Source: Acidithiobacillus sp. (GTDB lineage Bacteria > Pseudomonadota > Gammaproteobacteria > Acidithiobacillales > Acidithiobacillaceae). Taken from it: a stretch of 64,000 nucleotides of DNA. A program made the translations under genes and the position numbers. The DNA is taken from positions 79,998 through 143,997 of the forward strand of contig NZ_JALNYM010000004.1 of the NCBI RefSeq assembly GCF_023229925.1. Direction: 5' to 3'. Below the pieces are notes generated by a model. It was given only the letters and a program-made list of their open reading frames with translations, did no database searches and was not told the DNA's origin. Each line of letters begins with the position of its first letter. Position 1 is the first letter of the stretch. Shown here piece after piece: positions 1 to 64,000 of this stretch.

Positions 1-655
1 CCAGGGAGAAATTGTCGAGGAGGATCATGTCGGCGCCCGCGCTCAGCGCTTCTTCCAGCTGGCTCAGATTTTCTACTTCAATTTCTATGCGGGTCAGCGC
101 CGGGGCGATTTGCCATGCTGCCGTCAGCGCTGCGGTGATGCCCCCGCAGGCGGCGATATGGTTTTCCTTGATGAGGATGCCGTCGTAAAGACCCAGCCGG
201 TGATTATGACCGCCACCGATGCGTACTGCATATTTCTGGGCCTGACGCAGGCCGGGGATGGTCTTGCGGGTATCCAGGAGCCGCGTTTTATGGCCGCTCA
301 GCGCGTTGGCACAGGCGCGAACCTGGGTCGCGGTACCGGAGAGGGTTTGCAGAAAATTCAGTGCCGTGCGTTCTCCGGAAAGTACAGCGCGCGCGGGACC
401 TTCCAGGGTGCAGAGGACTTGATCGGGGGCAACATGTGCACCCTCGGCGACTTGCCAGGTGATCCGGATTGTTGGCGAGAGAGCGGCAAAGGTGGCCTCC
501 GCATACGCCTGTCCGCAGAGAACCCCCTTTTCGCGACTGATGATACGGGCACTGAGACGATTGGCGGCAGGGATGAGTGCCGCAGTCAGGTCGCCGCTGC
601 CCATATCTTCGGAAAGGGCGTGTTGTACGGTGCGTGATAAATCAGCAGGAATCAT
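1..655 (-). CDS. nadC: Nicotinate-nucleotide pyrophosphorylase (quinolinate phosphoribosyltransferase), 3' end runs off the window
   Basis: Not in the ORF track. Manual translation from the ATG at 655 (overlaps the nhaA stop, ATGA) gives MIPADLSRTVQHALSEDMGSGDLT...LDTRKTIPGLRQAQKYAVRIGGG...IEVENLSQLEEALSAGADMILLDNF. Confidence 0.93.
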   Translation of the reverse strand, partial: MIPADLSRTVQHALSEDMGSGDLTAALIPAANRLSARIISREKGVLCGQAYAEATFAALSPTIRITWQVAEGAHVAPDQVLCTLEGPARAVLSGERTALNFLQTLSGTATQVRACANALSGHKTRLLDTRKTIPGLRQAQKYAVRIGGGHNHRLGLYDGILIKENHIAACGGITAALTAAWQIAPALTRIEIEVENLSQLEEALSAGADMILLDNFSL

Positions 656-2001
656 GCGGGAACCTCGTTGCGACCGACCCAGAAGAGCCAGGTCAGACCG
701 ATAATGGCGGCGATCAGGGAGGCGAGGAGAATGCCTAGCTTGGCTTCTTCTTGCAGATGATGGTCAGTGAAGGCCAGTTGGCTGATAAATAACGACATGG
801 TGAAGCCGACTCCGCCCAGCCAGGCGGCGCCGAGCAGGTGTCGCCATTGTACGCCGTGGGGCAGGCGCGCGATTTTGAAACGTACCGCTATCCAGCTACT
901 GAGACTGATTCCGATAAATTTGCCCAGTACCAGACCCAGACAGGTGCCCAGGGTGACCGTACTCAACAGCATTCCGGTGGACACCTGCGCAAAGTTGATG
1001 CCCGCGTTGGCCAGGGCAAAAATGGGGATAACGCCGAAGGTGACCCAGGGTTGAACCGCATGTTCGAGGCGTTGTTGGGGTGCGAGGGCGGCGGCGCTGC
1101 TGTGTTGCAAGCTCTGGATGATGCCGGCGAGCTGGTCGTTCACCAGAGGGTCAAGGCGCCTGCTGTGAATGATGACATCCCGCAGATTTTGCCCGCGGGC
1201 ACTCAGGGTGTCGGCCAGCTCGTCGGGCCGTATGCGGCCGCGTGCCGGAATGGTGAAAGCCAGCAGTATCCCGGCGACCGTGGCATGTATACCCGACAGC
1301 AAGACGAAATACCAAAAGGGCAGTCCTACCAGCAGATAAGGCAGGGCGTTACGGATGCCGCCCTGATTGAAGAGAATCAGCACGAGCAATAAAATTCCGG
1401 CGACGATCAAGGCGGTCACGTTGAGTGCGGGTGTGTAATAAATGGCAATGACGAGCACTGCGCCGAGGTCGTCGGCAATGGCCAGGGCGGTGAGGAAAAT
1501 AATCAGGTTACGGGGAATGCGCCAGGCCAGCAGTACAAGAATACCGATGGCGAAAGCAATATCCGTCGCCATGGGAATACCCCAGCCGTCTGCAGCGGAG
1601 CCGCCGGGATTAAACTGGTGATAAATCAGTGCCGGGACAATCATTCCCCCCAGGGCCGCAATGACGGGCAGGGCGGCATCGCGCAGGGAGGAGAGTTCCC
1701 CCACCAGAAATTCCCGCTTCAGCTCCAGCCCGACGACAAAAAAGAACAGCGCCATCAGGCCGTCGTTGATCCAGTGATGGAGGCTTTGATCCAGGCCCCA
1801 GGCACCCCAATGCAGCCCTAAGTGCTCTTCCCAAAAGGCGTGGTAGGGTACATGCCAGACGGAGTTGCTGAGCATCAGGGTCAGGATCGTGGCAGCGATG
1901 AGGACGATGCCGCCTGCCGTCGCCCGCCGCAGAAACTGCTCGAAGGGCGACAGCATGCGCCCGAATAAAGGCTCGAGCAGATAAACCGGGCGGTCAGCCA
2001 T
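652..2001 (-). CDS. nhaA: Na+/H+ antiporter NhaA
   Basis: WINDGLMALFFFVVGLELKRE, GWGIPMATDIAFA, LAIADDLG and GGVGFTMSLFI motifs. Confidence 0.96.
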   Translation of the reverse strand: MADRPVYLLEPLFGRMLSPFEQFLRRATAGGIVLIAATILTLMLSNSVWHVPYHAFWEEHLGLHWGAWGLDQSLHHWINDGLMALFFFVVGLELKREFLVGELSSLRDAALPVIAALGGMIVPALIYHQFNPGGSAADGWGIPMATDIAFAIGILVLLAWRIPRNLIIFLTALAIADDLGAVLVIAIYYTPALNVTALIVAGILLLVLILFNQGGIRNALPYLLVGLPFWYFVLLSGIHATVAGILLAFTIPARGRIRPDELADTLSARGQNLRDVIIHSRRLDPLVNDQLAGIIQSLQHSSAAALAPQQRLEHAVQPWVTFGVIPIFALANAGINFAQVSTGMLLSTVTLGTCLGLVLGKFIGISLSSWIAVRFKIARLPHGVQWRHLLGAAWLGGVGFTMSLFISQLAFTDHHLQEEAKLGILLASLIAAIIGLTWLFWVGRNEVPA

Positions 2002-2019
2002 GCAGACCCCGCTGCCCGG

Positions 2020-4836
2020 TCACAAATGCTCCAGTCGCTGTGCCTGTTCGCTGAGTTGTAGCAGGGCGGCGTCTATTTCGCGCAGACGCTCTTCTTCCTT
2101 GGCGACGACCTCGGCGGGGGCGCGGCTGCGGAAGCTTTCCTGGGCCAGCTTGGCGGCGGTTTTAGCGCGATCCTGCTCAAGACGTTGCTGTTCTTTCGCC
2201 AGACGGGCCTGCTCGGCCACCACGTCAATGACTCCGGCGAGGGGGACGAGGACGCGCAGATCCCCGACCAGTTGCAAGGCGGCGGGCGGCGCTTCTTCTG
2301 CGGTGCCCAGCCATTCCAGACTGGCGAGGCGACTGAGAGCGAAGAGCCAGGGAGCATATTGTTGCGCACGCTGGCGGTCGCTGGCATCGCCCCCCTGCAG
2401 CAGCAGCGGCAGTGCCTTGCTGGGCGCAATATCCATTTCACCACGCACCGAGCGGATGGCGCGGATGACCGCAATCAGCCATTCCGTATCGCCATCCGCC
2501 TGGACGTCGATACGGGAGAGGTCCGCCACCGGATAAGGGGCGAGGGCAATGCTGTCGCCTGCTTTGCCGATGATCGGGGCTATCCGTTGCCAGAGTTCCT
2601 CGGTGAGGAAAGGCATCACCGGATGCATCAGACGCAGGCCAGCCTCCAATACCCGCAGCAGGGTATTGCGGGTGCCGCACTGTTGCGCCGAGGTGAACGG
2701 GCTGTCACTGCGCAGGATCGGCTTGGTCAGCTCGATATACCAGTCGCAGTAGTCATTCCAGAAAAATTGGTACAGCGCATGGGCGGCGTCGGCAAAGCGA
2801 TACTGGTCGATGGCGCTGTTGACGGCCGCTTCGCAGTGCTGCAGACGACCGATAATCCAGCGTTCCGGCGCCAACAGTTCACGCTCGCCTTCCAGATCGG
2901 CCGGATTTTGTATCTGCATCAGGGCAAAACGCGAGGCGTTCCAGAGCTTGTTGCAGAAATTGCGATTTCCCTCCACCCGCTTGAGGTCAAACTTGATGTC
3001 GCGGCCCTGGGTGGCCAGGGCCGCGAAGGTGAAGCGCAGGGCGTCGGTGCCGAAGGCGGGAATGCCGTCGGCGAACTCTTTACGGGTGGCCTTTTCGATT
3101 TTGGCCGCCATCTGCGGTTGCATGAGGCCCTTGGTACGCTTGGCGACGAGGTCTTCCAGGCTGATCCCGTCGATGAGGTCGATGGGGTCGAGGACATTGC
3201 CCTTGGACTTGCTCATCTTCTGGCCCTCCGCATCGCGCACCAGACCGTGGACATAGACTTCATGGAAAGGCACGTCGTCCATGAAGCGCAGGCCCATCAT
3301 GATCATCCGCGCCACCCAGAAGAAAATGATGTCGAAGCCGGTGACCAGCACGCTGGTGGGGTAGAATTGGGCGAGATCCGGTGTTTTTTCCGGCCAGCCC
3401 AGGGTGGTGAAGGGCCACAGCGCCGAACTGAACCAGGTGTCGAGCACGTCCGGGTCGCGTTCCAGAACCACCGGCACGCCGTAATGGCGCGCGGCTTCCG
3501 CCTGTGCTTCCTCTTCATGACGGGCGACAAAGATTTTACCGTCGGGGCCGTACCAGGCGGGAATCTGGTGCCCCCACCAGAGCTGGCGGGAGATGCACCA
3601 GTCCTCGATGCGCTGCATCCAGTCGAAGTAGGTTTTGCTCCAGTTTTCCGGTACGAAGCGGATGCGGCCCTCTTCCACCGCGCGGATGGCGGGTTCGGCC
3701 AGTGGCGCGACCTTCACGTACCATTGATCGGTCAGGTAGGGCTCGATGACGGCCTGGGAGCGGTCGCCACGGGGCACCATGAGCTGGTGTTCGTCGGTGC
3801 GTTCCAGCAGATTTTCCGCTTCCAGCAGGGCCAGAATCTGCTTGCGGGCGGCATAACGGTCCAGTCCGCGCAGGGGCTCGGGAATCTCTCCGGCGACGAT
3901 GTTGTCGCCGAAGACTTCGATACGGTCCCGGATACGGGCATCGGGGGTAAAGACGTTGAGCAGGGCCAGACCGTGCCGCTGCCCCACCTGATAATCGTTG
4001 AAATCGTGGGCCGGGGTGATTTTGACGCAGCCCGAGCCGAATTCTGGTTCGACATAAGTGTCCGCGATGATGGGGATCTCGCGGTTCATGATCGGCAGGC
4101 GCAGGGTCTTGCCGATGAGGTCGGCGTAGCGCGGATCATCGGGGTGAACCGCCACCGCCACGTCGCCCAGCAGGGTTTCCGGGCGGGTGGTGGCGACCAC
4201 GAGGGCACCATTGCCGTCACTGAGGGGATAACGGATGTGCCAGAGGGCGCCTTGCTCCGCTTCGCTGACGACTTCCAGATCAGAAACAGCGGTGCGCAGG
4301 ACCGGGTCCCAGTTCACCAGCCGCTTGCCGCGATAAATCAGACCTTCGTCATGCAGGCGGACAAAGACCTCGGTGACGGCATGGGAAAGCCCGCTGTCCA
4401 GCGTAAAACGCTCGCGCGACCAGTCACAGGAGGCCCCCAACCGTCGCATTTGCCGGGTGATATGGCCGCCTGATTCCTGGCGCCACTGCCAGACCCGCTC
4501 CAGAAAGGCACCGCGGCCCATTTGGTGGCGGTCACCGCCTTCCTGCGCCAGTTGTCGTTCCACCAGCATCTGGGTGGCGATGCCCGCATGGTCGGTGCCC
4601 GGCTGCCAGAGGGTACGCTCGCCGCGCATCCGGTGGACGCGGGTGAGGATGTCCATCAGGGTATCCTGAAAGGCATGGCCCATGTGCAGGGTGCCGGTGA
4701 CGTTGGGTGGCGGCAGCATGATGCAGTAGGGCGCGCCGTCGCCTGCTGGTTGGAACAGGCCATGGGCCTCCCAGCGCACATAGCACTGGGTTTCGATTGC
4801 GGCGGGGGCGAAGGGGCGATCCAGGGTGTCAGTCAT
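2020..4836 (-). CDS. valS: Valine--tRNA ligase
   Basis: [13 protein letters not shown] (HIGH) and KMSKS motifs, C-terminal coiled coil, 938 aa. Confidence 0.98.
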
Positions 4837-4847
4837 AGTAGGGTACG

Positions 4848-5738
4848 TTACTCAATTTCCGAGGTGTTGATCTGGTCCAGACCGTCGTGCAGGACGCGCT
4901 GCAGTATTTCCGGAAGCGACTGGCGGATATCTCCAGCCAGGCCTTCGCGCAACTTGATGCCCTCCAGCGCAAGGGTTCGCATGATAGTCAGACTGACCTG
5001 CTCTTTCCAGACGGTTTGCAGGCGCTGTGTCACCAGATCTTCTATCTCATTGATGATTCGTCGTTCAACCTCCTGGAAAAGCAGATTCTCGAAGTCTTTG
5101 AGAAAGTCGAGATCTACGGGAGGTGGCGGGACGGTGGACTGAACAGGCTGGCGAGCATCGGCCATTGCGGCCCCTTGCATGGGCAGCGGTTCTGATGCAG
5201 CTGGAGGAACGGGGGCGGACTGTTCCAGTGCTATCGCATCGGCGATCTTCTCAGAAGTGGCCTCAATGGGTGAGGTCGCAACCGTGTCGTTCCCTGCAGT
5301 GGACTCGGCTGCTTCACGAATCCGCGCCAGGACTACATCCAGTTCATGCTTTTCAATATCTTTGTTGGCTGTGATGGGGGATGCGGCCGCAACCGTGTCC
5401 AGCCAGTGTGGCTCTGCTTGTGCGTATTCCGTATGCGCCGCCGCAGCACTTTTGGGCGCTGCGACCGTAGCCTCCTCCCAGCGCATCGAAAAAACGGCGG
5501 GACTCTCGGGCACCGCCACCGATTCGGGAGGGAGTGATGAGAGATGATCTGGCAACGCCTCTGCCGCCTCTGCTGCCGGATAGGTTATGGCTTCCGGCGT
5601 CGCGTCGTCCGTATGCCGCCAAAGTTGTGGCGGCAGTCCCTGACGCAAAAGGTGGGTGAGTAGCAATGGGCCGCCGCCATCATCGGCGTCCCTTTGCTCT
5701 TCAAGAACGGGTTCTTTACGTGTCGGTATGCTTGCCAT
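4848..5738 (-). CDS. Hypothetical Pro/Ala/acidic disordered protein with helical C-terminus (PopZ-like architecture, see findings)
   Basis: ORF fills the gap between holC and valS; likely start [12 protein letters not shown] at 5738 just after the holC stop. Confidence 0.75.
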
Positions 5739-5752
5739 GGGTGCGTCTCCAG

Positions 5753-6178
5753 TCAGGCTTCCAGGGGATGCACCTGCATGGTGTATCCCGCGTTCTTTAA
5801 TTGTTTGTATCGTTCTCTGGCGAGGCTGCGGGGCTGCTCTGCGACAGGAATGAAGTCGATGAGCCGTTCGCATGCAGGGACAGGTGTCGGCAATGCGTCC
5901 AGCCCGCAGAGCACCAAGGCCTTACTCTGTGGGGGCCAGGCGCCGCCATCATGGATGCGTATGGATTCTCCTGCACCCCGGACATGGGGCACGAAAGCAC
6001 CAGCCTGGAAAGTCCACAGAAGATCATCCATGATCTGCCCCATCTCTACATCCGGGCACAGGATATCTGCTTCTCCTACGACCTGCCAGACTTTGGCAAT
6101 TACCCGGCATATACCGCGCTGCTGCTCGTGCGGGGTGAGCAACGTCGGCGGCAACGCATAGAACGAGGCGATGGGCAA
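5753..6178 (-). CDS. holC: DNA polymerase III subunit chi
   Basis: MDDLLWTFQAGAFVPH and LARERYKQLKNAGY motifs; pepA-holC-valS context; TTG start. Confidence 0.9.
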   Translation of the reverse strand: MPIASFYALPPTLLTPHEQQRGICRVIAKVWQVVGEADILCPDVEMGQIMDDLLWTFQAGAFVPHVRGAGESIRIHDGGAWPPQSKALVLCGLDALPTPVPACERLIDFIPVAEQPRSLARERYKQLKNAGYTMQVHPLEA

Positions 6179-6190
6179 GCGGTGGTCCTC

Positions 6191-7693
6191 TCAAGCCAAC
6201 TGCCGCGCCCGTTGTAGCAAATACTCTACCAACAACGGCACCGGGCGGCCCGTCGCACCTTTGTTCTCGCCGCTCTTCCATGCTACCCCGGCAATATCGA
6301 GATGCGCCCAATGATAGTTTTCAGTGAAGCGTGAGAGAAAACAGGCGGCGGTGATAGTCCCTGCTGGTCGGCCACCGACGTTGGAGAGGTCAGCGAAGGG
6401 GCTCTTCAATTGCTCCTGATATTCGTCGAAGAGCGGCAGCTCCCAGGCCCGATCCATGTTTTCCTTGCCCGCAGCAATCAGTTCATGGACGAGTCCCTCA
6501 TGATTGCCGAGCACGGCCGCAGTCTGGTGCCCCAGAGCGATGACGCAGGCGCCGGTAAGGGTGGCGATATCGATCACTACGTCGGGTTCGAAGCGCTCAA
6601 CATAGGTTAAGGCGTCCGCGAGGATCAACCGTCCCTCGGCATCGGTGTTCACAATCTCCACGCTCAGGCCTTTCATGCTCTTATGGATGTCACCAGGCTT
6701 GGTGGCTTGCCCGTCGGGCAGATTTTCTGAAGCGGGTACCACGGTAATAACGTTCAGCGGGAGTTTAAGTTCCGCTGCCGCCTGAATAGCCGCCAACGCT
6801 GAAGCTCCGCCGCACATGTCATATTTCATCTCCTCCATCTTGTCAGCGGGCTTCAGGGAGATTCCACCGGCGTCAAAGGTGAGCCCCTTGCCGACCAGCA
6901 CGATCGGTGCCTGATCCTCGGCGCCACCCCAATATTCAAGAATGATCAGCCGGGGCGGCTGTCGGGATCCGTTGGCGACGCCGAGGAGCAAATGCATTCC
7001 CAGGGCTTCCATGGCGTCCGGACCGAGGATGGTGCTTTTGATGCCTAAACGCTGGGCCATGGCCTCCGCTTGCCCGGCGAGCCAGGCAGGAGTACAGACA
7101 TTTCCCGGCTCGTTGGCCATATCCTTGGCCCATGCGACGGCCCGTGCTGTCGCATGGGCTTCTGCTGCGGCACGCTGAACTTCTGCCAGTTCGGCCATGT
7201 TGCCTTCGGAAACGATGAGCTGCATGGCGCCAAAGGCCCGTTGCGGCTTATCTGCAGGCTTTTTATGCTGGTCAAAGTGGTAATCGACTTCCGCCATCGC
7301 CTGAACCAAAATTTTTGCGAGTGCAGGTGCGGAACGGCGGATCACCGGGGTGTCCAGCAGGTGTAAGCTGACGCGGCTGATGCGGGCATTCTGCAAAGCG
7401 TGCGCGGCGGCGAGTGCGGCTTTGCGAAATTGACTATCCTTGACCTTGCCATGGGTACCGAGGCCCAGGACAAGCACTCGCGCAGCGGCAATTTTCGGAA
7501 CCTGATAGAGCATCTGCGTCTCGCCACAGGCGCCGCTAAAATCTCCGGTATCGAGGAGGGCCTGGAGGGCGCCGCCACTGGCCAGATCAATCAGCGTGGC
7601 GGCGGGACTCAGCGTGCCGCCTTCATACACTCCGACGACTACACAGTCATTGTTGTCGGCGGTTGGGTTCTGGCACTGTACGGCTATCTCCAC
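6191..7693 (-). CDS. pepA: Leucyl aminopeptidase (M17)
   Basis: VGKGLTFDAGGISLK, MKYDMCG and NTDAEGRLILAD motifs; start placed at GTG 7693 behind AGGAGA. Confidence 0.96.
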   Translation of the reverse strand: MEIAVQCQNPTADNNDCVVVGVYEGGTLSPAATLIDLASGGALQALLDTGDFSGACGETQMLYQVPKIAAARVLVLGLGTHGKVKDSQFRKAALAAAHALQNARISRVSLHLLDTPVIRRSAPALAKILVQAMAEVDYHFDQHKKPADKPQRAFGAMQLIVSEGNMAELAEVQRAAAEAHATARAVAWAKDMANEPGNVCTPAWLAGQAEAMAQRLGIKSTILGPDAMEALGMHLLLGVANGSRQPPRLIILEYWGGAEDQAPIVLVGKGLTFDAGGISLKPADKMEEMKYDMCGGASALAAIQAAAELKLPLNVITVVPASENLPDGQATKPGDIHKSMKGLSVEIVNTDAEGRLILADALTYVERFEPDVVIDIATLTGACVIALGHQTAAVLGNHEGLVHELIAAGKENMDRAWELPLFDEYQEQLKSPFADLSNVGGRPAGTITAACFLSRFTENYHWAHLDIAGVAWKSGENKGATGRPVPLLVEYLLQRARQLA

Positions 7694-7808
7694 GGCGGTT
7701 CTCCTGATAATCTGTAAGCGAGGAATTCGAGATGACGTCAAAGATGGAAAATAAGCCCCAGAGGCACCGGGAATCAAGTCTTGTGAGTAATCTTCAGGGG
7801 TTGCCCGC

Positions 7809-8930
7809 TTGACGCGCATCCGTATGCAGCTCGTGCGAAATATCACGACCTCTTTTCTGCTGACCTGCCTGGTGGTGCTTGCCATCCTGGCTATCGGTCA
7901 GGCGACCCAATTGTTGAGGCAAGTCGCTTCCGGGCAGTTGCCGTTATCGATTGTACTACAGTTGCTCGGCCTGGCAGTACCTACACTGTTGGTCATGGTA
8001 TTGCCTCTGGCCTTTTTCTTCGCGGTTTATCTGGTGTTCAGCAATCTCTATCGTTCCAATGAGATGGTGGCCATTCGCAGTACCGGTACCGGGCTGTCGG
8101 GACTTCTGCCATCTGTTGCGGCGGTTGCGGCAGGTGTCTTTTGTCTGGAATTGTTATTGTCTCTTTCCTGGGCGCCCGGTGCGCAGCGTCAGTTACAATC
8201 CGACTCTGTGCGCCTGGCCAATGCCGCGGCCGAAGCTATGCTGCAGCCTGGCAGTTTCACGAATTTACCCGGCGGTCGGGTGATTTATGTGGGGCAGCCC
8301 GTGGGTAAAGACAGTCACCGCTTCCGCGAGATATTTTTGTCCATTGCCCAAGGTGATCAACTGGATTTGGCGACCGCGACTTACGGGGAGATCAAACCCC
8401 GTCAGGATGGCGCCCTGACGCTGGTGCTGGTGGATGGCCAACGTTATCTGGGACGGCCCGGGCAAAACGGGTTCAAAGTTCTTTCCTTCGCGCGCTATCG
8501 AGTGTTGCTGGGTAGCCCGGTCACCAGCGCTGCCCAGCCGGGCGGCATCAACTGGGGTAGCGTGTCTCTGTCTCAGCTTGGGCGTGACCTGCACGGCACC
8601 GAGATGCGCTTCGCCGTAACCGAACTGGAGTGGCGTCTGCTCTGGCCGCTCGCGCTGCCTCTATTGGCTTTGCTGGCTATCCCTCTGGCCTACAGCGAGC
8701 CCCGGGGGGGAGGGCGGGCGGCAGGCATGCTGGTAGGCATACTGTTTTTGCTGGCCATCAATAACATCGTTATTTATCTCAAAGAGCACATGATGAGTGG
8801 CAAGATGTCGGTTTTCCCCGGATTATTTTGGGTGCTCCTGCTGATTTTGGTGGTGGCCGCGTACACTTTTTTCAGGCGCAGTCGCGATCTGCCGATTTTA
8901 CCCGCCTGGCCGGGGCGGCGCGCATTATGA
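7809..8930 (+). CDS. lptF: LPS export ABC transporter permease LptF
   Basis: YjgP/Q architecture, YRSNEMVAIRSTG motif, divergent from pepA and paired with lptG. Confidence 0.88.
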   Translation: MTRIRMQLVRNITTSFLLTCLVVLAILAIGQATQLLRQVASGQLPLSIVLQLLGLAVPTLLVMVLPLAFFFAVYLVFSNLYRSNEMVAIRSTGTGLSGLLPSVAAVAAGVFCLELLLSLSWAPGAQRQLQSDSVRLANAAAEAMLQPGSFTNLPGGRVIYVGQPVGKDSHRFREIFLSIAQGDQLDLATATYGEIKPRQDGALTLVLVDGQRYLGRPGQNGFKVLSFARYRVLLGSPVTSAAQPGGINWGSVSLSQLGRDLHGTEMRFAVTELEWRLLWPLALPLLALLAIPLAYSEPRGGGRAAGMLVGILFLLAINNIVIYLKEHMMSGKMSVFPGLFWVLLLILVVAAYTFFRRSRDLPILPAWPGRRAL

Positions 8931-10000
8931 AACGCGCAGATCGGTTGCTGTTTCGTGGCATGTTGCTCTATAGCAGCCTCGTGTTGGTTATGCTTCTGGC
9001 GTTGGTTTACATCGCCCAACTCGTCGCCAAATCCTCCGGACCGGGGCATGGAGTCTGGTCCATGACGCGGCTGCTTTCTTACGCCGCTCTGCAGTTGCCT
9101 GATGTGGCTTATGATGTGATTCCACTGGCGTTACTGCTCGGTGCGCTGGTCTGGGTGAGTATTCTGAGTGGACATTCTGAGGTAATCGCTTTACGCATGT
9201 CGGGGTGGTCGGTCTGGCGTTTGGAGCAGCCGCTCCTGCTGGTCGGGCTGTTCGGTGCTGGCCTTATGTTTGCCTTGGGAGAATGGGTGATACCGGTCAC
9301 CGCACCCGCCGCCGAGACCATGTGGGCCAATACCGGTGAACCGGGGACCCACCTCCATAATATGGGGTCGCAAGGACTATGGTTGCGCTATGGTGCACAG
9401 ATTATCCAGATTGGTGCGGTGGGCGATGACGGGAAGATTTTGCAGGATCTGCATATCGTGCGGATACGCCAGGGTATGGTGGGAGTAAGCGCCATCACAA
9501 CGGCGAGTGAGGCGGCATTCAAAGAGGGGCATTGGAGCATGCACAATGTCCAGCTTTTCGAAATTACACCCGATCAGATACAGGTGACACGTGTTGCGGA
9601 GATGCCGTGGTCAGTGGCGCTGCATCCGGCCACTTTGCGTAGCTTTGCTCATCCGACACGAACCATGACGCTGCCTGCCCTGTGGCAAAGTTACCAGGCT
9701 TTGCAGAGCGGCGCGCTGAATATGAACCGCGTCGCCCTCGCTTTCTGGCGCAGGGTGAGTTATCCATGGGTGGGTCTGGTGATGATTTTGCTGGCGGTAC
9801 CTTTTGTGACGCGCAATCCGCGTGGCGGTGGTCTGGCAGCGCGGATTATGGCGGGGTTGGTGTTGGGGTTGGGATTCCATTTCCTCACGGAGATGTCGGG
9901 ATATATCAGTGTCTCCGGTGGAATACCCCCTTTAGCCGCCACTTTCTTACCTATTGCGCTCTTTGCAGCTATTGCCGGGCTTTTGCATCGTTTCAACTGA
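8927..10000 (+). CDS. lptG: LPS export ABC transporter permease LptG
   Basis: HSEVIALRMSGWS motif and YjgP/Q topology; ATG at 8927 overlaps the lptF stop (ATGA). Confidence 0.88.
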   Translation: MKRADRLLFRGMLLYSSLVLVMLLALVYIAQLVAKSSGPGHGVWSMTRLLSYAALQLPDVAYDVIPLALLLGALVWVSILSGHSEVIALRMSGWSVWRLEQPLLLVGLFGAGLMFALGEWVIPVTAPAAETMWANTGEPGTHLHNMGSQGLWLRYGAQIIQIGAVGDDGKILQDLHIVRIRQGMVGVSAITTASEAAFKEGHWSMHNVQLFEITPDQIQVTRVAEMPWSVALHPATLRSFAHPTRTMTLPALWQSYQALQSGALNMNRVALAFWRRVSYPWVGLVMILLAVPFVTRNPRGGGLAARIMAGLVLGLGFHFLTEMSGYISVSGGIPPLAATFLPIALFAAIAGLLHRFN

Positions 10001-10131
10001 AGGTGGCATTTTGTGCTTCTTCGCTTAAAACAGGCTGCGTTGTAGTGATGCCGATGTATATTATAATGGTACGCTAGGCGTGGGCGATGGAGCGCGGTGC
10101 TGGATAGTTCCGCTATAGAATGGGGGATGCG

Positions 10132-12135
10132 ATGATGAAATTGCCCTTGCTGGTTGAACAGTTGCGTGAATATCACCAGCGGCGTCGCAATATTGCCAAA
10201 GCAGTCCATCAAATGGCGCAGCTTTCGGTGGAGCTCGAACTGTTGCCCAGTGGAACTATGCTGCGGATGGAGAATCTTTCGCAGGAAATCGCCCATGATC
10301 AACTGCGCATTTCCTTTTTCGGTGAGTTCGCCCGTGGCAAATCAGAGTTGATTAACGCATTGTTTTTTTCTGACTTGGGCGCGCGTTTAATGCCCTCCGG
10401 ACCTGGGCAGACGACCATGTGTCCTGTGGAAATTCGTCACTGTCATCTGGCCCCTTCTCTCCAGCTATTACCTATCCGCAGTTATACGCTCAGTGATTCT
10501 ATGGAAAAGCTGAAGCGATCCAGGGATCTTTGGTCTGTTTCTCCGCTCAATTCGGAGGATCACAATGCCTGTACGGAGAGTATGGCTCAGCTTACAGAAA
10601 CACTTTGTGTGACTTTGGAAGAGGCGCGCGGCTATGGCCTTTGCCCTCCATTGAAGGGAGCAGGCAATAGTGGGCGAATCAGTAATTGTCCCTCTTGTGG
10701 TGAGGGAAAAGTGCGTATTTCACGCTGGCGTTATGCGTTGCTGCAATGGGCGCACCCGGTGTTGGAAGCTGGGCTGGTGATTCTCGATACACCCGGTCTG
10801 AACTCCCTCGGCAGCGAGGCCGATCTGGGTCTGGAAGCCGCGCGCGAAGCCGATGCCCTGATTTTCGTGCTGAGTGCGGATACCGGGGTTACGCAAAGCG
10901 ATCTGGAGATCTGGGAGCAACTTCTTGGCCGTCGCGCCTTACAGAACCAGTTGGTGGTACTCAACAAAGTGGACATGCTTTGGGATGATCTGCGCGACAC
11001 CGATCAGGAAGCCGCGGCGATCCTCACTCAGCGGGAAATCACGGCGCAGCGACTGAATCTCAACTTGGATCAGGTGGTGGCGGCTTCGGCGCAGAAGGGC
11101 CTGTTGGGCCGTATCCGCAAGGATGAGGCGTTGTGCGCGCGAAGCGGTTTGGACCTTCTTGAAAAAGCCATCGGCGAAATTCTTATTCCGGGCAGGCGTA
11201 ACGCCATGCTCGAAAATGCCCATCGCCTGCTCAACCGGGTGGTGCTTGATCAAAGAGTGTTGCTGGATGAGCAGATTCAGAATCTGGCCGGGGAAATCGA
11301 AAGTATGGAACGCCTGCAGGCGCAAACGGGCGAGCAGTTGCCGCGCCTTTTGGATCGTCAGCAAAAACTGGTGCGGACTTTTGCCAGGGATCGTGATGCC
11401 TTTGGGGTGAAGGAAAAAGAATTTATAGATTCAGCGAATACCTGGCTGCTACAAGCGCTGTCCCTGGAGCGGTTCGACCAGATTATCGAATCCGCACGCG
11501 CCGAATTGCTGGCGGCGTGGACGACGGTAGGTATTTACGATCGCTTTTCGCAGTTTTTTGTCGAAACACTGGTGCAATTTGATGCCGCGCTTGAACGTGC
11601 GAATCGGCTTTCGGCACTGATGCTTGATGCCTATCGCGTTCTGGAGCAGCAATATGGGTTGCCGAAGCTCGATACCATCCCCTACGCTATTTTGCCGCGT
11701 CGGGCCGAGTTGCTGGCCATGATGGAGCGCTACGAACGATTTGGTAAGCGTCTGGAAATCGCAGCGACCACGCAAGGTGCGGTCGTGCGTAAGGCTTTTC
11801 TATCGCTCGCTAATCAGGTGCAGGATTTTGTCGAGGAAACCCGCCGCGAATTGCAGGCATGGGTCAAGGAGTTGCTCGAAATGATGAACCGACAGATGGA
11901 CTTGTATGCGTCTCAGTCTATGGAAAAACTCGAAGCGCTGGGATCCATTGTTGAATCATCGGCAAACATTCAGCCACGCATTCGTGTATTGAGCGAGCAC
12001 CGACAGAAGAAAACGAAACAACTTGAGACTCTGAATAATGCCTATGCCGGATTCGCAGACTTGTTTCAGATCGACACCGAGAACAATCTACCACAACAGT
12101 GCTCCATTATTCCTGGTCATAATCCGGCTGGCTAA
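10132..12135 (+). CDS. Bacterial dynamin-like GTPase
   Basis: G1 GEFARGKS, G2 PGQTT, G3 DTPG, G4 NKVD, followed by a long helical stalk; start uncertain (10120-10135). Confidence 0.85.
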   Translation: MMKLPLLVEQLREYHQRRRNIAKAVHQMAQLSVELELLPSGTMLRMENLSQEIAHDQLRISFFGEFARGKSELINALFFSDLGARLMPSGPGQTTMCPVEIRHCHLAPSLQLLPIRSYTLSDSMEKLKRSRDLWSVSPLNSEDHNACTESMAQLTETLCVTLEEARGYGLCPPLKGAGNSGRISNCPSCGEGKVRISRWRYALLQWAHPVLEAGLVILDTPGLNSLGSEADLGLEAAREADALIFVLSADTGVTQSDLEIWEQLLGRRALQNQLVVLNKVDMLWDDLRDTDQEAAAILTQREITAQRLNLNLDQVVAASAQKGLLGRIRKDEALCARSGLDLLEKAIGEILIPGRRNAMLENAHRLLNRVVLDQRVLLDEQIQNLAGEIESMERLQAQTGEQLPRLLDRQQKLVRTFARDRDAFGVKEKEFIDSANTWLLQALSLERFDQIIESARAELLAAWTTVGIYDRFSQFFVETLVQFDAALERANRLSALMLDAYRVLEQQYGLPKLDTIPYAILPRRAELLAMMERYERFGKRLEIAATTQGAVVRKAFLSLANQVQDFVEETRRELQAWVKELLEMMNRQMDLYASQSMEKLEALGSIVESSANIQPRIRVLSEHRQKKTKQLETLNNAYAGFADLFQIDTENNLPQQCSIIPGHNPAG

Positions 12136-12256
12136 TAAAAATCGCCATTGTTCAGGCGAGGTGTTGGGTGCGCTTCTCGGTCAACCATCGGGATATCGCC
12201 GACCCCGATCAGACAGAAGCAGGCTGACCCGTCTGCCTGCCTCTGTAAAAATAGGT

Positions 12257-12601
12257 TCAGGAGGCATTCTCGTTACGCTGGCGAATCAATTCCTGGTCAA
12301 ATGCATGGTCGATCTCCTGTGAGAGTTTGAGCACTTTGCGGAAGATGGTGGGGTCTGAATCGTCGGCCTGGCTGCGCAGACGCAGGCGGGCAAGGCCATC
12401 AAAGCTGTGCGCACGATCCACGGGAGCATTGGCCGCGTTACACTGATTGCCCAGATAGAGGGCGGTCAGCACCTCAGAGGTCAGCGCATCGTTGAGCTTG
12501 CCTTGCTGCGCCGCACTCAGCGCCGCATCCGGAGCCATGTCCTGCAGGAAAGGGTATCCCAAATGCTGGTCGAGAAATTCTATAAGTTCTTGATAGGTCA
12601 T
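12257..12601 (-). CDS. Hypothetical protein, about 114 aa
   Basis: ATG at 12601 preceded by GGAG; protein-like composition (MTYQELIEFLDQHLGYPF...). Confidence 0.7.
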   Translation of the reverse strand: MTYQELIEFLDQHLGYPFLQDMAPDAALSAAQQGKLNDALTSEVLTALYLGNQCNAANAPVDRAHSFDGLARLRLRSQADDSDPTIFRKVLKLSQEIDHAFDQELIRQRNENAS

Positions 12602-12681
12602 GGTGGACTCCAGGATTAAAGAAAATGAGTCATGCCGTCGTTGAAGTAAACATCTGCACTTCGGCGACACGTTGAAAATGA

Positions 12682-12870
12682 GCAACTATTCACAGGGGAT
12701 ATCGCTATCCCGTCGCGGGCTGACTGAAAAGATGGGGCCAGGGCCTGCAACAGGTCGGTGCCTTGCTTGCATAAGGTGTCCAGATAAGATTGAATCGTAC
12801 AGAAGGTCGTAGCCCCGTCGAAAGTGCGGAGGCCACGAAAGACCTTTTGCTTGACCTTGGGCATACGCCT
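12682..12870 (-). mobile_element. IS66-family remnant: transposase C-terminal fragment plus right terminal inverted repeat
   Basis: RMPKVKQKVFRGLRTFDGATTFCTIQSYLDTLCKQGTDLLQAL resembles the IS66 transposase C-terminus; ends in GTGAATAGTTGC (12693-12682), nearly identical to GTGAATAGTTAC at 25800-25811. Confidence 0.8.
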
Positions 12871-13035
12871 TGTGGTTCCTGAGCGAAAGAGTACACCTAT
12901 CCACCGTCTAAACAAAATGTCTGCGCCCCCAAAATTGCTGCCCTGCGAGATTGCGCTTCCGCCCCCATAGGGACGAGCCATGTGGATCGCCCTTTTCCCC
13001 TTGAAATACCCATCGCTGCGAATCACTTCTCCCAG

Positions 13036-14586
13036 CTAATCCACAATCATCTCCTGCTTCGTCACCGCGCCACGTTTAGGCGAGCGAATAATCAGCAGCA
13101 GTGGAAAAACCACCAGCGTCATCACCAGCATCAGCCAGAAATCATCAATGTACGCGATCATCGTCGCCTGCCGGGTAATTTCCGCGTTGAGCAGGCTCTG
13201 GCCCAAAGCATCATGGGGATTATAGAGCCTGGCCACGGCCGGATTCTGAAAAGCCGGATTACGGTCATCAATGTGGGCGGTCAGCGCCGCGTGAGCAATT
13301 TGCGTGTTACGGGTCAGCAACGTCTCCACCAGAGAAATCCCGATACTGCTGCCGACATTACGCACCAGACTGTAAATCGCCGTGCCGTTAGCCCGCATTT
13401 CCGGGCTCAGGGTCGCAAAGGTGGCGGCACTCAAAGGCACAAAAACCAGACCAATCCCCAGCCCCTGCCAGACGCCCGGCCAAATCACATCACCCTCACT
13501 GATCACCAGACCATAGCTTTGCATTTGCCAGAGGGAAAAAGCCGTGATACCGAAACCGATGGCGAGCAGCAGCTGCAGATTGACCTTGCCTACCAGGCGC
13601 CCGACGAAAAGCATGGCGAACATGGTGCCTAGACCACTCGGTGCCGTTACCCAACCTGCTGCTGTTGCGGTGTAGCCCATCAGATCCTGCAGCATGGTGG
13701 GGATCAGCGCCCGCGATGCAAAGAGCACCAGTCCGACAATAAAGATGAAAAGCAGGCCGGTAACGTAGTTGCGGTCGAAAATCAGCCGGTAATCAAAGAA
13801 GGAACGGTCAAAGGGGGTGTGCCAGGTATGATAGATAAAATATAAGGCTGCGAACCCTGCAATATAGGCTTCTATCCAGATTTCCACCGAAGCGAACCAG
13901 CTCTGCTCTTGTCCGCGATCCAGCAACAACTGCAAGGCCCCGATGGCCAGACTCAGGCTGACGAATCCTGCCATGTCAAAGTGCATCCGCCGCAGCGCCG
14001 AATCCTTGGGGAAGGATTTCCAGATTCCCATAAACGCCATGATCCCCACCGGCACGTTCACAAAAAATACCCAACGCCAGTCCATCGTATCCGTCAGCCA
14101 CCCGCCCAACGTCGGCCCGATGATGGGCCCAATCATTACCCCCATCCCCCACACGGCCATGGCGGAACCCTGCTTTTCCTGAGGGTTGATGTCGAGCAGG
14201 ACGGTTTGCGAAAGCGGCACTAGCGCTGCTCCGAAGATACCCTGCAGCGCCCGCGCAACGACAATTTCCCCCAGCGAAGTAGAAATGCCGCACCACATGG
14301 AGGCCAGCGTGAACCCCAGTACCGAGGCCAGCAAGATGGTACGCTGACCAAAGCGGTCACAGAGCCAGCCGGTCAGTGGTGTGGCAATGGCCGTCGCTAC
14401 AATATATGAGGTCAGCACCCAGCCGATTTGGTTCAGAGACGCAGACAGGCTGCCTTGCATATGCGGCAGGGCCACGTTGGCGATGGTGCTGTCCAGGGTC
14501 TGCATGATGGTAGCCAGCATGATGGACAGGGTAATGAGGGGTCGATTCAGCCCCTCTGTGCGGACTGCGGTGCTCTCCACGGTCAT
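13036..14586 (-). CDS. DHA2-family (EmrB/QacA) MFS efflux transporter
   Basis: MQTLDSTIANVALPHMQG, WVLTSYIVATAI and WRWVFFVNVPVG motifs; start MTVES at 14586 overlaps the MarR stop. Confidence 0.92.
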   Translation of the reverse strand: MTVESTAVRTEGLNRPLITLSIMLATIMQTLDSTIANVALPHMQGSLSASLNQIGWVLTSYIVATAIATPLTGWLCDRFGQRTILLASVLGFTLASMWCGISTSLGEIVVARALQGIFGAALVPLSQTVLLDINPQEKQGSAMAVWGMGVMIGPIIGPTLGGWLTDTMDWRWVFFVNVPVGIMAFMGIWKSFPKDSALRRMHFDMAGFVSLSLAIGALQLLLDRGQEQSWFASVEIWIEAYIAGFAALYFIYHTWHTPFDRSFFDYRLIFDRNYVTGLLFIFIVGLVLFASRALIPTMLQDLMGYTATAAGWVTAPSGLGTMFAMLFVGRLVGKVNLQLLLAIGFGITAFSLWQMQSYGLVISEGDVIWPGVWQGLGIGLVFVPLSAATFATLSPEMRANGTAIYSLVRNVGSSIGISLVETLLTRNTQIAHAALTAHIDDRNPAFQNPAVARLYNPHDALGQSLLNAEITRQATMIAYIDDFWLMLVMTLVVFPLLLIIRSPKRGAVTKQEMIVD

Positions 14587-15026
14587 CGGGAGGATTCTTC
14601 GGTAAAGCGCTGCAAACGCTGCAGGATATTCGTTGCTTGTTGTAACGCAGTAGCATCCAGGCCATCCAGCATTTCGCGGCGGAAGTCGCCGGCGACACGC
14701 TTCACCTCCGCATACACGGTCTGCCCCGCGGGCGTCAGCAACACCCGTCGGATACGCCGGTCTTCCGGAGCGATCTCGCGGCGTACCAATCCAGCGCGCT
14801 GTAACCGGTCCACCATGGCTACCACCGTCGGCCCTTCCACCGAGAGACGATGCGCCAGTTCGGTCTGGGTGAGGGGGGGGTCCGCCCGCGCCAGAAAAGC
14901 GATACCCATCCAACTCGCCTGGCTCAGTCCGAGATCCTTCAGGCGACGATCCAGCGCGTGGCGCCAGGCCCGGGCGCTGTCATGCAGGGCCCGGGCAAAC
15001 GCTTCCTGCAACAGCTCTTTGCTCAT
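14583..15026 (-). CDS. MarR/SlyA-family transcriptional regulator
   Basis: ARAWRHALDRRLKDLGLSQ...LVRREIAPEDRRIRRVLLT winged-helix pattern. Confidence 0.92.
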   Translation of the reverse strand: MSKELLQEAFARALHDSARAWRHALDRRLKDLGLSQASWMGIAFLARADPPLTQTELAHRLSVEGPTVVAMVDRLQRAGLVRREIAPEDRRIRRVLLTPAGQTVYAEVKRVAGDFRREMLDGLDATALQQATNILQRLQRFTEESSR

Positions 15027-15059
15027 GATTCCCTCCGGTATTTTTAGCCGCCCAGATTA

Positions 15060-15086
15060 TTAGGGTACTTATACTTAGTGCTCTAT
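15060..15086. promoter_or_regulatory. Two tandem SlyA-like operator boxes upstream of the marR gene
   Basis: TTAGGGTACTTA (15060-15071) and TTAGTGCTCTAT (15075-15086), each one mismatch from the TTAG-N4-CTAA SlyA pattern. Confidence 0.45.
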
Positions 15087-15215
15087 CTATTTACAAGAGA
15101 AGTCACGCACCCAAAAATAACCCCTGAAAACCCAGTCGACATGCCTAAGCCCACGACATCACCTTGACAGAAGCGCAGGGCTCCGCCATGGTGGCCTAAA
15201 TTTACGAGGACCCTC

Positions 15216-16034
15216 ATGCTGCATTTTCCGGATATCAACACCGTCGGGTTCCAGCTTGGCCCTGTCACCATTCACTGGTACGGTCTGCTGGAAATCATCA
15301 GCTTTGTTATCGCCACCGTCTGGCTCATCCGGCGCGGTCGCATGGCGCACTGGAACTGGCGCAAAGAGCAGGTCGTCGACCTGGAATTTTATGTGGCCGT
15401 CGGCGCCATACTGGGTGGCCGGGTGGGTTACGTGCTCTGGTACAACCTTCCCTATTATCTCGCCAATCCCGGGAAAATGCTGGCCATCTGGGATGGCGGT
15501 ATGTCCTTTCACGGTGGCCTGTTGGGGGTTGTCATCGCCTGCTGGGTATTTGCACGGTTCCATCAGCAACATACCTTTCTGCCTACGCTGGATTTCATCG
15601 CGCCAGCCGTGCCCATCGGGTTGGGTTTGGGGCGACTGGCCAATTTTATCAACGACCAGCTTTTCGGCCGTGTCAGTCACCTGCCCTGGGCCATGGTCTT
15701 TCCCGCCGGTGGTCCGCAATCCAGGCAACCCTCGCAACTCTATGAGTTTCTGCTGGAGGGCGTTCTGCTCTTGCTGATTCTGGCCATCTACAGTCGCAAA
15801 GCGCGTCCTGCCGGTGCCGTTGGCGGTATGTTTGTCCTCTTTTATGGCATTTTCCGTTTCATCGCGGAATACGCGCGCCAGCCGGATATTCAGTTGGGCT
15901 TTGTCTTCGGTCACTACACCATGGGCCAGGTCCTATCCGTGCCCATGATTATTCTCGGCCCGCTGGTGATCTGGTGGGCCTATAAGGGCGGATTCTCCGA
16001 ATCGCCCCAAACCACATTGGCAGCCGATCATTAA
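15216..16034 (+). CDS. lgt: Prolipoprotein diacylglyceryl transferase
   Basis: IHWYGL, LGGRVGY, GGMSFHGG and GLGRLANFIN motifs. Confidence 0.96.
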   Translation: MLHFPDINTVGFQLGPVTIHWYGLLEIISFVIATVWLIRRGRMAHWNWRKEQVVDLEFYVAVGAILGGRVGYVLWYNLPYYLANPGKMLAIWDGGMSFHGGLLGVVIACWVFARFHQQHTFLPTLDFIAPAVPIGLGLGRLANFINDQLFGRVSHLPWAMVFPAGGPQSRQPSQLYEFLLEGVLLLLILAIYSRKARPAGAVGGMFVLFYGIFRFIAEYARQPDIQLGFVFGHYTMGQVLSVPMIILGPLVIWWAYKGGFSESPQTTLAADH

Positions 16035-16054
16035 CTGCTGCACGTTGCATCCGC

Positions 16055-18046
16055 ATGACGCCCATGGCTGATGAGCTCAACCCACCACAGCAGGAAGCCG
16101 TAAAACACATCCACGGCCCCTTGCTGGTGCTGGCCGGGGCCGGATCGGGCAAGACCCGGGTCATCACCCGGAAAATCGTTCATCTTATCCGCGAGCAGCA
16201 GGTTGCCCCCAAACACATTTGCGCCGTGACCTTCACCAATAAGGCCGCACGCGAGATGAAAAGCCGCGTCGCTGAGGCTTTGCGGGGCCATAACAGCCGC
16301 GGCCTGATGGTCTCCACCTTCCATCATCTCGGCCTGCAAATCCTGCGCAAAGACATCGAGCGCCTGGGCTATCGCGGTAACTTCAGCGTCATTGACCCGG
16401 GCGACAGCTTGGGGATGGTCCGTAACCTGCTCCGCGAGGCCAACGGCCCCAGCGATCTCGCCGAAGCCATCCAGGCCCGTATCTCCCGTTTCAAGAATGA
16501 CGGTTTCTTCCCCGAGGAAGCGCATGCGGATGACCGCTTCGGTCAGGAGGCCGCCAATATCTATACGTCATATCAGCGCTCTCTCAGTGCCTGCAACGCC
16601 GTGGATCTGGATGATCTCATCCTCCTGCCCACCCGCCTGCTGCAAGACCACGCAGAGGCCCGCCACGCCTGGCAGGATCGTATCCGCTACCTGCTGGTGG
16701 ATGAATATCAGGACAGCAACGGCGCACAGTACCGCCTGGTGCAGAGTCTGCTGGGCACCCGTCACAACCTGACGGCGGTGGGTGACGACGACCAGAGCAT
16801 CTACTCCTGGCGGGGTGCGGCCGCCGACAACCTGCATCGGCTGGCGCAGGATTTCCCCAACCTCAAAGTCGTTAAACTGGAGCAGAACTACCGTTCCACC
16901 GGTCGCATTCTCCAGGCCGCCAATGCGGTCATTGCGCAAAATCCCCACCTCTTTGAAAAGCGCTTGTGGAGCACGCTGGGCGATGGCCACGGTATCCGCG
17001 CCCTGCGCTGCGCCAACGAGGCCGACGAGGCGGAGCAAGTGGTCAATGCCATTCTCCGCGACCGCTTTCAGCGGCAGGGTGAATACCGCGATTACGCCAT
17101 TCTGTACCGCAGCAACCATCAGGCCCGCCCCTTTGAAGCGGCCCTGCGCAATGCCCGGATTCCATACCAGATATCCGGCGGGCTCTCCTTCTTTGAACGC
17201 AGTGAAATCAAGGATTTTTTGTCCTACCTGCGGCTACTGGTCAACTCCGACGATGATCCCGCTTTCCTGCGTGCGGTCAACACGCCACGTCGGGGCATCG
17301 GCAGCGGCACCCTGGAACGCCTGGGCGCCTTCGCCAAGGAGCGAAATCTCTCGCTGTTCGCCGCGCTTTGGGAAGACGCGCTGGAGTTGCCTGAAAAGGC
17401 GCGCACCGCTCTGCGTAGCTTCGCTGGCTGGGTGAATCTCAAGGCTGGTGAGGTGGACAAAGCCGAACTGATCCCAGCCCTGCAGCGCCTACCCGAGGAA
17501 ATCGGCTATCTGCAGTATCTACAGAGTGAAGGTGACGAAAAAGAGGCGGGGCGCCGCTGGGAGAATATTCAGGAACTCCTCAACTGGATGCAGCGCCTGC
17601 AGGAACAGGACGAAGGCCCGCAAACCCTCGCGGAGATTCTCAACCGCCTGATGCTCTTCAACGTGCTGGAGCGCGAAGAGGACGACGAACGCGATGTGCT
17701 GCGCCTGTCCACCCTGCACGCCGCTAAAGGGCTGGAATTCCCGCAGGTGTTTCTGGTTGGTGCCGAGGAAGAACTGCTACCCCACCGCAACAGCGAAACC
17801 TCGGAGCAGATTGAAGAAGAACGTCGCCTCTTCTATGTGGGCATGACCCGCGCCCGCTTCCGCCTGACCCTGAGTCTCTGTCGTAAGCGTCGCCGCTACG
17901 GCCAAGAGGTCCATCCAGAACCCTCCCGCTTCCTCCGGGAGATCCCTAAAGAGCACCTGGACTGGCAGGGCGACCAGAATCCGGAAGAAGAAATGGACCC
18001 CACTGCCGCTTTCGCCCGCCTCCGGGAGATGCTCGGCAAAACCTGA
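16055..18046 (+). CDS. rep: ATP-dependent DNA helicase Rep (UvrD family)
   Basis: AGAGSGKTRVIT, VDEYQD, VGDDDQSIY, LEQNYRST and TLHAAKGLEF motifs; short C-terminus typical of Rep. Confidence 0.9.
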   Translation: MTPMADELNPPQQEAVKHIHGPLLVLAGAGSGKTRVITRKIVHLIREQQVAPKHICAVTFTNKAAREMKSRVAEALRGHNSRGLMVSTFHHLGLQILRKDIERLGYRGNFSVIDPGDSLGMVRNLLREANGPSDLAEAIQARISRFKNDGFFPEEAHADDRFGQEAANIYTSYQRSLSACNAVDLDDLILLPTRLLQDHAEARHAWQDRIRYLLVDEYQDSNGAQYRLVQSLLGTRHNLTAVGDDDQSIYSWRGAAADNLHRLAQDFPNLKVVKLEQNYRSTGRILQAANAVIAQNPHLFEKRLWSTLGDGHGIRALRCANEADEAEQVVNAILRDRFQRQGEYRDYAILYRSNHQARPFEAALRNARIPYQISGGLSFFERSEIKDFLSYLRLLVNSDDDPAFLRAVNTPRRGIGSGTLERLGAFAKERNLSLFAALWEDALELPEKARTALRSFAGWVNLKAGEVDKAELIPALQRLPEEIGYLQYLQSEGDEKEAGRRWENIQELLNWMQRLQEQDEGPQTLAEILNRLMLFNVLEREEDDERDVLRLSTLHAAKGLEFPQVFLVGAEEELLPHRNSETSEQIEEERRLFYVGMTRARFRLTLSLCRKRRRYGQEVHPEPSRFLREIPKEHLDWQGDQNPEEEMDPTAAFARLREMLGKT

Positions 18047-18074
18047 TAAGTGCGTTCGCCACGCATAAAATCAG

Positions 18075-18104
18075 AGAGGCGATCCGGTTGTGTGGATCGC
18101 CTCT
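18075..18104. terminator. Hairpin between convergent rep and rpsT
   Basis: AGAGGCGATCC / GGATCGCCTCT perfect 11-bp stem. Confidence 0.6.
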
Positions 18105-18149
18105 TCTGCTCGGCATCCCACTCGGACTGCGGGATGCGCTTACCTGCCT

Positions 18150-18425
18150 TTACTGAGCGACGTTACCCATCGCTTTGACGCGGGCCGAGAGCCGGCTTTT
18201 GGTGCGGGCCGCCATGTTGCGGTGTGCCACACCCTTGCCAACCGTCTTGTCGATGACCGACTCCGCAGCGCGGAGCGCGCTGCGGGCCTGCTCCTGGTCA
18301 CCAAGGTGTACGGCCTTCAGCACACCCTTTACATAGGTGCGCAAGCGCGAGCGCAGACTGGCATTGTGCAAGCGCCGCTTTTCATTTTGTAATACGCGCT
18401 TGCGCGCCTGAGCTGTATTGGCCAA
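18150..18425 (-). CDS. rpsT: 30S ribosomal protein S20
   Basis: ANTAQARKRVLQNEKRRLHNASLRSRLRT...HRNMAARTKSRL; TTG start behind GGAGAG. Confidence 0.96.
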   Translation of the reverse strand: MANTAQARKRVLQNEKRRLHNASLRSRLRTYVKGVLKAVHLGDQEQARSALRAAESVIDKTVGKGVAHRNMAARTKSRLSARVKAMGNVAQ

Positions 18426-18563
18426 CTTTGTACTCTCCATATCTACAATCCCGCGTTTGCGGGAAATGAAGTCGCGTATTCTGGCGCCATCGCCCAACCC
18501 TGTCAATATCAATGGATTGCAAAAACCATCGGGCACTACGAAAATGGGGACCCCTGGCCCGTT

Positions 18564-19577
18564 TTACCCTTGCATCACATGGACATGCTCTGGTACCACC
18601 TGCACCCACAGCTCGGTGCCTGGCGCCAGAGACCTGCCTTCGCACTGCAAGCGCGGTAACAGCATATCCAAAGATAAAGCCCCTTCCATTCTGACACGCA
18701 AGGCAACACCCTCCTCCCGGAGGCTCAAGACCCGCAGTTTCAGGGCATTCGGCGCTGAGCCGTCCGGGGTATGGTCCGGCACGATATCCTCGGAACGAAT
18801 GGCCACGGTTACCGCCATCCCCGGACGCATGCCGTGCTGCAAGCCGGTACGCAGGCGCCAGTCGGCTTTTGCTCCTGCCACCACCATTCCGGCTCTCTCT
18901 ATTTCCTCAATACGCCCCGCCAGGAAATTACGAAACCCCAGCAAACGCGCCACTCCCGTAGTGGCGGGTCGCGCAAACACCGCACGGGGAGACCCTTCTT
19001 GCGCAACACGTCCATCCAGCAGCACCGCCATGTGATCTGCGCGCATCGCCAAGTGCGGATCATGACTCACCGCCAGCACCGGCACCCCAAATTCGTGGAC
19101 CTCACGGATGAGTTCGTCCAGAATTTCGTCGCGGGTGGCCATGTCCAGCGCCGAGGTAGGCTCGTCCAGCAGCAGCAGCTTAGGACGCCGGGCCAGAGCG
19201 CGGGCGAGCGCCACCCGCTGACGTTGCCCGCCGGAGAGGGCCGCCGGATAACGCTCTGCCAGATCGACAAGCCCCACGCGCGTTAGCAAATCCATAGCCT
19301 GCGCGCGGCGGCCTGCGCCCCTGGGCAGCGGAAAGGCGACGTTTTCCCAAGCCCGCAGGTGCGGAAAAAGCGCATAACCCTGAGGCAAATAACCGATAGG
19401 GCGCTGCTCGGCAGCAAGGTCGCCGAAAGGATGCCCACGCGCCGGAATCAAGCCAGCGATGGCCTTGAGCAGCATCGTCTTGCCCTCTCCGGAATGACCG
19501 AGCAGGACGGTGAAATCCCGCACTCCCATCTGAATATCCAGCGTGACCGGCTTTTCCAACAGATAGCGAATTTCCAT
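18564..19577 (-). CDS. ABC transporter ATP-binding protein, ModC/WtpC-like with C-terminal TOBE-like region
   Basis: Walker A GHSGEGKT, LSGGQRQRVALARAL, LLLDEP; adjacent to a ModB-like permease. Confidence 0.85.
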   Translation of the reverse strand: MEIRYLLEKPVTLDIQMGVRDFTVLLGHSGEGKTMLLKAIAGLIPARGHPFGDLAAEQRPIGYLPQGYALFPHLRAWENVAFPLPRGAGRRAQAMDLLTRVGLVDLAERYPAALSGGQRQRVALARALARRPKLLLLDEPTSALDMATRDEILDELIREVHEFGVPVLAVSHDPHLAMRADHMAVLLDGRVAQEGSPRAVFARPATTGVARLLGFRNFLAGRIEEIERAGMVVAGAKADWRLRTGLQHGMRPGMAVTVAIRSEDIVPDHTPDGSAPNALKLRVLSLREEGVALRVRMEGALSLDMLLPRLQCEGRSLAPGTELWVQVVPEHVHVMQG

Positions 19578-19596
19578 AAATTTCAGTGCAATGCCA

Positions 19597-20400
19597 TCAG
19601 AATATCCCCTGTCGGCGCGAACGCAGCCCCAGCCACAAAGGTAAGGGCACCGCGACGAGAAAGAATACCCAGAGCAGGGGGTAAACCGCACTCAGCCCGA
19701 TATCCTGCAGGTTAACCCAAAGTTTGACCGGAATACCCTGCGGGAAATACGCCACGATGAGCACAATGCCGAACTCCCCCATGGCGCGCACCCAGGCCAG
19801 CGCCACTCCGGCAGTCAGCCCCAGGCGCGCCAGAGGCAGTGTCACCCGCCAGAAGGTCTGCCAGCGGTTGCGTCCCAGGGTGCGACTAATCTGCTCCAAC
19901 TCTTCAGGCACGCCCTCGAAGGCCGCTCGCGCTGCCAGCACATAGTAGGGCATGGCCCCGTAGATCTGTGCCAGCACAAAGGCTGGTGCGGTATTCGTCA
20001 GATAGAACCCCGCCTGACCGAACAAGCCGCCCACCGGTGAATAGGGTCCGTAGAGAGCGCTCAGCAAAATACCCATGGCCAGGGGCGGCGTCAGCAGCGG
20101 TAGCAACAGCAGCGCGTCCACCAGCCATTTGCCGCGGTAATGATAATGCGCCAGCCACCAGGCGAGTGGCGTGCCCGCCAGCACCACCAGCATGAGCGCC
20201 AGACCGCTATAACACAGAGAAACCCGAATGGCGCCGAGATCACCTGGAGCGAACTGGAAATCATGCCAGTCTGTCGCAAAGACCAGTGCCGCAAAGGGCG
20301 CTATCAGAAATACCAGCACAGCGGCCGCCATGAGCGTCGCCAGCCCGCGTGCGGGTGGCTGGCGTGGCGCGACAATCGCCAAGGTCGCCGCGTCACTCAA
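19597..20400 (-). CDS. Molybdate/tungstate ABC transporter permease (ModB-like)
   Basis: LPLLTPPLAMG, EAA-like loop FEGVPEELEQISRTLG, WVRAMGEFG. Confidence 0.85.
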   Translation of the reverse strand: MSDAATLAIVAPRQPPARGLATLMAAAVLVFLIAPFAALVFATDWHDFQFAPGDLGAIRVSLCYSGLALMLVVLAGTPLAWWLAHYHYRGKWLVDALLLLPLLTPPLAMGILLSALYGPYSPVGGLFGQAGFYLTNTAPAFVLAQIYGAMPYYVLAARAAFEGVPEELEQISRTLGRNRWQTFWRVTLPLARLGLTAGVALAWVRAMGEFGIVLIVAYFPQGIPVKLWVNLQDIGLSAVYPLLWVFFLVAVPLPLWLGLRSRRQGIF

Positions 20401-20688
20401 ATGGCGTTTCCATCTGGTCTACCCTAGGCGAGTTAACAAATACCCGGACCAGACACCACGCCATAAACAGCACGTTCCGCAGCATGGTCGCATCGTTATT
20501 CTCCATTGGATATCCCCAGAACCGATTTATATCGGTGACTACGACAAGGGTCAAGCGGCCCAGGGGGCCATGCAGGCATGATATCCTTCGGGACATTTTT
20601 ATGCTAAACTTTCAATCTAGACAGCGAGGGCAGGAGCGTTGGCTTGAGGCTTCTGAACGAGCCATAGATAGTATAGAGCGTACAGATC

Positions 20689-21036
20689 ATGCATTGGACC
20701 ATTCTTATCAAATCCCATCCGGACGCTGGCGGCAATTCCGTTCTCCAAGGCCTGCGTATGGCGGCGGCCGCCCTCGCCGATGACATTGATGTCAGTATAT
20801 TTCTTGCCGAAGAAGCCGCATCACTAGCGTTACACTCGGAAAATCTGGGAGGGAGGCAGCGTGTCCACCACGACCTCATCGCAGAGGTTCAAGAGTTGGG
20901 TGCCGAAATTCATGTGATTGGTCTCGAGTGGCTGCATCTAGCCAAAAATCGGACCTTGATTCCCGGTATTAAAGTAGCGAGCATGAAAACCCTGGTTCGC
21001 CAGATGAAGCGTTCTGATCAGGTCGTCACGCTTTAA
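20689..21036 (+). CDS. DsrE/DsrF-like family protein (contains no cysteine)
   Basis: ALRMAAAAL...VSIFLAEEAASLA...ASMKTLVRQMKRSDQVVTL matches the DsrE-fold pattern. Confidence 0.7.
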   Translation: MHWTILIKSHPDAGGNSVLQGLRMAAAALADDIDVSIFLAEEAASLALHSENLGGRQRVHHDLIAEVQELGAEIHVIGLEWLHLAKNRTLIPGIKVASMKTLVRQMKRSDQVVTL

Positions 21037-21039
21037 AAT

Positions 21040-21879
21040 ATGACCGCCATCTACGCCATGGGCGACCTGCAAGGTTGCTATGCGCCCTTTAGTTCTCTAT
21101 TGGAGCAAATTGGTTTCGCGCCGCAAACAGATCGGCTTTGGCTGGCGGGCGACCTCGTTAACCGGGGGCCGGACAGTCACGCTGTCATTAACCGGCTTTA
21201 CACCTGGCGCGACCGAGTGCAGATCGTCCTCGGCAATCATGATCTGTACGCGCTCGCCCGCTGGGCGGGCGTCATCCCTGCAAAAAAAAATGACACGCTC
21301 GCCCCTTTGTTAGTCGATCCCCGGGCAGACGAATGGATGGACTGGTTGCGCAGTAGCCCGTTGCTGCATACGGATTCGCAACTGGGCTGGAGCATGGTCC
21401 ACGCTGCCATCCATCCTGACTGGGATATGGCAACAGCGCGCGGACATGCTGATGCCGTCGAGGATGCGCTGCACGATCGTCGCTGGCGACGTTTTATGAA
21501 ATCCCTCTGGGTAGCCCCGGCACCCAACCGCTGGCAAGATTGCCGCAACGAAGAGGACGCGCAGCGCTTCCGGGTTGCGGTGTTCACCCGCGCCCGCTAT
21601 GTGACCGCCAAGGGCGTTTTTAGCTGGTCTAACACGCCGCCCAAGGACACTGCCCACGAGTTTGCACCCTGGCACCAGCGGTTTTTTGAAAGGCAGACCT
21701 CTGGCGCCATCATCTGCGGCCACTGGGCCACCCAGGGTTTGCTGGTGCAACCGCGTATGCTCGCACTGGACAGCGGCTGTGTCTGGGGCCGCCAACTCAG
21801 TGCCGCGCGCCTTGATGGTGCAGAACCCGTGATTTATCAGATATCCTGCCCGATGTTTGCGCAACCGAGTAACGGCTAA
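21040..21879 (+). CDS. apaH: Symmetrical bis(5'-nucleosyl)-tetraphosphatase
   Basis: GDLQGC, GDLVNRGPDS, VLGNHD, GHWATQG and LDSGCVWG motifs. Confidence 0.93.
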   Translation: MTAIYAMGDLQGCYAPFSSLLEQIGFAPQTDRLWLAGDLVNRGPDSHAVINRLYTWRDRVQIVLGNHDLYALARWAGVIPAKKNDTLAPLLVDPRADEWMDWLRSSPLLHTDSQLGWSMVHAAIHPDWDMATARGHADAVEDALHDRRWRRFMKSLWVAPAPNRWQDCRNEEDAQRFRVAVFTRARYVTAKGVFSWSNTPPKDTAHEFAPWHQRFFERQTSGAIICGHWATQGLLVQPRMLALDSGCVWGRQLSAARLDGAEPVIYQISCPMFAQPSNG

Positions 21880-21994
21880 AAAAGCAGCATACATCGACCA
21901 CGCAGGGTCAGAATTTTCACCTATACTGTGGGCACTCCCTACTTCCCTACTGCGCAGCCTGTGAATAAAGAAGCCCCTACCAGGAGATTCCACC

Positions 21995-22825
21995 ATGCCA
22001 GATGCCCCCCTCGTTCCCGGCCAACCCAGCTATCGCAGTGCGATTGTCGGTGGCTGGCAACTATTGCGACAGCAGTTCAAGTCCCTCGCCGGAGCCCTCA
22101 TTATTTTTATGATCCTCCTCATGGTCGGATTCATTGCCGGTGACCTTCTCGATGTTGTCAGCCCAGGCCATGCCGATCTGTGGCACCTCCCCATGTATCT
22201 TTGGATGTATGTCGTCAGTATGGGCTACTACCACCTGCTCGCCAAGGTCATTGCCGGGCAGGACTGGGCCATGGGGGACTTGTTGTGGGGGATTGGACGG
22301 GCCCAGGCCTGGGCCCTGTCCCTGCTACCCGCGGCACTTGTCTCGATACTTATGGCATTTTCCGGGCTGTCAGTGACGCCTGGGCATCCCCTGCCACCGG
22401 ACACCCTTACCCGACCTGACTTCTGGATTGGAATGCTGGTGTCTACCCTGATCGGCACTTTTTTCGGATATGTGTTTATGCTCTATGCCGCTTATGGTGC
22501 GACACCCAAATCGGCACTAAAAAGTGCGCTACCTATTTTTGGTAGCCGTCTGATTTGGCTCATTTTTCCCTTCGTAATTACGCTGATCATGGTGCTCGTG
22601 CTGGTAGTCGCCGCTATCCCTGTCGGGCTCTTCCTTGGCCTCATCGGGGTTTTGCTGAAATTGCTGGCGATGCCGCTCGTTGCGAAGTTCGTAGTAGGGG
22701 TAGTATTTTCAGTCATTCTCGTTGTACTGATAATGGCGATGCTGATCTGGGTTTATGGCAGCCTGATCATTGCCAGCGGCGCACTCGCCCAGCCAGAGGA
22801 GCAAGAAGGACGGCTGATCACCTGA
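21995..22825 (+). CDS. Hypothetical integral membrane protein
   Basis: Several hydrophobic segments; AGGAGA ribosome-binding site upstream. Confidence 0.75.
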   Translation: MPDAPLVPGQPSYRSAIVGGWQLLRQQFKSLAGALIIFMILLMVGFIAGDLLDVVSPGHADLWHLPMYLWMYVVSMGYYHLLAKVIAGQDWAMGDLLWGIGRAQAWALSLLPAALVSILMAFSGLSVTPGHPLPPDTLTRPDFWIGMLVSTLIGTFFGYVFMLYAAYGATPKSALKSALPIFGSRLIWLIFPFVITLIMVLVLVVAAIPVGLFLGLIGVLLKLLAMPLVAKFVVGVVFSVILVVLIMAMLIWVYGSLIIASGALAQPEEQEGRLIT

Positions 22826-22863
22826 TTAGGTCCAGACAGCCTTTGCCGTTATCCTGAGTCACC

Positions 22864-24675
22864 ATGCCAATCGCCAGCACACAGCAGCCATTAAAAATAC
22901 TCCGCCACACCTTCGGCTATGATGCGTTCCGGGCGCCGCAGGAAGAGGTGATCCAGACCCTTATGGGGGCCAGAGATGCGCTGGTGCTCATGCCTACGGG
23001 GGGCGGCAAGTCCTTGTGCTATCAGATTCCCGCCATCGCCCTAGCAGGAACAGGGGTGGTGGTTTCGCCGCTGATCGCCCTCATGGAAGATCAGGTCAAC
23101 GCCTTGCGCCAAGCCGGGGTCGCTGCCGCTGCCCTGAACTCCAGCGCCAGTCCCGCGGAAGTGCGCGCCACTGAGGACGCGTTATTGCAAGGCACCATTG
23201 ATCTGCTTTACATCGCCCCGGAACGATTGCTCCAGGAACGTACCATCAACCTGCTGCAACGGGCCACTATCAACCTCTTCGCCATTGACGAAGCCCACTG
23301 CGTATCCCAATGGGGCCACGACTTTCGTCCAGAATACCTGCAACTGCGGGTGCTGCATGAGCGTTTTCCCCAGGTGCCACGCATCGCCCTGACAGCCACT
23401 GCCGACCCGAGAACCCGCGCAGAAATCATCGAACGACTGGCGCTGCAGAAGGCCGCTGTTTTTACCCGATCTTTCGATCGTCCTAATATCCGCTACCACA
23501 TCCATAGCGGCAGCCAGGGCGCCCGCAACGCCTTGCTGCGCTTCATCCACGATCGCCACGCTGGCGAGGCAGGCATCGTTTACTGCCTGTCCCGCAAGCG
23601 CGTGGAAGAAATTGCCGCATGGCTGCAAGGCGAGGGACTCGATGCCTTGCCTTACCATGCCGGCCTGAGCGGCGACGAACGGCGCCGCAATCAGCAGCGC
23701 TTTCAGCGCGATGAAGGAGTGATCATCGTCGCCACCATTGCTTTTGGTATGGGCATCGACAAGCCCAATGTCCGGTTCGTCGGCCATCTGAATCTGCCCA
23801 AGAGCATTGAAGCCTATTATCAGGAAACCGGCCGTGCCGGGCGCGATGGCCTGCTCGCCGAGGCATGGATGCACTATGGCCTGCAGGATGTGGTGCAGCT
23901 ACGGCAGATGATTCAGCAATCGGAAGCCGACCTGCCGCGTAAGCAGATGGAAGGGCAGAAACTGGACGCCATGCTTGCCCTTTGCGAAACCACGGATTGC
24001 CGTCGCCAGACCCTGCTCGGCTACTTTGGCGAAATTCTCGCCCAGCCTTGTGGCCACTGTGACAACTGCCTGCAGCCCCCAGCCACCTGGGATGCCACCG
24101 TCGCTGCCCAAAAGGCCCTCTCTGCCGTCCACCGGACTGGCCAGCGCTTCGGGGTGCAGTATCTGGTCGACGTACTTCTGGCCCGCGAAGAACCGCGCAT
24201 CCAACAATGGGGCCATGAGCAATTGAGCGTCTACGGCATTGGCAAGGAACTCTCCGCCAATGCCTGGCGCGCCCTTTTTCGCCATCTTTTATTGCGTGGG
24301 CTGGTGGAGGTCGATGCTCAAGGGCACGGTGGCCTGCGCCTCAGCCCGAGCAGTCGTCCGCTTCTGCGCGGCGAGGAAAAACTCACCCTACGCCAGCAGG
24401 AAAGCACGACACCGAAGCAGCGCGACAAGCGCCCGGAGATCGCGCTCCAGGACGCTGGCCTCTGGGAAGCCCTGCGCCAGCACCGCCGCGAACTCGCCCT
24501 GGCACAGGGCGTGCCTCCCTACGTGATTTTCCACGACGCCACCCTTATGGAAATGCTGCAACGTCGCCCGCGCGACCTGCGGGCGCTGGCCACCGTCCCC
24601 GGTATCGGCGAACGCAAACTGGAGGCTTACGGGGAGTCGTTCCTGAAGATACTGCATGATGATCCGCGTCCATAA
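22864..24675 (+). CDS. recQ: ATP-dependent DNA helicase RecQ
   Basis: [41 protein letters not shown], Zn-binding cysteines, HRDC domain. Confidence 0.97.
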
Positions 24676-24762
24676 AGCTTTCCTACAAAGTCGGTACGTG
24701 GACGCGGGCTTGCCCTGCTGCCCGGCAGGCGTCATTATAGAGCGGTGATCCAGGATAGCCCT

Positions 24763-25077
24763 ATGAACCCACAAAGCTTTGCCGTCACCGTCGAAAATAC
24801 GCTCAATGATCTGCTCAACCGGATAGAGACCAGTGCTCCAGAAGTGGAAAGCGATCTCGTGGACAACGTGCTTACCTTGCTTTTGCCCGATGACAGTCAG
24901 ATCATCCTCAACCGTCAGGAAGCGGTGCAACAGATTTGGCTGGCCTGCAGCGATGGTCCGGCACGATTTTCACCGCAAGACGGCGCATGGCGGGATAGCC
25001 AGAGTGGGGAATCTCTGGAACATGCCATCGGTCGGCTGCTGAGTCTGCGTCTCGACCATCCCGTGTCACTGGATTGA
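24763..25077 (+). CDS. cyaY: Iron donor protein CyaY (frataxin)
   Basis: VLTLLLPDDSQIILNRQEAVQQIWLA matches the frataxin signature. Confidence 0.88.
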   Translation: MNPQSFAVTVENTLNDLLNRIETSAPEVESDLVDNVLTLLLPDDSQIILNRQEAVQQIWLACSDGPARFSPQDGAWRDSQSGESLEHAIGRLLSLRLDHPVSLD

Positions 25078-25081
25078 CGGC

Positions 25082-25546
25082 GTGGCTTACTGGTTAATGA
25101 AGACCGAGCCGGACGCCTTCTCATTGCAGGACTTGCAGCAGCGCGGACAGGAACCCTGGGACGGTATCCGTAATTATCAGGCCCGCAACTTCCTGCGCAG
25201 CATGCAGATAGGCGACGGAGTCTTCATTTATCACTCGCGCGTACCCGTCCCCGGCATCGTCGGGACCGCCGAAGTAGCCAGCACCGCGCATCCAGACCCC
25301 ACCCAGTTCGACCCGCAGAGCAAATATTACGACCCTGCATCGCGTCTTGATCAACCCCGCTGGGACCTGGTCGATGTGGCTTATCGTCAGACTTTTGCGC
25401 ACAATATTGCCTTGGATAGCCTGCGCGCCATGCCAGAATTTTCTGACAGCCTGCTGGTTCGCAAAGGGAATCGCCTGTCCATCCTACCCATTACCGCAGG
25501 CCAGTGGAATCACATCCTGCATTGGGTCGGATCAACTGACGCATGA
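25082..25546 (+). CDS. EVE domain protein
   Basis: YWLMKTEPDAFS and WDGIRNYQARNFLRSMQIGD motifs. Confidence 0.93.
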   Translation: MAYWLMKTEPDAFSLQDLQQRGQEPWDGIRNYQARNFLRSMQIGDGVFIYHSRVPVPGIVGTAEVASTAHPDPTQFDPQSKYYDPASRLDQPRWDLVDVAYRQTFAHNIALDSLRAMPEFSDSLLVRKGNRLSILPITAGQWNHILHWVGSTDA

Positions 25547-25669
25547 CTGAAAATACGACCTAGCCGGCGCTCCGCCACCACGGCTCCTCGGCATCAAAGG
25601 CCAGCACTGAAACGATCATCCCTGCACCCTGCGCGATTATTAGGCGCCTGCGCTCGTCCTGCCAGACCA

Positions 25670-25811
25670 ATCCTGCTGCGACGACTGCGCGAACACCGCG
25701 AAGAGGTGCTTCGACTTCTTTCGGACCCGGACGTGCTATTCACCAATAACTTGCGGAACAAGCTGTGCGGACGCCCAAGGTGGGGTGGCGATACCCCTTG
25801 TGAATAGTTAC
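25670..25811 (+). mobile_element. IS66-family remnant: frameshifted and internally deleted transposase fragment plus right terminal inverted repeat
   Basis: ILLRRLREHREEVLRLLSDPDVLFTNNL / (1-nt frameshift) AEQAVRTPKV, then directly GGCGATACCCCTTGTGAATAGTTAC, homologous to the end at 12682-12710. Confidence 0.8.
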
Positions 25812-25952
25812 ACTTTGCGAGACACCGACAGGAGTATCGAAAAAATTTCCTCCAAATCTGCACCCAACTTGCCGTGGCGGCCTATTTCTGATCGATTCCG
25901 AGGCTTCCTGGCCAGCGCATCTGAACGATTTCTGTCCCAGCCCGGACAGCGT

Positions 25953-27422
25953 ATGCTGCGGTGGAGTAACGCTTTTTTTGTGGCGTTGGCCGCAACGTTT
26001 GTCGGGCTTGCCTTTTGGCAAGCCGCCGTGCTGGTGCAGGTCATACAGGCGGGCTTTTCCACCCATCCCAACATTGTTCTGCTCACCAATCCACAAGGGC
26101 AGGTGATTTCCTCCTTGAAAGATGGTCATTGGGCATCGCCGGGGTCCCATTTGTCTGTGGGCGTCGGCATGCTAGGCATACCCGTTCCCGGATATCTCGG
26201 GACTCTGCATATGCAATGGACCTCATCGTCGGTACGCCAGGCATTCTGGCGGGCGGAACGGGGAAGGCTGCCCATTTTATTGTTCGTCTTGTTGTTGATT
26301 GGCGGGGTCGGCTGGTTTACCCAAAATCTGCTTCGCCAATTGATACGCCTGCGCCAATATCAGGCCGTCACCTTGCTGGTTCAGCGGGATCTCCTGAGCC
26401 AGGATAACCTTCAGGCCATGTACCAACGGTTGGTGGATAATGTGGTAGTGCAGACGGAGGCAATTGGGGCCTACGTCATTACCAGAGCATTGGAAGGCGC
26501 GTTTTTGACCATACAGGCGATGGCAGATACGGACGACGATCCGTTGTCCGATAGAGTCGTACCTTTACGATATCCAGTGCAAGGAATATGCCCCACTATA
26601 GTGGCTGGTGAGGTGTTCCGTACGGGGCTTCAGCAAGGCCCGCTGAATCCAAGTTCATCGGCCCTGACGCAAGATGTCAACGATGACCGTAGTGTGTTTG
26701 ACCGGGTCCGCAGTGTTATGGCCATTCCGGTGTTTGTGGGTGGAGGGGAAATCCCATTTGCTGTGCTGGTGATCGAGAGCGAAGAAATTCAGCACTTCAC
26801 GCGGTCACTACAGGAAACATTGAAACAGCTAGCTACCAGCTTGGGGTTGGGGCTGAGCCGATATTATGAACAGCGCGAGTTGGAACAGGCAAAAGCAGAA
26901 ATCGAAAACCTGGCACGCCATGATATGCTGACGCATTTGCCAAACCGCCGGTTTCTGGAAGAACAACTGGAGCAAGCCATGACCCGTGCAGAGCGGCACG
27001 GCAAGCTGCTGGCGGTATGCATGCTGGATCTGGACGGCTTTAAACCGGTGAACGACGCCTATGGCCACGAAGCGGGTGACGAAGTGCTCGTGACCCTGGG
27101 GAAGCGATTGCCGGAGGCATTGCGTAAATCGGACTTTGTGGCTCGCCTGGGAGGTGATGAGTTTGTGCTTCTAGTGGAAGACCTCTCTGGGCCGAATGAT
27201 CTCACCCCGATCCTCGCCAAGGTAGAAGAAGCCATGAATACCCCTATCCCACTGAACAATGGTGAGATCGTCCAGATCAGTGGGAGTATGGGGATCGCCC
27301 TGTATCCCTTCGGGAAAGAAGAAACGGGTGACCAACTGCTGCGCAGCGCCGACCATGCCCTCTATGAGAGCAAGTCCCATAAGGCGGATAGAGCGTATTT
27401 TTGGGTGATCCAGGGAGACTGA
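25953..27422 (+). CDS. Membrane-anchored GAF + GGDEF diguanylate cyclase
   Basis: Two TM segments, GAF-like region, DLDGFKPVNDAYGH, RxxD I-site (RKSD), intact GGDEF; the ORF-track start (25785) lies inside the IS end, so start uncertain. Confidence 0.9.
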   Translation: MLRWSNAFFVALAATFVGLAFWQAAVLVQVIQAGFSTHPNIVLLTNPQGQVISSLKDGHWASPGSHLSVGVGMLGIPVPGYLGTLHMQWTSSSVRQAFWRAERGRLPILLFVLLLIGGVGWFTQNLLRQLIRLRQYQAVTLLVQRDLLSQDNLQAMYQRLVDNVVVQTEAIGAYVITRALEGAFLTIQAMADTDDDPLSDRVVPLRYPVQGICPTIVAGEVFRTGLQQGPLNPSSSALTQDVNDDRSVFDRVRSVMAIPVFVGGGEIPFAVLVIESEEIQHFTRSLQETLKQLATSLGLGLSRYYEQRELEQAKAEIENLARHDMLTHLPNRRFLEEQLEQAMTRAERHGKLLAVCMLDLDGFKPVNDAYGHEAGDEVLVTLGKRLPEALRKSDFVARLGGDEFVLLVEDLSGPNDLTPILAKVEEAMNTPIPLNNGEIVQISGSMGIALYPFGKEETGDQLLRSADHALYESKSHKADRAYFWVIQGD

Positions 27423-27502
27423 AGTTTCACCGAATTTCGCATTATTCCGGCAGAGGATGCTGTGTCAACGCTTGTTTTCGAGCTGCAAACTCAAATATGT
27501 AG

Positions 27503-28915
27503 TCAGCTAGACACGGTGCGATGATCGTGTTGTGCGTCGAACAACGAATGATCGCCGCCAAACATCATAGCTATTCCTACCGTGAGCATAGCTGGCAAAA
27601 GTACGCCATAACTTCCGGTCATTTCGGTGATCATAACGATGGTAGACAAGGGAGCATTCGCCGCTACGGAAAAGACCGCCATCATTCCGACCACCACGAA
27701 CATGGCAATGGGTATATTAAGGTCGGGGGAAACGGTCTTTGCAAGATGCCAAAATAGAGCGCCTGAAAGACCACCGATGACTACCGTCGGACTAAAGGCA
27801 CCGCCGGATGCGCCAGAGCCGGCAATCAGTGACATGGCCAGAATGACGCACACTATACCAAGGGCTAGCTCGGTCAACCCCGGAGAGATTTTGTGGTCCA
27901 TGATCAATTGCAACCATCCATAGCCGTTTCCTATGGCATAAGATGATAACAGGCCAACGCAGCCAGCCAAGACGCCACCTATCATGGCGCGGAGATAGAT
28001 CGGCCGCTTCATCTTCTTGCATAAAGCCGAGATATAATAAAACACCCACAGCAAAAAACGGGCAATCAGACCGGCAAAAACACCAAAAATGGAAAACCAC
28101 AGAAGATATTTCAACTCGAAGTTGTGCACCGGTAGAAGGCCGATATGGAACAAGGGCGAAAATCCCTCCTTGGTGGCCACCACTAGGTAAGCCGCCGCCG
28201 AGGCGGCAAAAGCAGGGATGATCGTTTCGATATCGAAATCGTGCTTGAAAAATATTTCACTGCTGGCGATGGCGCCCGCCAAAGGGGCCTTGAACATGGC
28301 CCCCAGTCCTGCGCCAACCCCTATGGCCAAGGCCTCGCGCACTTCGTGCGGCTTTTGCTTGAGCAGTTTGGCGATAGACACACCGACGCTCCCCCCCACC
28401 ATACTCATCGCACCCTCGCGGCCGGAAGGTCCGCCGGAACCCAGCACCATCGCCGAGGTAAAAAGCGTGGTGAAAGACTCCCCCAGGGTGAGCGATTCCG
28501 GATTTTCATGGTAGGCGCGAATCGCCTTATTGGCGCCCAGGCTGCTGGGGTTTTTAAGAACGAGATGGGATAGTACCCCAGAAATGAACCCAGCCGCTCC
28601 CTCAACGATGGGTATCATGAACGGGTAGCCCGGAGTGGGTGTATAAGACGTCTGAACTCCGCCACCGAAACCGGATGAACGCGGCGGGATGAAATGGGAG
28701 AGGGTCCCCAAGGAGAACTGGGTAAAAAAATCCATTATCTCGATGAACACCAGAGACAACGTCCCGGTAATAAGCCCGATGATAATGGGAGTAATAAAAT
28801 AGCGCGCCTTGTTTTTGCCTTTTGCCGGTGGCGACAGTATATCTCTCCAACTGTGATTGATTATGTTCTCATCAATAGCCCCGGTGGAATTCGCGACTAA
28901 TTTTTCGTTTCCCAT
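27503..28915 (-). CDS. ClC-family chloride channel/antiporter without CBS domains
   Basis: GSGGPSGREGA, GAGLGAMFKAPLAGA and GGAFSPT motifs. Confidence 0.9.
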   Translation of the reverse strand: MGNEKLVANSTGAIDENIINHSWRDILSPPAKGKNKARYFITPIIIGLITGTLSLVFIEIMDFFTQFSLGTLSHFIPPRSSGFGGGVQTSYTPTPGYPFMIPIVEGAAGFISGVLSHLVLKNPSSLGANKAIRAYHENPESLTLGESFTTLFTSAMVLGSGGPSGREGAMSMVGGSVGVSIAKLLKQKPHEVREALAIGVGAGLGAMFKAPLAGAIASSEIFFKHDFDIETIIPAFAASAAAYLVVATKEGFSPLFHIGLLPVHNFELKYLLWFSIFGVFAGLIARFLLWVFYYISALCKKMKRPIYLRAMIGGVLAGCVGLLSSYAIGNGYGWLQLIMDHKISPGLTELALGIVCVILAMSLIAGSGASGGAFSPTVVIGGLSGALFWHLAKTVSPDLNIPIAMFVVVGMMAVFSVAANAPLSTIVMITEMTGSYGVLLPAMLTVGIAMMFGGDHSLFDAQHDHRTVSS

Positions 28916-29132
28916 TGATTATTCCGTCTGATATTGGTTAATCCATAGCCTGCCCGGTGATCTTTTTGGTTTTACCAAACCGTCTGTCATTAGCCAAGGA
29001 TGACACCCGCTTGCTCGATGACGTTTACCGAGACGGAAAGGTCGGTACAAAGGTGTAGATCAACGGCGGCGCCTTTGAGTGCCCACGTATTCCGGCCGTT
29101 CATATTCCGGGATATGTTGTATATTTATTATC

Positions 29133-29372
29133 CTATGACTTCGTATGAAGAGTTTCTGCGGTCGTCTCCCTCATGTGCTCAAGCGGCTGGGTCGCAGCGT
29201 CTGCGACTTCTGATGAGGGTAGTTGCTTTTCTTCCTTCATGGCCTGCCGAAAACTTTTTATGGCAGAGCCTAAATCTGCTCCTGTATTTTTGATTTTGGA
29301 TGTCCCAAAAAGCGCCATAACAATTAATAACAAAATAATCAAATGCGGAAGACTGAATATATCCATGATCAT
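29133..29372 (-). CDS. tatA: Twin-arginine translocase TatA/TatE-family subunit (orphan copy)
   Basis: N-terminal TM, FGTSKI hinge, GADLGSAIKSFRQAM amphipathic helix; GAGGA ribosome-binding site. Confidence 0.85.
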   Translation of the reverse strand: MIMDIFSLPHLIILLLIVMALFGTSKIKNTGADLGSAIKSFRQAMKEEKQLPSSEVADAATQPLEHMRETTAETLHTKS

Positions 29373-30019
29373 ATCCTCACTGGTTGATCCATATCTCATC
29401 CCGATTTATCCGGCCTGTACCTGAAGGAAGTAGCCCCTCCCGTAACAGGACAACCCATGCGTAAGGCCAGATTAAATAGCGGTCCTTTCATGAGACGCGC
29501 TTAAGCTAGCGCCCGTTATACACACTGATCTATAATCAAGCCCAAAATAAATCATTCACCGACGCGAACGCTTGATTGATGGCCGTTCTAAAAATTAAGC
29601 ATATGGTGCACTGGATTTCATATTTAACGATATTTTATATGCTGGTGGTCCGGTCAAACGTCAGTTGGTGCATCGGCGGGAGCGGGTGCGTAAGACGGAA
29701 CGAACTCCAGAAGAAAAATAAAAAGGATCCGGATGATATGATCAGAAAAGTTGTACGTAAATAATTCAATATCAAATCGCATAATTTTTTCAGCAAAGTC
29801 CGAGTATACTAATGTTGCAGAGGCTGGGCAAGGATTCCAACGCGCTATTATTGAGGTAGAGGGATTTGTGGTATGGCGAAGCCGCGGCTGTTTCACCGCA
29901 AACGCGGCGTAGCCGGATGACAGGAATGCGTTCATTGAACCACCGTGTATGGTCCCATATGCACGGTGGTGTGGGATGGGTAAGATGGTGAGGTTTTCCC
30001 CTGTTCCGATGAGATTTGG

Positions 30020-30628
30020 ATGCCCGATTTCACAACGTGTTATCATGCTCTCGACGCGCTACTCACCCGTGTTCGCCATTGCGAACGTTGTGCCGAGCAC
30101 CTGCCGTTTGGTGCGCGTCCGGTGCTGCAGATGGATTCGCGCGCGCATATTTTGATTGCTGCGCAAGCACCGGGCAGGAGGGTGCATGAAACAGGTATTC
30201 CCTTTAACGATGCCAGCGGTGATAGGCTTCGTGCGTGGCTGGGTATCTCCCGGGAGATATTCTACGACGCCCGACAGGTGGCGATCGTGCCCATGGGTTT
30301 CTGCTACCCGGGCACTGGAACGTCTGGAGACTTGCCGCCGCGATCAGAGTGCGCTCGTGCCTGGCATGGGGAATTAATGCCGCATTTGCGGCATCTGCAG
30401 CTCACCCTGGTCATCGGCCAATATGCTCGGGCTTATCACCTTCCAGCCGAAAGCGGGACACTGACGCAGGTGGTTCATGCATGGCGGAAAGGCTGGCCCT
30501 ACCTGATCCCGCTGCCGCATCCCAGCCCGCGTAATAATCTGTGGCTAAAGCGCAATCCGTGGTTCGAGGAAGAACTTATCCCGGTGCTTCAGGCGCGCGT
30601 AGCCGAGGTGCTTGGGCATGACCGTTAA
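30020..30628 (+). CDS. Uracil-DNA glycosylase family protein
   Basis: CERC, AQAPG, PFNDASGDRLRAWLG, GFCYPG and LPHPSPRN motifs. Confidence 0.88.
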   Translation: MPDFTTCYHALDALLTRVRHCERCAEHLPFGARPVLQMDSRAHILIAAQAPGRRVHETGIPFNDASGDRLRAWLGISREIFYDARQVAIVPMGFCYPGTGTSGDLPPRSECARAWHGELMPHLRHLQLTLVIGQYARAYHLPAESGTLTQVVHAWRKGWPYLIPLPHPSPRNNLWLKRNPWFEEELIPVLQARVAEVLGHDR

Positions 30629-30695
30629 CATGGCATTCAGGAGTGCGTTATCCTCGGATGTGCATGGCAGCCATGCGGCCGCGCCCCAGTGATCG

Positions 30696-32159
30696 CTACG
30701 TTCCGCAAAACGTCTTGAACGGCCCGAAACTCTCGGGGGCGGGCTGAGTATAGCTCTCCAGCCCCGGACGCTCCGTGAAGGGCTGTTCCAGCACGGCGAG
30801 CAGCGCTTTAAACAGGCTGAGGTCCTGGTCCTGTGTGGCGGCGGCCAAGGCTTCCTCGACTTTGTGGTTGCGGGGTATGTAGAGCGGATTGACCTGATCC
30901 ATAGCTGCGGCGCGCGCCTCCGCGGTGGTGCTTTCGCGCGCCAGCCGGGCCTGCCATTGCGCTAACCAGAGATCAAACGGCGCCGGCTTGGCAAAGTGGG
31001 CGCGGACCTGCGCCGGATCACCGCGCACTGCCGCTGATAAACCGCGGAAGACCTGTGTGTAGTCGGCATTCTGGCCTTCCATGGCGGACAAAAGAGCTTG
31101 CGCCAGCGCGAGATCGCCGTCCTCTGCCGTGGTCAGGCCCATCTTGGCGCGCATGCCATCGAGCCAGTGGCGGGTGTAGAGCGTAGGAAACTCGTTGATC
31201 TGCTCGGTCAGTAAGCGCACGGCTGCATCGGCGTCGGGGTGAACCAGATCAATCAGCGTTTCGGCGAAGCGCGTGAGGTTCCATTGTGCGATCAACGGCT
31301 GGTGGGCATAGGCATAACGGCCCTGCGCGTCGATGGAGCTGAAAACCGTCTCCGGATCATAGGCATCCATGAAGGCGCAGGGGCCATAGTCGATGGTTTC
31401 GCCGGCGATGCTCATGTTGTCCGTATTCATCACACCGTGAATGAAACCGACCAGCATCCAGCGTGCGATCAGTGCGGCCTGTGCGGCGGACGCTGCCGCA
31501 AACAGCTCCAGGTAGGGATTGTCCGCACTTTTCAGAGCGGGGTAGTGGCGGGCAATGGTGTAATCAGCCAGTTGTTTGACCCTGGCATTTTCGTTGCGTG
31601 CAGCAAAGAACTGAAAGGTGCCGACGCGAATATGGCTGGCGGCGATGCGGGTGAGGATGGCGCCGGGGAGCGATGTTTCCCGACGGACGGTTTCCCCTGT
31701 CGTGACGGCGGCCAGGGCGCGGGTCGTGGGGATGCCCAGCGCATGCATGGCTTCACCGATGACATATTCGCGCAGCACCGGCCCCAGTGCCGCCTTGCCA
31801 TCGCCGCCCCGCGAAAAGGGCGTGCGACCAGAGCCTTTCAGTTGTATATCCCGGCGCCGACCATGGCGATCGATCAGCTCGCCGAGCAGGAGGGCGCGGC
31901 CATCGCCCAGTTGCGGAGAGAAATGGCCGAATTGATGGCCAGCATAGGCCTGGGCCAGAGGCTGCGCGCCTTCCGGGACCTGATTTCCTGAAAAAATGGC
32001 GGCACCCAGATCGCGGTCTAGCACAGCACTGTCGAGCCCCAGCTCCTCCGCCAGTGCCTGGTTCAACAGCAGCAGTCGGGGTGCTGGTGCCGTGGCCGCC
32101 TGCCAGGGAGCGTAAAACCCCTCTAACTCGCGCGCATAAGTATTGTCAAATGTGATGAT
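30696..32159 (-). CDS. selO: Protein adenylyltransferase SelO (YdiU/UPF0061); N-terminus lacks a canonical start codon
   Basis: YAGHQFGHFSPQLGDGRA, KGSGRTPFSRGGDG and HGVMNTDN motifs; frame stays open upstream to ATC at 32159 (IITFDNTYARELEGFY...). Confidence 0.9.
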   Translation of the reverse strand: MITFDNTYARELEGFYAPWQAATAPAPRLLLLNQALAEELGLDSAVLDRDLGAAIFSGNQVPEGAQPLAQAYAGHQFGHFSPQLGDGRALLLGELIDRHGRRRDIQLKGSGRTPFSRGGDGKAALGPVLREYVIGEAMHALGIPTTRALAAVTTGETVRRETSLPGAILTRIAASHIRVGTFQFFAARNENARVKQLADYTIARHYPALKSADNPYLELFAAASAAQAALIARWMLVGFIHGVMNTDNMSIAGETIDYGPCAFMDAYDPETVFSSIDAQGRYAYAHQPLIAQWNLTRFAETLIDLVHPDADAAVRLLTEQINEFPTLYTRHWLDGMRAKMGLTTAEDGDLALAQALLSAMEGQNADYTQVFRGLSAAVRGDPAQVRAHFAKPAPFDLWLAQWQARLARESTTAEARAAAMDQVNPLYIPRNHKVEEALAAATQDQDLSLFKALLAVLEQPFTERPGLESYTQPAPESFGPFKTFCGT

Positions 32160-32173
32160 GTCTTATCCGTCCG

Positions 32174-34432
32174 TCAGTCTTGATGCACCGGCTCCGGTAT
32201 GGCCAGTTTTACCTCGCCATTTTCCAGCCGCGCTGTAATCCGTGTGCCTTTAGGTAGCTCGCCGAAAAGGATATGCTCCGCCAGCGGCTTCTTCAGGTGC
32301 TCCTGAATAATCCGCGTCATCGGCCGTGCGCCCATCTGCGGGTCGTAGCCCTTGTCCGCCAGCCATTGCCGTAGTTCAGCGCTGATTTCCAGGCTATAGC
32401 CCTTTTGCAGCAACTGCTCGTCCAGCTCCATGACGAACTTGTCCACCACGTGCAGCACCGTCTCCTTGGAAAGTGGTGTGAAGGGTACGACGGCATCCAG
32501 GCGATTGCGGAACTCTGGCGCGAAGACCCGGCGGATGGTCTCCATTTCCTGTCCGCCATCACTCTGGGGGACGTTCATGAAACCAATATTCGTTTTGCCA
32601 CGTGACTCGGCGCCCGCATTGGTGGTCATAATGAGCACTACATTGCGGAAGTCTACTGTGCGGCCGCCGGCATCCGTCAGTTTGCCGTGATCCATCACTT
32701 GCAGGAGGACATTGAAGATATCCGGGTGTGCCTTCTCAATTTCATCCAACAACAGCACCGCATGTGGATTACGGCTCACCGCCTCCGTCAGTTGTCCAGC
32801 CTGATCATGCCCGACATATCCTGGCGGTGCACCGATGAGCCGTGACACCGTGTGCCGTTCCATGTATTCACTCATGTCGAAGCGCAGTAACGGAATGCCG
32901 AGCAGGCTGGCCAATTGCCGGCTGAGTTCGGTTTTGCCCACGCCGGTCGGGCCGGAGAAGAGAAAACTTCCCACCGGCTTTTCATGGTGACGCAGACCTG
33001 CCCGCGCCATTTTGATAGCCGCGGAGAGTTCGTGGATGGCCTTTTCCTGACCATAGATGACGAATCCCAGATCCCGCTCCAGATTCTTCAGCGCCTGACG
33101 ATCATCGGTAGAAACACTCTTACCCGGAATACGGGCCACCCGGGCGACCATTTCTTCAATGTCGTGAACACCGATGCTCTTTTTACGTCGGGATGCGGGT
33201 AAAAGTGCTTGCGCGGCGCCCACCTCGTCGATGAGGTCAATGGCCTTGTCGGGCAGATGGCGATCATGGATGTGCTTGACGGAAAGCTCTACTGCCGCGC
33301 GCAGGGCGGTGTCGGTATAACGCAGGCCATGATGCTGCTCAAACTGCCCCTTCAGTCCGCGCAAAATCTGCACGGACTCTTCCTGAGAGGGCTCCGGCAC
33401 GTCAATTTTCTGGAAGCGGCGGGTTAGCGCGCGATCTTTCTCAAAATACTGGCGGAACTCCTGATAGGTGGTCGCCCCAATGCACTTCAGTTCGCCGGAG
33501 GCGAGGGCTGGCTTCAGCAGATTGGAGGCATCCATGGCGCCGCCCGAAGCGGCTCCGGCGCCGATCAGGGTATGAATCTCGTCAATGAAGAGGATGCTGT
33601 TGGGTTTTTTGCGCAGAGCCTTCAGCACACCCTTCAGGCGTTCTTCAAAGTCACCCCGATAGCGGGATCCGGCGATCAAGGCCCCCAAATCCAAGGCATA
33701 AATCGTCGCATCTTCCAGCATCTCCGGCACCTTGCCGGCGACAATGGCGTGCGCAAGGCCTTCGACGATAGCGGTTTTCCCGACCCCCGGTTCACCGACG
33801 AAAAGGGGGTTGTTTTTTCGGCGCCGCGCCAGCACCTGCAGCGCCCGTATCAACTCCTCTTGGCGTCCGATCAGCGGGTCCAGCCGCCCGGCCCGCGCCA
33901 AGGCATTGAGGTTGCGCGCATAGGCGGTCAGTGGGTCCTTACTGTTTCCCTTCTTTTCCGTGGTGCCTTCGACTTCCTCTTCTTCCTCATCCATGACTTC
34001 ATCCTTGCGCATGCCATGCGCCAGAAAATTGACCACATCGAGTCGTGTCACGTGCTCCTTTTGCAGGAAATAAACGGCGTGGGAGTCTCTCTCGGCGAAG
34101 ATGGCGACAATGACATTCGCTCCCGAGACCGCTTCCTTACCCGCCGACTGCACATGGTAAAGGGCACGCTGAATGACCCGCTGAAAACCTACGGATGGTT
34201 GGGTGTTGACCGTTCCTGCAGGACCCATGGCAGGTATCTTGCGTTCCAGAAACCTCTGCAGTTCCGCAGACAGATGGGTGCGATCGGCACCGCAAGCGCT
34301 GAGCACATCCATGCCGTCAGGGTTATCCAGAAGGGCAAGCAGGAGATGTTCCACGGATGCATATTCATGTCCGTACTGACGGGCCATCTGGAAGGCCTGA
34401 TTGATGGACTGTTCCAGAGATTTATCGATCAT
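32174..34432 (-). CDS. clpA: ATP-dependent Clp protease ATP-binding subunit ClpA
   Basis: Two AAA+ modules ([16 protein letters not shown]), no ClpB middle domain, downstream of clpS. Confidence 0.97.
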
Positions 34433-34435
34433 GGG

Positions 34436-34744
34436 TCACTCCTTTTCCATGATACAGCGCAGTGGGTGCTGGTGTTGCCGGGCATCAACGGTGACCAGAG
34501 CGACCTTGGTTTCCGCCAGATCATAGGGAAAAATCCCGCATAATCCCTTACCCTGCTGATGTACCGCCATCATCACCGCGACTGCCTCCTCATGGGGCTT
34601 GTGAAAATACGCTTCAAGAATATGCACGACATAGTCCATGGGAGTGAAATCATCATTTACCAGCAGCACCCGGTACATGCGGGGTTCCTGTACCTGCGGC
34701 TCGCGCTCCAGGATGGTGCTGCGACGGTGCGGTGTTCTACCCAT
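34436..34744 (-). CDS. clpS: Clp protease adaptor ClpS
   Basis: YRVLLVNDDFTPMDYVV and VHQQGKGLCG motifs. Confidence 0.96.
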   Translation of the reverse strand: MGRTPHRRSTILEREPQVQEPRMYRVLLVNDDFTPMDYVVHILEAYFHKPHEEAVAVMMAVHQQGKGLCGIFPYDLAETKVALVTVDARQHQHPLRCIMEKE

Positions 34745-34867
34745 GACCTACACTCCATAGTATTTAACATCCGCTGTCATTGTGGCGCCTGCCCGCCACT
34801 CTGGCAAGGTGGTCCACCAGCAAAATCCGCATACCCTTCGCCTTTCGAAGATGGGGTTGCTGGTGGC

Positions 34868-34901
34868 AAAAAAAAAGCGCCGGAGGCTTCCCCCGGCGCT
34901 T
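34868..34901 (-). terminator. Rho-independent terminator of the PPIase gene
   Basis: AAGCGCCGG/CCGGCGCTT stem followed by a U-run on the minus strand, about 20 nt after the stop. Confidence 0.8.
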
Positions 34902-34921
34902 CTGCTCAAACGATACCGAAA

Positions 34922-35698
34922 TTACTTGGTGATATCGATTTTCGCCTGGCTGCGCAAATCGGCGACGAACTTGGCGGCCTCCTGCTGCTGCAACTGCATC
35001 TTGATACGATCCTTCATGGCACTCAGTGGCGGAGGGGTCAGGGCACGAGTCGCCTGTACCTCAATCACGTGATAACCGAACTGGGTCTGCACCGGGCCAA
35101 CGGGCTTGTCGATAGGGGCTGTCTCGATGGCCTGAGCGAAGGGTGGAACGACCATGCCGGGGACAATCCAGCCCAGTTCGCCACCGTGGGCGGCACTGGC
35201 CTTGTCAATGGAGTCTTTCTCCGCCAGGGTAGAGAACTTTTTGCCAGCCTTGAGCTCAGCCACAACCTTGTCGGCTTCGGCCTTGGTCTTCACCAGGATG
35301 TGACGCACTTCAAATTCCTTCTTACCCATGGCCTGGACGAACCGGTTGTAGGCATTCTGGATGTCGGTTTCAGGAACCGGATGATCTTTTACATACTGGT
35401 CCACCGCCGCATCGGCCAGGATCTGACGCTTGGCTATGGCCAAGCGTTGCTTGACATCAGAGGACTGTCCCAGCTTGTGATTGATGGCATACTGCGAAAG
35501 TACTTCCATGTTTACCAGATTCTGCACCACCTGCTCGCGGGCATTGGGCTCTTTGGCAAGCGCCGGGCTCATGGACATGATGGCCTGCACCTGGCTGTTG
35601 TCGATGGCGGTACCATTGACGGTGGCGACAGGGGCAGCAAAAGCAGGTACTGCAAAAGCGCTGACTGTGGCAGCAAGAATGACCGCGCGAAGTTTCAT
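34922..35698 (-). CDS. Periplasmic parvulin-type peptidyl-prolyl isomerase (PpiC/PrsA-like)
   Basis: Signal peptide; VRHILV, GGELGW and QTQFGYHVI motifs. Confidence 0.9.
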   Translation of the reverse strand: MKLRAVILAATVSAFAVPAFAAPVATVNGTAIDNSQVQAIMSMSPALAKEPNAREQVVQNLVNMEVLSQYAINHKLGQSSDVKQRLAIAKRQILADAAVDQYVKDHPVPETDIQNAYNRFVQAMGKKEFEVRHILVKTKAEADKVVAELKAGKKFSTLAEKDSIDKASAAHGGELGWIVPGMVVPPFAQAIETAPIDKPVGPVQTQFGYHVIEVQATRALTPPPLSAMKDRIKMQLQQQEAAKFVADLRSQAKIDITK

Positions 35699-35762
35699 AA
35701 ATTTTCCTTCAGGTTAAGTGACGCTGGCCCTATTATCCATAGTGGCGGACAAAGGGGAAGTA

Positions 35763-36329
35763 TCAGGAGGTACTACGTTGCAGTGGCGCCTCTGTTTCCC
35801 GACGTTTTTCGGGGCCGAGGAGGAGTTCCACCAAGGTAAGAGCAAAATCCATAGCAGTACCAGGTCCCCGTGAAGTAACCAGGGGGCCATCAACCACTAC
35901 GGCACTCTCTTGATAGGTGTAGTCCGAGCTCTGCGGGTCGAGGGTGCCTGGATAGGCGGTGACTTGGCGCCCGTCGAGCAGATGATGGGTGACCAGCATG
36001 CCGGGTGCCGCACAAATGGCGGCAATAATCTGCCCTCGCCGGTGCCTTTCCTGCAGAAGCTGAATAAGCGGTGGGTGCGCTGCCAAGCGCTGCACGCCCT
36101 CATTGCCGCCAGGGAGCAGGATCACATCAATATCAACGCTGAGCACATCGGCTAACAGTGCGTCGGGTTGCAGACGCAACCCGCGCCCGCCGGTGACCAA
36201 TCCTGCATCGAGCCCAGCGAGGATAACCTTTAAACCCGCCCGCCGAAGAATGTCGCAGGAGTTCACCACCTCCATATCCTCGAAGCCGTCCGCCACGGGG
36301 ATAAGTACCTGTATTGCCGAGGTCACCAT
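35763..36329 (-). CDS. DJ-1/ThiJ (YajL-like) family protein
   Basis: GFEDME, LPGG, AICAAP and TSRGPGTA motifs. Confidence 0.92.
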   Translation of the reverse strand: MVTSAIQVLIPVADGFEDMEVVNSCDILRRAGLKVILAGLDAGLVTGGRGLRLQPDALLADVLSVDIDVILLPGGNEGVQRLAAHPPLIQLLQERHRRGQIIAAICAAPGMLVTHHLLDGRQVTAYPGTLDPQSSDYTYQESAVVVDGPLVTSRGPGTAMDFALTLVELLLGPEKRRETEAPLQRSTS

Positions 36330-36463
36330 GGCCCTGTTCCTCTTAGAATAAATGTAAGATATTTACCATTCGGGCAGCCCGAACAGCCACCTTTGGTTCG
36401 ACCGCGCGCGTGCGAAATTTATCCATGATCAGCGCATGACAAAGCAAAATATTTCTGGCCGGA

Positions 36464-37891
36464 TCATTGTCCCACGGCTTTCGGAAGGGGAATTACGGTG
36501 TCGACGGTATGCCCCTTCTTCCGTACCGGGACGACCTTGCCTTCCAGAATGGCGAGTGCTTCGCGCAGCGGGTAATCCTTAGCCAGGTCTGGCCTCAGGA
36601 CACTGCTGGCGGCCATGGGCTCCTCTTCCTTCGTGGACCGGGTGGCTGCGGTGGCTGGCAGGGCGATGGTGTACTGGGGGGTGACCTTGCTGCATTCGTC
36701 CGGCGCTTTCAGTACACCGTGTAATTCCGACTCTTTCAGGAGGTCGGCATCCAGGGCACGCAGCTGTGCATTGGCTGGCTGCACCTGGATGTTGGGGATA
36801 ATACCCTGGCTTTGGATGGAGCAGCCCGCCGGGGTGTAATAGAGTGCCGTAGTCAGTTTGAGGGCACCGCCATTGCTCAGCGGCATCACCGTTTGCACCG
36901 ATCCTTTGCCAAAGCTGCGCTGGCCCATGACCAGAGCACGGCGGTCATCCTTGAGGGCGCCGGTGACAATTTCGGCCGCCGAGGCGGAGCCGCCATTGAT
37001 GAGCACAATCATGGGCGCGCCGTGGAGATAGTCTGGTCCATGGGCGGAGAAACGCATGTCGCTGTTGGTGGTACGGCCTTTGGTGTAGACGATCAGTCCT
37101 TTGTTCAGGAAGATGTCCGCCGTCTCGACCCCCGCCCCGAGCACTCCACCCGGATTATTGCGCAGGTCGAGGATCAAGCCTTTGAGGTGCCCGTTAGCCT
37201 CCTGCTCCAGATGCTCTACGGCCTTGCGGGTCGCACTGCCCGTGTTGTCCTGGAACTGACTGATACGGATGTAGCCAATACCGGGTGCGAGCATCGCGGC
37301 GCGCACACTCTGCACCTTGATGATGGCGCGGGTCAGGGTGAAGTGCAGGGGCTGGGCCTGATGGGGTCGTAAAATGGTCAGGGTTACCTGCGTGCCTGGT
37401 TTGCCTCGCATCATATCCACGGTCTTTTGCAGGCCGATGCCCTGCAGGGCCTTGCCGTCAATTTTGACGATGAGGTCGCCTGATTCGATGCCCGCCTTTG
37501 CTGCCGGGGTACCGTCGATGGGGGCAACCACTTTAAGTACCCCATGATCACCCGTTACCTCGATACCCAGCCCTCCAAACTTACCATTGGTGAGCACTTG
37601 CATCTCTTTGAATTCTTTTGGCGTCAGATAGGCAGAGTGGGGGTCCAGGGCGCTGACCATGCCATTGATGGCGCCATCCATCAGTTTCTTGTCGGAAGTG
37701 GGATCGACGTAATTGGATTTGACGATCTCGAAGACCTGACTGAGGGTCTGGATTTGTTCCAGAGGGATGTTATCCTGATCCTTAGCCGCATAAACGGTGA
37801 CCGCAAAACTGACGCTGACGCCCAGAACGAGCCCGATGCCGACGCCCAGCAAAGTACTGCGGCATGGTTTAGGGAAGCAGAAAGCGGACAT
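36464..37891 (-). CDS. Carboxyl-terminal processing protease, S41 family (CtpA-like)
   Basis: LDPHS, PDZ domain (FGGLGIEV), DLRNNPGG, SASAAEIV and SFGKGSVQ motifs. Confidence 0.93.
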   Translation of the reverse strand: MSAFCFPKPCRSTLLGVGIGLVLGVSVSFAVTVYAAKDQDNIPLEQIQTLSQVFEIVKSNYVDPTSDKKLMDGAINGMVSALDPHSAYLTPKEFKEMQVLTNGKFGGLGIEVTGDHGVLKVVAPIDGTPAAKAGIESGDLIVKIDGKALQGIGLQKTVDMMRGKPGTQVTLTILRPHQAQPLHFTLTRAIIKVQSVRAAMLAPGIGYIRISQFQDNTGSATRKAVEHLEQEANGHLKGLILDLRNNPGGVLGAGVETADIFLNKGLIVYTKGRTTNSDMRFSAHGPDYLHGAPMIVLINGGSASAAEIVTGALKDDRRALVMGQRSFGKGSVQTVMPLSNGGALKLTTALYYTPAGCSIQSQGIIPNIQVQPANAQLRALDADLLKESELHGVLKAPDECSKVTPQYTIALPATAATRSTKEEEPMAASSVLRPDLAKDYPLREALAILEGKVVPVRKKGHTVDTVIPLPKAVGQ

Positions 37892-37990
37892 GGATGAAGT
37901 CTCCGATGGTGCAACGGCACCCCGTGAATATTTGCGGTAAAAGGAAGGCGACCGGCAACATGGTGCATCTCATAAAGGTCAAGTCATTCC

Positions 37991-39418
37991 TCAATTGTGA
38001 ATGTAGTCCAATGGGTTAACAGGATGTCCGGCGTTACGCATCTCAAAATAGAGGCCATCGTTCCCCAATTCCCCACCGCTGCCGACACTGCCTACCGGGC
38101 GACCTGCAGAGATCTGTTGTCCGACGTGGACATTAGTAACGCCCAAGTGCCCATATATGGCCAATAAGCTATGTGCGATTTGCACGATGACAATCTGTCC
38201 ATAGCCCCGTAAAGGTCCCGCGTAAAGTACCATGCCTGGTGCAATGGCGCGAACTGGTGTCCCTACTGCGGCCTGGAAGGTAATGCCCTGCCAGTTGAGT
38301 CCGCCAGTCACCCGCGGCGCCCCAAAACGGGCGCTGACAGGCCCGCTTACTGGCGCGGGGTAGTTACCGTGACCGACGATGGGTGTGGCAGGCAATGCGG
38401 GTGGGGGCGCCGCCGCTATCACTGGCGGATGCACGACGGTGCTGGGCAGCTGCTTTGGCGCATTTGCCGCACGTTGAACCTGTTGTGCCCGCGCTGTTTC
38501 CTGCGCTCGCCGCACGCGCCGTTCTGCCTGTTTCTCCTGGGCCAGACGATGTTGCTCATCGGCCTGCCGTCGTGCGGCGATTGCCGCTGCACGACGGGCC
38601 GCCGCTTCGGCTTCGACCTTGCGTTGCGCTTCGGCGGCAGCCGCAGCCGCCTTGGCGCGGGCGACCTCTTCCTGGTGGCGGAACTGTACGAGCAGACGGC
38701 CCACTAGTCCATCGAGAATATTGGCGTTTGCCTGCAGTTCGGAAATCTTCGATTTGTCGGCGGCAATGCGGCTTGCCAGTTGATTTTCCAGCGCGGCTTG
38801 ATGCCGGCGCTGTTGCTGGAGAGTTTGCTCTTGAGCACCGACCTGCCGCGCCAATTGGGCGAGGTGCATTTCGTGGGTTTGCACTTCGTGCTTAGTCTTC
38901 AGTATTTGTTGAGCGGTGCCTTGCGTTTTGATAATGAGTGTACTGCGCGTCCCGGCCAGGGACTCATAAAAGACGTTCATACGCCCCAGTTCTCCCGGAC
39001 GTTCTGTTTGCAGCCAGACGGCGAGCGGCGTGACACCACCCAACGTATAGGCGGCACGTAACTGTTGGGCGAGAATGCCTTTTTGCTGAGCCAGTTCAGC
39101 CTGAAGTGCATTGATTTTTGCCCGCAGCTCAGCGATCTGCGTTTGTGCCTGGTGCTGCCGCTGCTGAATCCCGGCCAGTTTTCTCTGCGTCGAAACAATC
39201 CGCTGATTAATGGTGATTATTTCTCCGCGCAGCTGTGCCTGGGTTTTCTGCCCCGCTAAAAGGTGCGCCTGCATTTGCCCCAAATTCTCGTGGATATGCT
39301 CCAGCTTTTGCCGGCTGTGTTGTATTTTTTCCTGCAACGTTGCTGCTTCTCCTCCCACTGGGAGGAGAAGGGTCAAAGCAAGCAGTGCGCTGATGCGGGG
39401 ATGGGACAAAAGCGACAT
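37991..39418 (-). CDS. envC: Murein hydrolase activator EnvC (M23 family)
   Basis: Signal peptide, long coiled coil, degenerate M23 domain (WQGITF...LYFEMR), gpmI-envC-ctp context; start MSLLSHPR at 39418. Confidence 0.85.
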   Translation of the reverse strand: MSLLSHPRISALLALTLLLPVGGEAATLQEKIQHSRQKLEHIHENLGQMQAHLLAGQKTQAQLRGEIITINQRIVSTQRKLAGIQQRQHQAQTQIAELRAKINALQAELAQQKGILAQQLRAAYTLGGVTPLAVWLQTERPGELGRMNVFYESLAGTRSTLIIKTQGTAQQILKTKHEVQTHEMHLAQLARQVGAQEQTLQQQRRHQAALENQLASRIAADKSKISELQANANILDGLVGRLLVQFRHQEEVARAKAAAAAAEAQRKVEAEAAARRAAAIAARRQADEQHRLAQEKQAERRVRRAQETARAQQVQRAANAPKQLPSTVVHPPVIAAAPPPALPATPIVGHGNYPAPVSGPVSARFGAPRVTGGLNWQGITFQAAVGTPVRAIAPGMVLYAGPLRGYGQIVIVQIAHSLLAIYGHLGVTNVHVGQQISAGRPVGSVGSGGELGNDGLYFEMRNAGHPVNPLDYIHN

Positions 39419-39422
39419 AGTC

Positions 39423-40952
39423 TTAGTAGGTCTGAACCAAGTTTTTCCCGCCCATCTCAGGAGGCACCGGTAGATCCATGAGCTGAAGCAGAGTGGGGGC
39501 CAGATCTTCCAGCGCACCCCCGGACAGAATGTCAGCAGAACGCCCTATATATAGCAGGGGCACGGGATTGTGGGTATGGGAGGTGTGTGCCTGGCCGCTC
39601 TCGACGTCCAGCATTTGTTCAACGTTGCCATGATCGGCAGTGATGAGCACTTCGCCGCCTGCGGCGCGCACGGCGCTGACGATACGGCCCAGGCTACGGT
39701 CTACCGCTTCCACTGCAGCAATGGCGGCAGCCAGTTTGCCACTGTGGCCGACCATGTCAGGATTGGCGATATTACAGATGATGGCATCGTACTGGCGACT
39801 TTCAATACGGGTGACCAGCGTATCGGTCAGTTCGTTCACGCTCATTTCCGGCTGCAGATCGTATGTGGTGACCTTGGGGGAGGGAATCAACACCCGATCT
39901 TCACCGGGGAAGACCTTTTCGTTGCCGCCATTTAAAAAGAAAGTGACGTGGGCGTATTTTTCGGTTTCGGCGATGCGTAACTGATGCAAGCCGAATTGCG
40001 ATACCCATTCGCCAAAGGTGTTTTTTAGACGGGTGGGGGGGTAGGCGACATGCACGTCAAAGCGCTCGCTGTATTCTGTGAGGGTAACGAAGTCTGCGAG
40101 ATGGGGTATCACTTGCCGCGTAAAGCCGTCGAAATCCGCTTCGATAAAGGGGCGGGTGATCTGCCGGGCGCGATCGGAGCGAAAGTTCATGAATAACACG
40201 GCATCGTGATTACTGATGCACGCCGGGGTGGCACCAATCCGGGAGGCCGTGACAAATTCGTCGCTTTCGCCACGTGTATAGGCGGCAGCGAGCGCCTCGA
40301 CACCCGTAGCATAGTGCTCACCCTTGCCGAGGGTAAGTAGATCATAGGTCTGCTGTACCCGGTCCCAGCGATGATCACGATCCATGGCATAAAAACGGCC
40401 AATTACTGAAGCCAGAGTACCTCCGTGGGTCTTTATCTCTGCGTCCAGCCTTTCTAGAGAGGCCTCCGCACAGCGTGGCAAGGTATCACGGCCATCCAGA
40501 AAAGCGTGCACGTAAACCCGCTCGGCGCCCCGATCTCGCGCCAGGCGCAATGCCGCGAAAATGTGTTCTTCGTGGGAATGCACCCCGCCTGCCGAAAGCA
40601 GACCAAGAATATGTACAGCTCCGCCCTGTGCCTTGGCGGCATCCACCGCCGCACAGAGGGCGTTGTTAGAATAAAAGCTGCCATCGGCGATGGCACGATT
40701 GATACGTTCGTACTCCTGATATACCACACGACCGGCACCAATATTGATGTGCCCAACTTCACTGTTGCCCATCTGCCCGCTTGGAAGTCCTACAGAGGCC
40801 CCGGACGCATTGATGAGGCCATGGGGATAACTCTGCCACCAACTATCCCAGTTCGGCGTGCGTGCCTGGGCAATGGCATTATCCTCTGGTTCTTCACGAT
40901 AACCCCAGCCGTCAAGGATCAGGAGTAACATCGGACGTGGTTTATGGGTCAT
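39423..40952 (-). CDS. gpmI: 2,3-bisphosphoglycerate-independent phosphoglycerate mutase
   Basis: [30 protein letters not shown] and TADHGN motifs. Confidence 0.97.
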
Positions 40953-41018
40953 CAGTTTCCTCTGTGTGGCGAACGCACCCCGTTAGTGGGGGCATTAAAA
41001 CAGATCAGGCGAATTCTG

Positions 41019-43505
41019 TCATGGGGCCATGACCAGAGGTTTTAGGTGCCAGATGTCCGTGTTGTACTGAGCGATGGTCCGATCACTGGAAAAAACCCCG
41101 CTGGCCGCGGTGTTGAGGATGCTGAGACGCTGCCATTCGGTCTGATCATGCCAGAGTTCCGCCGCTTCCCGTTGCTTGAGCTTGTAGCTGGTGAAGTCGG
41201 CGAGCACCATCCACGGGTCATGGGGGTGGGTGATGGAGTGGATGATGGGATCGAAAATACCTGGTTCGAAAGCGTTGAAATAGCCGCTTTGCAGCAGGTC
41301 CATGACCCGCGCCAAATCGCGGTCCGTCTGAATATATATCTCTGGATTGTAGTGTCCGCGCAGTTGTCTGACCTCTTGAGCATTGAGCCCGAAGAGGAAA
41401 AAGTGCTCCGCACCGACCGCTTCGCGAATTTCGATATTGGCCCCATCCAGAGTGCCGATGGTCAGGGCACCATTCATCATGAATTTCATGTTGCCGGTAC
41501 CGGAGGCCTCCTTACCCGCGGTGGATATCTGCTCGGAGAGGTCAGTCGCTGCGCAGATATGCTCCATGAGGGAGACCCGGTAGTCGGGTAGGAAACTCAC
41601 GCGCAGCAAGCCTTCCGTATCTGGATCATGATTGATGATATTGGCAATGTTGTTGATGAATTTGATGGTGCGCTTGGCCATAAAGTAGCCGGGCGCCGCC
41701 TTGCCGGCGAACAGAACATTGCGGGGAGTCACCTCGGCAGCTTCGCCGCGCTTGATACGATCGTAGAGGTGAACGACGTGCAGGGCGTTGAGCAGTTGCC
41801 GCTTGTATTCGTGAATGCGCTTTACCTGCACGTCCACCAAGGCATCGGAGATGAAGGTGACGCCGGTATGCTGATGTACGAGTGCTGCCAACCGTTTCTT
41901 GTTAACGCGACGTACCTCTGCCCAGCGCTCGCGGAACGCTGCATCATCCGCTGCCGGTGCCAGGTCCCGCAAATGTTCCAGGTCGTACTTCCAGTCGGCG
42001 CCGATGCGCTCGGTGAGGAGGTCACGCAGCCCTGGGTTGGCCCATTGCAGCCAGCGCCGCGGTGTCACCCCATTGGTTTTATTGTTAAATTTCTTTGGCC
42101 AGAGACGGTGAAAATCGGCGAAAAGCTCATCACAGAGGAGTTGGGTGTGCAGTGCCGCAACCCCATTGACCGAAAAGCTGCCCACCACGGCGAGGTGTGC
42201 CATGCGCACCATCTGCTCGCCGCCTTCTTCGATAATAGACAGCCGCCGCAGTAAGCCGGTGTCGCCCGGTGCGCACCGGGCTACCTCTTGCAGGAAACGT
42301 CCATTGATTTCCAGGATGATTTCCAGCAGGCGTGGCAGGAGCTGCCGGAATAAACGCACCGACCACCGCTCTAATGCTTCGGGCAATAACGTGTGATTGG
42401 TATAAGCCATGGTGTGGCTGGTGATGTCCCATGCGTCTTGCCAGTTCAGGCCATGCTCATCCATCAGCAGGCGCATCAGTTCTGGCACGGCGCAACTGGG
42501 ATGGGTATCGTTGAGTTGGAAGCAGTGATATTTGGCAAAATCGCGAAAATTTTCGCCATGCACGGCGACCCAGTCCGCGACCACATCCTGAAGACTGGCG
42601 GAGGCCAGAAAGTACTGCTGGCGCAAGCGCAATTCTTTGCCGTTTTCGCTACTATCGTTGGGATAAAGCACCATGCTGATGTGCTCTGCGTTATTTTTTG
42701 CCGCGACCGCCTCGGGGTAAGCGCCCGCGTTGAATTCGCCGAGATCAAAAATGTCGGTGGACGCCGCTCGCCAGAGGCGCAGGGTATTGACCACTTCATT
42801 GCGATAGCCCGGAATGGGGACATCGTAAGGTACGGCGAGCACATCGTGGGTGTCGACCCAACGCCAATGCATTTTTCCTTGAGCATCATGATAGGTGTCG
42901 CTATGCCCAAAAAAATGGACCCGGCGCACGCGCGCTGGCCGTTTCAGTTCCCAGGGATAGCCGTTCTTCAACCAGTGATCAGGTTCCTCCACCTGCTCGC
43001 CACCACGAATTTCCTGACGGAACATGCCGTAATCGTAGCGGATACCATAACCCGTGACCGGCAAACCCAAAGAGGCGCAGCTATCCAGAAAGCATGCCGC
43101 AAGACGGCCCAGGCCACCATTACCCAGGCCAGCGTCAGGCTCCACTTCGATGACGTCCGTCAGTTCACGATGCTCCTGGGTCAGTACATCGCGTGCAGCG
43201 TCTTCCAAACCCAGATTCAGCAGGGTATTGCCCATAGTCCGCCCGAGCAGGAACTCCAGGGATAGATAAAAGGTGCGCTTGTTATTCTCGGCGGCCATTT
43301 TTTTTTGGGTGTTTTTCCAGCGTTCGACCAAGCGGTCACGCAGGCTCATGGCCAGGGCTGTATAAACGCTGCTCCCCGAGTTTGCCGTTTCTTCGGCACC
43401 CAGAGTGCGCAGCAGATAATGACGAGTATCCATGCACAGACTGGAGGCATCCATGCCCAAAGGGGGCAGGGGGCACGCGGTTTTGCTCAGGCTCGGGGCA
43501 GGCAT
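41019..43505 (-). CDS. glgP: Glycogen/maltodextrin phosphorylase
   Basis: GLGNGGLGRLAACFLDS, QLNDTHP and KEASGTGNMK (PLP lysine) motifs; start placed behind AGGAG. Confidence 0.96.
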   Translation of the reverse strand: MPAPSLSKTACPLPPLGMDASSLCMDTRHYLLRTLGAEETANSGSSVYTALAMSLRDRLVERWKNTQKKMAAENNKRTFYLSLEFLLGRTMGNTLLNLGLEDAARDVLTQEHRELTDVIEVEPDAGLGNGGLGRLAACFLDSCASLGLPVTGYGIRYDYGMFRQEIRGGEQVEEPDHWLKNGYPWELKRPARVRRVHFFGHSDTYHDAQGKMHWRWVDTHDVLAVPYDVPIPGYRNEVVNTLRLWRAASTDIFDLGEFNAGAYPEAVAAKNNAEHISMVLYPNDSSENGKELRLRQQYFLASASLQDVVADWVAVHGENFRDFAKYHCFQLNDTHPSCAVPELMRLLMDEHGLNWQDAWDITSHTMAYTNHTLLPEALERWSVRLFRQLLPRLLEIILEINGRFLQEVARCAPGDTGLLRRLSIIEEGGEQMVRMAHLAVVGSFSVNGVAALHTQLLCDELFADFHRLWPKKFNNKTNGVTPRRWLQWANPGLRDLLTERIGADWKYDLEHLRDLAPAADDAAFRERWAEVRRVNKKRLAALVHQHTGVTFISDALVDVQVKRIHEYKRQLLNALHVVHLYDRIKRGEAAEVTPRNVLFAGKAAPGYFMAKRTIKFINNIANIINHDPDTEGLLRVSFLPDYRVSLMEHICAATDLSEQISTAGKEASGTGNMKFMMNGALTIGTLDGANIEIREAVGAEHFFLFGLNAQEVRQLRGHYNPEIYIQTDRDLARVMDLLQSGYFNAFEPGIFDPIIHSITHPHDPWMVLADFTSYKLKQREAAELWHDQTEWQRLSILNTAASGVFSSDRTIAQYNTDIWHLKPLVMAP

Positions 43506-43647
43506 GGTAAGACTCCTCAAAAGGCGGGTGATGGACAATCTCATCATAGAATGATGTTACGGCCCAGGAAAGGAGAGTTTATTGCTTGTTTTTTGTCATT
43601 GCCGCATCCATCTATAGGAGGGATCAAGCAATAAAGGAGAATACCGG

Positions 43648-44097
43648 ATGGCTACTGTAACTTGGGTGTTGGTGAGTAATGCCGCGGAAGCGCGCCTCTT
43701 TAAAAATGAAGGTTGCGACACAGGCCTGCATCTCTTGCAGGATTGGACCCACCCCGACAGCCGCAAACATCAGGACGATCTGGTGACGGATGCGGGAGGG
43801 CGCGTTCAGCAGAGCTTCGCCGCCGGGGCACGACCTGGCATCGAGTGGCAAACCAGTCCTAAAGAGACGGAAATGTTGCACTTCGCCAGTGAATTGGCGA
43901 CCTATTTAAGTGAGGCACGAAAGCAGAATGCTTTCCAACACCTGGTGCTTGTCGCTTCTCCGCATATTCTGGGTTTGCTGCGCGAAAGACTGGACGCACC
44001 TACCAGCGCAGTGATTTCAGGCACCTTGAACAAGGATTATACTTATGTCGGTGTGGAGGAGCTCAGTAAGCATCTCGCCCAGGTCATGTGTCCTTGA
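43648..44097 (+). CDS. Host attachment protein family (AtsE-like / baeRF12-like)
   Basis: TWVLVSNAAEARLF...DLVTDAGGR...LVLVASPHILGLLR pattern. Confidence 0.8.
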   Translation: MATVTWVLVSNAAEARLFKNEGCDTGLHLLQDWTHPDSRKHQDDLVTDAGGRVQQSFAAGARPGIEWQTSPKETEMLHFASELATYLSEARKQNAFQHLVLVASPHILGLLRERLDAPTSAVISGTLNKDYTYVGVEELSKHLAQVMCP

Positions 44098-44131
44098 GGG
44101 CTTGTAGGTTTTGTTGCAGGAGGGAGGAAGA

Positions 44132-44518
44132 GTGAGCAAATCACTGGCAGATTTTATACGGAATGCGCGCGGTCAAATTCGCGAAATAGACTGCGACACG
44201 CTGGAGGACTGGCTGCGCAGCCGCGATGGTGTGCTGGTGGTGGATGTCCGGGAGTCCGGCGCCTTCATGGAGGGGCATTTGCCCAATGCTATCCATGTGC
44301 CCCGCGGCTATCTGGAGGCTATGGCCGATCCGGAGTATGCCCATTGTCATCCAGAGTTGGCCTTGGCGCGCGATCGGGTCGTTGTCCTTTACTGTGACAG
44401 CGGAACGCGCTCCGCACTGGCAGCGGTGACTTTGCAGGAGATGGGCTTTGCCGAAGTTTATAACCTCGGCGGCGGCATCAATGTCTGGGATGCCGAGGAT
44501 AAGCCCATCGTTTCTTAA
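44132..44518 (+). CDS. Rhodanese-like sulfurtransferase
   Basis: VVDVRE, GHLPNAIHVPRG, active-site loop CDSGTRS, YNLGGGI. Confidence 0.9.
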   Translation: MSKSLADFIRNARGQIREIDCDTLEDWLRSRDGVLVVDVRESGAFMEGHLPNAIHVPRGYLEAMADPEYAHCHPELALARDRVVVLYCDSGTRSALAAVTLQEMGFAEVYNLGGGINVWDAEDKPIVS

Positions 44519-44530
44519 GTGGCTCGAAAC

Positions 44531-45472
44531 CTAGCCGATATTCTCGCCAAAGTTTTCATGGTAGCGCGCCTGAAATTCCGGCCAGGTAAAACGGTGGTTC
44601 TGGGTGCCTGCACTTTCAATCTTATAGGCGCCCATCAACGAGGCGACCTTGCCGGTCGTTTCCCAGCCAAGGTCGCGCTCCAGTCCATATAGCAGCCCGG
44701 CCCGATAGGCATCACCGCATCCGGTAGGATCCAAAACGGCTTTGGGTTTGGCGGCTGGAATGATCGTCTCCTCGCCATCATGGTAAATCACCGAGCCATG
44801 CTCGCCGCGGGTGACGATCAGGGCTTTCAGACGCTGGCAGAGCTCGTCGACGCGGAGACCCGTGCGTGCCTGTACCATCTGGCACTCATAATCATTGACG
44901 GTGAGGTAGTCCGCACGATCAATAAGATGCGTCAAGGTTGCCGCATCAAAGAGGGGCAAGCCCTGACCGGGATCAAACAGCGTGGGGATGCCAGCATTCG
45001 TAAGGTCTTCCAAATGCTGCACCATGGCGCCGAGGCCATCGGGTGAAACAATGGCCCAATGCACATCTTCGGGAATACGGCCGGCCAGATGATTTTCCTG
45101 GGCCTGAAACATGGCGCCGGGGTGAAAGGCAGTGATTTGATTGTCGTCCAGATCAGTGGTAATGAAGGCCTGTGCGGTGTAATGGTCCGGGAGAATCCGC
45201 AGTAGTCTGGTGTCTAACTCTTGTGCCTCTAGGTGATCGAGGTAGGGGGTGAAGTCCTGGCCAGCGGTGCCGACAATCAGTGGATTGCCACCTAACAATT
45301 TTAGATTGTAGGCGATGTTGCCGGCACAGCCGCCAAAGTCGCGCCGCATTTCCGGGACGGTGAAGGAGACGTTCAGCATGTGTACCTGATCGGGCAGAAT
45401 GTGTGCCTTGAAGCGGTCCTGAAAAACCATGATGGTATCAAAGGCCAGAGAGCCGCAGACGAGAGTGGACAT
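44531..45472 (-). CDS. PfkB-family carbohydrate kinase, adenosine kinase-like
   Basis: GSLAFD, FGGCAGNIAY and DPTGCGDAYRAG motifs; close to ahcY. Confidence 0.88.
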   Translation of the reverse strand: MSTLVCGSLAFDTIMVFQDRFKAHILPDQVHMLNVSFTVPEMRRDFGGCAGNIAYNLKLLGGNPLIVGTAGQDFTPYLDHLEAQELDTRLLRILPDHYTAQAFITTDLDDNQITAFHPGAMFQAQENHLAGRIPEDVHWAIVSPDGLGAMVQHLEDLTNAGIPTLFDPGQGLPLFDAATLTHLIDRADYLTVNDYECQMVQARTGLRVDELCQRLKALIVTRGEHGSVIYHDGEETIIPAAKPKAVLDPTGCGDAYRAGLLYGLERDLGWETTGKVASLMGAYKIESAGTQNHRFTWPEFQARYHENFGENIG

Positions 45473-45594
45473 GAAAACTCCTTGTTGGTTTTTTGTCAAA
45501 GTGGACTAAATGGTGTGGTATATTCATCTAAATCAGGCTATGATTGTAACAGGTTTCAGTTTGTAGTGCTGCCATATACGAGGTGCATTAGGCC

Positions 45595-46200
45595 ATGAAG
45601 TGGGGGGTGCGCGCTTTGCTGGTGTTCTCCGGGCTTCTCCTCGCCATGCCGGCTTGGGGAGAGGGCCAAGCTGCGCATGATGAGACTTACATCAATCTCT
45701 TTGGTGGCAGCACCTTCTTTGATGCATCCAGCGGACTGGGTGGCGGAGGTAATGCTGGCGTGGTTGGTTTGCGTCTAGGGCATCGTGTGGACGCCCATGT
45801 GGGGGTTGAAGCGCAAGTGGCGGCAGCCTTTGCTCAGTTACAAAGTCCCGCGCATGCTAACGCCGCCAATCAATACAGTGGTGCGGTCCTCGGTAATCTT
45901 TACGTTTTTGATAGTTCTGATACTCCTTATCTTTCTTTGGGTTTGGGGGCATCCAGCAACCTGTTTAATAACCAGCTTGGGCGGAGCACCTCGTTGATGG
46001 GTGTCTTCGGGGTGGGATATCAGTATCTACTGAACGATCAGATTGGTTTGCGTCTGGGTGTGCAGGACCAGTTGCTCTTTAGTGCTCCTACGCCCAGCGG
46101 CGCTAACCTCAATGATGTACAGGTGACAGGTGGTATTTCTTATTTCTGGGGCGGTGGCAAAAAATCCTCTTTTCCGGTGGTCGGTCCGGCGCATCCTTAA
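45595..46200 (+). CDS. Outer-membrane beta-barrel protein (OmpA-like membrane domain)
   Basis: Signal peptide and alternating Gly/aromatic beta-strands. Confidence 0.7.
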   Translation: MKWGVRALLVFSGLLLAMPAWGEGQAAHDETYINLFGGSTFFDASSGLGGGGNAGVVGLRLGHRVDAHVGVEAQVAAAFAQLQSPAHANAANQYSGAVLGNLYVFDSSDTPYLSLGLGASSNLFNNQLGRSTSLMGVFGVGYQYLLNDQIGLRLGVQDQLLFSAPTPSGANLNDVQVTGGISYFWGGGKKSSFPVVGPAHP

Positions 46201-46342
46201 GCCGTATACCCGCCCTGCTTGAGCAATTTTTGCCTTTGCGGTGAGCGTGTTTCACTTCGCTTGTGCTGTGTTCCTTTGATATAGTGCGCGCTGTCCCTGT
46301 CGACTGTGACAGTCGGCCTAGCCAGCGAGGAGCCTAGCGCAC

Positions 46343-47512
46343 ATGTCCAAAAGTCATCTTTTCACCTCTGAATCTGTTTCCGAAGGTCACCCCGATAAGG
46401 TGGCAGATCAGATTTCCGATGCCATTCTTGACGCGATTCTGGCTCAGGATTCCCGTGGTCGTGTGGCGGCAGAGACGCTGATCACTACCGGCCTGATCGT
46501 GCTTGCGGGGGAAATTACCACCTCAGCAGTGGTGGATTATGCGGATGTAGCGCGCCAGACCGTGCGCCGGATCGGTTATAATTCCTCGGACATGGGTTTC
46601 GACTGGGCCTCCTGTGCGGTGGTGCAGACCCTGGATAAGCAATCCCCTGATATCGCTCAGGGTGTGGACGAGGGGGCCGGCATTGACCTCGATCAGGGCG
46701 CTGGTGACCAGGGCCTGATGTTCGGCTTTGCCTGTGACGAGACAGATGTGCTGATGCCGACCCCCATCTATTTTGCCCACCGTCTGACCGAGCGGCAGGC
46801 GATGGTGCGCAAAGATGGTCGCCTGCCCTGGCTGCGACCTGATGCCAAAAGTCAGGTGACGGTACGCTATGAGGATGGTCGCCCAGTCGCCATCGATACG
46901 GTTGTGCTTTCCACCCAGCATAGCCCGGAGATCAGCCATGCAGATCTCGTCGAAGCCGTGCGCGAGGAAATCATCAAGCCTGTCCTGCCGCCTGAGATGA
47001 TTCATAGGGATACGAAATACCTGATCAACCCCACCGGCCGTTTTGTGATCGGCGGACCTGTGGGCGACTGTGGTTTGACCGGGCGCAAAATCATTGTGGA
47101 CACCTACGGTGGTCAGGGTAGTCATGGCGGCGGTGCATTCTCCGGTAAGGATCCTTCCAAGGTCGATCGTTCCTCTTCCTACGCCGGACGCTATGTGGCC
47201 AAAAACATCGTGGCCGCTGGCTTGGCCAGGCGTTGCGAAGTGCAGGTGGCCTATGCCATCGGTGTTTCCCAGCCGGTAAGTCTGATGGTGGACACTTTTG
47301 GTACCGGAGTGATCGACGACGATCGCATCGCCGCTCTGGTGCGTGAGCACTTTGACCTGCGCCCCAAGGGCATCATCCAGATGCTCGACCTGTTGCGGCC
47401 GATCTATGCCAAAACGGCTGCCTATGGTCACTTTGGTCGCGAAGAGCCTGAGTTCACCTGGGAGCGTACTGACAAGGCGGCTGTCTTGCGTGACGCTGCC
47501 GGACTGCGGTAA
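46343..47512 (+). CDS. metK: S-adenosylmethionine synthetase
   Basis: [33 protein letters not shown] and GGGAFSGKD motifs. Confidence 0.98.
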
Positions 47513-47548
47513 AAATGCCTTAGTGGGGGTTCCCCCTGCTGGAAGATC

Positions 47549-47675
47549 AGGTCGAGGGGCGCTGCAGTCGTCATGCCTCACTTTGCCGATCCGGCTGGAT
47601 GCTTCTCTGGCTGGAATGGTGGTGGGGTTACGATCAGGCTCGACCTATGCTTCCCATCTGTAAAACTGCGCTCGC
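47549..47675 (+). ncRNA. SAH riboswitch with enlarged P2 region
   Basis: GAGGGGCGCTGCA core, CAGGCTCG motif, P1 AGGTCGAG (47549-56)/CTCGACCT (47639-46), pseudoknot GGGCGC/GCGCTC, directly upstream of ahcY. Confidence 0.85.
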
Positions 47676-47699
47676 TTTCATGCTCAAGGAATGACTTAC

Positions 47700-49106
47700 A
47701 TGAATGCTGTGCTCAAAAGTTCTGCTGATTATAAAGTCGCCGATATTTCCCTCGCCGATTGGGGGCGTAAAGAAACCCGCATTGCTGAAACAGAAATGCC
47801 GGCTTTGATGACCATTCGCCGCAAATACCAGACGCAGCAGCCCCTCAAAGGTGCGCGTATTGCCGGCTGTATCCACATGACCATCCAGACCGCGGTACTC
47901 ATCGAAACGCTGGTAGCGCTCGGTGCGGAAGTGCGTTGGTCGTCCTGTAACATTTTCTCCACCCAGGATCAGGCGGCGGCGGCCATCGCGGCGGCGGGTA
48001 TTCCGGTTTTTGCCTGGAAAGGTGAGACGGAAGACGAGTATTGGTGGTGTGTCGAGCAGACCATCACCGGCCCGGATGGCTGGCGCCCGAACATGCTGCT
48101 GGATGACGGTGGAGACCTTACCGGCCTGTTGCACGAGAAATATCCGGAGCTGCTGGCCGGTATCCATGGCGTCTCCGAGGAAACCACTACCGGTGTGCAT
48201 CGCCTCTGGGAAATGGCCCGCGAAGGCAGCCTGAAAATTCCTGCCATCAACGTCAACGACTCCGTGACTAAGAGCAAGAACGACAACAAGTATGGTTGCC
48301 GTCACTCGCTCAGTGATGCGATCAAACGGGCTACCGACCATCTGCTTTCCGGCAAGCGCGCACTGGTGCTGGGCTATGGCGATGTGGGCAAGGGCTCGGC
48401 GGCTTCCCTGCGTCAGGAGGGGATGATTGTGCGCGTTACTGAGGTGGATCCCATTTGCGCCATGCAGGCCTGCATGGACGGTTATGAAGTCGTGTCACCC
48501 TATAAAAACGGCATCAACGACGGTACAGATGCCAGCATTGATCGTGATCTTCTGGGCCAGATGGATTTGCTGGTGACTGCGACCGGTAACTTCAACGTCT
48601 GTGACGCCGGTATGCTCAAGGCCATCAAGAAGGGGGCCGTGGTTTGTAACATCGGTCATTTTGATAACGAAATTGATACTGCTTTCATGCGCAAAACCTG
48701 GGCCTGGGACGAAGTGAAGGCGCAGGTCCACAAGGTCTACCGCGATACGGTTACCGGTAAGGCCTTTGATCCCGATAGTGACGACTACCTGATCCTGCTC
48801 TCCGAAGGGCGTTTGGTGAACTTGGGCAATGCGACGGGTCACCCCAGCCGAATCATGGATGGTTCTTTCGCCAACCAGGTGCTGGCGCAGATGCATCTGT
48901 ACGGTGAGCGTTTTGCCGATCTGCCTGCCTCGGAAAAGGCCGCTCACATCTCTGTTACCGTCCTGCCGAAGGCTCTGGATGAAGAAGTGGCCCGCTATAT
49001 GGTGGAGGGCTTCGCGGGAGTATTGACCCGTCTGACTGACGCGCAGTCCAAGTACCTTGGCGTGTCCGTTGATGGCCCCTTCAAAGCGGATGCGTACCGC
49101 TACTGA
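47700..49106 (+). CDS. ahcY: Adenosylhomocysteinase
   Basis: [32 protein letters not shown] and [14 protein letters not shown] motifs. Confidence 0.98.
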
Positions 49107-49924
49107 TGGCACATTCCGTCGAGTTCTTTCCCCCCAAAAATGCCGCGGGTGAGGAACGTCTGCGGGAGGCGATCACCGCGCTTCTCCCCTTGGGTCCCGA
49201 GTATGCCTCGGTGACCTTCGGGGCGGGTGGGTCCACCCGCGAGCGGACCTTTGCTACCGTGACCATGATCCGTCAGGATTATGATCTGGAGGCGGTGCCG
49301 CATCTTTCGTGCATCGGGTCTACGGAAGCCGGGATTCGGGAGATTCTCGAAGATTACCAGAAGCAGGGCATACGGCGTATCGTGGCCCTGCGTGGTGATT
49401 TGCCGGAAGGTATGGAGAATCCTGGCCATTTTCAGCATGCCGCAGATTTGGTTGCATTTATCCGTCATTTTGGTGGTTTTGACGTGTATGTGGCGGGTTA
49501 TCCGGAGATTCATCCCAGAGCGACTTCGGCTCGTGATGATGTGGCGCATCTCGTGGCCAAGGTACGGGCCGGAGCGGATGCGATTATCACCCAATATTTT
49601 TTCAATCCCGATGCTTACCTGCAGTTGCGCGATGAGTTGCAACAACAGGGAGTTGAAGTGCCGGTGGTGGTCGGTGTCATGCCCATCACTCACTTTGAGC
49701 AAATATCCCGTTTTTCTGCCATGTGCGGAGCAGATATTCCGCAGTATGTGCGACGACGGATGGATGCCTATGCAGATGATCCACAATCTCAGTATCAACT
49801 TGGAATCGACTTGTTGAGCCGACAGTGTCAGTTGCTGCTGCGGGAAGGTGCGCCGAGCCTGCATTTTTATACCTTGAATCAGGCTGAGGCGACGACAGCG
49901 ATCTGGTACAATCTCGGTCTATAG
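49106..49924 (+). CDS. metF: 5,10-methylenetetrahydrofolate reductase
   Basis: SVEFFPPK, SVTFGAGGST, ALRGD, ITQYFF and LHFYTLN motifs. Confidence 0.96.
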   Translation: MAHSVEFFPPKNAAGEERLREAITALLPLGPEYASVTFGAGGSTRERTFATVTMIRQDYDLEAVPHLSCIGSTEAGIREILEDYQKQGIRRIVALRGDLPEGMENPGHFQHAADLVAFIRHFGGFDVYVAGYPEIHPRATSARDDVAHLVAKVRAGADAIITQYFFNPDAYLQLRDELQQQGVEVPVVVGVMPITHFEQISRFSAMCGADIPQYVRRRMDAYADDPQSQYQLGIDLLSRQCQLLLREGAPSLHFYTLNQAEATTAIWYNLGL

Positions 49925-49978
49925 TCATCATTGATGTTATCGTCTGGCCAGCGCGCAGGGTCTGTGGCGGCTTTTATA

Positions 49979-50006
49979 TTGACCAGCGGACGCCCTTTGC
50001 TAAACT
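49979..50006 (+). promoter_or_regulatory. Putative sigma70 promoter for the phosphoribulokinase gene
   Basis: TTGACC (49979-84), 16-nt spacer, TGC-TAAACT extended -10 (50001-06). Confidence 0.45.
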
Positions 50007-50075
50007 GGCCAAAAGCATGCCAGTTCGCAGAGCGGACGCCCTGCAGGTTTTATTCACCAAAGAGGTTATATTTCC

Positions 50076-50948
50076 ATGTCTAAGAAACATCCCGTCGTTG
50101 CCGTGACCGGTTCCTCAGGGGCGGGTACTACCACCGTCAAGCATGCCTTCCACGATATTTTTCGGCGCTTGAAAATTGATCCGGTCGTCATTGAAGGTGA
50201 CAGCTTCCATCGTTACAACCGGACGGAGATGCGCGAAGCCATTGCCAAGGCTGCGGCTGAGGGTAAAACTATCAGCCATTTCGGCCCGGAGGGCAACGAT
50301 TTTGAAGCGTTGGAGCGTCTGTTCCGCGAGTATGGTGAGAGCGGTCATGGACAGATGCGTTACTACGTCCACGACGAGCCCGAGGCAGAGTTGCGTGGCA
50401 GCGCACCCGGTACTTTCACCCCCTGGCAGGACATCCCCTCTGGTACTGATCTGCTGTTTTATGAAGGGCTGCATGGTGGTGTGAAGACAGACGATGTGGA
50501 TGTGACCAATTACGTTGACTTGTTAGTTGGTGTGGTGCCAGTGGTCAATCTGGAATGGATTCAGAAGATTCACCGTGACAATGCCCAGCGCGGCTACTCT
50601 GCCGAGGCGATCGTGGATACCATCCTACGTCGTATGCCGGATTACATCCACCACATTACCCCGCAGTTCTCACGTGCCCACATCAATTTTCAGCGGGTGC
50701 CGCTGGTGGATACGTCCAATCCCTTCATTGCCCGCGATATTCCGACACCGGACGAGAGCATGGTGGTCATCCGTTTCCGGGACCATAAGGAAGAGAATTT
50801 CCCCGCTCTCCTGCAGATGTTGCCGGGTAGTTTTATGTCTCGCTCCAATACCCTGGTGATCCCGGGGACCAAGATGGGCTTTGCGATGGAAATCATTCTC
50901 GGCCCGCGTATTGAACGGATGCTGGAGGATATGCATCACACGATCTGA
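50076..50948 (+). CDS. cbbP: Phosphoribulokinase (proteobacterial type, Calvin cycle)
   Basis: VTGSSGAGTTT, IEGDSFHRY, FYEGLHG and EWIQKIHRD motifs. Confidence 0.96.
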   Translation: MSKKHPVVAVTGSSGAGTTTVKHAFHDIFRRLKIDPVVIEGDSFHRYNRTEMREAIAKAAAEGKTISHFGPEGNDFEALERLFREYGESGHGQMRYYVHDEPEAELRGSAPGTFTPWQDIPSGTDLLFYEGLHGGVKTDDVDVTNYVDLLVGVVPVVNLEWIQKIHRDNAQRGYSAEAIVDTILRRMPDYIHHITPQFSRAHINFQRVPLVDTSNPFIARDIPTPDESMVVIRFRDHKEENFPALLQMLPGSFMSRSNTLVIPGTKMGFAMEIILGPRIERMLEDMHHTI

Positions 50949-50977
50949 GGGTGCGCAGGCTAAGCCTGTGACAGATG

Positions 50978-51007
50978 ATCCCGTGGTGGCGGCAGCCGCC
51001 GCGGGAT
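50978..51007. terminator. GC-rich hairpin between convergent cbbP and tRNA-Arg
   Basis: ATCCCGTGGTGGC / GCCGCCGCGGGAT stem. Confidence 0.55.
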
Positions 51008-51031
51008 TGCTGCTTTTGGCAGGGGAATATT

Positions 51032-51107
51032 TGGTGCCCCGAGCGCGAATCGAACGCGCGACCTACCGCTTAGGAGGCGGTTGCTCTATCCACTGAGCTA
51101 CCGGGGC
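51032..51107 (-). tRNA. tRNA-Arg(CCT)
   Basis: 76 nt GCCCCGGTAGCTCAGTGGATAGAGCA-ACCGC CT CCT AA GCGGT-AGGTCGCGCGTTCGATTCGCGCTCGGGGCACCA; full cloverleaf with encoded CCA. Confidence 0.97.
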
Positions 51108-51162
51108 TACGGCTCATATTCTAGCAAAAGGCACCAGCGTGCGGCGAGTACCTTTCGGGTGG

Positions 51163-52170
51163 TCAGGTAAGGGCGAAAAAGTAAGCCCCGTAACAGGCTC
51201 CATTGAAAAGAAAATGATAGGGCCGCAGGGTGACGCCGCGGCGCACCAGAAAATAAGTGTATCCCCCGGCCAGCAGCGTCAGCCCTGCGCCCAGCAGAAC
51301 GGGGGGGGAGGGCGACCAAGGGGTTAACAGTACCCCAATAGCGGGTAGCAGACTTCCCTGAAAGACCAGCGCCCCGGTGATGTTACCAAAAGCCAGTGTA
51401 TCCTTGCCGCGGCGAATCCAGAGGATGCTGTTGATCTTTTCCGGCAACTCCGTGGCGATGGGCACCACCAGCAAAGACAGGATCAGTGCAGAAATACTGA
51501 GCCAGTGCGAGAGCCCCTCAATCCCATCGACAAAGAGGTTGGCACCGAAGACAATCATGCCTAGCCCTATGGCAAGCTGGATCAAGATGACCGGCATCTT
51601 CGTGGGCAGGCCAGTCTTGCTCAAGTACAAGGCATGCCCTGCTTCGGTGCCGTGCCCCTCGGCGACCAGCGCCGCAGAGGCGCGCAAGGTCACCATCACA
51701 TACAGAAAGTACAGCGTGACCAGTCCCAGGCCGATGCTAATACGCGCCAGAGTGATGTGGTGGGGCACAAAGAGGGCAACGGCGGACAGACCAAAGGCGC
51801 ACAGAAACCAGCCAAGATCGCGACGCAAGCCCGTAGGTTCTGGATTTAACGCTCCGCGCCAGCCGCGTTGTGGCGATACAAACAGCGCCATCATAAACAA
51901 CGTCAGCGTGGACAGCATCATGGGGGCGCCCAGAATGGCGCCCACCCCCACCTCTTCCCCCAGGTGCGCCGGTTGCCCGCTGGTCGCAGCGAAAACTGCA
52001 ACAATAGGCACCATAGCCTCGGGAAGCGCCGTGCCCACCGCCGCAAAAATGGAACCGGTAACGCCCTCGGAAATACCCAGACGGTCGCCCAGGTGCTCCA
52101 GCGCGTTGGTGAACGCCTCGGCACCGGCGAGGATGATGATGAGGGCTGCGACCAGCAGGAGGATGTTCAT
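51163..52170 (-). CDS. Ca2+/cation (Na+/Ca2+ exchanger family) antiporter
   Basis: Two alpha-repeats (AVGTALPE and PIATELPE) and about 10 TM segments. Confidence 0.88.
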   Translation of the reverse strand: MNILLLVAALIIILAGAEAFTNALEHLGDRLGISEGVTGSIFAAVGTALPEAMVPIVAVFAATSGQPAHLGEEVGVGAILGAPMMLSTLTLFMMALFVSPQRGWRGALNPEPTGLRRDLGWFLCAFGLSAVALFVPHHITLARISIGLGLVTLYFLYVMVTLRASAALVAEGHGTEAGHALYLSKTGLPTKMPVILIQLAIGLGMIVFGANLFVDGIEGLSHWLSISALILSLLVVPIATELPEKINSILWIRRGKDTLAFGNITGALVFQGSLLPAIGVLLTPWSPSPPVLLGAGLTLLAGGYTYFLVRRGVTLRPYHFLFNGACYGAYFFALT

Positions 52171-52282
52171 GGGGGCATTATGCCACAGACTCTGCACCCC
52201 GCAATGCACTGTGGGATGAGTTCCAGTGCAGATTGCGGTTATACTCGCGGGATACACCCAGCCGGGCATTAGGAGAAGGACG

Positions 52283-52906
52283 ATGCAGAAGCTGTGCAGC
52301 TTTTTTGATCGGGACATTTACCATGTGGAAGGCGGACAGGGAAGCCCCGCCGTCTATTTCATGGCGGATAAAGATGCGGGCGGTATTCTCATTAACGCGC
52401 CGCGCTTTCGCCCTGATCTGCAAGCCGAACTGAGCGCCATCGCCCCCTTGCGGGTGCTTTTCCTGCCCAGTCGCTTTGGGGCGCAGGATGTCGCGCAATG
52501 GCAGGCGGCGGGCTGCAAGCTGGTGGCCCAGCCGGCGGAAGGTAAGGTGCTGGGCGTTCCTATTGATGTGCCACTGGATAGCAAGCTGCGCCTGACCCGC
52601 ACCATCGATTTTCTGCCTATGTCTGGACGTACGGCTGGGAGTTGCGCCATGCGCTTGCGTAACAAGCCGGGTGCCATCTTTTTTGGGCCGATCCTGGAAA
52701 GCAAAACGGCGGAGCAGTGGCCGACTCTGGTGCCACATGCTGACGATGTCTCCTGGGAGATGCGTCTCTTCGGTAGTCTGGGCTTGCAGGATGTTCGCTA
52801 TGCCTATGCCTTCACCGATACTTTTACGCCGGACCGGACCCCTATCGGGCCAGATGCCGACGCGGCCATCCAAACGCAGTTGCAGACGGTGCTGGATACT
52901 GACTGA
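52283..52906 (+). CDS. Hypothetical protein with degenerate metallo-beta-lactamase-like fold
   Basis: GGILINAP...LRVLFLPS...MSGRTAGSCAM...AIFFG follows the MBL-fold spacing without the His ligands; AGGAGAAGGA upstream. Confidence 0.6.
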   Translation: MQKLCSFFDRDIYHVEGGQGSPAVYFMADKDAGGILINAPRFRPDLQAELSAIAPLRVLFLPSRFGAQDVAQWQAAGCKLVAQPAEGKVLGVPIDVPLDSKLRLTRTIDFLPMSGRTAGSCAMRLRNKPGAIFFGPILESKTAEQWPTLVPHADDVSWEMRLFGSLGLQDVRYAYAFTDTFTPDRTPIGPDADAAIQTQLQTVLDTD

Positions 52907-53004
52907 GTTCAGTCATTTGTCGACGTAGCCAAAAATCGCTGCAAGTTATCTATAATTGGCGTATAGTGCGGACGCTGAATTCCCTTCGTTGTCCAGGTGT
53001 GCTC

Positions 53005-54849
53005 ATGTCTCAAGAATCCGATCTCCGCTTTATTGATTTTGCCCTCGCTGAACCGATCCAAAAAGCGGTGACAGAGATCGGCTACGAACAGCCATCGCCC
53101 ATTCAAGCGCAGAGTATCCCGCCGCTGCTGGAGGGGCGCGACGTTATCGGTCTGGCGCAGACCGGTACCGGCAAGACGGCGGCATTTGCTTTGCCGCTGT
53201 TAAGCCGTGTCGATCTTGGTCTGCGCGTGCCGCAGTTGCTGGTGCTGGCACCGACCCGGGAACTCGCCATACAAGTAGCTGAGGCCATGCAAAGTTATGC
53301 TAAGTTCCTCCCCGGGTTCCATGTGCTGCCCATCTATGGCGGACAGTCCATGACCTTGCAGCTCAAGCAGTTGCAGCGAGGTGTGCAGGTTGTAGTGGGT
53401 ACGCCCGGGCGCATTCAGGATCACCTGCGCCGCAAAACCCTGCGTCTGGACCAGTTGCAGGCCGTGGTGCTGGATGAGGCCGACGAAATGCTGCGCATGG
53501 GTTTCATTGACGCGGTGGAGGATATTCTCAAACACACGCCCGATGGTCGGCAGGTGGCACTCTTCTCCGCGACTATGCCGGATGCCATCCGCCGCATTGC
53601 TAAAACCTATTTGCACGATCCCCTGGAAATCCGTGTTAAATCGGCGACGACTACGGTGGCCGCCATTCGTCAGCGCTATTGGCAGGTCAGCGGTACCCAC
53701 AAGTTGGATGCTCTTACTCGTATTTTGGAAGTAGAGGAGAGCAACGCCTGGCTGGTTTTTGTGCGCACCAAAACGGCGACGGTAGAGTTGGCGGAGCGCC
53801 TGGAAGCGCGCGGTTATGCCTGTGGCGCCCTCAATGGCGATCTCAGTCAAGCCTTGCGCGAACAGACCATTGAGCGCCTGAAGGCGGGGACGTTGGATAT
53901 TGTCGTTGCGACCGATGTAGCGGCCCGTGGCTTGGATGTCGAACGGATCACCCATGTGATCAACTACGATATTCCGAACGACACCGAAGCCTATGTTCAC
54001 CGCATTGGACGCACGGGACGTGCCGGACGTGCCGGGGACGCTATTCTCTTTGTTGCGCCGCGCGAACGTCACTTGCTGCGTGCCATCGAGCGGGCGACGG
54101 GTCAGACAATCACGGCCATGCATCTGCCCAGCATGGAAGATGTCGCAGATCGGCGGATGAGCCAGTTCAAGGATCAGTTGTCGGACGTATTGAATAGTCA
54201 GGATCTGGCGGTTTTTGAATCCCTCATTGCGGATTATCAGCAGGAAAACGATGTGGGTTTGGGAGAAATCGCTGCGGCGCTGGCTTACATGGTGCAGAAA
54301 GAGCGGCCCTTGATTCCCATTGAGGCCGCAGTATCCAAGCCGATGCGCAGCGACTCCGTCAGTTCGGGTCGGCCGCCCTCATCACGTCGTCGCTCTGAAG
54401 ACGATCGGGGCGCACGGCCGCCGCGCGGTGGTGCCACATTGGGAGGGGAGGATGTGCCTATGCGTCGCTTCCGTCTGGACGTGGGTGAAAGCCATGGTGC
54501 GCAAGTCAAAAATATTGTGGGTGCGATCGCCAATGAGGCAGGGATACCCAGCCGCAATATTCGCAAGGTACAGATTAACGCGGAGCATACCACTGTTGAG
54601 CTTCCCGCAGATATACAGCCGTCGGTTTTACAGCATCTGCAAAAGGTGTGGGTCGCTGGACGGCCTTTGCAGATCGCCCCGACCGATGCTGGTGTGCCTG
54701 TGGGGCGTGCGCCTGCCAAGCCGCGTCCAGCCGCGCGTGAAGAGCAGCGGGTACCGCGCAAGATACTTTCGGCTAAACCGGCAAAAAGTGAGTATAAATC
54801 GAAGGATCGTAGCGCTGGTGCAGCAAAGCGAAAGAAGCCCGCGCGCTAG
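53005..54849 (+). CDS. deaD: DEAD-box RNA helicase DeaD/CsdA
   Basis: Q motif, AQTGTGKT, PTRELA, DEAD, SAT, HRIGRTGRAG and a DbpA-type RNA-binding domain. Confidence 0.95.
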   Translation: MSQESDLRFIDFALAEPIQKAVTEIGYEQPSPIQAQSIPPLLEGRDVIGLAQTGTGKTAAFALPLLSRVDLGLRVPQLLVLAPTRELAIQVAEAMQSYAKFLPGFHVLPIYGGQSMTLQLKQLQRGVQVVVGTPGRIQDHLRRKTLRLDQLQAVVLDEADEMLRMGFIDAVEDILKHTPDGRQVALFSATMPDAIRRIAKTYLHDPLEIRVKSATTTVAAIRQRYWQVSGTHKLDALTRILEVEESNAWLVFVRTKTATVELAERLEARGYACGALNGDLSQALREQTIERLKAGTLDIVVATDVAARGLDVERITHVINYDIPNDTEAYVHRIGRTGRAGRAGDAILFVAPRERHLLRAIERATGQTITAMHLPSMEDVADRRMSQFKDQLSDVLNSQDLAVFESLIADYQQENDVGLGEIAAALAYMVQKERPLIPIEAAVSKPMRSDSVSSGRPPSSRRRSEDDRGARPPRGGATLGGEDVPMRRFRLDVGESHGAQVKNIVGAIANEAGIPSRNIRKVQINAEHTTVELPADIQPSVLQHLQKVWVAGRPLQIAPTDAGVPVGRAPAKPRPAAREEQRVPRKILSAKPAKSEYKSKDRSAGAAKRKKPAR

Positions 54850-54953
54850 CCGAACGAAAGAAAACCGGAATCGCGAAAGCCAGACCGGTAAAGTTACTTT
54901 TCCCCGCAGGGGGGGACGGATGGCTGAGAATGCTGCCACCCGTTGGACTTAAA

Positions 54954-55157
54954 TTAAGCCCGGCGGACCTTCTCGGCCTGCAAACCCTTCGGGCCACGAG
55001 TCACTTCAAAATTGACGCGCTCGCCTTCGGCCAGGGTCTTGAACCCCGTACCTTCAATAGCGGAGTGATGCACAAAGACATCTTCCTTGCCATCTTCCGG
55101 CGTAATGAACCCAAACCCCTTGCTGTCATTGAACCACTTCACTGTACCAACCGCCAT
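54954..55157 (-). CDS. Cold-shock protein (CspA family)
   Basis: [17 protein letters not shown] and DVFVHHSAI motifs. Confidence 0.96.
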
Positions 55158-55259
55158 TTTACACCCCAAATTAATCAAAGATGGCCCAACTGGCCGTTGC
55201 CAAGGATAACATATCTACAGTCCGGTGCAAGTTTATATGCCTGACCAGGTCTTTAGTAT

Positions 55260-57422
55260 TCAGGTAATCAGTAAGGGGTCCACATCAAGCATCCAGCGCA
55301 CCTTTCTGGCGGAGTGAAGCTCGGCAAATTGTGGCAGCCAGAGTTTAAGCGCTTTTTGCATTTGGGCCCGACTTGGTGCTTGTATCCAGAGCTCTGCACG
55401 CTCGAATCCAGCACGACGCTCCATGAGCGACGGCGTCGGACCGCTGATCTCCACCAGAGTGGGCGGTGCGCATTGGCAGGCGGCCCTCAGGAATTCGTCT
55501 ACCCGGCACCGTTGGTGCGCCTCGGCACGCAGCAGGGTAAGGGCTCCAACGGGCGGTAGCCCCGCCGCCCGGCGTTCATCCAGGAGAGCCTGGGCCGGAG
55601 GGCGGTAGTCGCCCTGAGCGAGGCTTTGCAGTAAAGGATGTTCGGGTAGATGGGTCTGCAGTAGTACCTGGCCGGGTCGCTCTTCACGACCTGCGCGACC
55701 TGCGACTTGTAGAACGGTCTGCAGCAGTCGTTCAGGAGCCCGAAAATCAGCGCTGAACAGACCCTGGTCAGTATTGATAATACCGACTAGGGTGACGGCC
55801 GGGAAGTGGTGTCCCTTAGCCAGCATTTGGGTACCCACGAGGATGGCAGCACGATTCTGGCGAATGTCGGCGACCACCGTAGTGAGGGCATCGCGACCCT
55901 GTAGTGCGTCGCGGTCGATACGCCAAATGGGGGTCTGAGGAAAGCGCTGGCGAAGTACCTCCTCCAGTTGCTCCGTGCCTTGGCCTGCGGTGATTAGCGC
56001 CGCACTGCGGCAGGCGGGGCAGACTTGCGGCCAGCGTGATACGTGATTGCAATGATGACAGCGGAGGCGTTCCTGTTGACGATGCCAGGTCATGGGCGCG
56101 CTGCAACGAGGGCAGTGCACCACATGACCACAATCGTGGCAGAGCACTGCTGGGGCATAGCCGCGACGATTCAGGAACAGTAATACCTGGTTGCCTGCTT
56201 CCAGGGTTTCCTTACACGCCGTTAACAGCGTAGAGGAAATGCCACCCTGCAGGTTCTCGCGGCGCACTGGTACGATGGTCATCTTCGGCAATTCCGCTGA
56301 AGTGGCGCGCTGGCGCAGCTCCAAGTGTCGATAACGGCCCTTTTGCGCGTTGTAGAGACTTTCCAGAGAAGGGGTGGCAGAGCCGAGCACAATGGGAATG
56401 TTTTCCAGGCGCGCGCGCTGAATCGCAAGATCCCGCGCCGAATAATGCCAGCCGTTCTGCTGCTTGAAAGAGGGATCATGTTCTTCATCGACAACAATCA
56501 TGGCAAGACGGGGCAGGGGTACGAAAAGTGCCGAGCGGGTGCCAACGATGACCTGAATCTGTCCCGCTGCCGCCGCTGCCCAGATGCGCAAACGTTCGGC
56601 GTCGCCTTGTGCAGAGTGCAAGGCGGCTACGCGATGCTCGCCAAAACGCGTTTGGCAGCGTTCTACGAGTTGGGGGGCGAGGCCGATCTCCGGGACCAGA
56701 ATGAGGACCTGTGCCCCAGATGCCAGATGCGGTCGGATTGCTTCCAGATACACTTCTGTTTTACCGCTGCCGGTTACTCCCTCTAGTAACCACGCGTGGA
56801 AGCTTCCGGCCATGCGTAATTGCAATACGGCGCTTTCTTGCTCCGCGTTTAGGTCATATGGAGAGGGCGCCGCCTGTTCTGGTGAGATAACTTCCGTCAC
56901 CGCTTCTATCCAACCACGCCGGATGGCCTGCCGTAAAATGTGGCGTAATTCTTTGGGAATTTCTGCATCAGGCACAACACTCGTGGTGCCGAGCAATTCC
57001 CGGAGCGTTTGTTGCAATTTTCCGGGTTGGCGTGGTGCCGTCTGGGCCTCGATAGCACTGAGGCGGTAACCCCAGGGAGCCGGTTTTGGTAGCGGCCGTC
57101 CTTGACGCAGCAGGGTCGGCAAGGCGGTGGCCCAGGCATCGCCGAGCGGGTGATGGTAGTATGCCGCCCCGAACTCTATCAATTGCTGCAAGGCAATGGG
57201 TAAAATGGGATGCGCATCCAGAACCCGCTCGATGGTCTTTAGCGTTACATCGGGCGGGCAACTGGCGTAACCGAGAATGATGCCTACCCGACTGTTTTTG
57301 CCGAAAGGTACCCGCACCCGCATACCCGGCTGCAGATGGCCCTCCGACGGCGGGGCGTAAGAAAATATGCGGCGGAGCGGTACCATGACGGCGACCTGAA
57401 TGCATCTGGTTTCAGCGCTCAT
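55260..57422 (-). CDS. priA: Primosomal protein N' (replication restart helicase)
   Basis: GVTGSGKTEVY, VDEEHD, CxxC clusters, GTQMLAKGHHF and QVAGRAGR motifs. Confidence 0.96.
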   Translation of the reverse strand: MSAETRCIQVAVMVPLRRIFSYAPPSEGHLQPGMRVRVPFGKNSRVGIILGYASCPPDVTLKTIERVLDAHPILPIALQQLIEFGAAYYHHPLGDAWATALPTLLRQGRPLPKPAPWGYRLSAIEAQTAPRQPGKLQQTLRELLGTTSVVPDAEIPKELRHILRQAIRRGWIEAVTEVISPEQAAPSPYDLNAEQESAVLQLRMAGSFHAWLLEGVTGSGKTEVYLEAIRPHLASGAQVLILVPEIGLAPQLVERCQTRFGEHRVAALHSAQGDAERLRIWAAAAAGQIQVIVGTRSALFVPLPRLAMIVVDEEHDPSFKQQNGWHYSARDLAIQRARLENIPIVLGSATPSLESLYNAQKGRYRHLELRQRATSAELPKMTIVPVRRENLQGGISSTLLTACKETLEAGNQVLLFLNRRGYAPAVLCHDCGHVVHCPRCSAPMTWHRQQERLRCHHCNHVSRWPQVCPACRSAALITAGQGTEQLEEVLRQRFPQTPIWRIDRDALQGRDALTTVVADIRQNRAAILVGTQMLAKGHHFPAVTLVGIINTDQGLFSADFRAPERLLQTVLQVAGRAGREERPGQVLLQTHLPEHPLLQSLAQGDYRPPAQALLDERRAAGLPPVGALTLLRAEAHQRCRVDEFLRAACQCAPPTLVEISGPTPSLMERRAGFERAELWIQAPSRAQMQKALKLWLPQFAELHSARKVRWMLDVDPLLIT

Positions 57423-57426
57423 GGAG

Positions 57427-57625
57427 TTGCCCACAACTTCTGTGGATAAGTCTGTGTATGAACATCTTGAAAAGTCCCAGACTCCCTGTTCTTCAACGCG
57501 TTAGAGTAGACGCCTAAAAAAGGTGCAAAATAAAAGATAATAAAAAACAATATGTTAATAATTTACACCAAAAACATAGTGGGACCACCCCAGCTTGTCC
57601 CCGTGTATGAGTAAATTGTGTATAA
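57427..57625. promoter_or_regulatory. Cluster of DnaA boxes flanking an AT-rich core
   Basis: TGTGGATAA (57441-49) and TGTGTATAA (57617-25) match TTWTNCACA on the minus strand; near-boxes at 57427-35, 57453-61 and 57602-10; A-rich stretch at about 57515-57580. Confidence 0.65.
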
Positions 57626-57690
57626 GTTTGTCAACGGTTGCTTTCAAAGTGCTCTGGGTATGCACGGATGGCCAAAAAATGGTCAATCTT

Positions 57691-58593
57691 CTATAGTGCC
57701 GTCGGTAGAATGGGTACCCCGCACGGAGCCAGCCCGGCAACAATCCCCCAGAAGAGCAGCAAACCGATCCAGTTATTATGCAAAAAAGCGCGGAATGCCT
57801 GATCCCGGTCGCCGCCGAGCAGCGACTGCTCGTAGGCCGCGAGAACGGTGGCACCTGCCAAGGCGATCCAATAAGGCCAATGCATGCCCTGCTCAACGCC
57901 GATCCCGAAAAAAGTCATGAGCATGACGGCTTGCAGGCCAGCAACGGCGTGACGGTCAAAACGTCCAAAAAGAATGGCCGTCGACTTGATTCCGGCCTTG
58001 AGGTCGTCTGGACGGTCGGCCATAGCGTAGGCCGTGTCATAGGCGACGACCCAGCAGGCATTGGCCAGCATCAGCCACCAGGCGAGTGCCGGAACTTGCC
58101 CGAGGGTCGCGGCAAACGCCATGGGTATACCGAAGGAAAAGGCGATACCCAGATAAGCTTGCGGGAGGTGCGTGAAGCGCTTGAATAGCGGGTAGGTAAC
58201 AGTAATGAGCACGGCGCCCGCCGCTAACCATATGGTCAGCCAGTTGAGAAAGGGCAAGAGCGCTGCGGCTAGCAGGCAGAGAATAACGAACAGGCGCAGT
58301 GCTGCCCGCGAGGTGATCAGGCCTGTCGCCAGGGGGCGCTGGCAGGTACGGGCGACCTGACGGTCGAAATCGCGGTCAAAGTAATCATTGATCACACAGC
58401 CCGCTGAGCGCATCAACCAGGTGCCAACGGTGAAAATCAGGAAGTGATCGAGTGACGGAGTACCCCTAGCGGCCAGCCAGAGTCCCCAGTAGGTGGGCCA
58501 GAGCAGGAGCAGGGTGCCAATGGGACGATCCATGCGCATCAGGGCCACATAGGCGCGTAGGCGTTGGCGGAGTGGCGCCGGAGTCGCTTGCAT
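57691..58593 (-). CDS. ubiA: 4-hydroxybenzoate polyprenyltransferase
   Basis: RMDRPIGTLLLLWP, GCVINDYFDRDFD and YDTAYAMADRPDD motifs. Confidence 0.95.
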   Translation of the reverse strand: MQATPAPLRQRLRAYVALMRMDRPIGTLLLLWPTYWGLWLAARGTPSLDHFLIFTVGTWLMRSAGCVINDYFDRDFDRQVARTCQRPLATGLITSRAALRLFVILCLLAAALLPFLNWLTIWLAAGAVLITVTYPLFKRFTHLPQAYLGIAFSFGIPMAFAATLGQVPALAWWLMLANACWVVAYDTAYAMADRPDDLKAGIKSTAILFGRFDRHAVAGLQAVMLMTFFGIGVEQGMHWPYWIALAGATVLAAYEQSLLGGDRDQAFRAFLHNNWIGLLLFWGIVAGLAPCGVPILPTAL

Positions 58594-59108
58594 CAGCGTC
58601 GTCCTCGACCCGCCCAGCTTGGCAGGTCCGGCAGGAAATGCTCTTCGACCAGGACCCCGGTAGCACCGCGACGCAATACGGACCGCCTCTGCCAGCGGCG
58701 CTGGCCGAATCGTGGTTGGCTCTCGGCTTGAATCGGGGAGCGCCGCAAACGGCGGTGACGGAATAGGGTATTACCGATGGGGCGCGTGCCATGGCGGGTC
58801 AGCGGTAACAGACCGTGACGCAGTCCGCACAAAGGAATGGTCGTGCGCGCCCAGAGCGCCGGACGCATTGGGTCGCCACCGTGCAAGAGGACCTCGCGCC
58901 AAAAAATCTGCTCTCCGCGATGTAGGCGCAATATGCGGCGCTCGACCGGTGCAGGATTCGCGCGCCCGCTACCCAGCAGCAGCGCCTGCACCACATGCGG
59001 CTTTCCGTAAGCCCGTTGTAGCGCTGCAGTGAGAGAGGCTGGCAAGGTTAGCCAAGGCCATAGCGCACGAGGGGCATGGCGCAGGGGGGGCGGATTTTTG
59101 GTGATCAT
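58593..59108 (-). CDS. ubiC: Chorismate--pyruvate lyase
   Basis: WLTLPASLTAAL, REVLL, ARTTIP and PIGNTLF motifs; stop overlaps the ubiA start. Confidence 0.8.
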   Translation of the reverse strand: MITKNPPPLRHAPRALWPWLTLPASLTAALQRAYGKPHVVQALLLGSGRANPAPVERRILRLHRGEQIFWREVLLHGGDPMRPALWARTTIPLCGLRHGLLPLTRHGTRPIGNTLFRHRRLRRSPIQAESQPRFGQRRWQRRSVLRRGATGVLVEEHFLPDLPSWAGRGRR

Positions 59109-59205
59109 TTTGGAACAGGGCAGGGACCCATTGTCTGACGCGGCACTCTGTGTCTTTCGGTCATGCCTCATCATTCTCGCCCCTTTTTTTGTCAACGCGA
59201 CCAAA

Positions 59206-59790
59206 TCAGCACTGCTGGGGGGCGTGATAAATGAAGGCGTCTACCCGAGCCGGTGGCACATTGCGCCAGACCACGGCGACGCGTCGGCGGCGGAACTCCG
59301 GTGGCAAGCCCCGGCAGGAACTGCGGAAGTGGTAGGTAAACTGGATGAAGACCGTGCCGTGATGACTGATCCCCGGAAGTTGCTGAAAGATGCGCTCGAC
59401 GACTGCTTTGGGAATGCTGCGCAGCGGCAGACTGGACACCACGGCGCGGACCGGACCGCGATGCGCCACCAGGTGTTGAAGGTGCGCTGCGTCTCCTTCA
59501 ATGACCTCCACCTCGGGATAATGCTGGCGCAGGTGGCGGACCATGGCTGGCGCCTGCTCGACAAGAACCAGATCCCGCGGTGGAATGCCGCTTTCCAGCA
59601 AGGCCTTGGTGACCGGTCCCATGCCCGGCCCCAACTCCACCACCAGGCCGGGGCTGTGGGGCACCATGGCGGCCATACGGCGGGCGAGGAAGGGCGAACT
59701 GGGTAGCACCGCTCCAATGGCATGAGGGTCGCGTAAAAACTCGCGGGTAAAGTGCCAAGGCTGGGACATCGGCCCGGAAGATCGGGACAT
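59206..59790 (-). CDS. Class I SAM-dependent methyltransferase, phospholipid N-methyltransferase (PmtA-like)
   Basis: IGAVLPSSPFLA, VVELGPGMG, VSSLPL, FIQFTY and VWRNVPPARV motifs. Confidence 0.75.
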   Translation of the reverse strand: MSRSSGPMSQPWHFTREFLRDPHAIGAVLPSSPFLARRMAAMVPHSPGLVVELGPGMGPVTKALLESGIPPRDLVLVEQAPAMVRHLRQHYPEVEVIEGDAAHLQHLVAHRGPVRAVVSSLPLRSIPKAVVERIFQQLPGISHHGTVFIQFTYHFRSSCRGLPPEFRRRRVAVVWRNVPPARVDAFIYHAPQQC

Positions 59791-59942
59791 GGGCTTTCTC
59801 CACCGGTGGAGGCAAAACGCTGGTCATCGCGTCGCCGAATGAATGGCGCGTATGGTAGCACGATGCTGCGGATGGCGTCATGCCGGACTACTTTTGGGTT
59901 ATACTGGCGCCATGGGAAACTGATCTTCCGGGTTTAATGAGG

Positions 59943-60344
59943 ATGAATATGAATAAGAACAAGCGATTGTTTCTGATCATCATGACGATACTATCCCCAA
60001 CCTTGCTCAGCGCCTGTAGCACGGAGGATGGGGGTGGGCCGCTGGCGGCCGTCTATACCGGCCAGGACACGCACTACTACCCGACGGCATTTCAGCCTAC
60101 CCGTGCGGCAGCCACGCAGGTGCTGGGGCAAATGCATTGTGTCATTCTCAGTACCGAAAGTGCGGGCACTTCCTCCCAAGGCAGTGTTATTCATGCGCGT
60201 AGCGGGCACATGCTGGTGGATGTAACGATCACGCCGAAGGGGCCGCAGGTCACTGCGGTGGCCACCCGTTTTGGTCTGCTGGGTAGTGTTCAGGACGATC
60301 AGCGCTTTCACTACCTGCTGAAATCAGCGCTGGGTTTGGGGTGA
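59943..60344 (+). CDS. Putative lipoprotein (DUF3568-like)
   Basis: Basic N-terminus, hydrophobic core, LSAC lipobox. Confidence 0.6.
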   Translation: MNMNKNKRLFLIIMTILSPTLLSACSTEDGGGPLAAVYTGQDTHYYPTAFQPTRAAATQVLGQMHCVILSTESAGTSSQGSVIHARSGHMLVDVTITPKGPQVTAVATRFGLLGSVQDDQRFHYLLKSALGLG

Positions 60345-60428
60345 TTCCGTAATCGGCGACCGCCCCTTGTCAATCCTTCGGGGTGGCCCTATCATCATCC
60401 ATAAAGTCCTCACTTTTTTGGGAATGCA

Positions 60429-61784
60429 TTGCAGAACCTGTATATCAAGACTTACGGCTGTCAGATGAATGAGTATGACTCTGAGCGCATGGCTGATTTG
60501 CTTGCGGTCAGTCATGGGTTGCATCTGGTGGACGATCCGGCGCTTGCCGATGTGCTCCTGCTCAACACCTGCTCCATCCGTGAAAAGGCCGAAGACAAGG
60601 TCTTTACTCAGCTCGGCTTTTGGCGCCCTTTCAAGGAACGGCGCCCGGAGGTGGTGATCGGTGTAGGGGGCTGTGTAGCCAGCCAGGAAGGAGAGCGATT
60701 GAGGCGGCGCGCTTCTTACGTGGATCTGGTGTTCGGACCGCAGACGCTGCACCGTCTGCCGGATTTACTGGATGCCTGTTTGGCCGAGCGCCGCCCGCAG
60801 GTGGATGTCGCCTTCCCGATGTTGGAAAAGTTTGATCATTTGCCGCAGCGGCCGGGCCGCGACGGAGCGACTGCTTTTGTCACCATTCAGGAAGGCTGCG
60901 ATAAATTCTGTACCTTCTGTGTGGTACCCCATACCCGGGGACGGGAATATAGCCGCACCATGCCCGATATCCTGCGTGAGGTGCGTGCGTTGGCAGAGCA
61001 GGGCGTGCGTGAGATCACCCTGCTGGGGCAGAACGTCAACGCCTACCGGGGTGCGACGGGGCTGGTGGGTGAGGGCAGCCTGGCCGATCTACTGGAACGT
61101 CTGGCGCGAATTCCCGGTATACTGCGCCTGCGTTATACCACTTCCCATCCCAGTAACCTTGACGATGAATTGATTGCGGCGCACGGCAGTATCGATATTC
61201 TCGCACCGCATTTGCATCTGCCGGTGCAAAGTGGCTCTGACCGCATTTTGCGGCGTATGCACCGTAAACACACGGTCGAGCAATATCTGGATAAGATTGA
61301 TCGCCTGCGTGCCGCCCGTCCAGGCATCCAGATTTCTTCGGATTTCATCGTGGGATTTCCGGGTGAAACCGATGCGGATTTTGCCGCGACCATGGAATTG
61401 ATCGATGCGGTGCGCTTCGATCAGTCTTTTTCCTTCAAATATAGCCAACGCCCTAATACACCGGCGCTGAAGCTGAAAGACAGCGTGCCCGAGACCCTCA
61501 AGGATGAGCGTCTGGCGGTATTGCAGGGGCGCATCAACGGGCTGGCGCAGGGCTATGCGCAAGCCCTGGTGGGCACGCGGCAGGCGGTACTGATGACTGG
61601 ACCGTCGCGCCGTGATCCGCAGCAACTGACGGGCAAGACCGCTTGCAATCGCTCGGTCAATATGGCGGGGCCCATGGATTGGGTCGGACAGATGCTGGAT
61701 GTCGAAATTACGGCAGCGCTGCCCAATAGTCTGCGCGGGCGTGTGGTGCATACGGCACCCGCGAGCCAGCGCCTTGCCATATAG
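60429..61784 (+). CDS. miaB: tRNA-2-methylthio-N6-dimethylallyladenosine synthase
   Basis: [21 protein letters not shown], CxxxCxxC (GCDKFCTFC) and a TRAM domain. Confidence 0.96.
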
Positions 61785-61788
61785 TCCC

Positions 61789-62772
61789 ATGGAGCCTCCC
61801 GGTAAGACGCTGAGTGTCAGCCACAGTGATTTCATTGCTGAACACGCCAGTGCGGCGATGCTCTCCGAGCTGTCCGGTGAGTTGGATAGTCATATCAAAC
61901 AGATCGAGTCGCGCTTGGGAGTGGTTATCCTGCCCCGTGGCACACGCTTTCATATCACCGGGACAGCCGCTTCTGTGCAGGCAGCGCAGGAAGTACTCTC
62001 CAAGTTATATGCTCAAGTACGCCAGGGTCGGTCCTTGTCCAGTCATTGGGTACATCACAGCATCCAGAATGTGCAACTGGAGGCGGAGGCGGGTGCTACG
62101 GCGGTGGAATCTTCCGGCATACAGACCCTCAAAGGGCTGATTCGTGGTCGTGGGCAACGGCAGCGCCATTATCTGGAGTCTATCCGCCATAATGATCTCA
62201 CCTTCGGTATCGGCCCAGCTGGTACCGGTAAGACCTATCTGGCCGTTGCAGCGGCGGTGGAGCAGATGGATAGTAATCAAGTGCGACGCTTGGTGCTGGT
62301 TCGTCCTGCCGTAGAAGCGGGCGAGCGCCTGGGTTTTCTGCCGGGATCCCTGAGTGAAAAGGTCGATCCATACCTTCGCCCACTTTACGATGCGCTCCAT
62401 GAAATGCTGGGTTATGAGAAAGTAGCCAAGCTGATGGAACGGCAGGTGATTGAAGTGGCGCCCCTCGCCTACATGCGCGGACGTACCCTCAACGACGCCT
62501 TCATCATCCTCGATGAGGCGCAGAATACCACCCCGGAGCAGATGAAAATGTTCCTGACCCGGATGGGTTTCGGTGCCAAAGTCGTGGTAACCGGTGATGT
62601 GACTCAGGTGGATTTGCCTCGCGGACAGCTTTCCGGGCTGGTGCAGGCCATGGATGTGCTGGGGAACATGCCGGGTATCGATATGGTGTTTTTTGAAAGT
62701 GCCGATGTGGTGCGTCATCCGCTGGTGGCACGGATTGTGGAAGCCTATGACCGCTTCGGAGAAAAGGCATGA
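61789..62772 (+). CDS. PhoH-family ATPase (YbeZ)
   Basis: GPAGTGKT, RPAVEAGE and AYMRGRTL motifs; miaB-ybeZ-ybeY-ybeX order. Confidence 0.93.
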   Translation: MEPPGKTLSVSHSDFIAEHASAAMLSELSGELDSHIKQIESRLGVVILPRGTRFHITGTAASVQAAQEVLSKLYAQVRQGRSLSSHWVHHSIQNVQLEAEAGATAVESSGIQTLKGLIRGRGQRQRHYLESIRHNDLTFGIGPAGTGKTYLAVAAAVEQMDSNQVRRLVLVRPAVEAGERLGFLPGSLSEKVDPYLRPLYDALHEMLGYEKVAKLMERQVIEVAPLAYMRGRTLNDAFIILDEAQNTTPEQMKMFLTRMGFGAKVVVTGDVTQVDLPRGQLSGLVQAMDVLGNMPGIDMVFFESADVVRHPLVARIVEAYDRFGEKA

Positions 62773-63266
62773 GTCGTCTTTATCTGCGCATGGCCGTGGA
62801 CGATGCCGCCGTGACCTTGCCACTGCCGTCTCGTGCGGAGGCGCGCCGGGTGATTCTGCGAGCGCTCTCCGCCCCTTCGGCGCGGGCATCCGCCGATGAC
62901 CGGATATGCGAACTGTCCCTGACGTTTGTGGCCGATGCGGAAATAGCGGCACTGAATGCGGGGTATCGGGGTAAGGCTAAGCCGACCAACTGCCTGTCCT
63001 TTCCGCAGGATAGGCTACCAGCGATGTTCCGCCGTGATCTGCTGGGCGATATCGTTATCGCCCCGGCGGTAGTCATGCGCGAAGCCGCCGAGCAGGGCAA
63101 GCGCCTGCGTGACCATTATCGTCATTTGCTCATTCACAGTACCCTCCACCTCCTCGGATACGACCATGAAGTGGTTGCCGAGGCACAGGAGATGGAGGCG
63201 CTGGAAATCCGATTACTGGCTGAAATGGGTGTGGCCGACCCTTACCTGAACCAAATGCATGAGTGA
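62769..63266 (+). CDS. ybeY: rRNA maturation endoribonuclease YbeY
   Basis: YRGKAKPTNCLSFP and HSTLHLLGYDH motifs. Confidence 0.93.
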   Translation: MSRLYLRMAVDDAAVTLPLPSRAEARRVILRALSAPSARASADDRICELSLTFVADAEIAALNAGYRGKAKPTNCLSFPQDRLPAMFRRDLLGDIVIAPAVVMREAAEQGKRLRDHYRHLLIHSTLHLLGYDHEVVAEAQEMEALEIRLLAEMGVADPYLNQMHE

Positions 63267-64000
63267 AGATCGAAGTGGCCAGGAACGACCTCGGAGCTGG
63301 TGGGAACGATTTACCCAGTCCTTGCGTGGCAATGTGGAAGATCAGGATACCCTGCTGGAACTGGTCCGTGAAGCAGGTGAACGGCAGATCATCGACGCCG
63401 AAGCAGCGCGGATGGTGGATGGAATCTTCCGCATGGGCGAGCTTACGGTGCGGGACGTGATGATTCCTCGGCCACAGATGGAAGTGATTGAACTGGATAT
63501 GCCTTTATCGGAGATTATTGCCCGGGTGTCTGAGGTGGGGCACTCGCGTTTTCCGGTGGTGGGGGATGACCGCGATGATGTGCGCGGCATTCTCCTGGCC
63601 AAAGATCTGTTGCGAGGCTGTCGGGGCGACATTCCAACGCCGCGGTTGACGGAGTTGCTCCGCCCTGCGACCTTCATTCCCGAGAGCAAACACCTGGATC
63701 ACTTGCTCTACGAGTTCCGCACGGGTCGACATCACATGGCCGTGGTAGTAGACGAGTACGGTGGTGTCGCCGGCCTGATCACCATCGAGGACGTGCTGGA
63801 AATCATCGTCGGGGCAATCGAGGACGAATACGATATTGACGAGGATATGATGATCGCGCCGCGCGAGGATGGCGATTTTCTGGTGAATGCCCTGATTCCA
63901 CTGGAAGAATTCAACGCGCATTTTGTGGCGCACCTGGCGGATGGCCATGCCGACACGCTGGGTGGCTGGGTGGCGACGCGCTTGGGTCATGTGCCGCGTA
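63259..64000 (+). CDS. corC: HlyC/CorC-family CBS-domain transporter (YbeX), runs off the window
   Basis: Not in the ORF track. Manual translation: MSEDRSGQERPRSWWERFTQ...VRDVMIPR...GHSRFPV...HMAVVVDEYGGVAGLITIEDVLEIIVG. Confidence 0.9.
   Translation, partial: MSEDRSGQERPRSWWERFTQSLRGNVEDQDTLLELVREAGERQIIDAEAARMVDGIFRMGELTVRDVMIPRPQMEVIELDMPLSEIIARVSEVGHSRFPVVGDDRDDVRGILLAKDLLRGCRGDIPTPRLTELLRPATFIPESKHLDHLLYEFRTGRHHMAVVVDEYGGVAGLITIEDVLEIIVGAIEDEYDIDEDMMIAPREDGDFLVNALIPLEEFNAHFVAHLADGHADTLGGWVATRLGHVPR

Follow-up and report, generated by a model that had tools for sequence, protein, structure and literature searches.

PopZ is the model condensate-forming organiser of the bacterial cell pole, and it is treated as an invention of the Alphaproteobacteria. 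Its amino-terminal helix, H1, binds client proteins, ParA and ParB among them. The carboxy-terminal domain of PopZ consists of three short helices, H2-H4, and in Alphaproteobacteria the popZ gene sits just upstream of valS (PMC5686542). An earlier note on the DNA studied here, made from the letters of the sequence, had given this position as typical, and our sample agrees, with valS following popZ in 25 of 30 alphaproteobacterial loci; no holC was found within ~1.5 kb on either side of popZ in these 30 loci. Across our phylum sample the PopZ profile, PF10691 (DUF2497), finds PopZ in 74 of 301 genomes, none of them among those listed in the class of the genome described below.

The gene considered here, which we call X, lies in a window of 64,000 nucleotides from Acidithiobacillus sp. 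(contig NZ_JALNYM010000004.1), where pepA, holC, X and valS are co-oriented on the minus strand (Table 1). The start codon of X at 5738 is separated from the holC stop by 14 nt and its stop codon from the valS start by 11 nt, so that X does lie directly upstream of valS and on the same strand, as the earlier note had it. A sequence scan of the minus strand found no terminator-like sites between holC, X and valS. The true start of pepA is probably internal to the open reading frame listed in the table. Translation of X returned the 296-residue protein already described and placed the three helices quoted from it at residues 131-145, 232-248 and 270-290. In the family alignment the homologues share their start methionine with position 5738, and a 341-residue reading from 5873 was rejected because the homologues start at this methionine and the extension overlaps holC.

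Table 1. Gene X, the parts of its product and the neighbouring genes, in positions of the window
Feature	Positions	Strand	Remarks
pepA (leucyl aminopeptidase M17)	6191..7885	-	First gene of the co-oriented row; PF00883, PF02789
holC (DNA polymerase III chi)	5753..6178	-	Upstream of X; PF04364, E 8.8e-25
Ribosome-binding site of X	5747..5750	-	GGAG, spaced 8 nt from the ATG and 2 nt from the holC stop; read from sequence
Gene X (P0001)	4848..5738	-	Acidic 296-residue protein, stop codon included; ORF and translation
Conserved yet disordered N-terminal motif, residues 1-41	5616..5738	-	RKEPVLEE (residues 7-14) and an 18-residue stretch (24-41); pLDDT <50
Disordered acidic Pro/Ala-rich linker 1, residues 42-123	5370..5615	-	pLDDT <50; 12% Pro, 26% Ala, net charge -11; unalignable across the X family
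Internal amphipathic helix, residues 124-148	5295..5369	-	AF2 helix, pLDDT 59-87; optional
Disordered acidic Pro/Ala-rich linker 2, residues 149-208	5115..5294	-	pLDDT <50; 18% Pro, 20% Ala, net charge -5
C-terminal domain, residues 209-296	4851..5114	-	AF2 single helix 210-295, pLDDT >90
Terminal 'LP' helix segment, residues 257-290	4869..4970	-	Aligns with post-holC family and bridge proteins, in the register of PopZ ...WLDxNLPxLVERLV
valS (valyl-tRNA synthetase)	2020..4836	-	Downstream of X; PF00133, PF08264, PF10458

X was present in 36 of the 37 Acidithiobacillaceae genomes searched, covering four genera, and always as a single copy. All 45 clusters of homologues came from Acidithiobacillus, and a profile search with the X family against 1.84 billion representative proteins matched 18 clusters, all of the same family. 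In one genome of the sister family the gap is empty, holC and valS being 167 nt apart. The single copy in nearly every family genome, the invariance of both ends of the protein and a linker that varies in length yet stays in frame show X to be a real, conserved gene under constraint. A reading of X as a spurious open reading frame was rejected on this conservation.

Protein X is acidic, with a pI of 4.5 and a net charge of -27. The AlphaFold2 (AF2) model is disordered (pLDDT <50) over residues 1-120 and 150-200, and the linkers in this part contain 12-18% proline, 20-26% alanine and 12-16% aspartate plus glutamate. Across the X family the linker ranges from 65 to 230 residues, with 10-20% proline, 14-24% aspartate plus glutamate and a net charge between -8 and -39; its sequence and length drift while its composition is kept. 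The amino-terminal motif holds fourteen residues that are invariant in the family (R7, E9, P10, P24, L25, L27, R32, G34, L35, P36, P37, L39, W40 and R41), and residues 1-41 are likely a partner-binding linear motif, as predicted from this conservation within a disordered segment. The internal helix is missing in 7 of 21 aligned family members (P0007, P0009, P0011, P0012, P0030, P0034 and P0039). At the carboxy-terminus the AF2 monomer shows just one long helix of 86 residues, which is nearly invariant, with 37 invariant columns across the four genera and a hydrophobic period of 3.9. We predict that this domain is likely a self-association module. The acidic, proline-rich disordered body and the helical carboxy-terminus proposed in the earlier note are supported by model and composition, and to these can be added the conservation of both ends.

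Scans with Pfam and NCBIfam models, run on the whole of X and on three pieces of it, gave no match at E<=10. Searching the PDB sequences with the X-family profile returned a chance ribosomal match only (E 0.43), and Foldseek found nothing in the PDB below E 5 for the AF2 model, as expected for a model that is a single helix. X therefore stands outside the described families, as had been supposed. A comparison with PF10667 (DUF2486), suggested at the same time as a check, was also negative, with no match at E<=10 either to X or anywhere in its own genome.

The slot between holC and valS is occupied well beyond this family. We sampled 100 holC loci, in 86 of which valS lies downstream. A small acidic protein (median 125 residues, pI 4.6) is encoded between the two genes in 36 of these 86 gammaproteobacterial loci, and in 32 there is no gene between. 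The proteins share a layout in which an amino-terminal IPVLxEVVxPG motif, typically [DE]IPVLxEVVxPG, is followed by an acidic linker and by helices ending in LPxLL; an IPVL-type motif was found in 29 of the 36. PF10667 weakly matched 4 of 28 typical members, and the one match examined spans the amino-terminal 39 positions of the model. On 201 genomes of the class PF10667 gave nothing at its cut-off, which shows that the DUF2486 model is too narrow to define this post-holC family. The earlier idea of a system peculiar to Acidithiobacillus-like bacteria is not supported, since the synteny survey places the family, of which X is taken to be the local form, across the Gammaproteobacteria (in the GTDB sense, which takes in the Burkholderiales).

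Several comparisons connect X to this family. As nulls we used reversed profiles for hhalign and paired forward and reversed scores for HMMs; reversed-control scores reach 31 across all runs, so that the hhalign scores of 35-39 given here lie just ~2-3 standard deviations above the null. Aligned against the post-holC alignment, the X family scored 35.6 (P 4.8e-5; reversed controls 18.4-18.5). The C-terminal modules alone gave 31.1 (P 9e-6; controls 17-18), and adding a protein from the same slot of the sister family gave 34.3 (controls 17-19). This sister-family protein scored 39.1 against the X C-terminal domain, with a control of 28.9; there PLLLTxLVREG of X has its counterpart in PPPLRLTDVVREN, an intermediate form of the N-terminal motif. 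A search for its own relatives returned a single near-identical match. An HMM of the post-holC LP module ranked X second of the 20,238 open reading frames of its own genome. The HMM of the X C-terminal domain scored higher forward than reversed on 26 of 35 post-holC proteins (P 0.008), the corresponding test with the LP module gave P 0.0016, and with the N-terminal module forward exceeded reversed in 17 of 26 (P 0.011). On 21 X-family members the post-holC module HMM scored 12.95 bits forward and 0.98 bits reversed.

Other searches were negative. With HMMER, the X-family HMM found six chance matches in the 201 class genomes at E<=1, none of them after holC, and the HMM of the whole post-holC alignment failed to find X in its own genome, where the top match lay elsewhere at E 0.46. 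The IPVL-motif HMM gave X <=2 bits, and X was absent from the 59 open reading frames of its genome reported at E<=100. Reversed profiles also enrich for post-holC proteins, with 5 of the 10 top matches compared with 7 of 10 forward, and in a second test 11 compared with 15 in the top 25. A large part of the weak signals therefore comes from an acidic amphipathic-helix composition that these proteins have in common and not from the order of their residues, and enrichment P values down to 1e-42, largely reproduced by the reversed profiles, were not counted as evidence of homology.

X itself shows no direct similarity to PopZ. PF10691 gave no match at E<=10 on X, its pieces or the whole genome, while the Caulobacter control was positive. 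The profile comparison called for in the earlier note turned out negative, the X-family alignment scoring 16.2 against PopZ, below its reversed controls of 25-27, and the C-terminal domain alone 17.7, below controls of 23-24; the paired forward and reversed HMM test of this domain against PopZ gave P 0.31. Nor did the internal helix prove to be H1-like, as had been proposed, since HMMs of PopZ H1 and of the post-holC N-helix gave it <=2 bits, no better than the reversed controls, and the helix is missing in several species. Of the suggestion that X is a divergent homologue or analogue of PopZ, what fails is direct similarity; what keeps it plausible is a PopZ-like sub-lineage in the same slot.

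This sub-lineage emerged from the PF10691 search of the 201 class genomes, where the best of 46 matches (22.7 bits) is the post-holC gene of genome G192; two of the others are also post-holC. The G192 protein and six relatives, here called bridge proteins, carry SMDEILTSLRSIL, EELLLTDVVEPG and ...RLPxLLxELAEAEIERIKRG. Their alignment matches the PopZ profile with P 3e-12 (controls 13-16) and is PopZ-like at both ends. The genes lie in an lptGF<>pepA-holC-_-valS-nadC context, and the locus L157 shows lptGF<>pepA-holC-_-valS. One member carries the JGI name 'cell pole-organizing protein PopZ'. The X C-terminal domain aligned with the bridge proteins in the LP register with an hhalign score of 27.0 (P 1e-4; controls 14-17). 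The remaining comparisons did not rise above their controls: the whole X alignment gave 24.7 (control 23.2), the pairing of the X N-terminal motif with EELVLTDVVEE of the bridge proteins 24.1, and the C-terminal modules of typical post-holC proteins 25.1 (controls 23.6-24.3). An iterated search from the PopZ C-terminal domain, run with decoys, halted after taking in the bridge proteins. A connection of X to PopZ is plausible because the sub-lineage occupying the same slot is PopZ-like at both ends, and because the LP helix of X aligns with it in register above controls. X, the sister family, the post-holC proteins, the bridge proteins and PopZ all have the same order of elements, and their alignments fall in one LP register.

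X could be a lineage-restricted orphan that fills the holC-valS gap, with a function unrelated to that of the post-holC proteins or PopZ or none that the cell requires, its likeness to both being compositional convergence. The restriction of X to 18 clusters of one family among the 1.84 billion representatives would fit this, as would the failure of HMMER to link it to any post-holC protein, the enrichment largely reproduced by reversed profiles, and a gap that is empty in the one sister-family genome (167 nt) and in 32 of the 86 sampled loci. We consider it unlikely in view of the direction-specific signals seen separately for three modules (P 0.008, 0.0016 and 0.011), the 12.95 against 0.98 bits of the module HMM, the second rank of X among 20,238 reading frames, and the element order and LP register common to all five groups; the 37 near-invariant C-domain columns and 14 N-motif residues kept in four genera argue for a specific selected function. 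At the other extreme, X may be a true functional orthologue of PopZ, doing in Acidithiobacillus what PopZ does in Caulobacter, where it forms a microdomain at the pole to which signalling proteins and the machinery of chromosome segregation (ParB/ParA) are anchored. The slot, the architecture and a bridge sub-lineage with PopZ-like H1 and C-terminal domain point this way, but X lacks the N-terminal client-binding H1, has a different motif in its place and no direct sequence similarity to PopZ, and its C-terminal domain is modelled as one 86-residue helix where PopZ has three short ones (AF2; PMC5686542). Equivalence of this kind appears quite improbable.

The position of X next to holC raises the further question of whether X and its post-holC counterparts, instead of organising the pole, work as partners of chi (HolC) or of the clamp loader. 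In that case the acidic IPVL stretch (DDDIPVL, NDNDIPVL) would mimic the SSB tail, or the protein would take the place of psi, and the tight coupling to holC would be explained by a 1:1 complex. With acidic residues before it, the IPVL motif may be likened to DDDIPF, the SSB tail bound by chi. X begins 14 nt past the holC stop with no terminator between, and many families keep the slot right after holC. Psi (PF03603) was not detected in this genome, an absence that means little, as the model detects psi in just 11 of 201 genomes. In none of the five psi-positive genomes among the sampled loci does an acidic gene separate holC from valS, which there abut, compared with 36 of 81 others, but the difference falls short of significance (Fisher P 0.07) and tracks phylogeny. 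Against a role with chi, the neighbour common across classes is valS, since popZ keeps valS and not holC (30 loci). The motif of X is itself degenerate and lacks the usual preceding acidic run, and it is internal, so that it has no free C-terminal carboxylate, which SSB-tail binding requires. The 25 (of 55) Pfam families listed for 28 post-holC members at E<=10 do not include PF03603 either. On balance a chi partner seems rather unlikely. To our knowledge, partners of chi are poorly known outside Escherichia-like bacteria, and a post-holC family working with chi at the replisome would be new too.

The explanation we prefer, which as a whole we hold to have about an even chance of being right, is that X represents, in the Acidithiobacillaceae, an unnamed family of small acidic post-holC proteins that is widespread and evolves fast, that this family is kin to PopZ and that X acts as a self-associating scaffold. 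On the question of kinship alone, the post-holC family, X included, is probably a distant relative of PopZ; its layout, its acidity and its place upstream of valS match PopZ, and one sub-lineage in the same slot is PopZ-like, which makes distant kinship the most likely reading. The family is modular, with one or two short conserved linear motifs towards the N-terminus, a disordered acidic Pro/Ala spacer that changes in length and sequence but not in composition, and amphipathic helices at the C-terminus that finish in L-P-x-[IL]-[IL]. The last of these parts would have grown in X into the single 86-residue helix, and the spacer would have gained an optional extra helix. The long helix may self-associate into oligomers, the disordered N-terminal motif may bind partner proteins, and the acidic spacer may keep the assembly hydrated and extended, so that the parts together would form a multivalent hub, possibly polar or condensate-like. 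X is presumably co-transcribed with holC and valS.

A bolder version, which we offer tentatively and regard as doubtful, is that the post-holC proteins including X are missed PopZ orthologues outside the Alphaproteobacteria. Their ancestor, a self-assembling acidic scaffold linked to valS, would go back to the ancestral Proteobacteria, its descendants having diverged past ordinary sequence recognition, and in Acidithiobacillus the 86-residue helix would build a polar or condensate-like hub to which the N-terminal PVLEE/PLLLTxLVREGLPPxLWR motif recruits clients. If the post-holC proteins are relatives of PopZ, a PopZ-type scaffold would be present across a very large share of the Gammaproteobacteria and Burkholderiales, well-studied laboratory species included, and would be a new and directly testable candidate for an organiser of their poles or of other parts of the cell. 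With its conserved N-terminal motif and very long invariant helix, X would lend itself well to finding out what is essential in such a scaffold.

Of the forms seen here X is the most elaborated. Like the post-holC proteins, which occur in Gammaproteobacteria and Burkholderiales and are partly covered by PF10667, it occupies the pepA-holC-_-valS slot, is acidic (pI 4.5, against ~4.6 for the family) and largely disordered, and has C-terminal amphipathic helices with an L-P-x-hydrophobic-hydrophobic ending and, near the N-terminus, a short hydrophobic motif with G/P after it. In contrast to them it is two to three times longer than the median (296 against 125 residues), it carries a degenerate IPVL motif that seems to be doubled (RKEPVLEE and PLLLTxLVREGLPPxLWR), it has an extra internal helix, and its C-terminal helix is much longer and far more conserved. 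The bridge proteins resemble X in gene context, in length (255-319 residues) and in their long acidic proline-rich linker. Their LLLTDVVE[EP]G compares with PLLLTxLVREG of X, and their C-terminal KIREALEGYLSERLPALLRELA with a 22-residue stretch of X, at 39% identity over 33 columns. Unlike X, they have an N-terminal PopZ H1 (SMDEILTSLRSIL) and the PopZ ending AEAEIERIKRG.

PopZ is very acidic as X is (median pI 4.4, against 4.5 for X), and in both a disordered linker rich in proline and acidic residues, which varies in length, connects the conserved ends. Both carry a helical C-terminal module with an L-P-x-hydrophobic-hydrophobic motif, the best local alignments between the two always falling on this same LP helix, and both are encoded immediately upstream of valS and co-oriented with it. 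They differ in that holC lies upstream of X and not beside popZ (30 loci). Where PopZ has its amphipathic N-terminal H1 helix, of the MEEILASIRRII type, X has the disordered PVLEE/PLLLTxLVREGLPPxLWR motif, and in place of the three short C-terminal helices of PopZ, X has a single 86-residue helix with an insert of ~25 residues relative to the PopZ register.

The acidic 296-aa protein encoded between holC and valS, here termed X, sits in a tightly packed row of genes. A GGAG motif lies 8 nt 5' of the X start codon, and the spacing from the holC TGA to the X ATG is 14 nt and from the X TAA to the valS ATG 11 nt. The lptF/lptG genes lie on the opposite strand, divergent from the pepA-holC-X-valS row. 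A search of the minus strand between holC, X and valS revealed no terminator-like hairpins. We observed one sigma-70-like match (9/12) inside X, in its 3' part and ahead of valS; the two such matches in the region compare with 1.8 expected, which is chance level. Downstream of valS are a putative NhaA-type Na+/H+ antiporter frame and a nadC-like frame, and elsewhere in the window a 671-aa frame that has a long helical tail and a motif resembling a P-loop (GEFARGKSELINAL) looks like a candidate dynamin-like GTPase.

Features in the window and at the compared loci (L numbers)
Feature	Coordinates	Strand	Remarks
X	4848-5738	-	open frame, 296 codons, ATG at 5738, stop TAA
X helix 210-295	4851-5114	-	hydrophobic stripe
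holC	5753-6178	-	PF04364, E 9e-25
valS	2020-4836	-	next gene 3' of X
pepA	6191-7885	-	12 nt ahead of holC
sigma-70-like match	4981-5009	-	
NhaA-type antiporter ORF	652-2001	-	called by eye
nadC-like ORF	2-655	-	cut by window edge; called by eye
671-aa ORF	10120-12135	+	
G192 bridge protein	L155:603-1559	+	G192:C10, 319 aa, between holC and valS
sister-family protein, genome 1	L052:836-1480	-	215 aa, acidic
sister-family gap, genome 2	L053, between 1312 and 1480		G037:C10, 167 nt

X is a real, constrained gene that is lineage-restricted by sequence. When 5.8 billion proteins were searched by word index, 45 homologue clusters were obtained, in which every named match carries an Acidithiobacillus name and none a functional annotation; a full profile search with HMMER across 1.84 billion representatives gave only 18 clusters, all from the X family itself. 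Applied to whole genomes from the order, the profile found one copy in 36/37 Acidithiobacillaceae genomes, covering four genera, and no match in the two sister-family genomes. Comparison of X with Pfam, NCBIfam and PDB sequences gave no match even at E 10. The profiles for PopZ (PF10691) and DUF2486 (PF10667) found nothing in the whole genome, X included. In the literature we found no account of a protein encoded between holC and valS or of PopZ relatives in Gammaproteobacteria, and a single mention of DUF2486, in an unrelated paper.

An alignment of 21 family members resolves the protein into three parts. The N-terminus (41 residues, 14 invariant) runs RKEPVLEE, a short acidic gap and then PLLLTxLVREGLPPxLWR. 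The linker that follows is unalignable and varies from 65 to 230 residues; Pro always makes up 10-20% of it, Ala 10-23% and Asp+Glu 14-24%, and basic residues are few. The C-domain of 88 residues contains 37 invariant columns. The helices singled out in the earlier note were located at residues 131-145, 232-248 and 270-290; the pattern of the internal one, E.EL..AL.R.R, is absent from several species. In an AlphaFold2 model built with the same alignment, residues 1-120 and 150-200 have pLDDT <50, helix 124-148 scores 59-87 and residues 210-295 form a single, unbroken helix with pLDDT >90. The hydrophobic stripe of this long helix has a period of 3.8-3.9 residues, not 3.5-3.6. Because its invariant residues fall where pLDDT is <50, the N-terminal motif is conserved yet disordered, a combination typical of a binding motif. 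Foldseek found no match to the model.

The earlier note had proposed X as a possible PopZ-like scaffold, with its helices likened to those of PopZ. This proposal is supported in part: its view of the architecture and its argument from synteny hold, as does a link to PopZ through intermediates; the helix-to-helix homologies cannot be demonstrated for X itself. Using 18 PopZ sequences from loci detected with PF10691, hhalign scored the X family at 16.2, below the reversed controls (25-27), and the C-domain alone at 17.7 against controls of 23-24. The internal helix showed no measurable similarity to H1, the N-terminal helix of PopZ. All local alignments nevertheless land on one stretch, pairing X 264-290 with PopZ ...WLDxNLPxLVERLV.... 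valS is the next gene after popZ in 25 of the 30 alphaproteobacterial loci sampled, an adjacency also described in PMC5686542, and holC was sought within roughly 1.5 kb either side of popZ in these 30 loci without a match.

To view the position of X more widely we used 201 genomes of the class, one per family. holC was detected in 165, and among 100 retrieved downstream regions valS came next on the same strand in 86. The two genes abut in 32 of these loci and are separated by an acidic ORF in 36 (median 125 aa, range 74-598, median pI 4.6). The system proposed in the note is not special to Acidithiobacillus. Within this post-holC family, 29 of the 36 ORFs share the motif [DE]-I-P-V-L-x-[DE]-V-V-x-P-G, an LLDALESIKxLL-type helix at the N-terminus occurs in about ten, and most have amphipathic C-terminal helices with ...L-P-x-[LI]-[LI]. 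Their commonest Pfam match is DUF2486 (4/28, scan at E<=10), and in one inspected case the match covers the N-terminal 39 positions of the model, the site of the IPVL-type motif. We also noted in the PopZ alignment (loci L002-L030) a conserved [DE][DE]VL[ED]LT[DE] soon after H1, which in L030, for instance, reads DDVLLLTDLI. This motif is similar to IPVLTDVV, the hallmark of the post-holC family, and we know of no function assigned to it. In the sister family, one genome encodes a slot protein with ...GLPPPLRLTDVVRENPP..., then a linker rich in Pro and helices that end in MRAELPQELHQCLVEEF, and the other has only a short holC-valS gap without a gene; the gene can therefore be lost.

X is likely a member of this family, a rating that rests mainly on independent lines pointing one way. 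It agrees in position, strand, acidity, disorder and order of elements. hhalign aligned the X family with 28 post-holC proteins through the C-terminal helices at 35.6 (P 4.8e-5; reversed-sequence controls 18.4-18.5), and the C-modules only at 31.1, or 34.3 with the sister-family protein included (controls 17-19). The family's LP module, the terminal L-P-containing helix stretch, was made into an ungapped HMM, which ranked X 2nd of the 20,238 six-frame ORFs in the genome that encodes it and gave the 21 X-family members 12.95 bits forward against 0.98 reversed. Conversely, forward exceeded reversed scores on post-holC proteins for the X C-domain HMM (26/35, P 0.008), the X LP-module HMM (P 0.0016) and the X N-motif HMM (P 0.011). 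For the sister-family protein against the C-domain of X the score was 39.1, with a control of 28.9, and its LTDVVRE paired with PLLLTxLVREG. Plain HMMER made no connection between the X family and post-holC proteins. Post-holC proteins took 7/10 and 13/20 of the best C-domain HMM matches, against 5/10 and 9/20 with the reversed profile, which thus reproduces most of this very strong enrichment. The two groups therefore share a helix type and a composition that are unusual, and beyond these a modest signal specific to residue order.

A route to PopZ runs through a PopZ-like gammaproteobacterial sub-lineage in the same slot, the bridge proteins (255-319 aa; the G192 protein and P0054-P0059, including loci L157 and L158). 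Scanning the 201 genomes with PF10691 (E<=1 per genome) gave 46 matches, of which the best (G192, 22.7 bits, E 2.5e-4, below the 27-bit cut-off), 6th and 7th lie directly after holC, where roughly 0.01 would be expected from gene length versus genome size, a count to which the caveat on composition in the other enrichment tests applies as well. Along the G192 protein come ...ISMDEILTSLRSILEED..., EELLLTEVVEE, a long acidic linker rich in Pro and, at the end, ...LEPMIRETLEGYLQQRLPELLRELAEAEIERIKRGE; it combines a PopZ H1, the VL-LT-D motif found in PopZ too (as DVLELTD) and a PopZ C-terminus. Its sub-lineage carries a near-canonical H1 (SMDEILTSLRSIL), a EELLLTDVVEPG motif and the C-terminus …RLPxLLxELAEAEIERIKRG; one relative is named PopZ at JGI. 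Against the PopZ profile, the G192 protein and six relatives reach 85.5 (P 3e-12; controls 13-16). The gene context, lptGF<>pepA-holC-_-valS-nadC, is the gammaproteobacterial one of X, which argues against recent import with an alphaproteobacterial neighbourhood; at L157 nadC directly follows valS. Between the X C-domain and the bridge proteins the score was 27.0 (P 1e-4; controls 14-17), with the 34-residue LP stretch of X aligned to ALEP-MIRETLEGYLQQRLPELLRELAEAEIERI at 39% identity. Typical post-holC C-modules scored 25.1 against the bridge proteins, not above controls (23.6-24.3), and 22.5 against PopZ plus bridge, slightly above controls of 15-17. A converged PopZ+bridge HMM placed six post-holC proteins above all 20,238 decoys, and its reversed form three before the first decoy. 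We regard descent of the post-holC family from a PopZ-like ancestor as evenly balanced.

The main rival to a scaffold-like mechanism for X is a role with chi at the replisome, which its coupling to holC would suggest. The genome lacks a recognisable psi subunit (PF03603), and a slot gene occurs in 0/5 psi-positive genomes against 36/81 others (Fisher P 0.07); in all five psi-positive loci (L104, L147, L093, L065, L058) holC abuts valS with no gene between. This contrast may reflect phylogeny or hint at a chi-linked role.

A scaffold-like mechanism draws on the conserved disordered N-motif, the acidic spacer whose composition is kept while its sequence is not, the near-invariant C-helix and the tight pepA-holC-X-valS packing. 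The C-terminal helix would self-associate; its hydrophobic and polar faces are both conserved, suggesting a specific oligomer and perhaps also a surface for a partner. Recruitment of partners would fall to the N-terminal motif, and the acidic spacer would hold motif and helix apart and keep the assembly in a soluble or fluid state. X itself is a new variant, enlarged and divergent, of a so far undescribed family with a likeness, and perhaps kinship, to PopZ. PopZ is understood to bind clients through H1 and to multimerise through its C-terminal helices, with a Pro/Glu/Asp linker as the spacer between them (PMC5686542; PMC5182065), and purely by analogy X would most likely work in the same manner.

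What the first reader, a model, noticed from the sequence alone, without database searches (positions are those of the whole stretch)
57427..57625. DnaA-box / AT-rich / DnaA-box element between ubiA and priA (oriC-, DARS- or datA-like)
Seen: in the 268-bp ubiA-priA gap there are two perfect DnaA boxes (TGTGGATAA 57441-49; TGTGTATAA 57617-25) and three near-boxes (TTGCCCACA 57427-35, TGTGTATGA 57453-61, CGTGTATGA 57602-10). They form two clusters around a strongly A-rich core (about 57515-57580) in a high-GC genome. The left cluster has oppositely oriented boxes only 5-27 nt upstream of the priA start. Established: box clusters next to AT-rich unwinding elements mark origins; opposed boxes occur in DARS; dense boxes titrate DnaA at datA. 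Inference: this is either a replication-control locus far from dnaA or direct DnaA control of the replication-restart gene priA, a link between initiation and restart that I do not know to be described here.
Basis: partly seen in the sequence, partly recalled or inferred. Interest (0 to 1): 0.65.

Follow-up and report, generated by a model that had tools for sequence, protein, structure and literature searches.

The report
DARS-type DnaA-box module before priA
The gap in front of the replication-restart gene priA in this Acidithiobacillus genome is not the chromosome origin; it holds a strongly conserved set of docking sites for the replication initiator DnaA, laid out like the E. coli "DARS" sites that recharge DnaA, a device that the papers I read describe only for E. 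coli's close relatives.

Summary
Both perfect DnaA boxes, the 268-bp gap and the 82% A+T core are at the stated coordinates. The origin reading fails: dnaA and the GC-skew minimum lie on another contig, and skew does not switch here.

The left cluster (57427-57461) matches the E. coli DARS core: box I opposed to boxes II and III, 5-bp and 3-bp spacers, and a consensus box II. It is the only such site in the 2.47-Mb genome. Boxes I, II and the distal box (57617-25) are invariant in 25 genomes of the family, while the flanking coding DNA varies. An IHF-like site sits at +118 and the distal box at +190, offsets that recur in related loci. The same core lies upstream of priA in 48 of 80 beta/gammaproteobacterial loci, and the core pattern occurs in 197 of 401 genomes sampled from the class.

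Most likely this is a non-origin DnaA-IHF assembly site of DARS type. Here it also overlaps the priA leader, 5 nt from the ATG.

One caveat: Gln208, which E. coli DnaA needs for DARS activity, is Met here and Ala in most relatives.

This scan has already noted the same module in many other genomes.

The parts
57427..57625 (.). Whole DnaA/IHF-type module: core, A-rich middle and distal box
   Evidence: Conserved as a unit in 25 genomes of the family. Its internal offsets are shared with loci from other beta/gammaproteobacteria.
57427..57435 (+). Box I, TTGCCCACA (2 mismatches to TTATCCACA), opposed to boxes II and III
   Evidence: Invariant 9/9 in 25 genomes. Occupies the position of DARS box I. 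Begins 5 nt upstream of the priA ATG.
57436..57440 (.). 5-bp spacer ACTTC between boxes I and II
   Evidence: Same length as in E. coli DARS1 (ATTCC) and in both DARS-geometry sites of the rppH-mutH gap. PMC6868365 states a 5-bp space.
57441..57449 (-). Box II, perfect consensus (TTATCCACA on the minus strand)
   Evidence: Invariant 9/9. Box II of DARS1 is also the full consensus.
57453..57461 (-). Box III, TCATACACA on the minus strand (2 mismatches), 3 bp from box II; II+III form a 'double DnaA box'
   Evidence: The double box with 2-3 bp spacing is the in vivo DnaA binding unit in E. coli (PMC11317965). 4/9 columns invariant, mean conservation 0.90.
57512..57530 (.). Conserved GCCYAAAAAAGKKGCAA with partial dyad symmetry; candidate site for a nucleoid protein (Fis-like, 5 of 6 specified positions of GnnYAnnnnnTRnnC)
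   Evidence: 9/19 columns invariant. The consensus is taken from PMC4245941. Binding was not tested.
57515..57580 (.). A-rich tract, 82% A+T
57545..57557 (+). IHF-like site AAACAATATGTTA (12 of 13 to WATCARNNNNTTR) at +118 from the start of box I
   Evidence: an exact IHF consensus lies at +118 to +121 in 25 of 81 related loci. In E. coli, the PciI site that overlaps IBS1-2 lies at +121 of one DARS-geometry core, and a consensus IHF site lies at +119 of the other.
57602..57610 (-). Weak near-box CGTGTATGA (3 mismatches)
   Evidence: 0/9 invariant, mean 0.79. Doubtful as a DnaA box.
57617..57625 (-). Distal DnaA box, TTATACACA on the minus strand (fits TTATNCACA), same orientation as boxes II and III, at +190
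   Evidence: Invariant 9/9. A same-orientation box lies at +188 to +204 in 46 of 81 related loci.
57629..57634 (-). TTGACA hexamer (-35-like) next to the distal box; no convincing -10 follows
   Evidence: Read. The strict promoter scan found no minus-strand promoter in the gap. Untested.
55260..57422 (-). priA (primosomal protein N', replication-restart helicase); start is the ATG at 57422
   Evidence: NF004067, 904 bits, above its cut-off. Start codon fixed by the indel.
57691..58593 (-). ubiA (4-hydroxybenzoate polyprenyltransferase), the upstream neighbour on the same strand
   Evidence: TIGR01474, 326 bits, above its cut-off.

Best explanation
The gap holds a single-copy, non-origin assembly site for the initiator DnaA, with the architecture of the E. 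coli DnaA-reactivating sequences (DARS).

Proposed mechanism, with each step marked as shown or inferred:
1. A DnaA dimer binds the double box II+III (57441-61). Inferred from E. coli ChIP and mutational data on double boxes.
2. A further protomer is recruited to the opposed box I, 5 bp away, which gives a head-to-head contact. The geometry is shown; the contact is inferred.
3. A bend at the A-rich, IHF-like site (+118) brings the same-orientation distal box (+190) to the core complex. Inferred from the conserved offsets.
4. The complex changes the state of DnaA, most probably by releasing ADP so that DnaA reloads ATP, as at DARS. Inferred, and not testable here.

In Acidithiobacillus the core lies 5-39 nt upstream of the priA ATG, so priA transcripts must start in or cross the module. 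DnaA occupancy should therefore also affect priA expression, and priA transcription should disturb the complex (inferred).
For: - Geometry is identical to E. coli DARS1. E. coli has TTATCCACT-ATTCC-TGTGGATAA-CCA-TGTGTATTA; this window has TTGCCCACA-ACTTC-TGTGGATAA-GTC-TGTGTATGA. The papers name these as the common DARS features: box I opposite to II and III, a 5-bp I-II space and the same spacing in DARS1 and DARS2.
- It is the only such site in the genome, with none in random controls.
- Boxes I, II and the distal box are invariant in 25 genomes of the family, while the neighbouring coding DNA varies.
- The IHF-like site at +118 and the distal box at +190 fall on offsets that recur in 25 and 46 of 81 related loci. 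E. coli DARS-geometry cores have IHF sites at about +119 to +121.
- The genome encodes Hda above its curated cut-off, IHF alpha and beta, and a Fis-like protein. ADP-DnaA is therefore expected to be made, and the cofactors exist.
- DnaA keeps L290, D269, R285, F239 and K243.
- The module is autonomous of its neighbouring gene. The same core occurs before priA (48/80), before xseA on the opposite side of the core (18/80), and elsewhere. In other taxa it lies upstream of a promoter-like site.
- The core pattern is found in 197 of 401 sampled genomes of the class, with 0 hits for the reversed control pattern.
Against: - No binding or activity was measured.
- Gln208 is needed for ADP release at DARS in E. 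coli (PMC6868365). It is Met in this DnaA and Ala in 22 of 30 DnaAs sampled from the class, whether or not the genome has the core. The E. coli head-to-head contact is therefore not conserved.
- The II+III double box is also the generic DnaA site at ordinary regulated promoters.
- The IHF-like site has one mismatch and the Fis-like site matches only 5 of 6 positions.
- The order of elements (Fis-like before IHF-like) and the orientation of the distal box differ from the E. coli DARS2 region as I read it.
- Boxes II, III and the distal box, all in one orientation across an IHF site, also fit datA.
Confidence: 0.5

Rival explanations
1. The primary function is transcriptional control of priA by DnaA. 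DnaA bound to the double box II+III and to box I, within 39 nt of the ATG, blocks or tunes priA expression and so couples replication restart capacity to initiator status.
For: - The core is 5-39 nt upstream of the priA ATG in every Acidithiobacillaceae genome examined.
- The same core is upstream of priA, with priA always on the box I side, in 48 of 80 loci across beta/gammaproteobacteria.
- DnaA double boxes mark regulated promoters of replication, repair and nucleotide genes in E. coli.
- In this genome the only other non-origin pair of consensus boxes lies upstream of nrdA, a classical DnaA target.
Against: - A simple operator does not need a 200-bp module with an IHF-type site and a distal box at fixed offsets.
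- The position relative to the promoter is not conserved. The core is about 100 bp upstream of priA, beyond a promoter-like TTACTT-N17-TAATGT, in other taxa, but inside the leader here.
- The same module occurs beside unrelated genes and on the other side of the gene at xseA.
- No sigma-70 promoter was found on the priA strand in the gap.
- priA is not among the 16 DnaA-bound regions in E. coli.
Confidence: 0.25
2. The module is datA-like. ATP-DnaA oligomerises head-to-tail on the same-orientation boxes (II, III, distal) across an IHF bend, and is titrated or driven to hydrolyse ATP. This would restrain initiation rather than promote it.
For: - Boxes II, III and the distal box share one orientation, with an IHF-like site between them. 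[quoted passage not shown]
- The missing Gln208 does not matter for this reading.
Against: - The invariant opposed box I at 5 bp is a DARS feature that the description I read does not give for datA.
- My pattern search of E. coli K-12 (CCAC-N6-TGTGGATAA-N3-TGTG) hit only DARS1. It also missed both DARS-geometry sites of the rppH-mutH gap, whose boxes differ from the pattern, so this is weak evidence about datA.
Confidence: 0.12
3. The site is a chromosomal or secondary replication origin, with DnaA boxes flanking an AT-rich unwinding element.
For: There are box clusters on both sides of an 82% A+T tract.
Against: - The cumulative GC-skew minimum is at C2:~560 kb, next to dnaA (C2:556425-557717). 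That region has its own box clusters and AT-rich tracts on both sides of dnaA.
- Contig C3 rises monotonically through the site.
- There are only 3 to 5 boxes and no initiator or rep gene nearby.
- The same module occurs 1-5 times per genome in relatives, in front of housekeeping genes.
Confidence: 0.02
4. The conserved gap encodes a structured RNA (a priA leader or a small RNA), and the 'boxes' are incidental.
For: The gap is conserved. There is a small dyad at 57512-57530 with some compensatory differences between clades.
Against: - No Rfam family matches (best E = 0.25, far below gathering scores).
- Folding energy is no better than shuffles on either strand (z = -0.14 and -1.50).
- The invariant columns coincide exactly with 9-mers that match DnaA boxes.
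Confidence: 0.02

Closest known systems
E. coli DARS1 (DnaA-reactivating sequence 1, bioD-uvrB gap; NC_000913.3 about 813105-813141)
   Same: Three DnaA boxes with box I opposed to II and III. A 5-bp I-II spacer and a 3-bp II-III spacer. Box II is the full consensus, while I and III are degenerate (box III is TGTGTATTA in E. coli and TGTGTATGA here). It is intergenic, far from oriC, and lies in front of a DNA-maintenance gene.
   Different: DARS1 is 101 bp and needs no IHF or Fis. The module here is about 200 bp with an IHF-like site and a distal box. Box I is TTGCCCACA rather than TTATCCACT. The host DnaA has Met, not Gln, at position 208. Activity is untested.
E. coli DARS2 region (rppH/ygdT-mutH gap)
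   Same: A DARS-geometry core plus a regulatory region with IHF and Fis sites and further DnaA boxes. IHF sites lie about +119 to +121 from the start of box I, against +118 here. Both cores of that gap are bound by DnaA in vivo.
   Different: The order and identity of the accessory sites differ: here a Fis-like site at +85, an IHF-like site at +118 and a same-orientation box at +190. The papers describe the DARS2 core as conserved only among gammaproteobacteria related to E. coli (PMC4245941), whereas this is Acidithiobacillus. Here the module abuts a start codon.
E. coli datA (DDAH locus)
   Same: A non-origin DnaA-box cluster with one IHF site between same-orientation boxes. Function depends on spacing.
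   Different: The essential datA boxes all point one way. Here an invariant opposed box I sits 5 bp from box II.
DnaA-regulated promoters with a 'double DnaA box' (nrdA, polA, purH and others; Stringer et al. 2024, PMC11317965)
   Same: Boxes III+II here (TCATACACAgacTTATCCACA on the priA strand) form a double box with 3-bp spacing next to a replication gene.
   Different: Those sites are not reported with an opposed third box, or with an IHF site and a distal box at fixed offsets. priA is not in the E. coli DnaA-bound set.

Membership tests
DARS (DnaA-reactivating sequence) | [quoted passage not shown] | tested here: met
   57427-35 (+), 57441-49 (-), 57453-61 (-). Definition from PMC5742627 and PMC6868365.
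DARS (DnaA-reactivating sequence) | [quoted passage not shown] | tested here: met
   ACTTC (5 bp) and GTC (3 bp), compared with ATTCC and CCA in DARS1. The 5-bp space is stated.
DARS (DnaA-reactivating sequence) | Box II is a high-affinity (consensus) box that nucleates assembly | tested here: met
   TGTGGATAA is exact and invariant in 25 genomes.
DARS (DnaA-reactivating sequence) | Non-coding chromosomal site away from oriC | tested here: met
   Intergenic between ubiA and priA. dnaA and the skew minimum are on another contig.
DARS (DnaA-reactivating sequence) | Regulatory IHF site at a fixed distance from the core (DARS2 type) | tested here: inconclusive
   12 of 13 match at +118. An exact consensus lies at +118 to +121 in 25 of 81 related loci, and E. 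coli has sites at about +119 to +121. Binding was not tested.
DARS (DnaA-reactivating sequence) | Fis site required for activation (DARS2 type) | tested here: inconclusive
   Only a 5-of-6 match to GnnYAnnnnnTRnnC, at 57512-26. A Fis-like gene is present (41% identity over 78 aa).
DARS (DnaA-reactivating sequence) | Host DnaA residues needed for DARS-dependent ADP release: Gln208 (head-to-head contact) and Leu290 | tested here: not met
   Leu290, Asp269, Phe239 and Lys243 are kept, but position 208 is Met. It is Ala in 22 of 30 DnaAs of the class sample.
DARS (DnaA-reactivating sequence) | ADP-DnaA is produced in the cell (Hda/RIDA present) | tested here: met
   Hda, TIGR03420, 208 bits against a cut-off of 194.8.
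DARS (DnaA-reactivating sequence) | Promotes ADP dissociation from ADP-DnaA and stimulates initiation | not testable with these tools
   Needs biochemistry and genetics.
datA (DDAH locus) | Essential DnaA boxes all in one orientation, with a single IHF site between them | tested here: inconclusive
   Boxes II, III and the distal box share one orientation across the IHF-like site, but an invariant opposed box I is also present.
Chromosomal origin (oriC) | Lies at the GC-skew switch, with many DnaA boxes next to a DUE and usually beside dnaA, gidA or rpmH | tested here: not met
   The skew minimum is at C2:~560 kb beside dnaA. There is no switch on C3.
DnaA-regulated promoter | Double DnaA box (2-3 bp spacing) overlapping or next to a promoter, with expression that responds to DnaA | tested here: inconclusive
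   The double box is present. No promoter was found on the priA strand by the consensus scan.

The most novel reading that the evidence does not exclude
In Acidithiobacillus the DARS-type core has become part of the priA leader. Initiator status (DnaA occupancy of boxes I-III) would then directly gate synthesis of the restart helicase, and each priA transcript that crosses the core would strip DnaA and IHF and reset the module. This would be a two-way link between replication initiation control and replication restart. It would work with a head-to-head DnaA contact that does not use Gln208.
Probability: 0.2. Interest if true: 0.75.

Novelty: new member of a known kind. Interest (0 to 1): 0.6.

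Why it matters
The papers I read describe the cycle that switches DnaA between active and inactive forms through chromosomal sites (DARS1, DARS2, datA) only in E. coli, and state that the DARS2 core is conserved among its close gammaproteobacterial relatives. A core with the same geometry is invariant across the Acidithiobacillaceae genomes sampled, and the pattern occurs in about half of the genomes sampled from the class. This suggests that DnaA control by chromosomal sites is old and widespread.

This genome is a clean test case because it has a single copy. Two points make it more than another example:
- The module abuts the start of the replication-restart gene priA.
- The host DnaA, like most DnaAs in the class, lacks the Gln208 that E. 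coli needs for DARS activity.

So either the mechanism differs from the E. coli model, or these conserved modules do something other than release ADP. Both outcomes would interest the field, and both can be tested with standard DnaA biochemistry.

Tried and rejected
- **oriC:** rejected on whole-genome GC skew and the location of dnaA.
- **Chance:** rejected by genome-wide counts, Markov-1 controls and conservation. With up to 1 mismatch allowed, pairs of boxes within 250 bp are common in the genome. Box density alone is therefore not informative; the three-box geometry is.
- **RNA element:** no Rfam match and no excess folding energy on either strand.
- **priA promoter:** the consensus scan found none on the minus strand. 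TTGACA at 57634-29 lacks a -10, and TTCAAG-N17-TATCCA is weak and not conserved. I could not place the promoter.
- **ubiA terminator:** a weak hairpin with a T run at 57592-57570 on the minus strand is not conserved in relatives.
- **Non-priA copies as dnaA promoter regions:** I guessed this, but tblastn with DnaA found nothing. Most of them are xseA upstream regions.
- **Second copy in this genome:** none found. The dnaA-dnaN gap has TGTGGATAA-N5-CTGTATAA but no opposed box I.
- **E. coli DARS2 core:** I first took the site at L037 2952-86 as the core. The PciI/IBS1-2 statement points to 2636-70. ChIP-seq shows both are bound. I could not see the published figure, so the labelling of these two sites is my own reading.
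- **Literature:** searches for DARS outside E. coli relatives, for DnaA control of priA, and for Acidithiobacillus oriC found nothing relevant. The Halomonadaceae dual-oriC preprint concerns mnmG and rpmH sites, not priA.

Full report
**What is in the sequence**

priA (55260-57422) and ubiA (57691-58593) both lie on the minus strand. Both score above the curated cut-offs of their NCBIfam models. The priA start is the ATG at 57422. The ORF lister extends to a GTG at 57434, but relatives carry a 1-nt indel between the two codons, so only the ATG stays in frame.

The boxes are as follows:
- TGTGGATAA (57441-49) and TGTGTATAA (57617-25) are exact.
- TTGCCCACA (57427-35) and TGTGTATGA (57453-61) each have two mismatches to the consensus.
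- CGTGTATGA (57602-10) has three mismatches and is a poor box.

Positions 57515-57580 are 82% A+T, in a genome of 57% G+C.

**Not an origin**

The window is C3:79998-143997 of a 2.47-Mb, four-contig assembly. dnaA is at C2:556425-557717. The cumulative GC-skew minimum is at C2:~560 kb and the maximum at C4:~490 kb. C3 rises monotonically, including through the site. Both flanks of dnaA carry their own DnaA boxes and AT-rich tracts. The oriC reading is refuted.

The skew also shows that replication moves left to right through the window, so priA and ubiA are transcribed head-on to the fork. If replichores are roughly balanced, the module lies about 0.3-0.6 Mb from oriC on a replichore of about 1.1 Mb. 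This is an inference, because the order of the contigs is unknown.

**More than chance**

The genome has only 47 TTATNCACA sites. Two occur within 300 bp at just three places:
- the dnaA-dnaN gap;
- a site 140-180 bp upstream of nrdA, a classical DnaA target;
- this gap.

With one mismatch allowed, such pairs become common, so box density alone is weak evidence. The decisive feature is the layout.

**The layout is that of a DARS core**

The E. coli DARS1 core, read from NC_000913, is TTATCCACT-ATTCC-TGTGGATAA-CCA-TGTGTATTA. The window reads TTGCCCACA-ACTTC-TGTGGATAA-GTC-TGTGTATGA. Box order, orientation (I opposed to II and III), the 5-bp and 3-bp spacers, and a consensus box II flanked by degenerate I and III are all the same.

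The literature gives exactly these as the shared features of DARS1 and DARS2: opposed boxes I and II, a 5-bp space and identical spacing in both (PMC6868365; PMC5742627).

Two sites with the same geometry lie in the E. coli rppH-mutH gap, which holds DARS2. ChIP-seq shows that both are bound by DnaA in vivo (PMC11317965).

A lenient template for this layout hits only window position 57427 in the whole genome, and nothing in five Markov-1 random genomes. The module is therefore single-copy here.

**Conservation within the family**

A DNA search of relatives recovered the region in all 22 other genomes sampled from the genus and in two further genera of the family. In the 25-genome alignment:
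- box I, box II and the distal box are invariant in 9 of 9 columns;
- the first 24 nt of priA have no invariant column;
- the ubiA 3' end has 9 invariant columns of 60.

A further block, GCCYAAAAAAGKKGCAA (57512-30), is conserved with partial dyad symmetry. It matches the Fis consensus at 5 of 6 specified positions.

**A family far beyond this genus**

The record titles name Acidithiobacillus, which is the window's genus, and many Beta- and Gammaproteobacteria.

Among the 80 loci fetched:
- 48 have the core directly upstream of priA, with priA always on the box I side. The distance is 4-6 bp in Acidithiobacillus and mostly 95-125 bp elsewhere.
- 18 have xseA on the opposite side of the core.

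Anchored at box I, an exact IHF consensus lies at +118 to +121 in 25 of 81 loci. A DnaA box with the orientation of boxes II and III lies at +188 to +204 in 46 of 81. The window has a 12-of-13 IHF match at +118 (57545-57) and its distal box at +190.

In E. coli, the PciI site reported to overlap IBS1-2 lies at +121 of one DARS-geometry core, and a consensus IHF site lies at +119 of the other.

In an even sample of the class, 197 of 401 genomes (163 of 321 genera) contain TTNNCCACA-N5-TGTGGATAA-N3-TGTG, with 1-5 copies each. The reversed control pattern was found in none.

**Is the cellular context right?**

The genome encodes Hda (208 bits, cut-off 194.8), IHF alpha (63% identity to E. coli), IHF beta (54%), and a Fis-like protein (41% over 78 aa). 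ADP-DnaA should therefore be formed, and the DARS2 cofactors exist.

DnaA is 54% identical to E. coli DnaA. It keeps the Walker motifs, R285, D269, L290, F239 and K243.

**A real caveat**

E. coli Gln208 is needed for ADP release at DARS. With Q208A, ADP release on DARS1 falls from about 90% to about 40%, and the toxicity of DARS2 oversupply is lost.

In this DnaA the residue is Met. In 30 DnaAs from the class sample it is Ala in 22, Ser in 3 and Gln in only 2. This shows no relation to whether the genome carries the core. The E. coli head-to-head contact is therefore not conserved. Either other contacts serve, or the module does something else.

**Which function?**

The II+III pair is the generic "double DnaA box". 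It is the unit of DnaA binding at DARS, datA, oriC and ordinary regulated promoters in E. coli, so it does not discriminate between readings.

The following argue for a higher-order nucleoprotein complex that acts on DnaA, rather than a plain operator:
- the invariant opposed box I at 5 bp;
- the fixed offsets of the IHF-type site and the distal box;
- the occurrence of the module beside different genes, on either side of the core;
- its variable position relative to promoters. It lies upstream of a TTACTT-N17-TAATGT site in Acidiferrobacteraceae-type loci, but inside the leader here.

By geometry the closest model is DARS. The same-orientation boxes across an IHF site also recall datA.

In Acidithiobacillus specifically, the roughly 95 bp that separates core and priA elsewhere is missing. 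priA transcripts must therefore begin in or cross the module, so an effect of DnaA occupancy on priA expression is likely in this genus. I could not locate the promoter.

An RNA reading is unsupported.

**Relation to earlier work of this scan**

After reaching the DARS reading, I found that the scan has noted "DARS-like DnaA/IHF modules upstream of priA" in many other genomes. These include Betaproteobacteria, Arenicella-like and Psychrobacter genomes, and there are also exbB-xseA copies. None of the notes concerned Acidithiobacillus. My independent results agree with those notes.

New here are the single-copy state, the core abutting the priA ATG, and the Gln208 test.

In the papers I could search, DARS is described only for E. 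coli and close relatives. I found no report of DnaA control of priA.

**Verdict**

oriC is refuted. A DARS-type, non-origin DnaA assembly module is the best reading (about 0.5). DnaA control of priA (0.25) and a datA-like role (0.12) are live alternatives, and they are not mutually exclusive with the best reading.

Noticed in passing
G000 C4:1037334-1037376 (outside the window): This is the only other non-origin place in the genome with two TTATNCACA boxes within 300 bp (TTATCCACA and TTATGCACA). It lies 140-180 bp upstream of nrdA (ribonucleotide reductase alpha), divergent from a tldD-like gene. nrdA is a classical DnaA-regulated gene in E. coli, so DnaA probably also acts as a transcription factor here.
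   Followed up: partly
G000 C2:555915-556096 and C2:557751-557980 (outside the window): Both flanks of dnaA carry DnaA boxes next to AT-rich tracts. Upstream: TGTGGATAActtTGTGGATAG plus TGTGGAAAA. In the dnaA-dnaN gap: TGTGGATAA and TTATCCACA, followed by about 60 bp of nearly pure A/T. The GC-skew minimum is here. The origin could lie on either side of dnaA, or be bipartite.
   Followed up: partly
DnaA, G000 C2:556425-557717, and 29 DnaAs of the class sample (L163-L192): The residue aligned with E. coli DnaA Gln208 (needed for DARS-dependent ADP release) is Ala in 22 of 30, Ser in 3, Gln in 2, and Met in this genome. It is independent of whether the genome has the DARS-geometry core.
   Followed up: yes
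L037 (E. coli NC_000913.3 2966500-2972500), positions 2636-2670 and 2952-2986: The E. coli rppH-mutH gap holds two sites with full DARS-core geometry about 316 bp apart. The second has a consensus IHF 13-mer at +119. I could not tell from the texts available how the second relates to the numbered DnaA boxes IV-VI of DARS2.
   Followed up: partly
L039, L052, L060, L061, L066, L069, L074, L096, L100, L103, L117 and others (18 loci): In many Betaproteobacteria the same core (TTGCCCACA-N5-TGTGGATAA-N3-TGTG) lies 190-1040 bp upstream of xseA (exonuclease VII large subunit; TIGR00237, 483 bits), often with an exbB/tolQ-like gene on the other side. E. coli DARS1 and DARS2 are likewise next to DNA-repair genes (uvrB, mutH).
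   Followed up: partly
L099 (JAQUAU010000074.1, labelled Candidatus Paceibacterota MAG): This 3.9-kb contig carries ubiA, the module and priA, with 87% amino-acid identity to the window's PriA. It is almost certainly an Acidithiobacillus contig mis-binned into a Paceibacterota MAG.
   Followed up: no
window 57669-57685: A small dyad, TGGCCAAAAAATGGTCA, lies just downstream of the ubiA stop. It resembles the conserved GCCTAAAAAAGGTGC at 57512-26 (a GCC/GG(T)C arm around an A6 run). It is present only in the closer relatives, and its meaning is unknown.
   Followed up: no
window 55260-58593, contig C3: GC skew shows that the + strand is the leading strand across C3. priA, ubiA and the ubiC-like gene are therefore transcribed head-on to replication.
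   Followed up: no
L040, L062 (Bermanella-type gammaproteobacterial MAGs): Here the core lies about 150 bp from the end of an acyl-CoA dehydrogenase-family gene whose best match is PRK11561, described as isovaleryl-CoA dehydrogenase (499 bits, below the 545 cut-off); from memory, that is the model for E. coli AidB. This is a further context for the module.
   Followed up: no
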